From an uncultured Clostridia bacterium (lineage in GTDB: Bacteria > Bacillota > Clostridia > TANB77 > CAG-508), in the NCBI GenBank assembly GCA_947624925.1, contig CANQMG010000001.1:1-41940 (forward strand): a DNA stretch of 41,940 nucleotides, read 5' to 3'. The notes under the pieces are model-generated. The model was not told the origin of the DNA and made no database searches. It saw nothing but the letters and a program-made list of their open reading frames with translations. Shown here piece by piece: positions 1-41,940 of the stretch. Both the position numbers and the translations under genes were made by a program. Every line of letters starts with the position of its first letter. Position 1 is the stretch's first letter.

Positions 1-210
1 TCTATTTTATTGTAAGAGCCGCGTAAGCGACCAAACGTAACGAAGTGGAGTGCGAATTGGAGCAACTTACAGATATTTTTTTATTTAATAAAGCAGAATT
101 ATTTAAAATATTTAATAATTTATTTTATAATGCTACATTTATTCATAATTATTAATCGTAAGTTGCGACCCCAAGGCTCCTTAAAGAATAAAATAGAATT
201 AAAATTTTAT
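1..210. repeat. Copy A of a ~225-bp non-coding inverted-repeat element (left terminus cut off by the window edge); complete copy B at 5126-5349
   Basis: 1-210 is colinear with 5140-5349. GC-rich block 21-74 is base-for-base identical to 5161-5214, while the AT-rich centre differs by scattered substitutions/indels. Right terminal repeat aataaaatagaattaaaattttat at 187-210. No ORF with start plus RBS. Confidence 0.8.
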
Positions 211-235
211 ATTTTATAAATTTGGGTAAATTCTC

Positions 236-296
236 TGTAGGTGGGCAAGCACAAGACTTGCCCCTACAATTTTTTAATGTTTTTATATGTTTTATA
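236..296. repeat. Hairpin module copy A (TGTAGG-tg-GGCAAG / loop CACAAGA / CTTGCCCCTACA) plus conserved tail GTTTTTATATGT
   Basis: 236-249 pairs with 257-268. Related copies at 5044-5096, 5382-5436 and, with a nested insertion, 28191-28283. Here it is followed directly by ATTTTTT, so it could also terminate plus-strand transcripts. Confidence 0.7.
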
Positions 297-329
297 AAAA
301 ATAACATCTTTTATGTAATATCATATTAT

Positions 330-1280
330 TTAAAATTCTGTGTGGTCTTTCCAGTCACCTAATGGTGTAGCCTCATTTATTCTTTTTATTGTTTCTGCAA
401 ATAATGGAGCAATTGATAATATTGTTATTTTATCTATTTGTTTTTGTTTCGGTATTGGTATTGTATTTGTTACTACCAACTCTTTTATTGGAGAATTTTC
501 AATTCTTTCTATAGCAGGTCCTGATAGCACTCCATGTGTACATCCTGCATATATTTCTTTTGCCCCAAATTCCTCTAATATTCTTGCTGTTTCTATCATA
601 GAACCGGCTGTATCTACCTCATCATCGAAAATTAATGCTTGTTTTCCTTTTACATCTCCTATTACCGTAGTTCCTATTGCTTTATCATCGTTTCCATCTC
701 TTCTTTTATCTATTATTGCCATTGGACATTCAAAATATTTTGAATATTTATATGCTTTTTTTGAACTACCTGCATCTGTTGCAACTATTACCATATTTTT
801 TAAATTTTTCTTTTTAAAATAAGATTGTAATAAATACTGTGCAGTTACTGTGTCAAAATTTATATTAAAATATGATTGTATTGCTAAGTTATGTAAGTCG
901 CATGAAATTACTCTAGTTGCTCCTGCTGCTTCTAATAATTGCTGAAATAATTTTGCAGTTACTGGAACTCTTGGTTGGTCTTTTTTATCTGACCTAGAAT
1001 ACATATAATAAGGTAACACTACATTTATTCTTTTGGCTGATGCTCTTTTTACTGCATCTATTGTTATCAATAATTCCATTATTCTTTCATTTACTGGTGG
1101 CTCTGTGGTTTGAACTATATAAACATCTTGCTCTCTAACGGTTTCTAGTATTTGTACAAAATTGTTATCATTTTTAAATTTCATAGAATTTATCTTTCCC
1201 ATTTGTAGACCTAAATAATCACATATCTCTTTTGTGAAACTTTCTGCAGATTTACACGCAAATATTTTTATATTATTCAT
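330..1280 (-). CDS. prs: Ribose-phosphate pyrophosphokinase (PRPP synthetase)
   Basis: 316-aa ORF with PRPP-synthetase hallmarks (SCDLHN region, PRPP-binding loop IFDDEVDTAGS). SD GGAGGGAG 3 nt upstream of ATG. Confidence 0.95.
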   Translation of the reverse strand: MNNIKIFACKSAESFTKEICDYLGLQMGKINSMKFKNDNNFVQILETVREQDVYIVQTTEPPVNERIMELLITIDAVKRASAKRINVVLPYYMYSRSDKKDQPRVPVTAKLFQQLLEAAGATRVISCDLHNLAIQSYFNINFDTVTAQYLLQSYFKKKNLKNMVIVATDAGSSKKAYKYSKYFECPMAIIDKRRDGNDDKAIGTTVIGDVKGKQALIFDDEVDTAGSMIETARILEEFGAKEIYAGCTHGVLSGPAIERIENSPIKELVVTNTIPIPKQKQIDKITILSIAPLFAETIKRINEATPLGDWKDHTEF

Positions 1281-1316
1281 TTTCTCCCTCCATTTATATA
1301 ATTAAATTTAAGCAAC

Positions 1317-1349
1317 AAAGGATAGACAGATTTATACTGCCTATCCTTT
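1317..1349 (-). terminator. Putative intrinsic terminator after nrdG
   Basis: 13-bp stem (AAAGGATAGGCAG / CTGTCTATCCTTT on the minus strand, one G-U pair) with a 7-nt loop, 4 nt after the nrdG stop. The downstream U-tract is only moderate. Confidence 0.45.
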
Positions 1350-1352
1350 ATT

Positions 1353-1874
1353 TTATACTTTGAAATCTATTATCTTTTGTTCTTCTTTACTCTTTTTTAC
1401 ATCTATTATTCTTTGGTTACTTGACCCTCTAAATTTAAGGGATATGTCCTTTTTGTCTTCTTCAAATTTTCCATCTACTACTACATCTACGTATTTCATT
1501 AATTCATTTGTTTCTTTAACATTTTGGCTCATACTTCCCATTACATCTTTTTCAAAGTCAAAACCTGTATAGCACCAAATGGTCTTCTTAGGGTATTTTT
1601 CCTTAACTTTTTTTACTAGGGGTAATAATCCTTTTTGGTTTGCTGGTTCTAGTGGCTCTCCTCCTAGTAAAGTTAATCCTGATATGTAATCCTTATCTAA
1701 ATCCTTTAGTATTTCTTCAATAGTATCTTCTGTAAAATTGTTACCATAGTTAAAGTCCCATGCACATTCATTAAAACATCCTTTACAATGATGATTACAT
1801 CCACTTACAAACAATGAAACTCTAACACCTGGTCCATTAGCTATATCAATTTGCTTTATATCTGCATAATTCAT
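1353..1874 (-). CDS. nrdG: Anaerobic ribonucleoside-triphosphate reductase activating protein (radical SAM)
   Basis: 173 aa. CxxxCxxC radical-SAM cluster motif (GCNHHCKGC). Immediately downstream of nrdD. Confidence 0.92.
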   Translation of the reverse strand: MNYADIKQIDIANGPGVRVSLFVSGCNHHCKGCFNECAWDFNYGNNFTEDTIEEILKDLDKDYISGLTLLGGEPLEPANQKGLLPLVKKVKEKYPKKTIWCYTGFDFEKDVMGSMSQNVKETNELMKYVDVVVDGKFEEDKKDISLKFRGSSNQRIIDVKKSKEEQKIIDFKV

Positions 1875-1905
1875 AGATTATTACCCCTTTAATAGTTTGT
1901 TATAA

Positions 1906-4032
1906 TTATAGATGTGTTACACGTGCTTTTATTTCTTTTGTTTTTCCTACATTCCAGAAGTTTTCTCCTAAGTATCCACATGTACGTCTTACTACTGTTA
2001 ATCTTGCTTTATCTTTATTTCCACAGTTTGGGCATTCCCACTGATTATCATCATTTATTTTTATTTCTCCATCAAATCCGCATACATGGCAATAATCTGA
2101 TTTTGTATTAAATTCTGCATATTGAATATTATCATATATGAATTTAACAACTGCTTCTAATGCTGGTAAATTATTTTTCATATTTGGTACTTCTATATAA
2201 GAAATAGCTCCACCTGTTGATAATGTTTGGAATTCGCTTTCAAATTTAAGTTTTTCAAATGCATCTATTTTTTCTCTAACATCAACATGATATGAATTTG
2301 TATAATATCCTTTATCTGTTATATCTGGAATTGTTCCAAATTTTTCTTTGTCTATTCTTGCAAATTTATAACATAAACTTTCTGCTGGTGTTCCATAAAG
2401 GGCAAATCCTAATCCAGTTTCATCTTTCCATTTTTTTACTGTATCTTTTAACTTTTTCATAACTCTTATTGCAAATTCATGTCCTTCTTCTGTTGTATGT
2501 GATACACCTTTCATTGCTTTTGTTACTTCATATATTCCTATATATCCTAAAGATAATGTTGAATATCCACCTTTTAATAGCTTATCTATTTTTTCTCCTT
2601 TATCTAATCTTGCAATTGCTCCATATTGCCAGTGAATTGGGCTTATATCTGATGTTGTTCCAAGAAGAGCATAGTGTCTACACATTAAAGCTTCTTTACA
2701 TAGTTCAAGTCTTTCATCTAGAAGACTCCAGAATTTATCTTCATCTCCATCTGCAATTATTCCTATTTGTGGTAGGTTTATACTAACTACACCTTGATTA
2801 AATCTTCCTTCAAATTTATAATTTCCATTTTCATCCTTCCAAGGTGATAAGAAACTTCTACATCCCATAGGGCTAAATATGTTACCTTCATAATTTTCAC
2901 GCATTTTCTTTGCTGAAATATAATCTGGATACATTCTTTTTGCTGAGCACTTAACAGCAAGTTTTGTTAAATAGTCATATTCTCCACCTGTTAGGTTATT
3001 ACATTCATCTAATACATAAATTAATTTAGGGAATGCTGGTGTAACATATACACCTTTTTCATTTTTTATTCCTTGATATCTTTGTTTAATTACTTCTTCT
3101 ATTATCATTGCATTTTCTTTTATGTATTCGTCATCTTTATCTAAATGTAAGAATAATGTAACAAAAGGAGATTGTCCATTAGTTGTCATTAATGTATTTA
3201 TTTGATATTGAATAGTTTGAACACCTGCACTAATTTCTGCTTTTAGTCTGTCCATTACCATATCTTCTATAATTTCATCACTAATTTTGCCTTTATATTT
3301 TCCTTCAATTTGTTTTTTAAATTTATCATAACTTTTTCTTACATATTTTCCTAAATGTATTAAATCTACTGATTGTCCTCCATATTGATTACTTGCAACA
3401 GCTGCTATTATTTGAGTAGTAACTGTACACGCTACTTGAAAACTCTTTGGAGATTCTATCATTTTTCCATTCATTACTGTTCCATTATCTAGCATATCTC
3501 CTATATTAATTAAACAACAATTGAAAATTGGTTGTATAAAATAATCTGCATCATGGAAATGTAGTATTCCTTCTTGATCTGCTTTAGTAATTTTTTCTGG
3601 AAGTAACAATCTTCTTGTTAAATCTCTAGAAACTTCTCCTGCTATATAGTCTCTTTGAGTAGATGCTAACATAGTATTTTTATTTGAATTTTCTTCTTCT
3701 AATTCTTTATTTTCATTTCTTATTAATCCTAATATTGACTCATCTGTTGTATTTTGCTTTCTTACTAGAGCTCTTGTGTATCTATATACAATATATTTTT
3801 TTGCTAAATCATATTTACCTATTTCCATTAATTTTTGTTCTATTATGTCTTGTATATCTTCAACAAGCATTCTCTTTTTACCTAAATCTTCTATATATCG
3901 TATTATAGAATTTATATCATCCTTTGTAGCTTTTTCTTTTCTACTTACTTCTTCATTTGCTTTTTGAATTGCAATTACAATTTTTTGTCTATCATAATCT
4001 ACGCTTCTTCCATCTCTTTTTATTACCTTCAT
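1906..4032 (-). CDS. nrdD: Anaerobic (class III) ribonucleoside-triphosphate reductase
   Basis: 708 aa. N-terminal ATP-cone. C-terminal Zn ribbon CHVCG...CPNCG. Glycyl-radical motif RRTCGYLG. SD GGGGGG upstream of ATG. Confidence 0.95.
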   Translation of the reverse strand: MKVIKRDGRSVDYDRQKIVIAIQKANEEVSRKEKATKDDINSIIRYIEDLGKKRMLVEDIQDIIEQKLMEIGKYDLAKKYIVYRYTRALVRKQNTTDESILGLIRNENKELEEENSNKNTMLASTQRDYIAGEVSRDLTRRLLLPEKITKADQEGILHFHDADYFIQPIFNCCLINIGDMLDNGTVMNGKMIESPKSFQVACTVTTQIIAAVASNQYGGQSVDLIHLGKYVRKSYDKFKKQIEGKYKGKISDEIIEDMVMDRLKAEISAGVQTIQYQINTLMTTNGQSPFVTLFLHLDKDDEYIKENAMIIEEVIKQRYQGIKNEKGVYVTPAFPKLIYVLDECNNLTGGEYDYLTKLAVKCSAKRMYPDYISAKKMRENYEGNIFSPMGCRSFLSPWKDENGNYKFEGRFNQGVVSINLPQIGIIADGDEDKFWSLLDERLELCKEALMCRHYALLGTTSDISPIHWQYGAIARLDKGEKIDKLLKGGYSTLSLGYIGIYEVTKAMKGVSHTTEEGHEFAIRVMKKLKDTVKKWKDETGLGFALYGTPAESLCYKFARIDKEKFGTIPDITDKGYYTNSYHVDVREKIDAFEKLKFESEFQTLSTGGAISYIEVPNMKNNLPALEAVVKFIYDNIQYAEFNTKSDYCHVCGFDGEIKINDDNQWECPNCGNKDKARLTVVRRTCGYLGENFWNVGKTKEIKARVTHL

Positions 4033-4136
4033 TTTTATCCCCCCAAGACCTATAGCTTTATAAATATTGTTTAAGTTATATTAGTTATAATTTAAACTGT
4101 TATTATTTATTTTTGCTATTGTTTTTTTCTGGTTTA

Positions 4137-4142
4137 ATTATA
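4137..4142 (-). promoter_or_regulatory. Candidate -10 hexamer (TATAAT on the minus strand) for nrdDG
   Basis: Perfect TATAAT read on the minus strand. It would put the TSS near 4130 and the 4166-4179 palindrome centre near -42. AT-rich DNA gives many chance -10-like hexamers. Confidence 0.3.
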
Positions 4143-4165
4143 TAGATAATTTCCGGACATATGTT

Positions 4166-4179
4166 GTTGCAATTGCAAC
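4166..4179. promoter_or_regulatory. Perfect 14-bp palindrome GTTGCAATTGCAAC (TGTTGC-N4-GCAAC), candidate Crp/Fnr-type operator upstream of nrdDG
   Basis: Perfect dyad in the nrdD/crp divergent intergenic region. The same half-sites recur at 4363-4378. Confidence 0.45.
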
Positions 4180-4362
4180 TTTTTTTTATTTTTTTATTTC
4201 AAATTTGCCAAACTTATAATTTAGACGGATTTTATTAATTATTACATTTTTATTACAAAAAAAATTTTAGTTGTCATTTTAACTTTTTCTCTTCTTTTTG
4301 CGACACAATCTAATGTTTAGGTTTTTTCCAAATAATGTTTTTGAAAAAATTTTATGTTTTTT

Positions 4363-4378
4363 TGTTGCTTTTGCAACA
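4363..4378. promoter_or_regulatory. Second dyad TGTTGC-TTTT-GCAACA, just upstream of the Crp/Fnr gene start
   Basis: Same half-sites as 4166-4179 with the same 4-nt spacer. Lies 31 nt upstream of the ATG at 4409 and just upstream of a TATAAT at 4388-4393. Confidence 0.4.
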
Positions 4379-4408
4379 TATGTATATTATAATGCTATTG
4401 GTGATTAT

Positions 4409-5041
4409 ATGAAAAATATATTTAATGCTCAAGAATTTATTAAAGACATAACAGAAAATTGTTCTAAAGTACAAACTAAATTTTTTCAAAAGGGTGAAGT
4501 TATTACTACATATTTGGTAAATAGAAAACAGGTTTGTATTTTAGTTTCTGGAAGTGCAGACTTAATTAGATATGATTTTAATGGTAGTAAAAATATTGTT
4601 GAAAGATTTTATACAAATGATATCTTTGGAGAAGTATTTTATAAAATAAACACTAATAATGATTTATTTGTAATGGCAAAAGAAAATTGTGAGGTTATAT
4701 TTTTTAATTATGAAATTTTTGAAAAAAAGTGTAAATCATCTTGCAAATTTCATGAAAAATTGTTGTTACATTTACCTAATTTAGTAATTGGTAAAATATC
4801 AGATATGAACTTTCGAATTGAACTTTTATCAAAAAGATCTATTCGAGATAAATTAATTTCATATTTTTCTATGCAATCTGAACTTAATTTTAGTAAAACC
4901 TTTATGCTACCATTTTCTTTAACAGATTTAGCAGATTATTTAAGTGTTGATAGAAGCGCTATGATGCGAGAAATTGCTAGTTTAAAAAATGAAGGATTTA
5001 TAAAAAAGCAAGATAATAAAATTACATTGTTAGTTGATTAA
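4409..5041 (+). CDS. Crp/Fnr family transcriptional regulator
   Basis: cNMP-binding-like beta-barrel followed by a C-terminal HTH (LTDLADYLSVDRSAMMREIASLKNEGFI). I prefer ATG 4409 (SD GGTGA 4 nt upstream) to the TTG at 4298 given in the track. Confidence 0.8.
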   Translation: MKNIFNAQEFIKDITENCSKVQTKFFQKGEVITTYLVNRKQVCILVSGSADLIRYDFNGSKNIVERFYTNDIFGEVFYKINTNNDLFVMAKENCEVIFFNYEIFEKKCKSSCKFHEKLLLHLPNLVIGKISDMNFRIELLSKRSIRDKLISYFSMQSELNFSKTFMLPFSLTDLADYLSVDRSAMMREIASLKNEGFIKKQDNKITLLVD

Positions 5042-5043
5042 AA

Positions 5044-5096
5044 GAGCAGGCACAAGACCTGCCCCTACAGCTATTAGGGCATTTTTACATATTTTA
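5044..5096. repeat. Hairpin module copy C (GCAGG / CACAAGA / CCTGC, then CCCTACAG and tail CATTTTTACATATTTT)
   Basis: Starts 3 nt after the crp stop. Shares loop, 3' arm, CTACA and tail with copies at 236-296, 5382-5436 and 28191-28283. Confidence 0.7.
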
Positions 5097-5125
5097 ATTA
5101 AATATAATAATTTTTTATTTTTAGT

Positions 5126-5349
5126 CATAAAATTTTAATTCTATTTTATTTATAAGAGCCGCGTAAGCGACCAAACGTAACGAAGTGGAGTGCGAATTGG
5201 AGCAACTTACAGATGTTCTTTTATTTTAAAAAAGTAGAATTGTTTAAAATATTTAATAATTTATTTTATAATCTACATTTATTCATTTTTTTAAATCGTA
5301 AGTTGCGACACCAAGGCTCTTTAAAGATAAAATAGAATAAAATTTTATG
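5126..5349. repeat. Copy B (complete) of the ~225-bp inverted-repeat element with GC-rich asymmetric core
   Basis: 23/24-nt terminal inverted repeat (5126-5149 vs 5327-5349). Inner pairings 5154-5160/5315-5321 and 5202-5210/5298-5306. Unpaired 41-nt GC-rich block 5161-5201. No ORF. Confidence 0.8.
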
Positions 5350-5381
5350 ATTTATAAATTTGGGTAAATTCTTTAGAGCCT

Positions 5382-5436
5382 GGGCAGGCACAAGACCTGC
5401 CCCTACAGATGTTGTAACGTTTTTATGTATTTTAAA
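5382..5436. repeat. Hairpin module copy B (GGGCAGG / CACAAGA / CCTGCCC, CTACAG, tail GTTTTTATGTATTTT)
   Basis: Perfect 7-bp GC-rich stem 5382-5388/5396-5402. Same spacing from the element end (via TTTATAAATTTGGGTAAATTCT) as in copy A. Confidence 0.75.
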
Positions 5437-5567
5437 ATTTTGCACAATTAATAAACATATTTAAATGCCTATATTTTTTCTATTTCTTTTATTTTGGAAA
5501 TTCAAATTATCTGATTTAAATTTTTTGATAATTTGTTTAGAATTTAATTTATTTTTGATGTACATCT

Positions 5568-5602
5568 AAAAAAACACAGAATAAAATTTAATTATTCTAT
5601 GT
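5568..5602 (-). terminator. Putative intrinsic terminator after ftsH
   Basis: On the minus strand, ACATAGAATAA / loop / TTATTCTGTGT (11 bp, one mismatch) followed by TTTTTTT. The stem is AT-rich, so it is weak. Confidence 0.4.
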
Positions 5603-5672
5603 TTTTATTTTAAATTATTCTTTTATAAATTTCAAGATTTTTTCATCGTCATTTTTCGACATTGTTTTAATT

Positions 5673-7475
5673 TTAGCTGTTAAATATTTCGTCAAATTCT
5701 TCTCCATCAATCTTTTCTTTTTCTAATAAGATTCCAGCTACAATATGCAATTTTTCTATATTATCTCTCAATATTTGTTCTGCTCTTTCATATGCTTTAT
5801 CTATTATTTTCTTTGTTTCTTCATCTATTAATGCTGCTGTTTCTTCTGAATAGTTTTTAGATTGTGCAAAATCTCTTCCTAAGAATACTTCTTCTTGACC
5901 AGAACCAAACATTATTGATCCTATTTTATCACTCATTCCATATTTTGTTACCATATCTCTTGCTATTTTTGATGCTCTTTCTATGTCGTTACTTGCTCCT
6001 GTTGATATATCATCTAATATCAATTTTTCAGATACTCTACCTCCAAGCAATGATACTATAGTTTCTTCCATTTCTGATTTAGACATAAAGTTTTTATCTT
6101 CTGTTGGTCTATACATAGTATAACCACCAGCCATTCCTCTTGGTACAATTGATATCTGATGAACTGCATCTTGAGTTGGTAAGAATCTACTAACTACTGC
6201 GTGACCTGCTTCATGGTATGCAACAAGTTTATTTTCTTTCTCACTTCTTACTCTTGTTTTCTTTTCAGGTCCCATTGTTACTTTTACCATTGCGTCTTCA
6301 ATTTCAGCCATACCTATTTGTTTTAAATCTCTTCGTGCAGCAAGTAATGCGGCTTCATTTAAAACATTTTCTAGGTCTGCTCCTGAAAATCCTGATGTAT
6401 TTTTTGCAATTGTTTTTAAATCTACATCTTCTGCTATTTTCTTATTTCTAGAATGAACTTCTAGTATTTTCTCTCTAGCTAAAACATCTGGTGCTGAAAC
6501 TACTATCTGTCTATCAAACCTTCCTGGTCTTAATAATGCTTTATCTAATACATCTGGTCTGTTAGTTGCAGCTAAAACTATAACTCCTTCATTGCTACCA
6601 AATCCATCCATTTCAACAAGCAATTGATTTAATGTTTGCTCTCTTTCATCATGTCCTCCACCAAGTCCTGCTCCTCTTTGTCTACCAACTGCATCTATTT
6701 CATCTATAAATATTATACATGGTGCATTTCTTTTAGCTTGCTCAAATAAATCTCTAACTCTTGATGCTCCAACACCAACAAACATTTCTACGAAATCTGA
6801 ACCACTTATTATAAAGAATGGTACTCCAGCTTCTCCTGCAACTGCCTTTGCAAGTAATGTTTTTCCTGTTCCTGGTTGACCAACTAATAATACACCTTTT
6901 GGTATTCTTGCTCCCATTTCAGTAAATTTTCTAGGATTTTTTAAGAATTCTACTATTTCTTCTAACTCTTCTTTTTCTTCGTCTACACCTGCTACATCAT
7001 CAAATGTTATTTTATTTTTATCTGCTGTTGTCATTAACCTTGCTTTGCTTTTTCCAAAAGACATTGTCTTGCTTCCGCCTTGTGCATTGTTATTCATTAA
7101 GAAAAACCAGAATATAAAGAATATAATTAATATTCCAAATGGTGATAATAATTGTAATATAGTTATAAGTACTGATTGTGATTTTTCTGCAAGTTCAATG
7201 CTTCCTTCTTTTAAGTAAGGTGTTGCATATTCTATAAATCCATCCAAACTAGGTATATTTACCTCTTTTTTTATACTGTCTCCCTTTACTGTTACCTGTG
7301 CACTACTTCCATCTGCATCTATTTCAATTTTTGTTACCTCTGAAACTTCTATTTTATTAATAAGTTCTGAGTATGTCATTTTTGTATTTGAATTATCTAT
7401 TATAGATGTTAATAGTACGACAAATATAATAATTAGTATTAACCACATGGCTAATGTTTTTAATCCGTTTTTCAA
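5673..7475 (-). CDS. ftsH: ATP-dependent zinc metalloprotease FtsH
   Basis: 600 aa. Two N-terminal TM segments. AAA+ Walker A GQPGTGKT. Zn motif HEAGHA. TTG start 7 nt after SD AAGGAGG. Confidence 0.95.
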
Positions 7476-7601
7476 ATTATGTTCCTCCTTCGAAAGTAAT
7501 TTTACATTTAAGAATATAGCATACTAATTTTTACTTTTCAATAGTTTTTTTAAAAGTTTTTTCCTTATAATTCAGTCGTATCAAGCATTTTCTTACGGAT
7601 A

Positions 7602-8601
7602 CTATAAGTTAGATATAAAAAAAATTTTTTTATTTTTTATTAAAATTTTTACTTTTTTATTTGGAATTAAGTATTTGTTTCCAATATTCTTTTTACATAA
7701 TTTTATTATGTCATCAATATGCTTTTTTTCTATTCCTTTATTATTCCCAAAAAGTTCATTAATAGTATATAACACAAGTCTATTTTTTATTACATTTTCT
7801 AACTCGTTAAACATTTTTAAATCTAATATTATTTGTTTAGATTGCTTGTCTTCTTCTATTAATATCTTTTTATACTCTTTTTTTGTAATACTATCTAAAT
7901 AATCATTTTCTTCTTTAATAAGATTTGATAATCTATTTATTGTTTCTATGATATTGGGATTAAATTCCTCTTGTATTTTTGGAATTAATATGTTTCTAAT
8001 TTTATTTCGTGTATATGTATTTTCTTTATTTGTTTTATCTATTCTTGGATTTAAATTATTTTCATTACAATAATTTTCAATTTCTTCTCTGCTACATTCT
8101 ATTAATGGTCTTATTATATTTTTTCTTATTGGTTCAATTCCTTTTAAACCGTTAGTTCCGCTACCTCTTATCAAATTCATTAAAACAGTTTCGGCATTAT
8201 CATTTTTGCTATGTGCTATTGCAATTTTGTTTGAATTTGTTTTTTCTAATATTTCATTAAAAAATTCATATCTTACATTTCTTCCAGCTTCTTCAGTTCC
8301 TATTTTTTTTAGTTTAGCAATTTCCTCTACTTTTATTCTTTTTACAAAATATTTTATATTGTTTTTTTTGCAATAATTTATTACATATTCTTCATCACTT
8401 ATTGCTTCTTCTCTAATTAAATGGTTTACATGTGCTACATATATTTCAAACGAAATTTCTAATTCATTATTATTTTTAATTTCTTTTAAAATATTTAATA
8501 AACTAATAGAATCTGGTCCTCCAGATACTCCGAACCACGATTCTATCTTTATTACTTATTAAATTATATTTTTTTATTGTATTTATTACTTTTTGTTTCA
8601 T
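7602..8601 (-). pseudogene. tilS: tRNA(Ile)-lysidine synthase TilS, reading frame broken by one extra nucleotide near 8532 (true frameshift or sequence error)
   Basis: ATG 8601-8599 (SD AGGAAG) gives MKQKVINTIKKYNLISNKDRIVV, then runs into a stop. Skipping one base (minus-strand GTT-c-GGA) gives GVSGGPDS (PP-loop), continuous with the 7602-8180 ORF (LMNLIRGSG...). The span is 1000 nt, i.e. 3n+1. Confidence 0.85.
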
Positions 8602-8618
8602 TTAATCTTCCTTGTTCA

Positions 8619-9005
8619 TTACATATTTTCTAGTTTTTTTATTAAAGCTCTAAGCAATTTTATGTATTCATTTTTTATGTTATTGTATATCTGCCTTGAA
8701 ATATCCTGATTATATAAATGAGATAATTGATTTCTAGATAACATCATATCTATCCACTTTTCTCCATCATCAATTATACCCTGTTTAAATCCTTGTTGGA
8801 TAACTTCTCTTGGACTACCAGTTTTTTCTGATATTCCCATATAGTCTAAATAATCTTTTATAGTTTTCCATGCAAGTTCAAATGTAAATTCAAATCTATG
8901 TAATATTCCATCAATTACTATTTCTGTGCATTCCTCGGTTAACGCTTCTTCTAATTTATTATATGCTTTTATTAAATCTTCTTTTCTTTGTATAAACCTT
9001 TCCAT
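8619..9005 (-). CDS. HEPN-domain protein of the HI0074 / nucleotidyltransferase substrate-binding family (HepT-like toxin)
   Basis: 128 aa. FEFTFELAWKTIKDYL core and R-x4-H motif (RNQLSH). 1-nt overlap with the upstream MNT gene. Confidence 0.85.
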   Translation of the reverse strand: MERFIQRKEDLIKAYNKLEEALTEECTEIVIDGILHRFEFTFELAWKTIKDYLDYMGISEKTGSPREVIQQGFKQGIIDDGEKWIDMMLSRNQLSHLYNQDISRQIYNNIKNEYIKLLRALIKKLENM

Positions 9006-9292
9006 TATATTTCAACTCCTTCATTCAATATAGAGTTAATTATATTTTTTCCTAGATTTTCATTCATAAAAAGTAAATCAATAGTGTATGGTATATCTAG
9101 TTTATCTATATCGTTTCTAATTAAAAACTTTTCTTTCTCTGTAACATTTCCAAATACAGCTATATCTATATCTGAATTTGGTTTATATTTTTCCTTGGCT
9201 CTTGAGCCAAATAATATAAATTTGTAATTGTATTTGTTTGATATTTCTTTTATCATTCTATATATTTTTTCAGACAAACCATACATATCCAT
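9005..9292 (-). CDS. Minimal nucleotidyltransferase (MNT, HI0073-like; MntA-type antitoxin)
   Basis: 95 aa. GS-x10-DxD pattern (LFGSRAKEKYKPNSDIDIAV). Confidence 0.85.
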   Translation of the reverse strand: MDMYGLSEKIYRMIKEISNKYNYKFILFGSRAKEKYKPNSDIDIAVFGNVTEKEKFLIRNDIDKLDIPYTIDLLFMNENLGKNIINSILNEGVEI

Positions 9293-9308
9293 TAATCCTT
9301 CCCAGATT

Positions 9309-10643
9309 TTACTCTCTATGTTTTTCTATATTGACAAATTTTGTGTAATTTCCTAGCCATAATAATTCTACTGTTCCTGTTGAGCCACCTCTATGTTTTG
9401 CAATTATTACTTCTGCTACATTTTTCTTTTCGCTATCTTCATTATAATAGTCATCTCTATATAAAAACATTACTATATCTGCGTCTTGTTCTATAGCTCC
9501 AGATTCACGCAGGTCTGATAGCATTGGTCTATGGTCTGGTCTTTGCTCTGGTGCTCTTGATAATTGTGAAAGTGCTACTACTGGTACATTAATTTCTTTT
9601 GCTAGTATTTTTAATGAACGACTTATTTCAGATATTTCTTGTTCACGGCTTCCTACTTTTCTGCTATTACTTCCTTGAACTAACTGCAGATAATCTATTA
9701 CTACTAGTCCAATATTTTTTTCTAATTTTAATTTTCTACATTTTGCTCTAATTTCCATAATAGATATTCCTGGTGTATCATCTATATAAATATTTGCTTC
9801 TGATAATGGACCTAATGCACCTGCAAGTTTTACCCAGTCATCTTCTTCTATTTTTCCTGTCCTTACTTTATTGCTATCTACCATTGCCTCACTACATAGT
9901 ATTCTATTTACTAATTGTTCTTTTGACATTTCTAAGCTAAATAGTGCAACACTCGTTCCACCTTTTAGTGCGGCATTTGTAGCAATATTTAAAGCAAATG
10001 CTGTTTTTCCCATTGCAGGTCTTGCTGCAATTAATATTAAATCTGATTCGTGTAAACCTGCTGTTTTATAATCTAAATCCGTAAATCCAGTAGTTACACC
10101 TGTTATATGTTGTTTTTGATTATACAATTTTTCTAATTGTGAAAATGTATCTACTAAAACATCTTTAATAGGTGTATATCCCTTTTGATTTCTTTTTTGC
10201 ATTATATCAAATATTTTCTTTTCTGCTTGATCCATTAGTTCTTCTACTTCTTGTGTTTCATCATATCCTAATGTAATTATATCATTTGCAGTTTTTATAA
10301 GATTTCTTAATATTGATTTTTCTTCAACTATTTTTATGTATTTATCTACATTTGCAGTAGTTGGTACTTTTTCTGGAAGATCTGCTAAATATTCTAGTCC
10401 ACCTACGCTATCGAATTTTCCCATAGAAGTAAGTTCTGATTTTATCGTAATAATATCTATAGGCTCTCCTATATTATATAAATTTAAAATAGCTTTATAA
10501 ATTGTTTTATTATCTTCTCTATAAAAATCATCTTCTTTTAGTACTTCTATAGCAGCAATAACAGCTTCTTTATCTGTTAACATACTTCCTAAAACTGCTT
10601 GCTCTGCTTCTATATCATGTGGTGGTATTTTTCCTATATCCAT
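9309..10643 (-). CDS. dnaB: Replicative DNA helicase DnaB
   Basis: 444 aa. N-terminal PPHDIEAEQAVLGSML. Walker A ARPAMGKT. RecA-like C-terminal domain. Confidence 0.95.
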   Translation of the reverse strand: MDIGKIPPHDIEAEQAVLGSMLTDKEAVIAAIEVLKEDDFYREDNKTIYKAILNLYNIGEPIDIITIKSELTSMGKFDSVGGLEYLADLPEKVPTTANVDKYIKIVEEKSILRNLIKTANDIITLGYDETQEVEELMDQAEKKIFDIMQKRNQKGYTPIKDVLVDTFSQLEKLYNQKQHITGVTTGFTDLDYKTAGLHESDLILIAARPAMGKTAFALNIATNAALKGGTSVALFSLEMSKEQLVNRILCSEAMVDSNKVRTGKIEEDDWVKLAGALGPLSEANIYIDDTPGISIMEIRAKCRKLKLEKNIGLVVIDYLQLVQGSNSRKVGSREQEISEISRSLKILAKEINVPVVALSQLSRAPEQRPDHRPMLSDLRESGAIEQDADIVMFLYRDDYYNEDSEKKNVAEVIIAKHRGGSTGTVELLWLGNYTKFVNIEKHRE

Positions 10644-10656
10644 ATTTGCACCTCAT

Positions 10657-11100
10657 TTAATTATCTATCTCTACTTTTAATTTTGATGTTATTCCCTCAT
10701 ATAATTTTATTTCTATATTAAAGATTCCTATTTCTTTAATTGGTTCTTTTAAATTAATTTTCTTTTTATCAACTTCAATATTGTATGAATTTTTTAATTC
10801 ACTTGCAATTTCTTTTGATGTAATTGAACCAAATAATTTTCCGTTATCTCCTGTTTTTACTTTAATTTTTAATGTCATTTTTGATAATTTTTCTGCGATT
10901 TGTTTTGCATTTTCAATTTCTAATGATTTTTTATGTTCTGCTGAAGCCTTTCTTCCTTCTAATTTATTCATATTTTCATTGTCTGCTTGTATTGCAATTT
11001 TTTTAGGTAATAAATAATTTCTTGCATATCCGTCACTTGCTTCAATTATTTGGTCTTTTTTTCCTAATCCTTTAACGTCTTGTGTTAATATTAGTTTCAT
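10657..11100 (-). CDS. rplI: 50S ribosomal protein L9
   Basis: 147 aa. MKLILTQDVKGLGKKDQIIEASDGYARNYLLP is the canonical L9 N-terminus. Conserved position between gdpP and dnaB. Confidence 0.95.
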   Translation of the reverse strand: MKLILTQDVKGLGKKDQIIEASDGYARNYLLPKKIAIQADNENMNKLEGRKASAEHKKSLEIENAKQIAEKLSKMTLKIKVKTGDNGKLFGSITSKEIASELKNSYNIEVDKKKINLKEPIKEIGIFNIEIKLYEGITSKLKVEIDN

Positions 11101-11109
11101 ATATACCTC

Positions 11110-13101
11110 CTAATTTTCTAAAAAATATTCTTCTATTTTTTCTTTTAAATCTTGTTTTACTTCTTCAATTGTTTTATCTTCTACTTGAGCTCCTGCAACA
11201 GTTATATGACCTCCACCGCCAAGTTTCTCTAGAATTAATTGTACATTTATATCACCAATTGAACGTCCACTTACAAAAACTTTATTATCATTTTTTCCTA
11301 TTACAAATGATGCAGTTATATCACTTATTGTTAATAATTCATCTGCTGCTTTTGCACATATTAAATTCGTATCTTTTTCGTCTTTTTCGTATACTGATAT
11401 ACCTATAGTATCGTTTATTATTTCAACATTTTTTACAATTTCTGATATAGTTTTATAGTTTTCTAAATTACTTTGAAATAATTTTTTTACTCTAATTATA
11501 TCAACCCCACATTTTCTTAAATATGCTGCAGCCTCAAATGTTCTAACTCCTGTTTTAAATGTAAAATTTTTAGTATCCATCATAATTCCAGCATAAAGAG
11601 CCTCTGTTTCTGCTGTATTTAATTCCACCTTTTTACTTATATATTGCAATAATTCTGTTACAAGTTCTGCTGCTGATGATGCATATACTTCATGGAAAGT
11701 TAGAATTGCTTTTTCTATAAATTCTGGGCTTTTTCTATGATGATCTATTATTACCACATTATTAGTTTGTTCAATTAATTCTGGTATTTCTACATAGCTA
11801 TATTTATGTGTATCCACAATAATTAATAGTGTATCTTCACTAATTTTAGACATAGCTTCATTTTTATTTATAAATATATCTTTATATTCTTCATTATTTT
11901 TTATTAATTCCATTAAGCTATCTATTGATGTAGTATTTTTATTGCTTATTATATATGCTTCTTTTCCTAAAGTTTTAGCTATTTTATATATTCCTAAACT
12001 TGAGCCTAATGAATCTATATCTGGATTTGTATGTCCCATAATCATTATTTCTTTTGAGTCTGTTATAAGTTTTTCTAGAGCGTGTGCTACAGTTCTTGCT
12101 TTTACCTTTGTTCTCTTTTCTACTTCTAAAGATCTTCCTCCAAAGAAACTATATTTTCCGTCTTCTCTAACTACAGCCTGATCTCCTCCTCTACCTAAAA
12201 CAATATCCATAGCTGCTTGAGCCGTTTTGTATTTTTCATAGTTAGATTCTCCTTCATTTGTAACAGCAATGCTTAATGTTACAGGAATTGATTCTTCTAT
12301 TTCTATTTCTTTTATACTATCTAATATATTAAATTTTTCTTCTTTAATTTGTGCTAAATATTTTTGCTCAAATACATATACATATGTATTTCTATCAGAT
12401 TTTATAATTATTCCATTTGTAGTTCCAGCCCAATCATAAATAACTTTTTCAACCTCTGCAGTTATTTGTGGTTTTCTTTCATCTGATATTCTTTGCATCA
12501 TCTCATCATAGTTATCTACTACAAGTATTCCAACACATGTATTAATATCTTTTACATTTTGAAGTGCTTGTTCATATTCTGTAATATCTATAAAATATAA
12601 TGTCATCATATATTCTGTTTGTTTTTTCTTTTTAGATTTTACATATTCTCCTAAGATTTGATATGTCTTTTTTCCAATTTTTAATTTACTTTTTATAGAT
12701 GTATATTTTTTATTATTTTCTACTTCTTTTTTTAATTCTTGTAATAAATCTTTTAAAACATTTTTTATATCTATATTTGCAAACTCATTTACAAACTTAA
12801 CACTTTTCCATATAATATTTCCATCTGTTTCTGCAATTACAAGTGGAAATGGAGAATTTATAAGGTTATTTTTTGCAGTTGTATCTACACTTGTAGTTAA
12901 ATCTTCTATATGTTTTGTTAATTCTGTTACTTTTTTATTATGTGTCCAGTAAGTATATGCAAGTAATGCCACATATATTGCTATAGCTGGCATAATAAAT
13001 TCTATATTTTGTATACATATTACTACTAATAATATGGCAATTACTATTAAATATATTTTTGTTTTTGATATAAAATTTTCAAATTTTTTATTATTAGGCA
13101 T
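11110..13101 (-). CDS. gdpP: GdpP/YybT-type DHH-DHHA1 phosphodiesterase (c-di-AMP phosphodiesterase family)
   Basis: Two N-terminal TM helices, then a PAS/degenerate GGDEF-like middle. DHH motifs (GHTNPDIDSLGS, IDHHR) and DHHA1 GGGGH. Start moved to ATG 13101 (SD AAGGAGAG 4 nt upstream). Confidence 0.85.
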   Translation of the reverse strand: MPNNKKFENFISKTKIYLIVIAILLVVICIQNIEFIMPAIAIYVALLAYTYWTHNKKVTELTKHIEDLTTSVDTTAKNNLINSPFPLVIAETDGNIIWKSVKFVNEFANIDIKNVLKDLLQELKKEVENNKKYTSIKSKLKIGKKTYQILGEYVKSKKKKQTEYMMTLYFIDITEYEQALQNVKDINTCVGILVVDNYDEMMQRISDERKPQITAEVEKVIYDWAGTTNGIIIKSDRNTYVYVFEQKYLAQIKEEKFNILDSIKEIEIEESIPVTLSIAVTNEGESNYEKYKTAQAAMDIVLGRGGDQAVVREDGKYSFFGGRSLEVEKRTKVKARTVAHALEKLITDSKEIMIMGHTNPDIDSLGSSLGIYKIAKTLGKEAYIISNKNTTSIDSLMELIKNNEEYKDIFINKNEAMSKISEDTLLIIVDTHKYSYVEIPELIEQTNNVVIIDHHRKSPEFIEKAILTFHEVYASSAAELVTELLQYISKKVELNTAETEALYAGIMMDTKNFTFKTGVRTFEAAAYLRKCGVDIIRVKKLFQSNLENYKTISEIVKNVEIINDTIGISVYEKDEKDTNLICAKAADELLTISDITASFVIGKNDNKVFVSGRSIGDINVQLILEKLGGGGHITVAGAQVEDKTIEEVKQDLKEKIEEYFLEN

Positions 13102-13180
13102 ACTTCTCTCCTTTATATAACACATATATTTTACCTCATTTAGCTATGTTCTGTCAAGGTTGTTATATTGTTATAAGTAA

Positions 13181-13220
13181 TAAAAAACCTCTTTTCCAAT
13201 TTATTTTGAATGGAAAAGAG
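13181..13220 (-). terminator. Intrinsic terminator after the REC-GGDEF gene
   Basis: Minus strand CTCTTTTCCA / 12-nt loop / TGGAAAAGAG followed by GTTTTTT. Confidence 0.6.
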
Positions 13221-13278
13221 ATACAATAAAATTATTTTTTATATTAAGTAGTCTCTGGTCTTACATTATAAATCTTTA

Positions 13279-14202
13279 TTATTTTCTCCTATTAATTGCA
13301 TATGAACTACCAATTTTTGTTTTTGCTAGATGTTTTACTTGCGCACCAACTTCTGCAATTTCAAGTGCATTATCATACTTTCCAGCTTCTACAACAACTA
13401 CGGCTATAGATATAGATGTTAATGGAAATTCTTCTATTATTCCTTTTCTATTTGCTACTTCAAAATATCCTTTTTCTATTTCTTCTTCGGAGAAAAATTT
13501 TAAAATATTATTATCAAATTCTTCTATTATAGATTTGCATATTTTATTATAATCTTCATTATATAATATAGCAACGAAATCATCTCCACCTATATGTCCT
13601 ATAAATGTATTTTCACTATCACTATTATGTACTTGATTTATTATAGTTTTTGCAGTAAATTTTATGATTTCGTCACCCTTTAAAAATCCATAAATATCGT
13701 TATATGCTTTAAAGTTATCTAAGTCTAAATATAATATTGCAAAATTTTCCTTCTTTAATAATCTTTTCTTTATTTCTACTTGAATTTGAACATTTCCAGG
13801 TAATCCTGTTAATGGACTTATTCTTCTATTCATATTCATTAATCTTATTATATTTTTTATAGTATAATATAAATACTCGTTATCTATGGGAGCTTTAATG
13901 TAATATTCTATTGATTTTTTTAGTACATCAATTCTATGGCATCTATCTTTATTTGATGTTATAACTATTATTGGTGTTATGTTGTTATCGTTGTTTTCCC
14001 TTATTTTCTCACATAAATTAACTATATCCATTTTTGTATTATCTTCATTTATTATTATTAGTGATGGTATATTTTTTAATGCAACATCTAAATTATCTGT
14101 TTCAACGCTTTTAAAAATATAGTTATTTTCTTCTTTAAATATCTGTGTTAAATTTTGTATTAAATTATTATCATCATCAATTATATAAATTTCTTGAAAC
14201 AT
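13279..14202 (-). CDS. Receiver-like domain fused to a GGDEF-family domain with variant GGDDF motif
   Basis: 307 aa. N-terminal CheY-like fold (IIDDD..., KAP). C-terminal PLTGLPGN...LDLDNFKAYNDIYG...IGGDDF. Confidence 0.75.
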   Translation of the reverse strand: MFQEIYIIDDDNNLIQNLTQIFKEENNYIFKSVETDNLDVALKNIPSLIIINEDNTKMDIVNLCEKIRENNDNNITPIIVITSNKDRCHRIDVLKKSIEYYIKAPIDNEYLYYTIKNIIRLMNMNRRISPLTGLPGNVQIQVEIKKRLLKKENFAILYLDLDNFKAYNDIYGFLKGDEIIKFTAKTIINQVHNSDSENTFIGHIGGDDFVAILYNEDYNKICKSIIEEFDNNILKFFSEEEIEKGYFEVANRKGIIEEFPLTSISIAVVVVEAGKYDNALEIAEVGAQVKHLAKTKIGSSYAINRRK

Positions 14203-14229
14203 AATTTATCTCCTATATTTTTCATTTGT

Positions 14230-15153
14230 TTATGGTGTATAAGTAGTTTTTACTCTTTTTTCCGTTGTTCCTTTATTTACATTAGTTGCTGTTACAATTA
14301 TTTTGTTTTCTCCTTCTACTAATTTAATTCTGTGATTAACCTCTTGTGCAATACTTATGCTTAGTTTATAGGTTTGTCCATTTATGCTATATTGTACAGA
14401 TTCAACAGCTTCTTCATCTGTTATTACCATATATACATATTGTCCTTTTCTTGTTAATTCTATTTCTGGTTTCTTAGCACCTTTAACATCTTTTGTTTCT
14501 ACAGTTATATTATTATATTCATCTGTTGCAGTAATTATTAATGTATTTAATCCTAATGGAACGTCAATTTCTTGTTCTATTAAACTTGCATTTTCACCAA
14601 TTGGAATTGACTGGTCCTCTTCATTGTTCCATTTATAATATACAGATACTATCTTAACTTGCGAAGTTATTGTAACTTTTACTTTATTAAATTCCATTGA
14701 AGTAACTTCTATAATTGGTTTTTCTACTTCTCCATTTATTTCTTCTTCTTTTGTTGTTTCTTTTCCGTTTACATCTATTGCCTTAACAACAAGTTTATTT
14801 TTTCCTGTTGGTACTGATATTGTTGTCATATAACTATTATCATTTATTTCTTCTTGTACAACTTCATCATCATCATTCCATTTATATATTACTGCAGATA
14901 ACTGTTTATCATGAGTTACTTTTATACTAACATTATAGCTTACTGTTTCGATTTCTATTGTAGGCTCTGTTTCAGTAACTACGGTATTTTCGTTATTATT
15001 TCCCTTTTCTTTTTTTTCTTTGGGCTTATTAATTATTGCAATTGTTAAAATAATTAAACCAAATATTATTATACCAATAGCAAAAATCAATAGAACTTTT
15101 TTTGTATCTATTGAACTTTTCTTTTTGTCTTGAACATATAATATTTGATTCAT
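14230..15153 (-). CDS. Membrane-anchored protein with three tandem Ig-like repeats, unknown function
   Basis: N-terminal TM (LLIFAIGIIIFGLIILTIAII). Three ~75-80-aa modules share V.V/I.....Y.WN/IN ... G.N.L/I.V.A.D/N. Start placed at ATG 15153 (SD GAGGTGA) rather than the TTG at 15177. Confidence 0.6.
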   Translation of the reverse strand: MNQILYVQDKKKSSIDTKKVLLIFAIGIIIFGLIILTIAIINKPKEKKEKGNNNENTVVTETEPTIEIETVSYNVSIKVTHDKQLSAVIYKWNDDDEVVQEEINDNSYMTTISVPTGKNKLVVKAIDVNGKETTKEEEINGEVEKPIIEVTSMEFNKVKVTITSQVKIVSVYYKWNNEEDQSIPIGENASLIEQEIDVPLGLNTLIITATDEYNNITVETKDVKGAKKPEIELTRKGQYVYMVITDEEAVESVQYSINGQTYKLSISIAQEVNHRIKLVEGENKIIVTATNVNKGTTEKRVKTTYTP

Positions 15154-15215
15154 CTTTTTCACCTCTTTTGTTTTCAATTATAACATACTTCTAAATTGTT
15201 GTAAATATTTAATTT

Positions 15216-16634
15216 TTAAGATTTTGTAGGTACTCTAATTACAACTTCTGTACCTTCTCCTTTTTGACTTTTTATATCAATTGTACCGTTATTTCTATCT
15301 AATATTTCCTTTGCTATAGATAATCCTAATCCTGTACCTCCCATTTCCCTAGTACGTGCTTTATCTACTCTATAAAATCTTTCAAATATTCTTTTTAAAT
15401 CTTCCTCTGGAATACCAATACCGTTATCTATAATTTTTATATAGGCATCATTATATACAAATCCTACATAAATTTTTATATTTCCTCCCTCTTTAGTATA
15501 TTTTATACTATTTGTTAGGATATTTAATATTACTCTTTCTATTCCATCTTTATCTGCATAAACAGGTGGCACATTGGCTGTAACAAAACATTCAACATTA
15601 TGTTTTTTCTTTTCTATTTCGATTTGAACCTTTTCTTGACATTGCTTTACAAGCTCACCTAAATCAAATGTTGTTTTTTCTTGCAATACTAAATTATTAT
15701 CAAATCTAGATAATGTTAATAAATCTGTAACTAATTTTGCCATTCTTCTTGCTTCTGTTGCAATTACATTTAAGAATTTTACTTGTGTATCTTTTTCATA
15801 TTCTCCTTCTAAAAGAGTATCGGCATATCCCATTATTGATGTTATTGGTGTTTTTAATTCATGTGATACATCTGCTACAAATTCTTTTCTCATATTATCT
15901 AGTTTTACATGTTCTGTTATATCTTGTATCATAACCATAATTCCAGAAGGTCTATCATTTTCATCTTTAAACTGTGCAAAAAATAAATTTATATATTTAT
16001 CTCCAACTGTTATCCTTTGCTCAGATGATGTCCAATCTTCTAAATATATTAATTTTTCCATATTTATATCAATATTAAGATTTGAATTAAATATTTTTCT
16101 AAAATTATTATCGTCTGGCATTAGCCTTAAAAGTCTTGTAGCAGCAGGATTAACTAGTATTACATTTCCTTCCATATTAAATGCTATTATTCCATCTGTC
16201 ATATGAAGAACTATGGTTTCTATTTGTTTCTTTTGTCTTGTTATTTCTGTTATATTTTGCTTTAATTCGTTTGTCATAAGATTAAATGCATTAACAAGTT
16301 CATTTATTTCGTTATTATCTTTTTTATCTTCTATATATTTTATATCTACTTCTTCCCCTGCAACTAGCTTTTCTATATTATTTATTAAACTTGATAATGG
16401 TTTATTGGTATGTCTTATAGCAATTAGCCCCATTATAATACAAAAAAAACAATATCCTATTAATAAATATATTGATATTTCAAATATCTTTTCTGTTTTA
16501 ATATTTATTATGTCTTGACTAATATTTTGTATATTGGTCAAGTCCACAATGTACATACAACACAATCCACTAATTATTAATATACCTAAAATGAAAAATA
16601 TTAAAACTATTTTTAATTGCGTATTTTTTAACAT
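15216..16634 (-). CDS. Sensor histidine kinase (TM-HAMP-PAS-HisKA-HATPase), WalK/VicK-like
   Basis: 472 aa. Two TM segments. H-box FVADVSHELKTPITS. N, G1 and G2 boxes (NSIKYT, DNGIGIP, GGTGLGLSI). Confidence 0.85.
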   Translation of the reverse strand: MLKNTQLKIVLIFFILGILIISGLCCMYIVDLTNIQNISQDIINIKTEKIFEISIYLLIGYCFFCIIMGLIAIRHTNKPLSSLINNIEKLVAGEEVDIKYIEDKKDNNEINELVNAFNLMTNELKQNITEITRQKKQIETIVLHMTDGIIAFNMEGNVILVNPAATRLLRLMPDDNNFRKIFNSNLNIDINMEKLIYLEDWTSSEQRITVGDKYINLFFAQFKDENDRPSGIMVMIQDITEHVKLDNMRKEFVADVSHELKTPITSIMGYADTLLEGEYEKDTQVKFLNVIATEARRMAKLVTDLLTLSRFDNNLVLQEKTTFDLGELVKQCQEKVQIEIEKKKHNVECFVTANVPPVYADKDGIERVILNILTNSIKYTKEGGNIKIYVGFVYNDAYIKIIDNGIGIPEEDLKRIFERFYRVDKARTREMGGTGLGLSIAKEILDRNNGTIDIKSQKGEGTEVVIRVPTKS

Positions 16635-16663
16635 ATTATTTCCTCTATTTCAAAATTAAAATT

Positions 16664-16699
16664 AAAAAAGCGTATACGGCAATAATAACCGACAACGCT
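16664..16699 (-). promoter_or_regulatory. GC-rich imperfect hairpin plus T-run between the response-regulator and kinase genes
   Basis: Minus strand AGCGT-tgt-CGG / loop / CCG-tat-ACGCT followed by TTTTTT. It sits in the 72-nt gap inside an apparent operon. Confidence 0.35.
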
Positions 16700-16706
16700 C
16701 CCACTT

Positions 16707-17441
16707 TTATTTACTTGCTATATAATATCCTACTCCTCTTTTTGTTATTAATATTTTAGGAGCAGAGGTGTCTTTTTCTATTTTTTCTCTTATTCTTCTA
16801 ACTGTAACATCTACTGTTCTTATATCTCCATAATATTCATATCCCCAAACCTTTTCAAGTAATATTTCTCTTGTTATAACTTGTCCTGGCTGATTTGCTA
16901 AATATTTTAATACCTCAAATTCACGTAATGTTAAATCTATAACTTCATCTTTAACTTTTACTTCAAATTTGTCTAAATCTATTGCTAAATCTCCAATTAT
17001 TATTTTATGAGTATTATTTACATTTTGTGTTTGAGTATCATTTACAGCTGTAACCTCTGCTTTTCTTAAATTTGCTTTTATTCTAGCAATTAATTCTCTA
17101 ACACTAAAAGGTTTTGTAACATAATCATCTGCACCTAATTCTAATCCCAAAATTTTATCTATTTCTTCATCTCTAGCTGTTAACATTAATATTGGTACAT
17201 TTAATACATTTCTTATTTTTTTACAAACTGTTAATCCATCCATTTTAGGTAGCATTACATCTAATAATATTAAATCTGGTTTTTGTTCTAATGCCATATC
17301 AACAGCTGTTACTCCATCATTTGCCTCAATTGTATTGTATCCTTCTTTTTGAAGATTACATACCAACATATCTACAATTAGTTTTTCATCATCAACTATT
17401 AATATGGTCTTTTTTTCTTTATTTACTTCATTTTCTTCCAT
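16707..17441 (-). CDS. OmpR/PhoB-family response regulator, WalR/YycF-like
   Basis: REC (ILIVDDEKLIVDMLVCNLQKEGY, LLDVMLPKMDG, KPF) plus winged-helix (RTVDVTVRRIREKI). Start at ATG 17441 (SD AAAGGTGGA). Confidence 0.88.
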   Translation of the reverse strand: MEENEVNKEKKTILIVDDEKLIVDMLVCNLQKEGYNTIEANDGVTAVDMALEQKPDLILLDVMLPKMDGLTVCKKIRNVLNVPILMLTARDEEIDKILGLELGADDYVTKPFSVRELIARIKANLRKAEVTAVNDTQTQNVNNTHKIIIGDLAIDLDKFEVKVKDEVIDLTLREFEVLKYLANQPGQVITREILLEKVWGYEYYGDIRTVDVTVRRIREKIEKDTSAPKILITKRGVGYYIASK

Positions 17442-17528
17442 AAAAGTTCCACCTTTCATGATATTTATATGAACATAATATCATATTAATAGAATTTATA
17501 CAATATTTTTTAAAATATTTTTATAGAA

Positions 17529-20500
17529 TTACATTATTACTTCTACATCATATATTTTATTATTATCTATTAATCTTATTTTTTTATCTTCTATTTCTTC
17601 TCCATTAATTTTTAACTGTGTTATACCTGTAGATTTTTGATTTGGATTTTCTATTTTTATATTATATAAACTACTTTTATATCTATATTGTATACTGTAA
17701 TTTTTCCAATCTGATGGAATACATGGTTTAATCTCCATAATATTATTATAAATTTTAAGACCTAATATATTTTCTATACCAGCTTTATATAACCAGCTAC
17801 TAGAACCTGTATACCATGTCCAACCTCCTCTACCTAATAAGTTTCCGCTTCCATATATATCTGCTGCTACAACATATGGCTCTACTTTGTAAATCTTTAC
17901 AGCATCTATTGTTTTAGAATGTTCTATTGGATTTATAAGTCTAAAGTATTCATCTGCTTTTTGTGCATTTTCTAAAATACAAAAAGCAATTATACTCCAT
18001 ATTGCACCATGTGTGTATTGTCCACCATTTTCTCTTACTCCTGGCAAATATTTTTGTATATATCCTGGATTAATTTTGCCATGCTCAAATGGTGGTGTTA
18101 GAAGTTTTATTATTCCTGCTTCTTTATCTATTAAATATTTTTCCATATTTTCCATTGCTATATATTTTTTATCATTGTCTCCTGCATTTGATATTACTGA
18201 CCAACTTTGTGCTATATTATCTATTTTACATTCCTCATTTGTTATACTTCCTAATATATCTCCTTCATCTGTAAATGCTCTTCTAAACCAACTGCCATCC
18301 CATCCATTTGTATTAAGATTTTTCTTTAATTTTATTTTTATTTGTTCATATTTTTTTACTAATTCTTCATCGTTTCTATATTTTAAAATATTTATAAATC
18401 TATCTAATATATTATATAAGAAAAATCCAAGCCACACACTTTCTCCTATTCCTTTATTTCCTACATTGCTAAATCCATCATTCCAGTCTCCAGAACCAAT
18501 TTTGGGCAAACCATTTTTACCAAAGTCTAATGACTTTTCTATTGCTTTTAAGCAATGCTTATATATTGTTTCTTTTATATTTGATTCTTCGTATAAATCA
18601 TATCTTTCGTCTTCATCTTGTCCTAGTTTTTCACCTTGTAAATAAGGTACTTCAATATCAAGTATGCTCCTATCTCCTGTAAATTCTATATATTCACACA
18701 CAACATATACTAACCATAATAAATCGTCTGAAAATTTAGTTCTTATTCCTCTTTTAGTTTCGTCATGCCACCAATGCAAAACATCTCCTTCTATAAATTG
18801 ATGGCTAGCATGTTTTATTATTTGATTTTTCATTATTTGAGTATCTATATATTTTAAACCTAATGTATCTTGTAATTGATCTCTAAATCCAAATGCTCCA
18901 CCAGATTGATAGTACCCGCTTCTAGCCCACATTCTAGATACTATGGTTTGATATACTGCCCAACCATTTAATAATATATTTGTTGATTCTACAGGAGTAT
19001 TAACTTGCAATTTTCTTATAAGATTATTCCAATATTGTTTTACTTTATTTAATTCTTCTTTGCATTTATCTATATTTTTATATTTAATTAATATATCTTT
19101 TATTTTTTCTGTATCTTCTTCCACTCCTAGTGCAAAATATATTTCTTTTTCTTCATAGGCATTTAGTTCAATATTTATTTCTATAACCATACATGTTGAT
19201 TTTCCTATACTATCTTTTAAATCTAAATTATTATATAAATAATCTGGACTGTATATATCTCCTTCTCCAAAGAACTTTTCTTTATCTGACATATATGCTT
19301 TTATTTGTTCATTACTTGAAATATATAACAATTCATTTTCTTTTCTATCAAAATATTTTTTTGCATACATATAGTTAAATTCTTTTTTTGCTTCAATATA
19401 ACCATCTGACTTTATTTCATCTTCGTCTAAAACAGGTTTTATATAATAAACTAATTTTAGTCTTCTAGATGATGGCATAGTATTTTTTATTTTTATTAAA
19501 TTAATTTTTAATGAATCTTCATTTGGAACAAATATCTCATCTTCTTGAATTATTCCCATATTGCATTGTATATATTTTGCATAACCAAATCCATATTTAA
19601 CATAATGGGTAAATTTACCACCAATTGTACATATCTCTTTTGTTTCTTCATCTTTTATATAAATTATTTCAGATGGGGTATCTATTATTGGATCATTTGC
19701 CCAAGCTGTAAGTCTATTTAATCTACTATTTTTACTCCATGTATAACCTCCTAAGCTTTCTGTTACAACTGTACCAAATTTTTTATTTGATAATATATGG
19801 CTCCAACATAACGGTGTTGGATTTTCTATACTCGTTTTTATTATATATTCTTTTCCATCTTCACTAAATCCACCATATCCATTATAGTATTTTAAATTTT
19901 TCATATCTATATTAATAATATCTTCTTCTTTAAAATCTATATCTTTTGGCTTTATAACTTCTGGCCTAACTTTATTTTCTTTTAAATATTTTTCTTCTAA
20001 TTCCTCTATATTATCTTTTATATTTCCAAATGTTGCATCGATTACAAAATTTGCTCTTATTGTAAACATTTCTTCATCTTCTATTTCATTTGAATTAATT
20101 ATAAATATTCCTCCAAACGTATTTTTTAAATATTCTATTTGGTTGTTTTGTATCTGAGTTTCTATTGCATCTTTTACATATTTTTCATATACATTCTGTT
20201 CTTTATTTAATACAACTAATTCAATATTTATATTTTTAGCTCTATAATATTCATAAGCCTTTAATATATTTTCTATAACATATATTTCACTTATTTCCTT
20301 AATTTTAACAAGCAATATTGGTAATTCTCCAGAAATTCCATATTTCCACAAATCACTTTGTAAATAATTTTTGTTTTGTATATTTTTTAAATATACACTT
20401 CTTAATGGATTGTTAAATATTAAATAAGAAAGCAATCTTTGGTATTCTATTATATCATCGCCACTAACTCTTAGATATCTTGCTTCTTCTTCCGTTCTTA

Positions 20501-23500
20501 CCTTTGATAATTCAAATGTCCTTTTTACCTTTTCTTCATTTTTATATTCTCTTATATTATTTTCTACAACTTGTTTACTTTCTGAGACTGCAATTACTAG
20601 ATTTAATTCTATCTCTTCTTCTGGTTTTATACTTACAGTTTTTTTAAGTGCAATTATTGGATCAGTTACTAAACCAATATTGTTACTAAACGGCTCAGAT
20701 TTTTCTATCTTTCTAGGTATATTATGTTCTAATCTACCATAAAGTTTTTCTTTATTTATTTCAAACTCTAATTCCCCTAAGGTATCAACACTTGCAAATA
20801 AATTTACACCAAGGTATATATCTTTACCATTTCTATCATTTCTTTTTATAATTAAATAATCTTTATTTTCTGCTATTTCATATTTTAGAAATAAATTATT
20901 AAATGCTTTATGTGCATAATCTTGTCCTTGAGTAGATAGAACTGGCTCTAAAACACCTGTTACTTCTAATATTTCTTCAAAATTGCCATTATTTTTTATT
21001 TTAATATTTCTTATTTCTATTGCATCATTAGGATCTGTAATGATTTTAGTTTTTGTCTGTATATTTTCATCTATTCTTTTAAACATATCCATATCAGGCG
21101 AAAATTCTATTTTATACTTATCTGGCTTTTTACCTAAATTTGTATATGTGTTTGTCCATATTTTTTTTGTTCTAGTATTTTTTATATAGAATAATATACC
21201 TTGATTTGTTTCATCTGTTCTTTTAAATCTATTAATTAATATATCTTTATATTTACTAAATCCTAATCCGAAATCATTTACACATACTGTATATTTTTCA
21301 TTAGATATTACATTAGAAATATTTAAATCTCTATTAATATCTTTATATTCTCTTATAGAATAATTATTATATCCTAAATATTTTATCTTTTGAACTTTTT
21401 CTTTTTTATTTTTAGTAATTATAACATTATCTGGCATTCTTTCTTGTAATAATATATCTATTGATTGTATTTGAGGATTATCCATAAACCTTTTTGGTAA
21501 TATATTATTATTAATTAAATTATTAATAGAAAGCAATATTAATGCTTGATGATGCGCCATATATGTTTTTACTATAACGTTATCTTTATTTATAGGTATT
21601 CTAGCTGGAGTATAATCTATTGCTTCATAAAATCCATATTTATTATACATACCTAAATCTTGCAATCTTTTTAGATTTTTTAGTACACCTTTTGTATCAT
21701 CTCCTATTGCAAGAATAGTTCCATAAGATGATACTACCATTTCATCAGCTAAACCTCTTTTTAAACCTAGCCATGGTATTCCAAATGCCTTATACTGATA
21801 ATTATTATTTAAGTCTTTTAAATTAAAGGCAGATTCAGATATTCCCCATGGAATACCTAGCTTTTCGCAATATTTTTTTTGAGACATTATCATAAATTTA
21901 CATGATTCGTCTAATAAACTACCTGGATATTTAATAATATTTATATTTGGCATTAAGTATTCAAAAGCTGTTCCAGACCAGGATATAAGTCCCTTAAATC
22001 TATTTAGTAAAGTAAGAGTTCTACTTAGATTATGCCAATGCTCTACAGGAATATCTTTTTTTGCTATAGCTATAAGGCTTGCTTGTCTTGCTTCTGATGC
22101 TAGCAAATCATAATATGAATCCGTTAATTTATTTTCTTCAGTATTAAATCCTATTGATAACAATCTTTTTTTCTTATCATATAAATAACTAAAATCTGTA
22201 TTATTTATTATTGTGCTTACTGAATTAATCATATTATTAATTTCATATTTGTTTTCATCACTTTCTTCCATATATATTTGTTTTAAAAAACTTTTTAAAA
22301 CATACATATATCCTACAAAATTTCCACTATCTACTGTTGATACATAATTTGGTTTTAATGGCTCAAGAGTTTTTATATTATACCAGTTATATAAATGTCC
22401 ATTCCATTTTGAAAGTTTTTCAATTGTTATTAACATATTTTTTATAAGTTCTAATGCTTTTCCCTTTTCTATAAATCTAAGATCATATGCCGAAATAACA
22501 CACATAACACCTAACCCTATATTAGTAGATGAAGTTCTATCTACAACTTTCTTTACTCTATCTTCCTGGTAATTGTCTGGTGGAAGATAATTATTCTGTT
22601 CATTTATATATTCTTCAAAAAAGCTCCATGTTCTTCTTGCAATGTCTAATATATATTCTTCATCCTTTTTACTAATATGTTGTACTTTATTTAAATTAAT
22701 ACTTATATACCAAGCTGTCAGCGGTGCTAAAATCCATAAAATTGACAGAATATATAGCCAGAAGAATTCCGAAATATATTTACATGCAATTATAAAAGAA
22801 AAAATCCCAATAATTAAATTTACTGATATTGCTTTGTAATAAGATTTTAAGCTAGATTCCGCATTTCTTTCTGATTCATCTGATGTTGTCCATTCTAGTA
22901 AATTTTGTTTAGATTTATACATTCTGTATAATGTTCTTATTATTGCATCTAAAGATATATATGCTTTATATGGCAATAAAGATAAACTTATAACTGCTCT
23001 TAGTATACTTCCCTTTATACCAGAAATATTTCTTGCAAAATTGTATTGTTTCTCCATTCCTTGTTTTTTAAATACTATATAATTTATAATATCTAAAATT
23101 GGCGTTATAAATATTGATATTAATACTATAAGTGTCAAATAATTTAAATTTATATTAAATATTATTTTTGTTATTTCAATAAATATAATTTCTAAAACTA
23201 TATTAGTTTCTAACAAACTTCTTCTTAAATTATCTATAATTTTGAATTTTGATATCTCATTTATAGGATTATTTATTATTTTCCCATCTTTATCTTTTAT
23301 TTTTGATTTAAGCCATCTTATAATTTGCCAATCTCCTCTAATCCATCTATGAAGTCTAGATATAAAAGAATTATATTTAGTTGGGTAACCATCTAAAAGC
23401 ATAATATCAGATGCTAAGCCACATCTTAAATAGATTCCTTCCAATAAATCATGACTTAAAACAGTATTTTCTGGAATTACATTTTTTAAAACCTTAGAAA

Positions 23501-25628
23501 AAACCTCTAAATTATATATTCCTTTACCTGTGTAAATTCCTTCTCCAAAGTTATCTTGATAAATATCAGAAATAGCATTTGTATAAAGATCTGTCCCTCC
23601 AAGTCCTGCAAATATTTTTGTAAATAAACTTTTTACACATATATTTAAATTTACTCCAACACGTGGCTGTAATATTCCATACCCATCAATTACTATGTTT
23701 TTTTCTTTATCAATTACAGGTTCATTTAATATGTGTGCCATAGCACCTACTAATTTTAGCCCAGATTCTAATACTAGTTCTGTATCTGCATCTAGTGTTA
23801 TAATATATTTAATTTTAGGTATTTGCTGTTTTATTGTATTTGCATAAAATATATCTTTTATATTTCCCAAAAGATATTCATTAAATTGTGTAAGTAATCC
23901 TCTTTTTCTTTCCCAACCTAAATAACATTTTTCACTTTGGTTCCAACTTCTTTTTCTGTATATAAAATTAAATTTATTAAATTCTTCATCTGGATATTTT
24001 TTATTTAATTTTTCAGATATTTCTATTCCTTTTTGGATTACTTCTTTGTCAAAATCCTCATTTATTTTATCTGAAGAACTGCAATCTCCAAGAAGTGTAA
24101 AATATATATTATCTGATTTATTTCCAAGGTAATATACTTCTAATTTTTTCATCATCTCTTCTACTTGTTTAGCAGATTTTAAAATTGTTGGAATAACAAC
24201 CATTGTTTTATATTCATTAGGAATTCCCTGTGTAAAATCTAATTTAGGTATTATTTTACTTTTTATAGTTTTATTAAGTATATACTGCATAACATCCATA
24301 ACAATTTGAATAATTGGAATAAATATAAGAAGCATCTCTATTATTGATATAATCAGTCTATTTGTTTTTAAAATTATATATATTCCAGTTAAAAGTGTTA
24401 TTAAGCTAGATATTAAAAGTATAGTTCCAACATACATTCTTTCTTTATTTTTAATTTTATTATTTTGCTTTTGCCCTAAACTATTTTTTAAATTCTCTAT
24501 TCCATCACCAATAAGAAAATATCCAATATGAGTTTTTTTAGTTTTTACTTGTTTTTGATTTTCTTTTTCTGATAATTCTAATGCTTTAGTTGCAACATAT
24601 ATTTCTGAAGTTTTAGTTTTCTTAGAAAGTTCCTTTATTTTATTTCTATAATAATCTTTAGTTTTATTATCCATCTTGTTATATACACCTGCAGGATCAT
24701 TTTTTAATATTTCTTCAACACCATTTATTTTTTCAAATATTTCTAAGAAATTAGTCCTTTGTAAATCCTTTATACTTTTTATACAATTTCCTATTGTAAC
24801 CTTATTTAATGCAATATCAAAATGTTCTTTTTTTATTATCTCAGAAATACTAGAACCTATTTTTTCAACTTGTTCTTCTAAAATTCTTAAATATGGCATA
24901 GCCTGTCTTCCATATAATTTTAATTTATATGATAAATACTCTATAAAAGTATTTTTCATTTGATTTGGTTGTATTGAACTATTACTATTTACAAAATGAT
25001 ACTTAAATTTTTGACTGCTTGTGTCTTTACTCTCTACAAGTCTTTCAATTAAACTTTCTACCTTATATTTTTGTATTTGGGAATAATATATTTTCTCACA
25101 TACATCTCTTATATGCTCAATTATAGAAATATAAAAAAATACAGATATATTCCATATTTCTTCCATATTTAATGTCTTTTTTCTTTGATATGCTGTTATG
25201 AAATCTTTCAAATTAGCATCATCTATTTTTCCGTCTGTTGCTCCAACAATTTGCGCTGCTATAACATATACTCTTGCAAATCCTTTATAACTTCCATTTG
25301 ACAGTCCAGGAAAACTTTTATATTTTTTTAATGTCATTTCTTTTTTTATATTTTTATATGTTTCTTCAATTATATAATAATTATCTAAAAGCCACTCTCC
25401 AGCAGGATGTATATTAATTTTTAATTTCATATGATTATTTAGAATTTCATATGTTTTTGTAATAAATTTAAAATTATCATCTAATCTTGGAATTGGATAC
25501 GTTTGTTTATCTGAATTTTTCTTAAGCATATTGTCTGATGCAAATTTTTCTAGGTAATTTTCTAATTGATATTTATCTAAAACAGCTCCTTTTATATTTA
25601 AAAATTTTTTTGAATTCAATTTTTCCAC
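17529..25628 (-). CDS. Giant multidomain glycosyltransferase/phosphorylase, cyclic beta-1,2-glucan synthase (Cgs/NdvB/ChvB)-like
   Basis: Uninterrupted 2699-aa ORF. Several TM helices flank a GT-A-type domain (VVIPT..., ITLDADTE). C-terminal GH94-type phosphorylase region with GSGDWNDGFS. Confidence 0.8.
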   Translation of the reverse strand: MEKLNSKKFLNIKGAVLDKYQLENYLEKFASDNMLKKNSDKQTYPIPRLDDNFKFITKTYEILNNHMKLKINIHPAGEWLLDNYYIIEETYKNIKKEMTLKKYKSFPGLSNGSYKGFARVYVIAAQIVGATDGKIDDANLKDFITAYQRKKTLNMEEIWNISVFFYISIIEHIRDVCEKIYYSQIQKYKVESLIERLVESKDTSSQKFKYHFVNSNSSIQPNQMKNTFIEYLSYKLKLYGRQAMPYLRILEEQVEKIGSSISEIIKKEHFDIALNKVTIGNCIKSIKDLQRTNFLEIFEKINGVEEILKNDPAGVYNKMDNKTKDYYRNKIKELSKKTKTSEIYVATKALELSEKENQKQVKTKKTHIGYFLIGDGIENLKNSLGQKQNNKIKNKERMYVGTILLISSLITLLTGIYIILKTNRLIISIIEMLLIFIPIIQIVMDVMQYILNKTIKSKIIPKLDFTQGIPNEYKTMVVIPTILKSAKQVEEMMKKLEVYYLGNKSDNIYFTLLGDCSSSDKINEDFDKEVIQKGIEISEKLNKKYPDEEFNKFNFIYRKRSWNQSEKCYLGWERKRGLLTQFNEYLLGNIKDIFYANTIKQQIPKIKYIITLDADTELVLESGLKLVGAMAHILNEPVIDKEKNIVIDGYGILQPRVGVNLNICVKSLFTKIFAGLGGTDLYTNAISDIYQDNFGEGIYTGKGIYNLEVFSKVLKNVIPENTVLSHDLLEGIYLRCGLASDIMLLDGYPTKYNSFISRLHRWIRGDWQIIRWLKSKIKDKDGKIINNPINEISKFKIIDNLRRSLLETNIVLEIIFIEITKIIFNINLNYLTLIVLISIFITPILDIINYIVFKKQGMEKQYNFARNISGIKGSILRAVISLSLLPYKAYISLDAIIRTLYRMYKSKQNLLEWTTSDESERNAESSLKSYYKAISVNLIIGIFSFIIACKYISEFFWLYILSILWILAPLTAWYISINLNKVQHISKKDEEYILDIARRTWSFFEEYINEQNNYLPPDNYQEDRVKKVVDRTSSTNIGLGVMCVISAYDLRFIEKGKALELIKNMLITIEKLSKWNGHLYNWYNIKTLEPLKPNYVSTVDSGNFVGYMYVLKSFLKQIYMEESDENKYEINNMINSVSTIINNTDFSYLYDKKKRLLSIGFNTEENKLTDSYYDLLASEARQASLIAIAKKDIPVEHWHNLSRTLTLLNRFKGLISWSGTAFEYLMPNINIIKYPGSLLDESCKFMIMSQKKYCEKLGIPWGISESAFNLKDLNNNYQYKAFGIPWLGLKRGLADEMVVSSYGTILAIGDDTKGVLKNLKRLQDLGMYNKYGFYEAIDYTPARIPINKDNVIVKTYMAHHQALILLSINNLINNNILPKRFMDNPQIQSIDILLQERMPDNVIITKNKKEKVQKIKYLGYNNYSIREYKDINRDLNISNVISNEKYTVCVNDFGLGFSKYKDILINRFKRTDETNQGILFYIKNTRTKKIWTNTYTNLGKKPDKYKIEFSPDMDMFKRIDENIQTKTKIITDPNDAIEIRNIKIKNNGNFEEILEVTGVLEPVLSTQGQDYAHKAFNNLFLKYEIAENKDYLIIKRNDRNGKDIYLGVNLFASVDTLGELEFEINKEKLYGRLEHNIPRKIEKSEPFSNNIGLVTDPIIALKKTVSIKPEEEIELNLVIAVSESKQVVENNIREYKNEEKVKRTFELSKVRTEEEARYLRVSGDDIIEYQRLLSYLIFNNPLRSVYLKNIQNKNYLQSDLWKYGISGELPILLVKIKEISEIYVIENILKAYEYYRAKNINIELVVLNKEQNVYEKYVKDAIETQIQNNQIEYLKNTFGGIFIINSNEIEDEEMFTIRANFVIDATFGNIKDNIEELEEKYLKENKVRPEVIKPKDIDFKEEDIINIDMKNLKYYNGYGGFSEDGKEYIIKTSIENPTPLCWSHILSNKKFGTVVTESLGGYTWSKNSRLNRLTAWANDPIIDTPSEIIYIKDEETKEICTIGGKFTHYVKYGFGYAKYIQCNMGIIQEDEIFVPNEDSLKINLIKIKNTMPSSRRLKLVYYIKPVLDEDEIKSDGYIEAKKEFNYMYAKKYFDRKENELLYISSNEQIKAYMSDKEKFFGEGDIYSPDYLYNNLDLKDSIGKSTCMVIEINIELNAYEEKEIYFALGVEEDTEKIKDILIKYKNIDKCKEELNKVKQYWNNLIRKLQVNTPVESTNILLNGWAVYQTIVSRMWARSGYYQSGGAFGFRDQLQDTLGLKYIDTQIMKNQIIKHASHQFIEGDVLHWWHDETKRGIRTKFSDDLLWLVYVVCEYIEFTGDRSILDIEVPYLQGEKLGQDEDERYDLYEESNIKETIYKHCLKAIEKSLDFGKNGLPKIGSGDWNDGFSNVGNKGIGESVWLGFFLYNILDRFINILKYRNDEELVKKYEQIKIKLKKNLNTNGWDGSWFRRAFTDEGDILGSITNEECKIDNIAQSWSVISNAGDNDKKYIAMENMEKYLIDKEAGIIKLLTPPFEHGKINPGYIQKYLPGVRENGGQYTHGAIWSIIAFCILENAQKADEYFRLINPIEHSKTIDAVKIYKVEPYVVAADIYGSGNLLGRGGWTWYTGSSSWLYKAGIENILGLKIYNNIMEIKPCIPSDWKNYSIQYRYKSSLYNIKIENPNQKSTGITQLKINGEEIEDKKIRLIDNNKIYDVEVIM

Positions 25629-25796
25629 TCCTTATGTAGTTTTTAATTTATTTTTTCCTAAGCTGTTTTTTTTATGCAGTTTTGTTAATTATTAATATTT
25701 TTAGTGGAATTGTAACATTTTATTTTTTTTTTAATAATATAAATATTATAGGTAAAGTATATTGATGTTAGATTGGGGGATTTTAAATTGAATAAT

Positions 25797-25937
25797 ATGG
25801 ATATAAATAAAATACTTTCTGTTTTATCTAAGATGGATAAAAAGGATTTAGAAGTTGGAATTGCAAAAGCAAACGAGATATTAAATTCAAAAGATAAAGA
25901 TGAAATTATTAATAAAATAAAAAATTCAAACAAATAG
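25797..25937 (+). CDS. Possible 46-aa small protein (not in the ORF track)
   Basis: MDINKILSVLSKMDKKDLEVGIAKANEILNSKDKDEIINKIKNSNK. GGGGGA lies 6 nt before an in-frame TTG at 25788. Directly precedes and is co-oriented with the next two genes. Confidence 0.35.
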   Translation: MDINKILSVLSKMDKKDLEVGIAKANEILNSKDKDEIINKIKNSNK

Positions 25938-25959
25938 TTTATAGATGTGGAGGGTTTGT

Positions 25960-26418
25960 ATGAATAATGAAGATATGTCTGATATAATGAAAAATTTTAG
26001 TAGTTTATTAGAAGGCAAGCAATTACCTGAAAATATGCAAGAAATTCTAAACAATCTTAAAAATTCTAGTGAAAATGATACAGATAATAATTCAAATACA
26101 AACAGTTCATCTAATAATATAGACCCCGAAATGGTTAACAATTTAATAAACATGTTTGGCAATAATTCTAAAGAAAATACAAATAAAACAAATAACTCAA
26201 ATTCTTCAAATATTGATATTGAAACAATTATGAAAATGAAAACAATTATAGATGAAATAAATAACACTCAAAATGATCCTAGAGCTAATTTGTTACTTTC
26301 TTTAAAACCATATTTAAAAGACAGTAGAAAAGATAAGGTAGAACAATATATAAAGCTTTTAAATATGGGAAAAGTCGCTCGTGTTTTTAATATAAACGGT
26401 GGTGGTAAAAACAAATGA
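25960..26418 (+). CDS. Asn/Ser-rich hypothetical protein with conserved-looking C-terminal segment
   Basis: Start at ATG 25960 (SD GGAGGG 5 nt upstream). Low-complexity N/S tract, then DPRANLLLSLKPYLKDSRKDKVEQYIKLLNMGKV. Confidence 0.6.
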   Translation: MNNEDMSDIMKNFSSLLEGKQLPENMQEILNNLKNSSENDTDNNSNTNSSSNNIDPEMVNNLINMFGNNSKENTNKTNNSNSSNIDIETIMKMKTIIDEINNTQNDPRANLLLSLKPYLKDSRKDKVEQYIKLLNMGKVARVFNINGGGKNK

Positions 26419-26747
26419 TGTTTAATTATCCATTTTTTGGTTTTCCATATACTAGGAATTACAACAGATACTATAAATATAATAAATATTACTCAAATAA
26501 TTTAAATAATTATATTGATTATAATAAATATAAAGAAAATAATTCTTCAAAAAATAATTTTACAAATGAAAATACTAAAAATGTACAAGATAATAAAGAA
26601 AGCGATAAAAGGGAAGCTTTTGAGATTTTTGGATTAAAATTATATTCAGATGATATTTTAATTTTATGCTTAATTTTCTTTTTGTATAATGAAGGAGTAA
26701 AAGACACAGAATTATTTATTTCTTTAATTTTACTTTTGCTTACGTAA
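26415..26747 (+). CDS. Tyr/Asn-rich hypothetical protein with hydrophobic C-terminus
   Basis: 110 aa. ATGA overlap with the previous gene. C-terminal ILILCLIFFLY...LFISLILLLL suggests a membrane anchor. Confidence 0.5.
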   Translation: MMFNYPFFGFPYTRNYNRYYKYNKYYSNNLNNYIDYNKYKENNSSKNNFTNENTKNVQDNKESDKREAFEIFGLKLYSDDILILCLIFFLYNEGVKDTELFISLILLLLT

Positions 26748-26793
26748 AAATATAAAAGAAGAAAATTAGAGTTTCTTAGTTTTAGAAAGTATG

Positions 26794-26830
26794 AGAGTAT
26801 CAAAACACACTTTATGATACTCTTTTATTA
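26794..26830 (+). terminator. Intrinsic terminator after the small-protein operon
   Basis: AGAGTATCA / 12-nt loop / TGATACTCT followed by TTTTATT. Confidence 0.6.
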
Positions 26831-26896
26831 ATATATACTCCTAAAAAAAAATATATATATATTATTCCTAAAAAAAGAAATTTTAGTAAAATTTAC

Positions 26897-27412
26897 TTAT
26901 TTTATTTTTGCAGGTATTCCTACAACTGTCGAATTATCTGGAACATCTTTCAGAACAACTGCATTTGCTCCAACCTTTACATTGTTTCCTATTTTTATTG
27001 GTCCTAATATTTTTGCCCCACATCCTACAATAACATTATTACCTAAATCTGGATGTCTTTTATATTTATCCTTTCCAGTACCACCTAATGTTACTCCATG
27101 ATATATTGTACAATTATTTCCAATCGTTGTTGTTTCACCTATTACAATCCCCATACCATGATCTATAAATAACCTTTTACCAATTTTAGCTGCTGGATGT
27201 ATTTCTATTCCAGTTAAAAATCTTGCAAATTGTGAGATTAATCTTGCTATAAATTTTAATTTTAAATTATTAAAAAAATGAGAAATTCTATGAAATAACA
27301 AAGCATGAAATCCTGGATACAGCAATATAACATATAATACATTTTTGCTTGCTGGATCCTTGTCGCTTATATTTTTTGCATCTAAATATAATTCTTTTAT
27401 ACATTTAAACAT
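26897..27412 (-). CDS. cysE: Serine O-acetyltransferase
   Basis: 171 aa. [26 protein letters not shown] and [30 protein letters not shown] hexapeptide repeats. Confidence 0.9.
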
Positions 27413-27414
27413 AA

Positions 27415-27459
27415 AATCACCTAATAAATATTATATTTAATTTTATTTATTAGGTGATT
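27415..27459 (-). promoter_or_regulatory. Perfect 16-bp inverted repeat whose 3' arm contains the cysE Shine-Dalgarno sequence
   Basis: AATCACCTAATAAATA (27415-27430) is the exact reverse complement of 27444-27459. On the mRNA the 3' arm ...TTAGGTGATT ends 2 nt before the cysE ATG. Confidence 0.6.
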
Positions 27460-27463
27460 AAAA

Positions 27464-27700
27464 TTATTCTATTGGCACACTAGTTTCATATAAAAAATCC
27501 GCACACATATCTATATCATTATCCCACGAAACCGTTCCAAAATTAATTTTTACCTTTGAAAAAACCGATTTATCTTTTAATATCTTAAATATCCCCTTAT
27601 CAAGATGCGGTTTCATATCTTTAACTCTTATTTCTCCATTATTAAAAGTTAATTTTAATTTATAATCATCTAAAGTACATACATCAACTATTTCTTTCAT
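27464..27700 (-). CDS. DUF2442 domain protein
   Basis: Sequence pattern typical of DUF2442 (YKLKLTFNNGEIRVKDM...FGTVSWDNDIDMCADFLY). Start at ATG 27700 (SD GGGGGA). Confidence 0.75.
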   Translation of the reverse strand: MKEIVDVCTLDDYKLKLTFNNGEIRVKDMKPHLDKGIFKILKDKSVFSKVKINFGTVSWDNDIDMCADFLYETSVPIE

Positions 27701-27716
27701 TATTTCCCCCATAAAT

Positions 27717-27974
27717 TTAATTTAGTGGTTTTATTTTGAATAATTTTTCACTATTTTTTGATAATTCCCAATCTGCTTCTAATTCATCTTTATGTATCTC
27801 TGTCCACGCTTGAACTAATTTTAATTGTTTAGAAGGTAATTCTCCATCAATTATAATGCCTTCTAAATTCAACTTAGCCTTATATTTATTATAGTATACA
27901 TGAATATGTGGTGGATCATGGTCTATATAATACATTCGTATTATAATCCCAAAAAACATACTAATTGTTGGCAT
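27717..27974 (-). CDS. DUF4160 domain protein
   Basis: MPTISMFFGIIIRMYYIDHDPPHIHVYY is the canonical DUF4160 N-terminus. Start at ATG 27974 (SD AAAGGAGAA). Confidence 0.8.
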   Translation of the reverse strand: MPTISMFFGIIIRMYYIDHDPPHIHVYYNKYKAKLNLEGIIIDGELPSKQLKLVQAWTEIHKDELEADWELSKNSEKLFKIKPLN

Positions 27975-28039
27975 ATTTTTTCTCCTTTCTATTTTAACAT
28001 TATATAGTTTATTTGGCAACTTTTTATGGGAAAAATTTA

Positions 28040-28137
28040 AAGAATTAAAATTTTATGATTTTTTGATATAAAACTAAATTAATTATAATCTTTATAGTTA
28101 ATTTATGCAAACATTTTTCATCTACATTTTTCGACAT
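28040..28137. repeat. Mosaic repeat fragments shared with the 5126-5672 intergenic region
   Basis: 28040-28062 (agaattaaaattttatgatttt) matches the right end of the inverted-repeat element plus its flank (5333-5352 and 195-210). 28112-28137 matches 5638-5663 at 22/24 (TTTTTCATC-nn-CATTTTTCGACAT). Confidence 0.55.
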
Positions 28138-28190
28138 ATCTAGAAAATGGGACGGTTCTCTTTTCCATTTTTTTACAGTGTTTTTAAAAT

Positions 28191-28283
28191 GGGCAGGCTA
28201 AGAACCCCCAGTCAGCCTTCGGCTGACAGCCCCCTTATTAAAGGGGCTGTTGACCTGCCCCTACATATGTTTTTACATATTCA
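28191..28283. repeat. Hairpin module copy D with the loop replaced by a 56-nt GC-rich insert containing two stem-loops
   Basis: GGGCAGG (28191-28197) and CCTGCCC (28254-28260) enclose GTCAGCC-ttc-GGCTGAC (28211-28227) and AGCCCC-cttattaaa-GGGGCT (28228-28248). CTACA and tail TGTTTTTACATATT follow, as in the other copies. Confidence 0.75.
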
Positions 28284-28332
28284 TGTCTTTTATGAAAATA
28301 ATAATTTTTATTTCAATATTTTTTATTAAAAT

Positions 28333-30255
28333 TTACATTTTTACAACTAGTTTATCTATTTTTGTATGAATGTAATTTTCTAGCTTGTTCATAAATATAT
28401 CTGGTTTTATTTCCTTTTTTGCTACCATATCTAAGCCCTTTTCCCAACTTGCAGTTAATTTTGGATTTAACATATCTGGCATTGATAAATTTACTATGTC
28501 AAATATTTTTTCTCCCTTTTGTGTTGGAGTTATTATTTGTGTTTTGTTATTTATATCTATGTATTTTATTCTTTCTAACTTTTTTATTATCTCTGCTCTT
28601 GTTGCACTTGTTCCAATTCCTGCACCTTTAATCTGTTCTCTTAATTCCTCTTCCTCAATTAATTTTCCGGCATTTTCCATAGCAAGTATCATAGAGCCAG
28701 AATTATATCTATTAGGTGGAGAAGTTTCTGCATCTTTACTTTCAAAATTATTTATATTAATACTTTGTCCCTTTTTTAAAGTATTTAAAACATCCAAATT
28801 AGAACTTTCATTTTCCGCATTATCACTTTCATCATTAATTGGTTTTAAAATATCTAAATATCCTCTTTTAGTACATACCTTACCACTTGCATAAAAAGTT
28901 TCATTTTCTACGTTAACTGTAACATTTATTTTATTAAATTCTGCTGGTGGATAAAAAATTGCTATAAATCTCTTTACAATTAATTTATATACATTTTTTT
29001 GAAGTTCTGGCAATGCCTCATAATTTTCATAACCTTGACCAGTAGGTATAATTGCATAATGGTCTGTTATTTTCGAATCATTTACATATTTAGTTTTTAC
29101 TAAATTAGTACTATATTTTTCTTCTATCATTTTAGAAATAAAACCTTGAATTTCTTCATCTTTAAATTTTTTTGCAATTCCATTTAAGTTTTTCGTAATT
29201 TCTTTTGCAACCGCAGTTGATAAGACTCTTGCATCTGTTCTTGGATATGTTACTAATTTCTTTTCATATAAATTCTGTATTATTTCTAAAGTTTCGTCTG
29301 GTTTTATTTTAAATCTTTTTGTACATTCATTCTGAATTTCTGCTAAATTAAATAAAAGTGGTGGATTCTCTTTTTGTTTTTGCTTTTTAACTTCTGTTAT
29401 TATAGCTTCCTTATTTTTAAGATAATTTATAAATTCTTTTAAATCCTCTAATCTCTTAAATCCAGATTCGTTGTATAATTTTGGAGAATTATACATTATA
29501 GAGTTTTCATTTACTTTCCATTCTGCATTAAATTTAGAACTTTCATCTCCAAATTCACCAATCAATTTATAATATTTTGTTTTAATAAAATTTCTTATTT
29601 CTCGCTCTCTCATTACTACCATTCCTAGAACACAAGTCATGACTCTTCCAACAGAAATAGAAACTTTATCTTCATTAACTTCTTTTGCTAATCTTCTTCC
29701 ATAAATAATTGAAAGCAATCTTGAAAAATTAATCCCTATTAAATAATCTTCCTTAGCTCTTAAATATGCTGAATCTGATAAGCTATCGTATTCTGACAAA
29801 TCTTTTGCTTCTTTAATTCCTCTTAAAATTTCCTCTTCAGTTTGTGAATCAATCCAAACTCTTTTCATTTTAGCATTTGGATTTGGTTTTGCCATCATAA
29901 AAACTAACCTTTGGATGTATTCTCCTTCTCTTCCAGAGTCTCCTGCATTATATATCTCATCGACATCTTCTCTTTTTAATAAACCTTGAACAACATCAAA
30001 TTGATTTTTTACTGTTGGTATTACTTCATACTTATATTCTTTAGGTAAAAAAGGTAAAGTATCTAATCTCCAAAATTTTAATTTTTCATCATAGGCTTCT
30101 GGATAAGACATAGTAATTAAATGCCCAACACACCAAGTTATAATCCAGTCATTAGATTCTAAATATCCATTTTTTCGTGTTGTCTGTTGCTTTAATGCTT
30201 TTGCAAATTCCATGGCAACAGATGGTTTTTCTGTAATAAGCAATTTTTTTGGCAT
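28333..30255 (-). CDS. topB: DNA topoisomerase III (type IA)
   Basis: 640 aa. Toprim start LLITEKPSVA. Active-site region VTYPRTDARVL. No C-terminal zinc-finger extension. Confidence 0.88.
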   Translation of the reverse strand: MPKKLLITEKPSVAMEFAKALKQQTTRKNGYLESNDWIITWCVGHLITMSYPEAYDEKLKFWRLDTLPFLPKEYKYEVIPTVKNQFDVVQGLLKREDVDEIYNAGDSGREGEYIQRLVFMMAKPNPNAKMKRVWIDSQTEEEILRGIKEAKDLSEYDSLSDSAYLRAKEDYLIGINFSRLLSIIYGRRLAKEVNEDKVSISVGRVMTCVLGMVVMREREIRNFIKTKYYKLIGEFGDESSKFNAEWKVNENSIMYNSPKLYNESGFKRLEDLKEFINYLKNKEAIITEVKKQKQKENPPLLFNLAEIQNECTKRFKIKPDETLEIIQNLYEKKLVTYPRTDARVLSTAVAKEITKNLNGIAKKFKDEEIQGFISKMIEEKYSTNLVKTKYVNDSKITDHYAIIPTGQGYENYEALPELQKNVYKLIVKRFIAIFYPPAEFNKINVTVNVENETFYASGKVCTKRGYLDILKPINDESDNAENESSNLDVLNTLKKGQSININNFESKDAETSPPNRYNSGSMILAMENAGKLIEEEELREQIKGAGIGTSATRAEIIKKLERIKYIDINNKTQIITPTQKGEKIFDIVNLSMPDMLNPKLTASWEKGLDMVAKKEIKPDIFMNKLENYIHTKIDKLVVKM

Positions 30256-30386
30256 ATTTTCTCCTATTTATATAAAAAATAATATAATTATTCTATAATA
30301 TTTTTTATAAATTTTGCAAATTTTGTTTATTTTGTAAAATTTAGTAGTATAATTTATATATATTAATTTAATAAATGGAGGGAAAT

Positions 30387-32993
30387 ATGTCAAGTACTAA
30401 AGAGGAAGTAGATGTTGTTAAACTTTATGGAAAAGAGGCCACAACTTCAAAAGAAGATTTCATAAAAACTTTTAAAATTAAAGAAAATGGATTAACAAAC
30501 AAGGATGTAAATTTAAATTTACAAACATATGGATACAATGAAGTTAGAAAAGCCAAACCTAAAAGATGGTATAATTATTTTTTAGAAAGTTTATTTACAC
30601 CTTTTAACTATATACTTTTAGGCATTGTAGCAATCTTAGTATATACAGATGTATATTTAGCTTCAGATCCAAATTATGCAAATATTATAGTTATTGCAAT
30701 TTTAGTTACAGCAAGTACTTTATTAGATTTTTTTGAAGAATATAGATCTAATAAAGCAGCTGAAAAATTAAAGCAAATGGTAGCTACAACTACAACAGTA
30801 ATAAGAAATGGTAAAGAAATACAAATTCCTATAAGAGAAGTAACTCTTGGAGATATTGTCCTTCTTTCTGCTGGTAGTATGATTCCTGCAGATTTAAGAA
30901 TAATTGAAGCAAATGATTTATATGTTGGACAATCATCATTAACAGGTGAATCAGATAGTGTTAAAAAGCTTGAAAATTCTAATATGACCATTGATGAAAT
31001 AAACAGTATAATAGACTTAGATACAATCTGCTTTATGGGTACAAATGTTGTATCTGGCTCTGCAAAAGGTGTTGTAATAAAAACAGCAGATGATACCTAT
31101 TTTGGAAAAGTCGCACATACTCTAAGTTTAGGAAAACCTAAAACAGCTTTTCAAAAAGGAATTGAGAATATAAGTAAGCTTTTAATTAAATTTATGCTAA
31201 TATTACTTCCAATAGTATTTATTTTAAATGTTCAAAAACATAATATAATACTTGCATTTACATTTGCTGTTGCAATCGCTATTTGTATTACGCCACTTTT
31301 ATTACCTGTAATTTTATCTTCTAGCTTATCTAAAGGTGCAGTTAGGATGTCTAAAAAGAAAACTATAGTAAAAAAATTAGACTCTATTCAAAACTTTGGG
31401 GCAATGAATATATTATGCACAGATAAAACTGGAACATTAACAGAAGATAAAATAGTATTAGAAAAATATTTAGATATAAATGGAGACGAAGATATAAGAA
31501 TACTAAAACATGCCTTTTTAAACTCTTACTTTCAAACTGGTCTAAAAGGTAATATTGATGAAGCTGTTATTAAAAGAGGCTTAGAAAATGGCATGGATGA
31601 AGTAAAAAATAAATATACAAAAGTAGATGAAATACCTTTTGACTTCTCTCGTAGACGCCTATCTATAGTTGTTAGCGATGGTACAAAAAAACAGTTAATA
31701 ACCAAAGGTGCAGTTGAAGAAATTTTAAACATATGTACTATGGTTGATTATAAAGGAGAAGTTAAAAACATTACAAAAGAAATTAAAGAAAATATAAAGT
31801 CTATAAGTAAAAAGCTAAATGAGGAAGGATTGAGAGTTGTTGCAGTATGTCAAAAGAATGATATTAATAACATAGAAGATTTTGATGTAACTGATGAAAA
31901 AAATATGGTTTTACTTGGCTTTATTGGATTTTTAGATCCACCTAAGGAATCTGCAAAAGCTTCAATTGAAAAATTAAATAATGCAGGAATAAGAGTTATG
32001 GTTTTAACTGGAGATAATGCAGAAGTAACAAGATGTGTTTGTAACAAAGTGGGTATTAAATCAAAAGATATTATACTTGGTAGCAAAATTGATAAATTAT
32101 CAGATATGGCACTTCTAAGAGTATTAAAAAGGACAAATATATTTGCAAAACTTTCTCCTATTCAAAAAGCAAGAATAGTAAGGCTTTTAAAAGAAGATGG
32201 AAACATAGTTGGATATATGGGTGATGGTATCAATGATAGCCCATCTCTTACAAATTCAGATGTTGGAATCTCTGTTGATACTGCAGTTGATATTGCTAAA
32301 GAATCAGCTGACATAATATTATTAGAAAAAGACTTAAATGTACTTTTAGATGGTGTTACAGAGGGAAGACGTACTTTTGCTAATCTAATGAAATATATAA
32401 AAATGGCAACAAGTTTTAATTTTGGAGAAGTTGTTTCTGTTATAATTGCAAGTATACTATTACCATTTTTGCCTGAAACACCAATACAATTATTAGTAGA
32501 AGGACTAATATACGACTTTGGTCAAATGACCCTACCTTTTGATAATGTTGACAAAGAATATTTAGAAAAGCCAAAAAGATTTGATATAAATAGTTTAAAA
32601 AACTTTATGTTATTTATGGGACCTGTTAGTTCAGCATTTGATATGATTGTATTTGCATCATTATGGTTCATATTTAGAGTAAGAGATGTAGCACATTTTC
32701 AGACAATATGGTTTAGTTACAGTATAGTCTCAAATCTAATAGGAATGCACATTATAAGAACTGCAAAAGTACCATTTATACAAAGCAATGCAAACAAGGC
32801 AGTATATATATCTTCTATTTTATTAATAATAGTTGGTATAGTAGTTCCATTTACAGCATTAGGCACATTAATAGGATTAGTTCCTATGGCATTTGAATAT
32901 ATAGTTCTAATATTTATAGTTACATTACTATATTGTTTCGTTGCAATGATTGCAAAAAAGATATATATAAAAAAATATGGAGAATGGATTTAA
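30387..32993 (+). CDS. mgtA: Magnesium-translocating P-type ATPase
   Basis: ICTDKTGTLT phosphorylation site, GDGINDSPSL hinge, and the MgtA-typical IPFDFSRRRLSIVV. Start at ATG 30387 (SD GGAGGG 4 nt upstream). Confidence 0.9.
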   Translation: MSSTKEEVDVVKLYGKEATTSKEDFIKTFKIKENGLTNKDVNLNLQTYGYNEVRKAKPKRWYNYFLESLFTPFNYILLGIVAILVYTDVYLASDPNYANIIVIAILVTASTLLDFFEEYRSNKAAEKLKQMVATTTTVIRNGKEIQIPIREVTLGDIVLLSAGSMIPADLRIIEANDLYVGQSSLTGESDSVKKLENSNMTIDEINSIIDLDTICFMGTNVVSGSAKGVVIKTADDTYFGKVAHTLSLGKPKTAFQKGIENISKLLIKFMLILLPIVFILNVQKHNIILAFTFAVAIAICITPLLLPVILSSSLSKGAVRMSKKKTIVKKLDSIQNFGAMNILCTDKTGTLTEDKIVLEKYLDINGDEDIRILKHAFLNSYFQTGLKGNIDEAVIKRGLENGMDEVKNKYTKVDEIPFDFSRRRLSIVVSDGTKKQLITKGAVEEILNICTMVDYKGEVKNITKEIKENIKSISKKLNEEGLRVVAVCQKNDINNIEDFDVTDEKNMVLLGFIGFLDPPKESAKASIEKLNNAGIRVMVLTGDNAEVTRCVCNKVGIKSKDIILGSKIDKLSDMALLRVLKRTNIFAKLSPIQKARIVRLLKEDGNIVGYMGDGINDSPSLTNSDVGISVDTAVDIAKESADIILLEKDLNVLLDGVTEGRRTFANLMKYIKMATSFNFGEVVSVIIASILLPFLPETPIQLLVEGLIYDFGQMTLPFDNVDKEYLEKPKRFDINSLKNFMLFMGPVSSAFDMIVFASLWFIFRVRDVAHFQTIWFSYSIVSNLIGMHIIRTAKVPFIQSNANKAVYISSILLIIVGIVVPFTALGTLIGLVPMAFEYIVLIFIVTLLYCFVAMIAKKIYIKKYGEWI

Positions 32994-33032
32994 AGACCTG
33001 GCACAAATTGTACAAAAATTCCAATTGAAATC

Positions 33033-33062
33033 AGCCCCAGATTGTCAAGATAGTCTGGGGCT
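33033..33062. terminator. GC-rich hairpin between convergent mgtA and the M15 peptidase gene
   Basis: AGCCCCAGA / 12-nt loop / TCTGGGGCT. Flanking U-tracts are poor on both strands. Confidence 0.45.
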
Positions 33063-33078
33063 TCTGATCACAATACGT

Positions 33079-33759
33079 TTAGTCTATTGTTGTGTTTGTT
33101 CTTCCTTGCCCTACAACATCTTCTTGTAGTGACCTCCAGGTATTGCATCCTATTACTCCATCTGCTGGTAATCCTCTACTTGATTGATATCCTGCTACTG
33201 CTGATCTCGTTTTTGCTCCAAATATTCCATCTAATCCACCTGTACTAAATCCTAATGTATTTAATCCGTCTTGCGCTATTAATACATATGTGCTAATACT
33301 TCCTTGTTTTATAAGTGGATATCCTGCGGTTCCACATGCAGGAATACCAAATCTTTTATCGAAATGAACCCACGTAGGTGTTAAATATGCAGGTTCCACA
33401 TAACTCCATACTCCAGAATTTATTGCTAAATTTCTTAGTGCATTTCTTTGGCTATTACTCCATATTTGCCCAACATCAAAAGCAACTCCAGCATAGTGTT
33501 GGCTCTGAAGTCCATGGCCACCTTCCCAGGGTCTTTTAAAGGCGTATCCTACTGGAATAGGAGCTCCATATAAGTATCTAGTGCTATTAAAACTTTGCAT
33601 AGCTCTTTTTGTTGTCCATAATAGCGAGCTTCTACTTGAGCCTCTAAATTCATTTACTGTAAGTGTTCTATTTGCATTATAAGGCATTGCCTCTTGTTCG
33701 CCTCTATAATATGTTTCTATTCTATTTGTATCATTGTTAAATACCAAAATTTTAGCCAT
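33079..33759 (-). CDS. Zinc D,D-/L,D-peptidase-like (M15 family) domain fused to a C-terminal PG_binding_1 peptidoglycan-binding domain
   Basis: H-x2-G-x-A-x-D (SQHYAGVAFDV) and distal WVHFD resemble M15/VanY-type metal ligands. C-terminal GLDGIFGAKTRSAVAGYQSSRGLPADGVIGCNTW is a PG_binding_1 repeat. Start at ATG 33759 (SD GGAGG). Confidence 0.7.
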   Translation of the reverse strand: MAKILVFNNDTNRIETYYRGEQEAMPYNANRTLTVNEFRGSSRSSLLWTTKRAMQSFNSTRYLYGAPIPVGYAFKRPWEGGHGLQSQHYAGVAFDVGQIWSNSQRNALRNLAINSGVWSYVEPAYLTPTWVHFDKRFGIPACGTAGYPLIKQGSISTYVLIAQDGLNTLGFSTGGLDGIFGAKTRSAVAGYQSSRGLPADGVIGCNTWRSLQEDVVGQGRTNTTID

Positions 33760-33828
33760 ATAAACCTCCACTCATAATAATTAATATATTATATGTTATA
33801 TAATACAATAAGTGAAAAATTATATAAT

Positions 33829-34668
33829 TTATTGTAAATATTCTCCTTCAAATACTGTAGTAGCACTACCTACCATATATATATGGTTATCAAATTTATT
33901 CCAGTTTACTAATAACCTTCCTCCTTTTAAATGTACATTTACCGTTCTATTTGTATAATTATTTATTGTACTTGCTACTACACTTGCACATGCTCCTGTT
34001 CCACAAGCTAATGTTTCTTTCGCTCCTCTTTCCCATACTCTCATTTTTATATTATTTCTATCTATTATTTTTATAAATTCAATATTACTTTTTTGTGGAA
34101 AATGAAAATCATTTTCTAAAATATTTCCATATTTTTCTAGATTTAAGCTATCTATTTCATTCAAAAAACACACAGCATGTGGGTTTCCTATGGATACACA
34201 TGTAAAAATAAATTCTTTACCCATAGCATTTATTTTTAAATCTTTAACAAATTCTTTTTCATATATAACTGGTATATTTTCTGCATTTAATATTGGCTTT
34301 CCCATATCAACAGATATATTATATATGTATCCATTTTTCAAATTTAGCTTTAGTTTTTTTATTCCTGCAAGTGTTTCAATGCTTAAATTTGTTTTATTTG
34401 TAAGACCTTTCTCATATACATATTTGCCAACACATCTTATACCATTTCCACACATCTGTGCCTCTGTTCCATCTGAATTAAATATTCTCATTTTAAAATC
34501 TGCTACATTACTTTTGCATATTAAAATTACTCCGTCACTTCCTATTCCAAAGTTTCTATCACTCATTTTAATTGCAATTTTAGATATATCCTGAGGCAAG
34601 TCTTTTGTTGTACAATCTATGTATATATAGTCATTTCCAAGTCCATGCATTTTCGTAAACTTTATCAT
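33829..34668 (-). CDS. dapF: Diaminopimelate epimerase
   Basis: FTKMHGLGNDY. Catalytic Cys motifs NSDGTEAQMCGNGIRC and ETLACGTGA. Start at ATG 34668 (SD GGAGG). Confidence 0.93.
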   Translation of the reverse strand: MIKFTKMHGLGNDYIYIDCTTKDLPQDISKIAIKMSDRNFGIGSDGVILICKSNVADFKMRIFNSDGTEAQMCGNGIRCVGKYVYEKGLTNKTNLSIETLAGIKKLKLNLKNGYIYNISVDMGKPILNAENIPVIYEKEFVKDLKINAMGKEFIFTCVSIGNPHAVCFLNEIDSLNLEKYGNILENDFHFPQKSNIEFIKIIDRNNIKMRVWERGAKETLACGTGACASVVASTINNYTNRTVNVHLKGGRLLVNWNKFDNHIYMVGSATTVFEGEYLQ

Positions 34669-34739
34669 AAACAACCTCCGCATAAGGCAATTTTATCATC
34701 GCCATTACAGATATTTTATTATTGATAAATTTTTTTGTG

Positions 34740-34770
34740 AAAAAAAGAGAGCTAAAATTTAAATTTTAGC
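34740..34770 (-). terminator. Putative terminator after rsmA
   Basis: Palindrome GCTAAAATTTAAATTTTAGC followed on the minus strand by TCTCTTTTTTT. The stem is AT-rich. Confidence 0.4.
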
Positions 34771-34796
34771 CCCCTTATTAAGCTTCGCCATTTATA

Positions 34797-35663
34797 CTAT
34801 TTTTTATTACTTATGTCAAATGAATTTACTATTTTTACATAATCCTCTAATTTTAAAGCCTCTCCTCTTACTCTTGCATCGAATTTCAAATTTTGTAATA
34901 TTTTTGTAACTTCTTCTTTGTTTTTAAATAACTTCATATTTGATAATGCATTTATCAATGTTTTTCTTCTTTGCATAAATGCATATTTTATTATTTCAAA
35001 TAATAGTTCTTCGTTTTTTACTTGAAACTTATTTTTCTTTCTTATTTCTAATTTAATAACCTCTGATTCTACTTTTGGTTCTGGAATAAAAGAACTACTT
35101 GGAACATCTAATACCACTCTTGCAATTGAATAATATTCAACTGCATATGTTATTGCTCCTGAAGTTCTTGTTCCAGTAGTAGAAGTTAATCTTTGTGCAA
35201 CTTCTTTTTGAACCATAACAGTTATAGTATCTATATTTAGTTTACTTTCTAGTAATTTCATTATTATTGGAGTTGTTATATAATATGGCAAATTTGCAAC
35301 AATTTTTACATTTTTGTTATTTCCAATATTATCTTTTATTATTTCATTTATATCTATTTTTAATATATCATCATTTATTATTTTTAAATTACTGTAATCT
35401 TTAAATCTTTCTTCTAGGATTTCAATCATTTTTTTATCTAATTCTACACAAACAACTTTGCCAGCACATTCTAATAACCTTTTCGTTAGTGTGCCAAGTC
35501 CAGGTCCTATTTCTATTATTAAATCTTCAGTTGATATTTCTGCTCCATTTATAATTCCTTCTACAATATTTTCATCTATTAAAAAGTTTTGACCTAAACT
35601 TTTATCTGCTCTTATTTTATATTTTTTCATTATATTTTTTGTTTCTTCATATAAATCGTTCAT
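34797..35663 (-). CDS. rsmA: 16S rRNA (adenine1518/1519-N6)-dimethyltransferase
   Basis: SLGQNFL and SAM-binding EIGPGLGTLT motifs. 288 aa. Confidence 0.93.
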   Translation of the reverse strand: MNDLYEETKNIMKKYKIRADKSLGQNFLIDENIVEGIINGAEISTEDLIIEIGPGLGTLTKRLLECAGKVVCVELDKKMIEILEERFKDYSNLKIINDDILKIDINEIIKDNIGNNKNVKIVANLPYYITTPIIMKLLESKLNIDTITVMVQKEVAQRLTSTTGTRTSGAITYAVEYYSIARVVLDVPSSSFIPEPKVESEVIKLEIRKKNKFQVKNEELLFEIIKYAFMQRRKTLINALSNMKLFKNKEEVTKILQNLKFDARVRGEALKLEDYVKIVNSFDISNKK

Positions 35664-35874
35664 ATTGCCTCCTCTTTTTACTTTTTTATATTATATCATA
35701 CTTTTATCATAAAATAATTTTTTAGGTAAATTTTTTATTATATATATATTACTTTAAAACGTAGTCAAAAAAAAATTATAATGAAATTACTATGAATTTT
35801 ACATATATTTTGTTGATTTTTAGCATTGTTTAATATAAAATATTTATATAAATTTTATTATTTAAGGTGAACAT

Positions 35875-38064
35875 ATGAAGAATAAAAATAAAAATAAAAA
35901 ATTAACTGAAAGACCTCTTAATTCTAAAAGACTACGCACACTTACTATTACGTTTTTTTTAATATTGGTATTAATTCTTAGTAGACTTTTTTGGATACAG
36001 TTTGTTATGGCTGGAGAATTAAAGGAAAAAGCATATAGACAACAAACTTCTAATATTCTTATTAGTCCAAAACGTGGCACAATTTATGATACTAATGGAA
36101 AGATTTTAGCAACTAGCGCTCAAGTAGATACTGTATCTATTAATCCAACTAAAATTGAAGACGAAGATAAAGAAAAAGTAGCTAAAGCCCTTAGTGATAT
36201 TTTTGAATTAAATTATGATGAAATTTTACAAAAAGTAAGAAGTTCTTCTTCTGTTGAAACAATAATAAAAAAAGTAGAACATGATAAAATTGAAAAGCTT
36301 GAATTATGGATGGCGGAAAATAAATTAAATGCTGGAATAAATATAGATGAAGATACTAAAAGATATTATCCATACGATACAGTAGCTTCTAATTTAATAG
36401 GTTTTTGTGGTACTGATAATCAAGGTTTAGAGGGTATAGAAAATTATTGGGACGAAGTTTTAACTGGTAATTACGGTAAATTGGTTACATTAACTGATGT
36501 AAATAAAAGTGAAATTTCTAATAATGCCCAAACATATGTAGAAGTAGAAAATGGTAGCGATCTTTACCTTACTATAGATGTTAATATTCAAAACATAATC
36601 GAAAAATATGCTAAAAAAGCTGTTGATGATAATAAATGTTCATCTTCAAGTTGTATTATAATGTCTCCTTCTTCTGGCGAGATTTTAGGTATGGCAACAT
36701 ATCCTAATTATGATTTAAATAATCCTTTTACACCTGTTACAGATTCTCTAAAAGAAAATTGGGATAAGCTTTCAAGTAATGAACAAAATACTGCTCTTCA
36801 AAGTCTTTGGAGAAATAAAAATGTTTCTGGACTTTATGAGCCAGGCTCTACATTTAAGGTATTAATATCATCAATAGCATTAGAAGAAAATATTACAGAA
36901 ACTAATATAAAAAATGACTTTCATTGTACTGGATCTGAGAATGTAAATGGTACTACTATTAAATGTTGGAAACCAGCTTCACACGGTTATCAAGACTTAA
37001 AAACTGCTCTTGCAAATTCTTGTAACCCTTCATTTATTCAGTTGGGTCAAAGAATTGGTGTAACTACTCTTTATGACTACTTTGAGGCATTTGGATTATT
37101 TAGTAAAACAGGTATTGAAACATCTGGTGAATTTAACAGCTATTTCCATAAAGAATCTGAGGTTGGTCCTGTCGAACTTGCAACAATTTCTTTTGGACAA
37201 AGATTTGAAATAACTCCTATCCAATTGATTACTGCCATTTCTTCAATTGCAAACGATGGGGTTTTGGTAAAACCAAAAATAGTAAGGCAAATATCAAATG
37301 CTGACTTAGGTACAACTGTTAATATAGATACTCAAGATGTTAGACAAGTCGTTTCTAAGGAAACAGCTGATAAAGTTATTGATATGATGGAATATGTTGT
37401 AACTAATGGTACAGGAAGATATGGAGCTGTTAAGGGATATTCTATAGCTGGAAAAACAGGTACATCTGAGCCTGCACCAGGCTCTTCAGATGGAAATACC
37501 TTATCTTATGTTGCTATTGCTCCATCTGATAATCCAGAATTTGTAGCATTATTAGTTCTTTATGATACAGTCGATAATTCTTCACAGGGTAGTACAATTG
37601 CAGGTCCTATAATGTCAAATATATTAAAAGAAATTTTAGAATACAAAAATATAACATCAGAAAATACTAAAATTGATAATGCTTCTAATGAAGTTACAAT
37701 TCCAAATGTAACAAATAAAACTGTTACTGAGGCTGAAAAAATATTAAAAAATGCAGGTTTGGACGTTAATTTATCTGTAAGTGGAGATAAAAATTCTACA
37801 TTGGTTACAGCTCAAGTTCCTTCTGCTAATACAAAGGTATTAATGAATTCTATTGTTACTTTATATAGTGAAGAAAATTCCGTAAGAACCTCTGTTACAG
37901 TACCAGACTTAACTGGACTTAGCCTTTCTCAAGCAAAGGATTTATTAAAAGAAAAAAATTTAAATATTTCTTATACTGGTAGCGGACTTGTTGTAAGTCA
38001 AAGCAAAAAAGAGGGAGATAAAGTTGAAGAAAGTAGTATAATAGATGTAAAATTATCGTATTAA
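35875..38064 (+). CDS. Class B penicillin-binding protein (SpoVD/PBP2B/FtsI type) with two C-terminal PASTA domains
   Basis: N-terminal TM anchor. Transpeptidase motifs STFK, SCN and KTGT. Two PASTA-like repeats (VTIPNVTNKTVTEAEKILKNAGL..., VTVPDLTGLSLSQAKDLLKEKNL...). SD AAGGTGA. Confidence 0.88.
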   Translation: MKNKNKNKKLTERPLNSKRLRTLTITFFLILVLILSRLFWIQFVMAGELKEKAYRQQTSNILISPKRGTIYDTNGKILATSAQVDTVSINPTKIEDEDKEKVAKALSDIFELNYDEILQKVRSSSSVETIIKKVEHDKIEKLELWMAENKLNAGINIDEDTKRYYPYDTVASNLIGFCGTDNQGLEGIENYWDEVLTGNYGKLVTLTDVNKSEISNNAQTYVEVENGSDLYLTIDVNIQNIIEKYAKKAVDDNKCSSSSCIIMSPSSGEILGMATYPNYDLNNPFTPVTDSLKENWDKLSSNEQNTALQSLWRNKNVSGLYEPGSTFKVLISSIALEENITETNIKNDFHCTGSENVNGTTIKCWKPASHGYQDLKTALANSCNPSFIQLGQRIGVTTLYDYFEAFGLFSKTGIETSGEFNSYFHKESEVGPVELATISFGQRFEITPIQLITAISSIANDGVLVKPKIVRQISNADLGTTVNIDTQDVRQVVSKETADKVIDMMEYVVTNGTGRYGAVKGYSIAGKTGTSEPAPGSSDGNTLSYVAIAPSDNPEFVALLVLYDTVDNSSQGSTIAGPIMSNILKEILEYKNITSENTKIDNASNEVTIPNVTNKTVTEAEKILKNAGLDVNLSVSGDKNSTLVTAQVPSANTKVLMNSIVTLYSEENSVRTSVTVPDLTGLSLSQAKDLLKEKNLNISYTGSGLVVSQSKKEGDKVEESSIIDVKLSY

Positions 38065-38085
38065 ATTAAAGGACTTAGATAAATT

Positions 38086-38730
38086 ATGAAAACAATATAT
38101 TTAGATTTAAAAAATTATAATAATATAAATAAACTAAATGAAGTTGCAGATGCTTTAAAAATGGGAAGACTTGCTATATTTCCCACAGATACTGTCTATG
38201 GTTTAGGTGCAATATATGATAATGAAAATGCTGTTTCTAGCATTTTTGATATAAAAAAGAGAAATTTAGGCAAGCCTTTAAATGTTCTTATATCTAATTT
38301 ATCTATGCTAGATATTATAGCTAAAAATATATCTAATATGGATTTAAAGTTAATGTCTGGCTTTTGGCCCGGTCCTCTTACTATTATTTTAGATAAGCAA
38401 GAAAATGTTTCAAATACTATAACTGCTGGGCTAAATACTATTGGTGTAAGAATACCAAATAATAAAATTGCATTAGATTTAATAAATTTGGTAGGTAAAC
38501 CTATTGTAACCACAAGTGCAAATATATCTGGTAATTTAAGCTGTACGGATGCATCAAGTGCATTTGATATATTTAATAACAAAGTTTCATATATATTAGA
38601 TGGTGGTGAATCAAACTTAAAGCTTGCATCTACTATTGTACGAATTAATGATAATAAAGTAGAAATTTTAAGAGAAGGAAACATTTCTTTAAATGATATT
38701 AATTCTATTTTATTTAAGAAAGGAATTTAG
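38086..38730 (+). CDS. tsaC: L-threonylcarbamoyladenylate synthase (Sua5/YrdC/YwlC family)
   Basis: 214 aa. FPTDTVYGLGA and TSANISG motifs. Confidence 0.85.
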   Translation: MKTIYLDLKNYNNINKLNEVADALKMGRLAIFPTDTVYGLGAIYDNENAVSSIFDIKKRNLGKPLNVLISNLSMLDIIAKNISNMDLKLMSGFWPGPLTIILDKQENVSNTITAGLNTIGVRIPNNKIALDLINLVGKPIVTTSANISGNLSCTDASSAFDIFNNKVSYILDGGESNLKLASTIVRINDNKVEILREGNISLNDINSILFKKGI

Positions 38731-38733
38731 AAT

Positions 38734-39219
38734 ATGTTAAATAATATTATAGTAAAATATATAATCACATTTTTATTAGGTATGACACCTGTTATAGAAA
38801 TAAGAGGAGCAATACCTGTTGGAGTTGGACTTGGATTATCTTATTTTGAGGCTTTTATAGTTGGTTTTATTGGAAATATTATACCAATATATTTCATTGT
38901 TAAATATATAAGACCATTGTTTGATTTTCTAGGAAGATTTAAAATATTTAAGAAAATAATAGATTTTGCTACAAATAAAGCTACCAAAAAAATTGAAGAA
39001 AGTGAAAGATTACAAAATTTTACTGCGTTAGGATTATTTTTGTTTGTTGCAATTCCTATTCCAGGAACTGGTGCCTGGATTGGCTCATTAATTGCAAACT
39101 TTTTAAATTTACCTGTGAAGAAAGCTTTCTTACCCTTAGCTTTAGGAGTTGTTACAGCTGGTATTATTATCCTAGCTGCAACTGGTAGTGTAGTAACAAT
39201 ATTCCAACATATTGTTTAG
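38734..39219 (+). CDS. Small integral membrane protein, COG2426 / putative small multidrug export family
   Basis: 161 aa. About 4 TM segments. N-terminal TPVIEIRGAIPVG motif typical of that family, from memory. Confidence 0.6.
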   Translation: MLNNIIVKYIITFLLGMTPVIEIRGAIPVGVGLGLSYFEAFIVGFIGNIIPIYFIVKYIRPLFDFLGRFKIFKKIIDFATNKATKKIEESERLQNFTALGLFLFVAIPIPGTGAWIGSLIANFLNLPVKKAFLPLALGVVTAGIIILAATGSVVTIFQHIV

Positions 39220-39243
39220 TAAAAAATTCTCGATTAGAAAATG

Positions 39244-39279
39244 AAAAAACTATGTAACATATTTTACATAGTCTTTTTT
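39244..39279. terminator. Bidirectional intrinsic terminator between convergent genes
   Basis: ACTATGTAA / catatt / TTACATAGT flanked by an A-run (5') and a T-run (3'). Confidence 0.6.
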
Positions 39280-39296
39280 ATTTTATATTTATTATA

Positions 39297-39536
39297 TTAT
39301 GCATTTTCTTTTATGTATTCTACTACATCACTAACTGTAACAACTTTTTCAGCATCTGCATCTGGAATTTCTATGTCAAATTCTTCTTCTAATGCCATTA
39401 TTAATTCAACTATATCCAAAGAATCTGCTCCTAAATCATCTATGAAAGATGATTCCATTTCTACTGTATCTTCAGCTACTCCTAATTGTTCTACTATTAT
39501 TTCCTTAACTTTATCAAAAACTTCTTCTGAACTCAT
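39297..39536 (-). CDS. acpP: Acyl carrier protein
   Basis: 79 aa. Phosphopantetheine site [19 protein letters not shown]. Confidence 0.95.
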
Positions 39537-39618
39537 TATACAAGTACACCTCCCTATAATTTTTATTCATTAGTCTATATTGTTTATATTATAACTAATA
39601 AATTTTGTCAATACATTT

Positions 39619-40650
39619 TTAGTTATTTTTATTTATTTGTTCAAATTCTTCTATCATTTTGTCCACTGCCTTATTTTTTACGAAATTTTCGGCCTGCCTT
39701 ATAGTGTATCTAAATAGTTTTTCATCACTACTTCCATGTGCTTTTATAACAGGTTTTTTTACCCCCAAGAACAATGCTCCTCCATATTCTTTATAATCCA
39801 TTGTTTTTGCAAATTTTTTTATTGATGGTAATGCTGGAACAGCACATATTTTAGATATTATATTATTTTGCAAGTTTTCTGATAAAACCTTTTTTACAAA
39901 TTTTCCAAAACCTTCCACAGTTTTTAAAAAAACATTTCCTGTAAATCCATCAGATATTAAAGCATCTATTTTTCCTGAAAAGGCTTCTCTTCCCTCCACA
40001 TTTCCAACAAAATTAATACCATATTCTTCACTATTTTCTTTTAATAATCTATATGTCTCTCTAACTAACTCATTTCCTTTTGTTTCTTCTGTTCCAATGT
40101 TTAATAATCCTATTGCTGGTTTTTCTATTTTATATGTATTTTTTAGGTAAATACTAGCCATTTGTGCAAACTGTATTAGGTTTAATGGCTTACAATTTGT
40201 ATTTGCACCTGCGTCCATTAACATTAATTGTTTGTTGTATGCTGGTAGCATAGGTGCTATAGCTGGTCTATCAATTCCTTTTATTCTACCTATTAACAAT
40301 GTAGCTCCTGTAAGTAATGCTCCTGAATTACCAGCAGATAAAAACACATCACCTTTTCCTTCTTTTAATAATTTAAAACCTACAACCATTGAAGAATCTT
40401 TTTTATGTTTTATTGCATCTGTAGGTTTATCCTCCATATCTATTGTTTCTGTTGTATGATATATGCTAAATTTATTTGATATATCCTCTAATTTATCTTT
40501 TCCAAATAAAGCTTTTACTCTACTGTTTATAATATCTTTATTTCCAATAAGCATAATTTCTGATTCTACTTCATTTACTGCTTTTACTGCTCCTTTTATA
40601 ACTTCATCAGGTGCATTATCTCCTCCCATAGCATCAACTAAAATAATCAT
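39619..40650 (-). CDS. plsX: Phosphate acyltransferase PlsX
   Basis: 343 aa. N-terminal IILVDAMGGDNAP. Position upstream of acpP. Confidence 0.93.
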   Translation of the reverse strand: MIILVDAMGGDNAPDEVIKGAVKAVNEVESEIMLIGNKDIINSRVKALFGKDKLEDISNKFSIYHTTETIDMEDKPTDAIKHKKDSSMVVGFKLLKEGKGDVFLSAGNSGALLTGATLLIGRIKGIDRPAIAPMLPAYNKQLMLMDAGANTNCKPLNLIQFAQMASIYLKNTYKIEKPAIGLLNIGTEETKGNELVRETYRLLKENSEEYGINFVGNVEGREAFSGKIDALISDGFTGNVFLKTVEGFGKFVKKVLSENLQNNIISKICAVPALPSIKKFAKTMDYKEYGGALFLGVKKPVIKAHGSSDEKLFRYTIRQAENFVKNKAVDKMIEEFEQINKNN

Positions 40651-40812
40651 ATGTTTCCTCCCATACTTTTTCTACTTTATACATAATTTATTATTATTAA
40701 TTTTATTATTCATTATTTTATATAATGCAATAAATATGTATATTATTTTATTATTTTTTTAGTAAAAAATCAATACTTTTGTAGGTATTAAATTATTAAT
40801 ATATTGAATTTG

Positions 40813-41142
40813 TTATTGAATTAAATTTTTAGAAATTAATCTTTTTGAATGAAATATTCTTTGAATGTAAATACAACTTTCCTTTATTTGATAAATAATT
40901 CGGTAAGATTTATAAAAAATTTCCCTAATATATTCTTTATTATATTCTGGAACTTTTCTTCCCATATATGGTAAAATAATAAGATTTAAAATTTTTTTAC
41001 CAATTTCTTGTTTTGTTTTAATTGCATAAAACTCAGAATTGATTTCTATATATGTATATATCTGTTCTATGTCAATATCGGCATCTTTAGATAATATGAT
41101 TAAATTATTTTTATCCAAATACTTCCTCAAAAGTATATACAT
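40813..41142 (-). CDS. RelE/ParE-family toxin
   Basis: C-terminal pattern PYMGRKVPEY...REIFYKSYRIIYQIKESCIYIQRIFHSKR is typical of ParE/RelE. The start is uncertain: ATG 41142 overlaps the antitoxin by 32 nt, and the in-frame TTG 41118 is an alternative. Confidence 0.7.
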   Translation of the reverse strand: MYILLRKYLDKNNLIILSKDADIDIEQIYTYIEINSEFYAIKTKQEIGKKILNLIILPYMGRKVPEYNKEYIREIFYKSYRIIYQIKESCIYIQRIFHSKRLISKNLIQ

Positions 41143-41284
41143 TCCCTAAATCATAATTTTTATTTCCTAATTCGACTGATGCTATAACTATATCTGATTC
41201 TGTAGTATTCTCATCTCTAATTATATTTTCTAATTCTTCTATAGATTTTTCTCTATAATATTTAATTTTCTCTTCATTACTCAT
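41111..41284 (-). CDS. Putative cognate antitoxin (small acidic protein)
   Basis: 57 aa from ATG 41284 (SD GGAGGTG 6 nt upstream). Overlaps the toxin gene start. No recognisable family from sequence alone. Confidence 0.5.
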   Translation of the reverse strand: MSNEEKIKYYREKSIEELENIIRDENTTESDIVIASVELGNKNYDLGNVYTFEEVFG

Positions 41285-41375
41285 AACACGCACCTCCTCA
41301 TATATTATATTAGTATTTAATAATTTAATACCTTTTTAGATTATATTTATTATTTGATTATTTGTCAACATATCT

Positions 41376-41410
41376 ATAAAAAAAATAGAGCTTACGCTCT
41401 ATTTTTTTTA
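41376..41410 (-). terminator. Intrinsic terminator after tuf
   Basis: ATAGAGC / GTAA / GCTCTAT (minus strand) followed by TTTTTTTT. An A-run on the other side makes it bidirectional. Confidence 0.75.
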
Positions 41411-41940
41411 TTATTCGATTATATCTGAAACTATACCAGAACCTACTGTTCTTCCACCTTCACGTATAGCAAATCTTAATCCTTTTTCTATAGCGATTGG
41501 TGTAATTAATTCGATTGTCATTGAAACGTTATCTCCTGGCATTACCATTTCTGTTCCAGCTGCTAATTCAATAACACCTGTAACATCTGTTGTTCTGAAA
41601 TAGAATTGTGGTCTATATCCATTGAAGAATGGTGTATGTCTTCCACCTTCTTCTTTTGTTAATACATAAACTTCTGCTTTGAATTTTGTATGTGGATGTA
41701 TTGTTCCAGGTTTTGCAAGAACTTGACCTCTTTCAACATCTTTTCTATCGATTCCTCTTAATAATGCTCCTGCATTGTCTCCTGCTTCAGCTTGGTCTAA
41801 TGATTTTCTGAACATTTCTAGTCCTGTTACTACTGTTTTCTTTCTGTCTTGAGTTAATCCGATTATTTCTACTTCGTCTCCTACTTTTATTACTCCTCTT
41901 TCAACTCTACCTGTAACAACAGTTCCTCTACCAGTAATTG
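41411..41940 (-). CDS. tuf: Elongation factor Tu, C-terminal part (gene continues beyond the window end)
   Basis: [23 protein letters not shown] and [12 protein letters not shown]. The frame stays open upstream of the listed Met to the window edge (…[26 protein letters not shown]…). Confidence 0.95.

What the first reader, a model, noticed from the sequence alone, without database searches (positions are those of the whole stretch)
5126..5349. A ~225-bp non-coding element, present twice, with terminal inverted repeats and an invariant asymmetric GC-rich core
Seen in the sequence: 5126-5349 is bounded by a 23/24-nt inverted repeat (cataaaattttaattctattttat vs ataaaatagaataaaattttatg). Inside it, AAGAGCC (5154-5160) pairs with GGCTCTT (5315-5321), and GCAACTTAC (5202-5210) pairs with GTAAGTTGC (5298-5306). 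The left arm carries an extra 41-nt GC-rich block (5161-5201, GCGTAAGCGACCAAACGTAACGAAGTGGAGTGCGAATTGGA). That block contains CGTAAG/CGTAAC repeats, two TGGAG repeats and a CGC-GTAA-GCG mini-hairpin, and it has no partner in the right arm, which has only GACACCAA there. Copy A (1-210, cut by the window edge) keeps the 54-nt core 21-74 identical to 5161-5214. The ~85-nt AT-rich centre differs at about 1 position in 8. Neither copy has a credible ORF. Inference: a plain MITE would be symmetric. Selective conservation of an asymmetric GC-rich core in a very AT-rich genome points to a structured RNA or a protein-recognition site acted on in trans. I do not recognise it as an Rfam family or as the end of a known IS.
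Basis: partly seen in the sequence, partly recalled or inferred. Interest (0 to 1): 0.72.

Follow-up and report, generated by a model that had tools for sequence, protein, structure and literature searches.

The report
Mobile hairpin repeat with conserved core
The 224-bp stretch is one copy of a previously undescribed small non-coding hairpin element of low-GC gut Clostridia that comes and goes between genes in related genomes and keeps a GC-rich core almost unchanged; what the core does is not known.

Summary
The element occurs twice, at 1-210 (cut by the window edge) and 5126-5349. It has 23/24 inverted termini, two inner helices and an identical GC-rich core.

It is more than a local duplication. 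The same core was found in five other lineages of uncultured low-GC Clostridia, embedded in 24-49-bp complementary arms. The arm sequences differ between lineages. The five innermost arm pairs are always canonical but change on both sides.

The core, GCGTAAGCGACCAAA...TGCGA(A)YTGGAGCAAYTT...AARTTGCGACAC(A)CAA, is 85-100% conserved. Its terminal loop varies from 17 to 87 nt.

Close relatives lack the element at the same intergenic sites. In the adk-map spacer it is present in either orientation or absent. Every copy lies in intergenic DNA, and six of the seven start or end within 60 nt of a stop codon. No ORF is conserved. No Rfam family, plasmid, phage or viral contig matches.

My best reading is a non-autonomous, MITE-like or bcr1-like mobile palindromic element whose core is the selected cis-acting module. 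Whether that module acts as RNA or DNA is unresolved, because no strand bias is seen. No partner enzyme and no secure target duplication were found. It is a new family of a known kind and of moderate interest.

The parts
5126..5349 (+). Copy B, complete long-form element
   Evidence: model R1 scores 114.6 bits over 5140-5337
1..210 (+). Copy A, left arm cut by the window edge
   Evidence: 62-nt block 13-74 identical to 5153-5214
5126..5160 (+). Left arm (P1 5' strand), including the inner helix AAGAGCC
   Evidence: 39 Watson-Crick matches to the reverse complement of the right arm
5315..5349 (+). Right arm (P1 3' strand), including GGCTCTT
5161..5201 (+). Conserved asymmetric core: hairpin GC-GTAA-GC (5161-5168), GACCAAA, a variable stretch CGTAACGAAGTGGAG, then TGCGAATTGGA
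   Evidence: Invariant or nearly invariant in L001, L002, L003, L004 and L050
5202..5210 (+). P2 5' strand GCAACTTAC
   Evidence: Pairs with 5298-5306; pair 5 is C-G in five copies and T-A in two
5211..5297 (+). AT-rich terminal region of P2, 87 nt here and 17-20 nt in the other lineages; not conserved
5298..5306 (+). P2 3' strand GTAAGTTGC
5307..5314 (+). Conserved 3' joiner GACACCAA (GACACACAA in L003, L004 and L050)
5350..5440 (+). 3' flank duplicated together with the element (equals 211-300 at copy A); contains the GC hairpin repeat 5382-5408
5046..5070 (+). Second copy of the GC hairpin repeat, 338 nt upstream of the one at 5384. The two bracket copy B as direct repeats. Further copies lie at 241-268 and, degenerate, at 28242-28265.
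   Evidence: Family D2

Best explanation
The element belongs to a new family of small, non-coding, non-autonomous palindromic interspersed elements. These are MITE-like and closest in behaviour to bcr1 of the Bacillus cereus group and to SPRITE of pneumococcus. The family occurs in low-GC, mostly gut-derived, uncultured Clostridia.

Anatomy, as shown by the sequences:
- A long AT-rich helix P1, 24-49 bp.
- An asymmetric internal loop. Its 5' side carries a GC-GUAA-GC hairpin, GACCAAA, a 15-23-nt variable stretch and UGCGA(A)YUGGA.
- A 9-bp helix P2 with a free terminal region of 17-87 nt.
- A 3' joiner, GACAC(A)CAA.

Behaviour, as shown:
- The element is gained or lost at orthologous intergenic sites between genomes whose flanking proteins are 89-96% identical.
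- It occurs in either orientation.
- It always sits between genes, and six of the seven copies start or end within 60 nt of a stop codon.
- It carries no conserved ORF.

Inferred mechanism:
- An enzyme encoded elsewhere moves it. That enzyme would recognise the conserved core presented on a hairpin, which would explain why the core sequence and the arm complementarity are kept while the arm sequence drifts.
- Once inserted, the long hairpin is tolerated behind genes and may act like a terminator. In L001 and L002 it is framed by A and T runs.

Within this window, the second copy may have spread with its 3' flank by recombination at the flanking GC hairpin repeats rather than by transposition.
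For: Family membership:
- Seven placements in six lineages share the core. Model R1 scores them at 78-145 bits and finds nothing else in the 14 related loci it was run over, tens of kb per search.
- Only 2 of 185,579 species-representative genomes hold the 21-mer. Those two are different species with the same element at different loci.

Gain and loss:
- The crp-ftsH spacer is 632 nt with the element in the window. It is 119-134 nt without it in relatives whose Crp is 89-90% identical.
- The prs-rpsU spacer is 145 nt in L016. In the window the element already lies within the first 330 nt after prs.
- The adk-map spacer holds the element in sense orientation in L004 and in antisense orientation in L050. 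It is empty in L044-L049, L051 and L064-L072, whose Map is 91-96% identical.
- L030, L031 and L033 end inside a copy, as assemblies do at repeats.

Possible target duplication:
- The L044 empty site reads taa-TATATATT-AAAAAATTTAAAG.
- The L004 filled site has TATATATT on both sides of the insert.

Structure:
- P1 inner pairs 3-7 are canonical in all 7 copies, with 2-3 pair types each.
- The P1 strands are 39-43% identical, against 84-100% for the core parts.

Other:
- There is no conserved ORF.
- The window encodes no transposase, integrase or reverse transcriptase.
- Known elements of this kind fold into long stem-loops, lack a transposase and show compensatory changes (Delihas 2011, PMC3184786, read).
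Against: - No autonomous partner with the same ends or core was found.
- The target duplication is seen at one site only, in a self-complementary AT-rich sequence where chance repeats are common. No clear duplication flanks the copies in the window, L001 or L002.
- Copy number looks low.
- In classical MITEs the termini are the conserved part. Here they are the least conserved part.
- The two window copies share about 90 nt beyond the right terminus, so they do not show that the TIR-bounded unit is what moves.
- In L004 the left flank also mirrors native right-flank sequence, which a simple cut-and-paste insertion does not explain.
Confidence: 0.5

Rival explanations
1. It is a stand-alone structured non-coding RNA, for example a small ribozyme, a protein-binding RNA or a guide-like RNA. 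The core is the functional fold. P1 and P2 are only scaffolding helices, and the copies spread by horizontal transfer and duplication.
For: - Conservation follows the pattern typical of structured RNAs. Unpaired core nucleotides are invariant, helices covary and the terminal loop varies in length.
- There is a GNRA-type tetraloop hairpin, GC-GUAA-GC.
- The fold z-score is about -6.
- L001, L002 and the window carry a consensus-like outward promoter, GCGACA-17 nt-TATAAT or TAAAAT (and direct reading).
Against: - Helix mismatches show no strand bias: 1 G-U on the + strand against 4 on the - strand.
- The two strands fold about equally well in 4 of 6 lineages.
- Orientation relative to neighbouring genes is not fixed. 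The element is antisense inside a co-directional gene pair in L003 and antisense in L050.
- No promoter is conserved in all lineages.
- Covariation inside the core proper rests on about two events.
- No Rfam family matches, even at E = 10.
Confidence: 0.22
2. It is a DNA-level site. A hairpin or cruciform presents repeated motifs to a DNA-binding enzyme such as a recombinase, an HUH nuclease or a replication initiator. The motifs are GCGAC(A)CCAA twice and RCGAAKTGGAG twice, the latter about one helical turn apart.
For: - The sequence contains direct repeats: ACGAAGTGGAGT next to GCGAATTGGAGC (9 of 12 identical), and GCGACCAAA matched by GCGACACCAA (direct reading).
- The arms are almost free of wobble-type mismatches.
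- Single-stranded DNA folds into the same architecture with z = -7.06.
- The element works in either orientation.
Against: - Tandem Repeats Finder does not report the 12-nt repeat at score 30.
- The first TGGAG copy is not kept in L003 or L004.
- The P2 loop holds no conserved motif that could be a nick site.
- No candidate enzyme gene lies nearby in any of the seven contexts.
Confidence: 0.13
3. It is a distant, AT-rich relative of a conserved structured element of about 240 nt found in Rhizobiales conjugative plasmids. That element lies upstream of and antisense to DUF736 genes, near ardC-like and tra genes. It might be a single-strand-specific structure of the leading region.
For: - BLAST with the L001 copy hit 14 Rhizobium and related plasmids over 35 nt at 83% identity.
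- Outside the aligned stretch, that region also has a preceding hairpin, the complementary strand GAAAGTTGCG for a P2-like helix, and a closing helix.
- Model R1 scores it at 20 bits.
- The Rhizobiales family is strongly structured: 61 predicted pairs, 25 with compensatory changes, and G-U pairs on the matching strand.
- It occurs in 680 plasmid records.
Against: - The BLAST E-value is 5.
- A model built from Rhizobiales sequences alone finds only the L001-type copy, at 13 bits and E = 1.7. That test is circular, because the family was picked by BLAST with L001.
- The invariant Rhizobiales blocks CGCGAGGAATG, CAGGGG and GCCGTTGCGG are absent from the Clostridial element.
- The genomic contexts have nothing in common.
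Confidence: 0.07
4. It is merely a local segmental duplication of an intergenic terminator region and has no family beyond this genome.
For: The two window copies share their 3' flank. Direct GC hairpin repeats bracket copy B.
Against: The same core occurs in five other lineages, at unrelated loci and with different arms.
Confidence: 0.02

Closest known systems
bcr1, a Group A repeat of the Bacillus cereus group (Okstad 2004; Klevan 2007; summarised in Delihas 2011, PMC3184786)
   Same: About 150-nt non-coding interspersed repeat in Firmicutes. Its distribution is not conserved between close strains. It folds into a stable structure kept by compensatory changes. It has no transposase.
   Different: There is no sequence similarity. 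bcr1 has tens of copies per genome, a constant 5-bp direct repeat and documented transcription. Here copy number looks low, a flanking duplication is seen once only, and transcription is untested. bcr1 forms a cruciform with two stem-loops, whereas this element is one long hairpin with an asymmetric loop.
Bacterial MITEs such as Correia/nemis, RUP and ERIC (PMC3184786)
   Same: Terminal inverted repeats around a non-coding centre. A long stem-loop at the RNA level. Intergenic location. Presence/absence polymorphism. Long and short forms that differ by an internal insert, as in ERIC.
   Different: In MITEs the termini are conserved because the transposase binds them, and the centre drifts. Here the termini drift while staying complementary, and the centre is conserved across species. 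No parent IS is known.
[quoted passage not shown]
   Same: Small mobile repeat that looks like a terminator hairpin and sits at gene 3' ends. L001 and L002 have A and T runs on either side, and L003 a T run after the right arm.
   Different: SPRITE has no large conserved internal loop. The window copies lack a clear T run.
REP/REPIN elements mobilised by RAYT transposases (GTAG/CGTC-tagged palindromes, PMC3733652)
   Same: Extragenic palindromes, and long hairpins when paired.
   Different: REPs are 20-40 bp, GC-rich and symmetric. The neighbouring GC hairpin repeat of this window fits that description, being GTAG-tagged on the - strand. The 224-bp element does not fit it.
Integron attC sites
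   Same: Recognised as folded single strands. Structure is conserved more than sequence. The terminal structure varies in length.
   Different: The element has no R/L boxes (RYYYAAC/GTTRRRY), no cassette array and no integrase nearby. Its unpaired block of 41 nt is far larger than extrahelical bases.

Membership tests
MITE (non-autonomous DNA transposon) | Terminal inverted repeats | tested here: met
   23/24 in the window; 24-49 matched bases in every lineage
MITE (non-autonomous DNA transposon) | No transposase ORF; small size | tested here: met
   130-224 bp; no conserved ORF
MITE (non-autonomous DNA transposon) | Target-site duplication of constant length | tested here: inconclusive
   An 8-10-bp TATATATT duplication at L004 compared with the empty site L044. 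The target is self-complementary and AT-rich. No clear duplication was found in the window, L001, L002 or L050.
MITE (non-autonomous DNA transposon) | Insertion polymorphism and multiple copies | tested here: met
   Empty orthologous sites; two copies in the window; contigs ending inside copies
MITE (non-autonomous DNA transposon) | Termini shared with an autonomous IS | tested here: not met
   No plasmid, phage or viral match. No transposase in the window. The IS110 in L028 shares nothing with the element. Whole genomes could not be searched.
Any Rfam 15 RNA family | Covariance-model score at or above the gathering threshold | tested here: not met
   0 hits at gathering over the window. Only chance-level hits at E up to 10 on the long and short forms.
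REP/REPIN | Short GC-rich palindrome with a GTAG or CGTC tag, paired in inverted orientation | tested here: not met
   The element is AT-rich and asymmetric and has no tag. The adjacent GC hairpin repeat does carry GTAG on the - strand.
Retron ncRNA, IS110 bridge RNA, TnpB/IscB omega RNA | Encoded next to its reverse transcriptase, recombinase or nuclease gene | tested here: not met
   All seven contexts are housekeeping genes: prs, crp, ftsH, guaA, HAD, sua5, adk and map.
Integron attC | R''/R' core sites, cassette array, intI | tested here: not met
   Direct reading; neither the motifs nor an array is present.
Intrinsic terminator or SPRITE-like element | Stable hairpin followed by a T run at a gene 3' end | tested here: inconclusive
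   L001 and L002 have A and T runs around the hairpin, and L003 a T run after it. The window copies and L004 do not. Termination was not tested.
Rhizobiales plasmid element upstream of DUF736 | Invariant blocks CGCGAGGAATG, CAGGGG and GCCGTTGCGG, with the nested helices of alignment A5 | tested here: not met
   The blocks are absent. The cross-search scores 13 bits, E = 1.7.

The most novel reading that the evidence does not exclude
The conserved core is a new class of structured RNA, or a single-strand DNA fold, carried on a mobile hairpin scaffold. It could be a small self-cleaving or guide-like RNA used for the element's own mobility. It might have an ancient relative in the structured element upstream of DUF736 on Rhizobiales conjugative plasmids.
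Probability: 0.15. Interest if true: 0.8.

Novelty: new member of a known kind. Interest (0 to 1): 0.42.

Why it matters
Small palindromic repeats are well catalogued in cultured model bacteria. They are almost unexplored in the uncultured low-GC Clostridia of animal guts.

This family inverts the usual conservation pattern: the core is fixed and the termini are free but complementary. That makes it a clean test case for asking what is selected in such elements, whether an RNA fold, a single-strand DNA fold or a protein site.

If a partner enzyme is found, it would define a new pairing of a mobile element with its recognition site. If the core proves catalytic or guide-like, it would be a new RNA class.

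There is also a practical consequence. These repeats break metagenome assemblies, and several contigs examined here end inside copies.

Tried and rejected
- Rfam at gathering and at E up to 10, on both the long and short forms: nothing.
- tRNA/tmRNA scan: nothing.
- BLAST against plasmids and phages: no match at 1e-5. At E up to 10 there were only chance-level hits.
- Four viral-contig pattern scans: zero hits, or coding-sequence coincidences only.
- Full-text search for the core strings in papers: none. A literature search for a described Clostridial MITE of this kind: none.
- Exact-protein look-ups for two window proteins failed, so the left half of copy A could not be recovered.
- A CCA/UGG hairpin with the first TGGAG was considered and dropped. 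It cannot form in L050 and is weakened in L003 and L004.
- An RNAalifold suggestion that AGUGC pairs with the 3' arm was dropped, because L001 and L002 cannot form it.
- A kink-turn at the P2 junction was considered. The sequence does not fit the GA/AG consensus. This rests on my own knowledge, not on a test.
- A small peptide gene was rejected. The 40-aa ORF exists in copy B only.
- Iteron-type tandem repeats were not supported by Tandem Repeats Finder.
- Homology to the Rhizobiales plasmid element was pursued through and left unproven.
- Retron, bridge-RNA, omega-RNA and attC readings were rejected for lack of the defining neighbour genes or motifs.

Full report
**1. The observation**

Reading the window and checking each string by script confirms the finding to the base.
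- The termini are 23/24 inverted repeats.
- AAGAGCC pairs with GGCTCTT, and GCAACTTAC with GTAAGTTGC.
- The 41-nt block 5161-5201 is 51% G+C in a 26% G+C window.
- GACACCAA lies opposite that block.
- 21-74 is identical to 5161-5214. The identical run is really 62 nt, 13-74 = 5153-5214.
- The centre is 73/83 identical.

The repeat finder and a pairwise alignment show two copies at 87% identity. Their homology continues about 90 nt past the right terminus, through a GC hairpin.

The hairpin is highly non-random. Its z-score is -6.05 on the + strand and -5.06 on the - strand. There is no tRNA, no Rfam family and no ORF shared by both copies.

**2. Relatives elsewhere**

One scan of 185,579 species-representative genomes with a 21-mer of the core found two loci. 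Both are rabbit-gut MAGs labelled uncultured Clostridia (L001 and L002).

A metagenome scan with a different part of the core found two more, L003 and L004. Following the neighbouring genes gave another copy, L050, and partial copies at the ends of contigs L030, L031 and L033.

These relatives are short forms of 130-150 nt. Each has:
- a long AT-rich helix;
- the invariant GCGTAAGCGACCAAA;
- a variable stretch of 15-23 nt;
- TGCGA(A)YTGGA;
- a 9-bp helix GCAAYTTNC/GNAARTTGC closed by only 17-20 nt, against 87 nt in the window;
- GACAC(A)CAA, and then the other strand of the long helix.

A covariance model built from them (R1) scores all copies at 78-145 bits. It finds nothing else in the 14 related loci it was run over, tens of kb per search.

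Plasmids, phages and viral contigs hold no copy.

**3. What is conserved**

In a hand-made structural alignment, the GNRA-type hairpin and GACCAAA are 100% identical between lineages. The middle block is 91% identical and the P2 strands 84-87%. The inner seven bases of the arms are only 39-43% identical.

The five innermost arm pairs are nevertheless canonical in all seven copies, with two or three pair types each. P2 has one clean C-G to T-A exchange and one variable pair.

Further out, each lineage has its own arm sequence, and the two arms match over 24-49 bases. About 18-20 nt on either side of the core are still recognisably homologous between lineages (TATTTTGAA... and ...TGAAAAAATA). 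This stretch includes a tandem GA/GA mismatch kept in L001, L002, L003 and L050.

The asymmetric core is the selected part, and the arms are selected only for pairing.

**4. RNA or DNA?**

This could not be decided.
- Transition-type mismatches in the arms are 1 for the + strand and 4 for the - strand.
- Folding energies of the two strands are similar in four of six lineages.
- Single-stranded DNA folds into the same architecture with z = -7.06.
- RNAalifold on six sequences finds only two pairs with double changes inside the core region.
- Orientation relative to neighbours is not fixed. The element is sense to the upstream gene in window copy B, L001, L002 and L004. It is antisense between two co-directional genes in L003 and antisense in L050.

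**5. Mobility**

The window is ordinary chromosome. It carries prs, nrdG, nrdD, crp, ftsH, tilS, dnaB, gdpP and similar genes, and no transposase, integrase or reverse transcriptase.
- **crp-ftsH.** Relatives whose Crp is 89-90% identical have the same gene order, but their crp-ftsH spacer is 119-134 nt instead of 632 nt. Their prs-rpsU spacer is 145 nt, with no element.
- **guaA.** A strain with GuaA 96% identical to that of L001 lacks both the element and the adjacent HAD gene.
- **adk-map.** This spacer is the clearest case. L004 has the element in sense orientation. L050, with Map 94% identical, has a different family member in antisense orientation. L044-L049 (93%), L051 (96%) and L064-L072 (91%) have spacers of 10-57 nt without it.
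- **Empty versus filled site.** The L044 empty site reads taa-TATATATT-AAAAAATTTAAAG. The filled L004 site has TATATATT on both sides of the insert. That is consistent with an 8-10-bp target duplication. The target is self-complementary and AT-rich, though, and ten further bases on the left mirror the native right flank, which I cannot explain.

All seven placements are intergenic. Six of them start or end within 60 nt of a stop codon; copy A lies about 120 nt from the prs stop. In L001 the element fills the whole 156-nt gap between two convergent genes and is framed by A and T runs.

**6. Interpretation**

The behaviour is that of a small non-autonomous mobile palindromic element. The nearest described kinds are bcr1, MITEs with long stem-loops, and the terminator-like SPRITE (Delihas 2011, PMC3184786).

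It differs from a textbook MITE in that the termini are the least conserved part and the centre the most conserved. I take the core to be the cis-acting module recognised in trans on a hairpin scaffold. That step is inference.

No partner enzyme was found, and whole genomes could not be searched.

In this window the second copy shares its 3' flank, and direct copies of a GC hairpin repeat bracket copy B. Recombination, rather than transposition, may therefore have made the second copy.

**7. A lead that stayed unproven**

At E up to 10, BLAST of the short form hit Rhizobium plasmids over 35 nt.

That region belongs to a non-coding element of about 240 nt, present in 680 plasmid records. It lies upstream of and antisense to DUF736 genes, near ardC-like and tra genes. 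It has no Rfam match but strong covariation: 61 pairs, 25 of them compensatory.

It shares with the Clostridial element a hairpin, the motif AACGNAGTGGAG, GGAGC followed by a P2-like helix, and a closing helix.

However, a model built only from Rhizobiales sequences reaches just 13 bits, E = 1.7, and only on the L001-type copy that had selected the family in the first place. The invariant Rhizobiales blocks are also missing from our element. I give true homology about 7%.

**8. Verdict**

The argument against a MITE-like nature is not.

This is a new family of a known kind of element, with an unusual conservation pattern and an unknown molecular role.

Noticed in passing
window 241-268, 5046-5070, 5382-5408, 28242-28265: A GC-rich hairpin repeat, GGGCAGG-CACAAGA-CCTGCCC followed by CTACA. 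On the - strand it reads GTAG-GGGCAGG..., the form of GTAG-tagged REP palindromes. It was found only in this species (the window and the 99%-identical strain L022), not in relatives at 89-90% Crp identity. Two direct copies 338 nt apart bracket copy B.
   Followed up: partly
L052-L063 (Rhizobiales plasmids, e.g. NZ_CP030762.1 194763-195097): A conserved and strongly covarying non-coding element of about 240 nt, upstream of and antisense to DUF736 genes, next to ardC-like and tra genes. It occurs in 680 plasmid records and has no Rfam match. The G-U pairs lie on the strand antisense to DUF736. It might be a single-strand DNA structure of the leading region or an antisense RNA.
   Followed up: partly
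L028 8033-9316: An IS110-family transposase gene is inserted upstream of guaA in the L001 species. Contig L029 breaks inside it, so it is probably multi-copy. It shares no sequence with the element.
   Followed up: partly
L002 about 4090-4370; L030 4560-4640: The L002 copy is nested inside a second, larger palindrome (AAAAAGTTCAATATATTTTTTATTAATAAC...). One arm of that outer sequence occurs alone downstream of guaA in L030. This suggests layered palindromic repeats in these genomes.
   Followed up: no
window 4140-4400: The nrdD-crp intergenic region has two short palindromes, ttgttgcaattgcaac and ttgttgcttttgcaaca. They could be operator sites for the adjacent Crp/Fnr-type regulator or for NrdR.
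   Followed up: no
window 17529-25628 (-): An ORF of 2699 aa. It was not examined.
   Followed up: no
window 8619-9292, 27464-28019, 40813-41142: Small toxin-antitoxin-like genes: a HepT-like/nucleotidyltransferase-substrate-binding gene with an unexamined adjacent small ORF (9005-9292), a DUF4160/DUF2442 pair, and a ParE toxin.
   Followed up: no
L004 1990-2010 versus L044 9950-9975: At the filled adk-map site, about ten extra bases left of the insert (ttttattttt) mirror the native right-flank sequence. This lengthens the hairpin beyond what a simple target duplication would give. It remains unexplained.
   Followed up: partly
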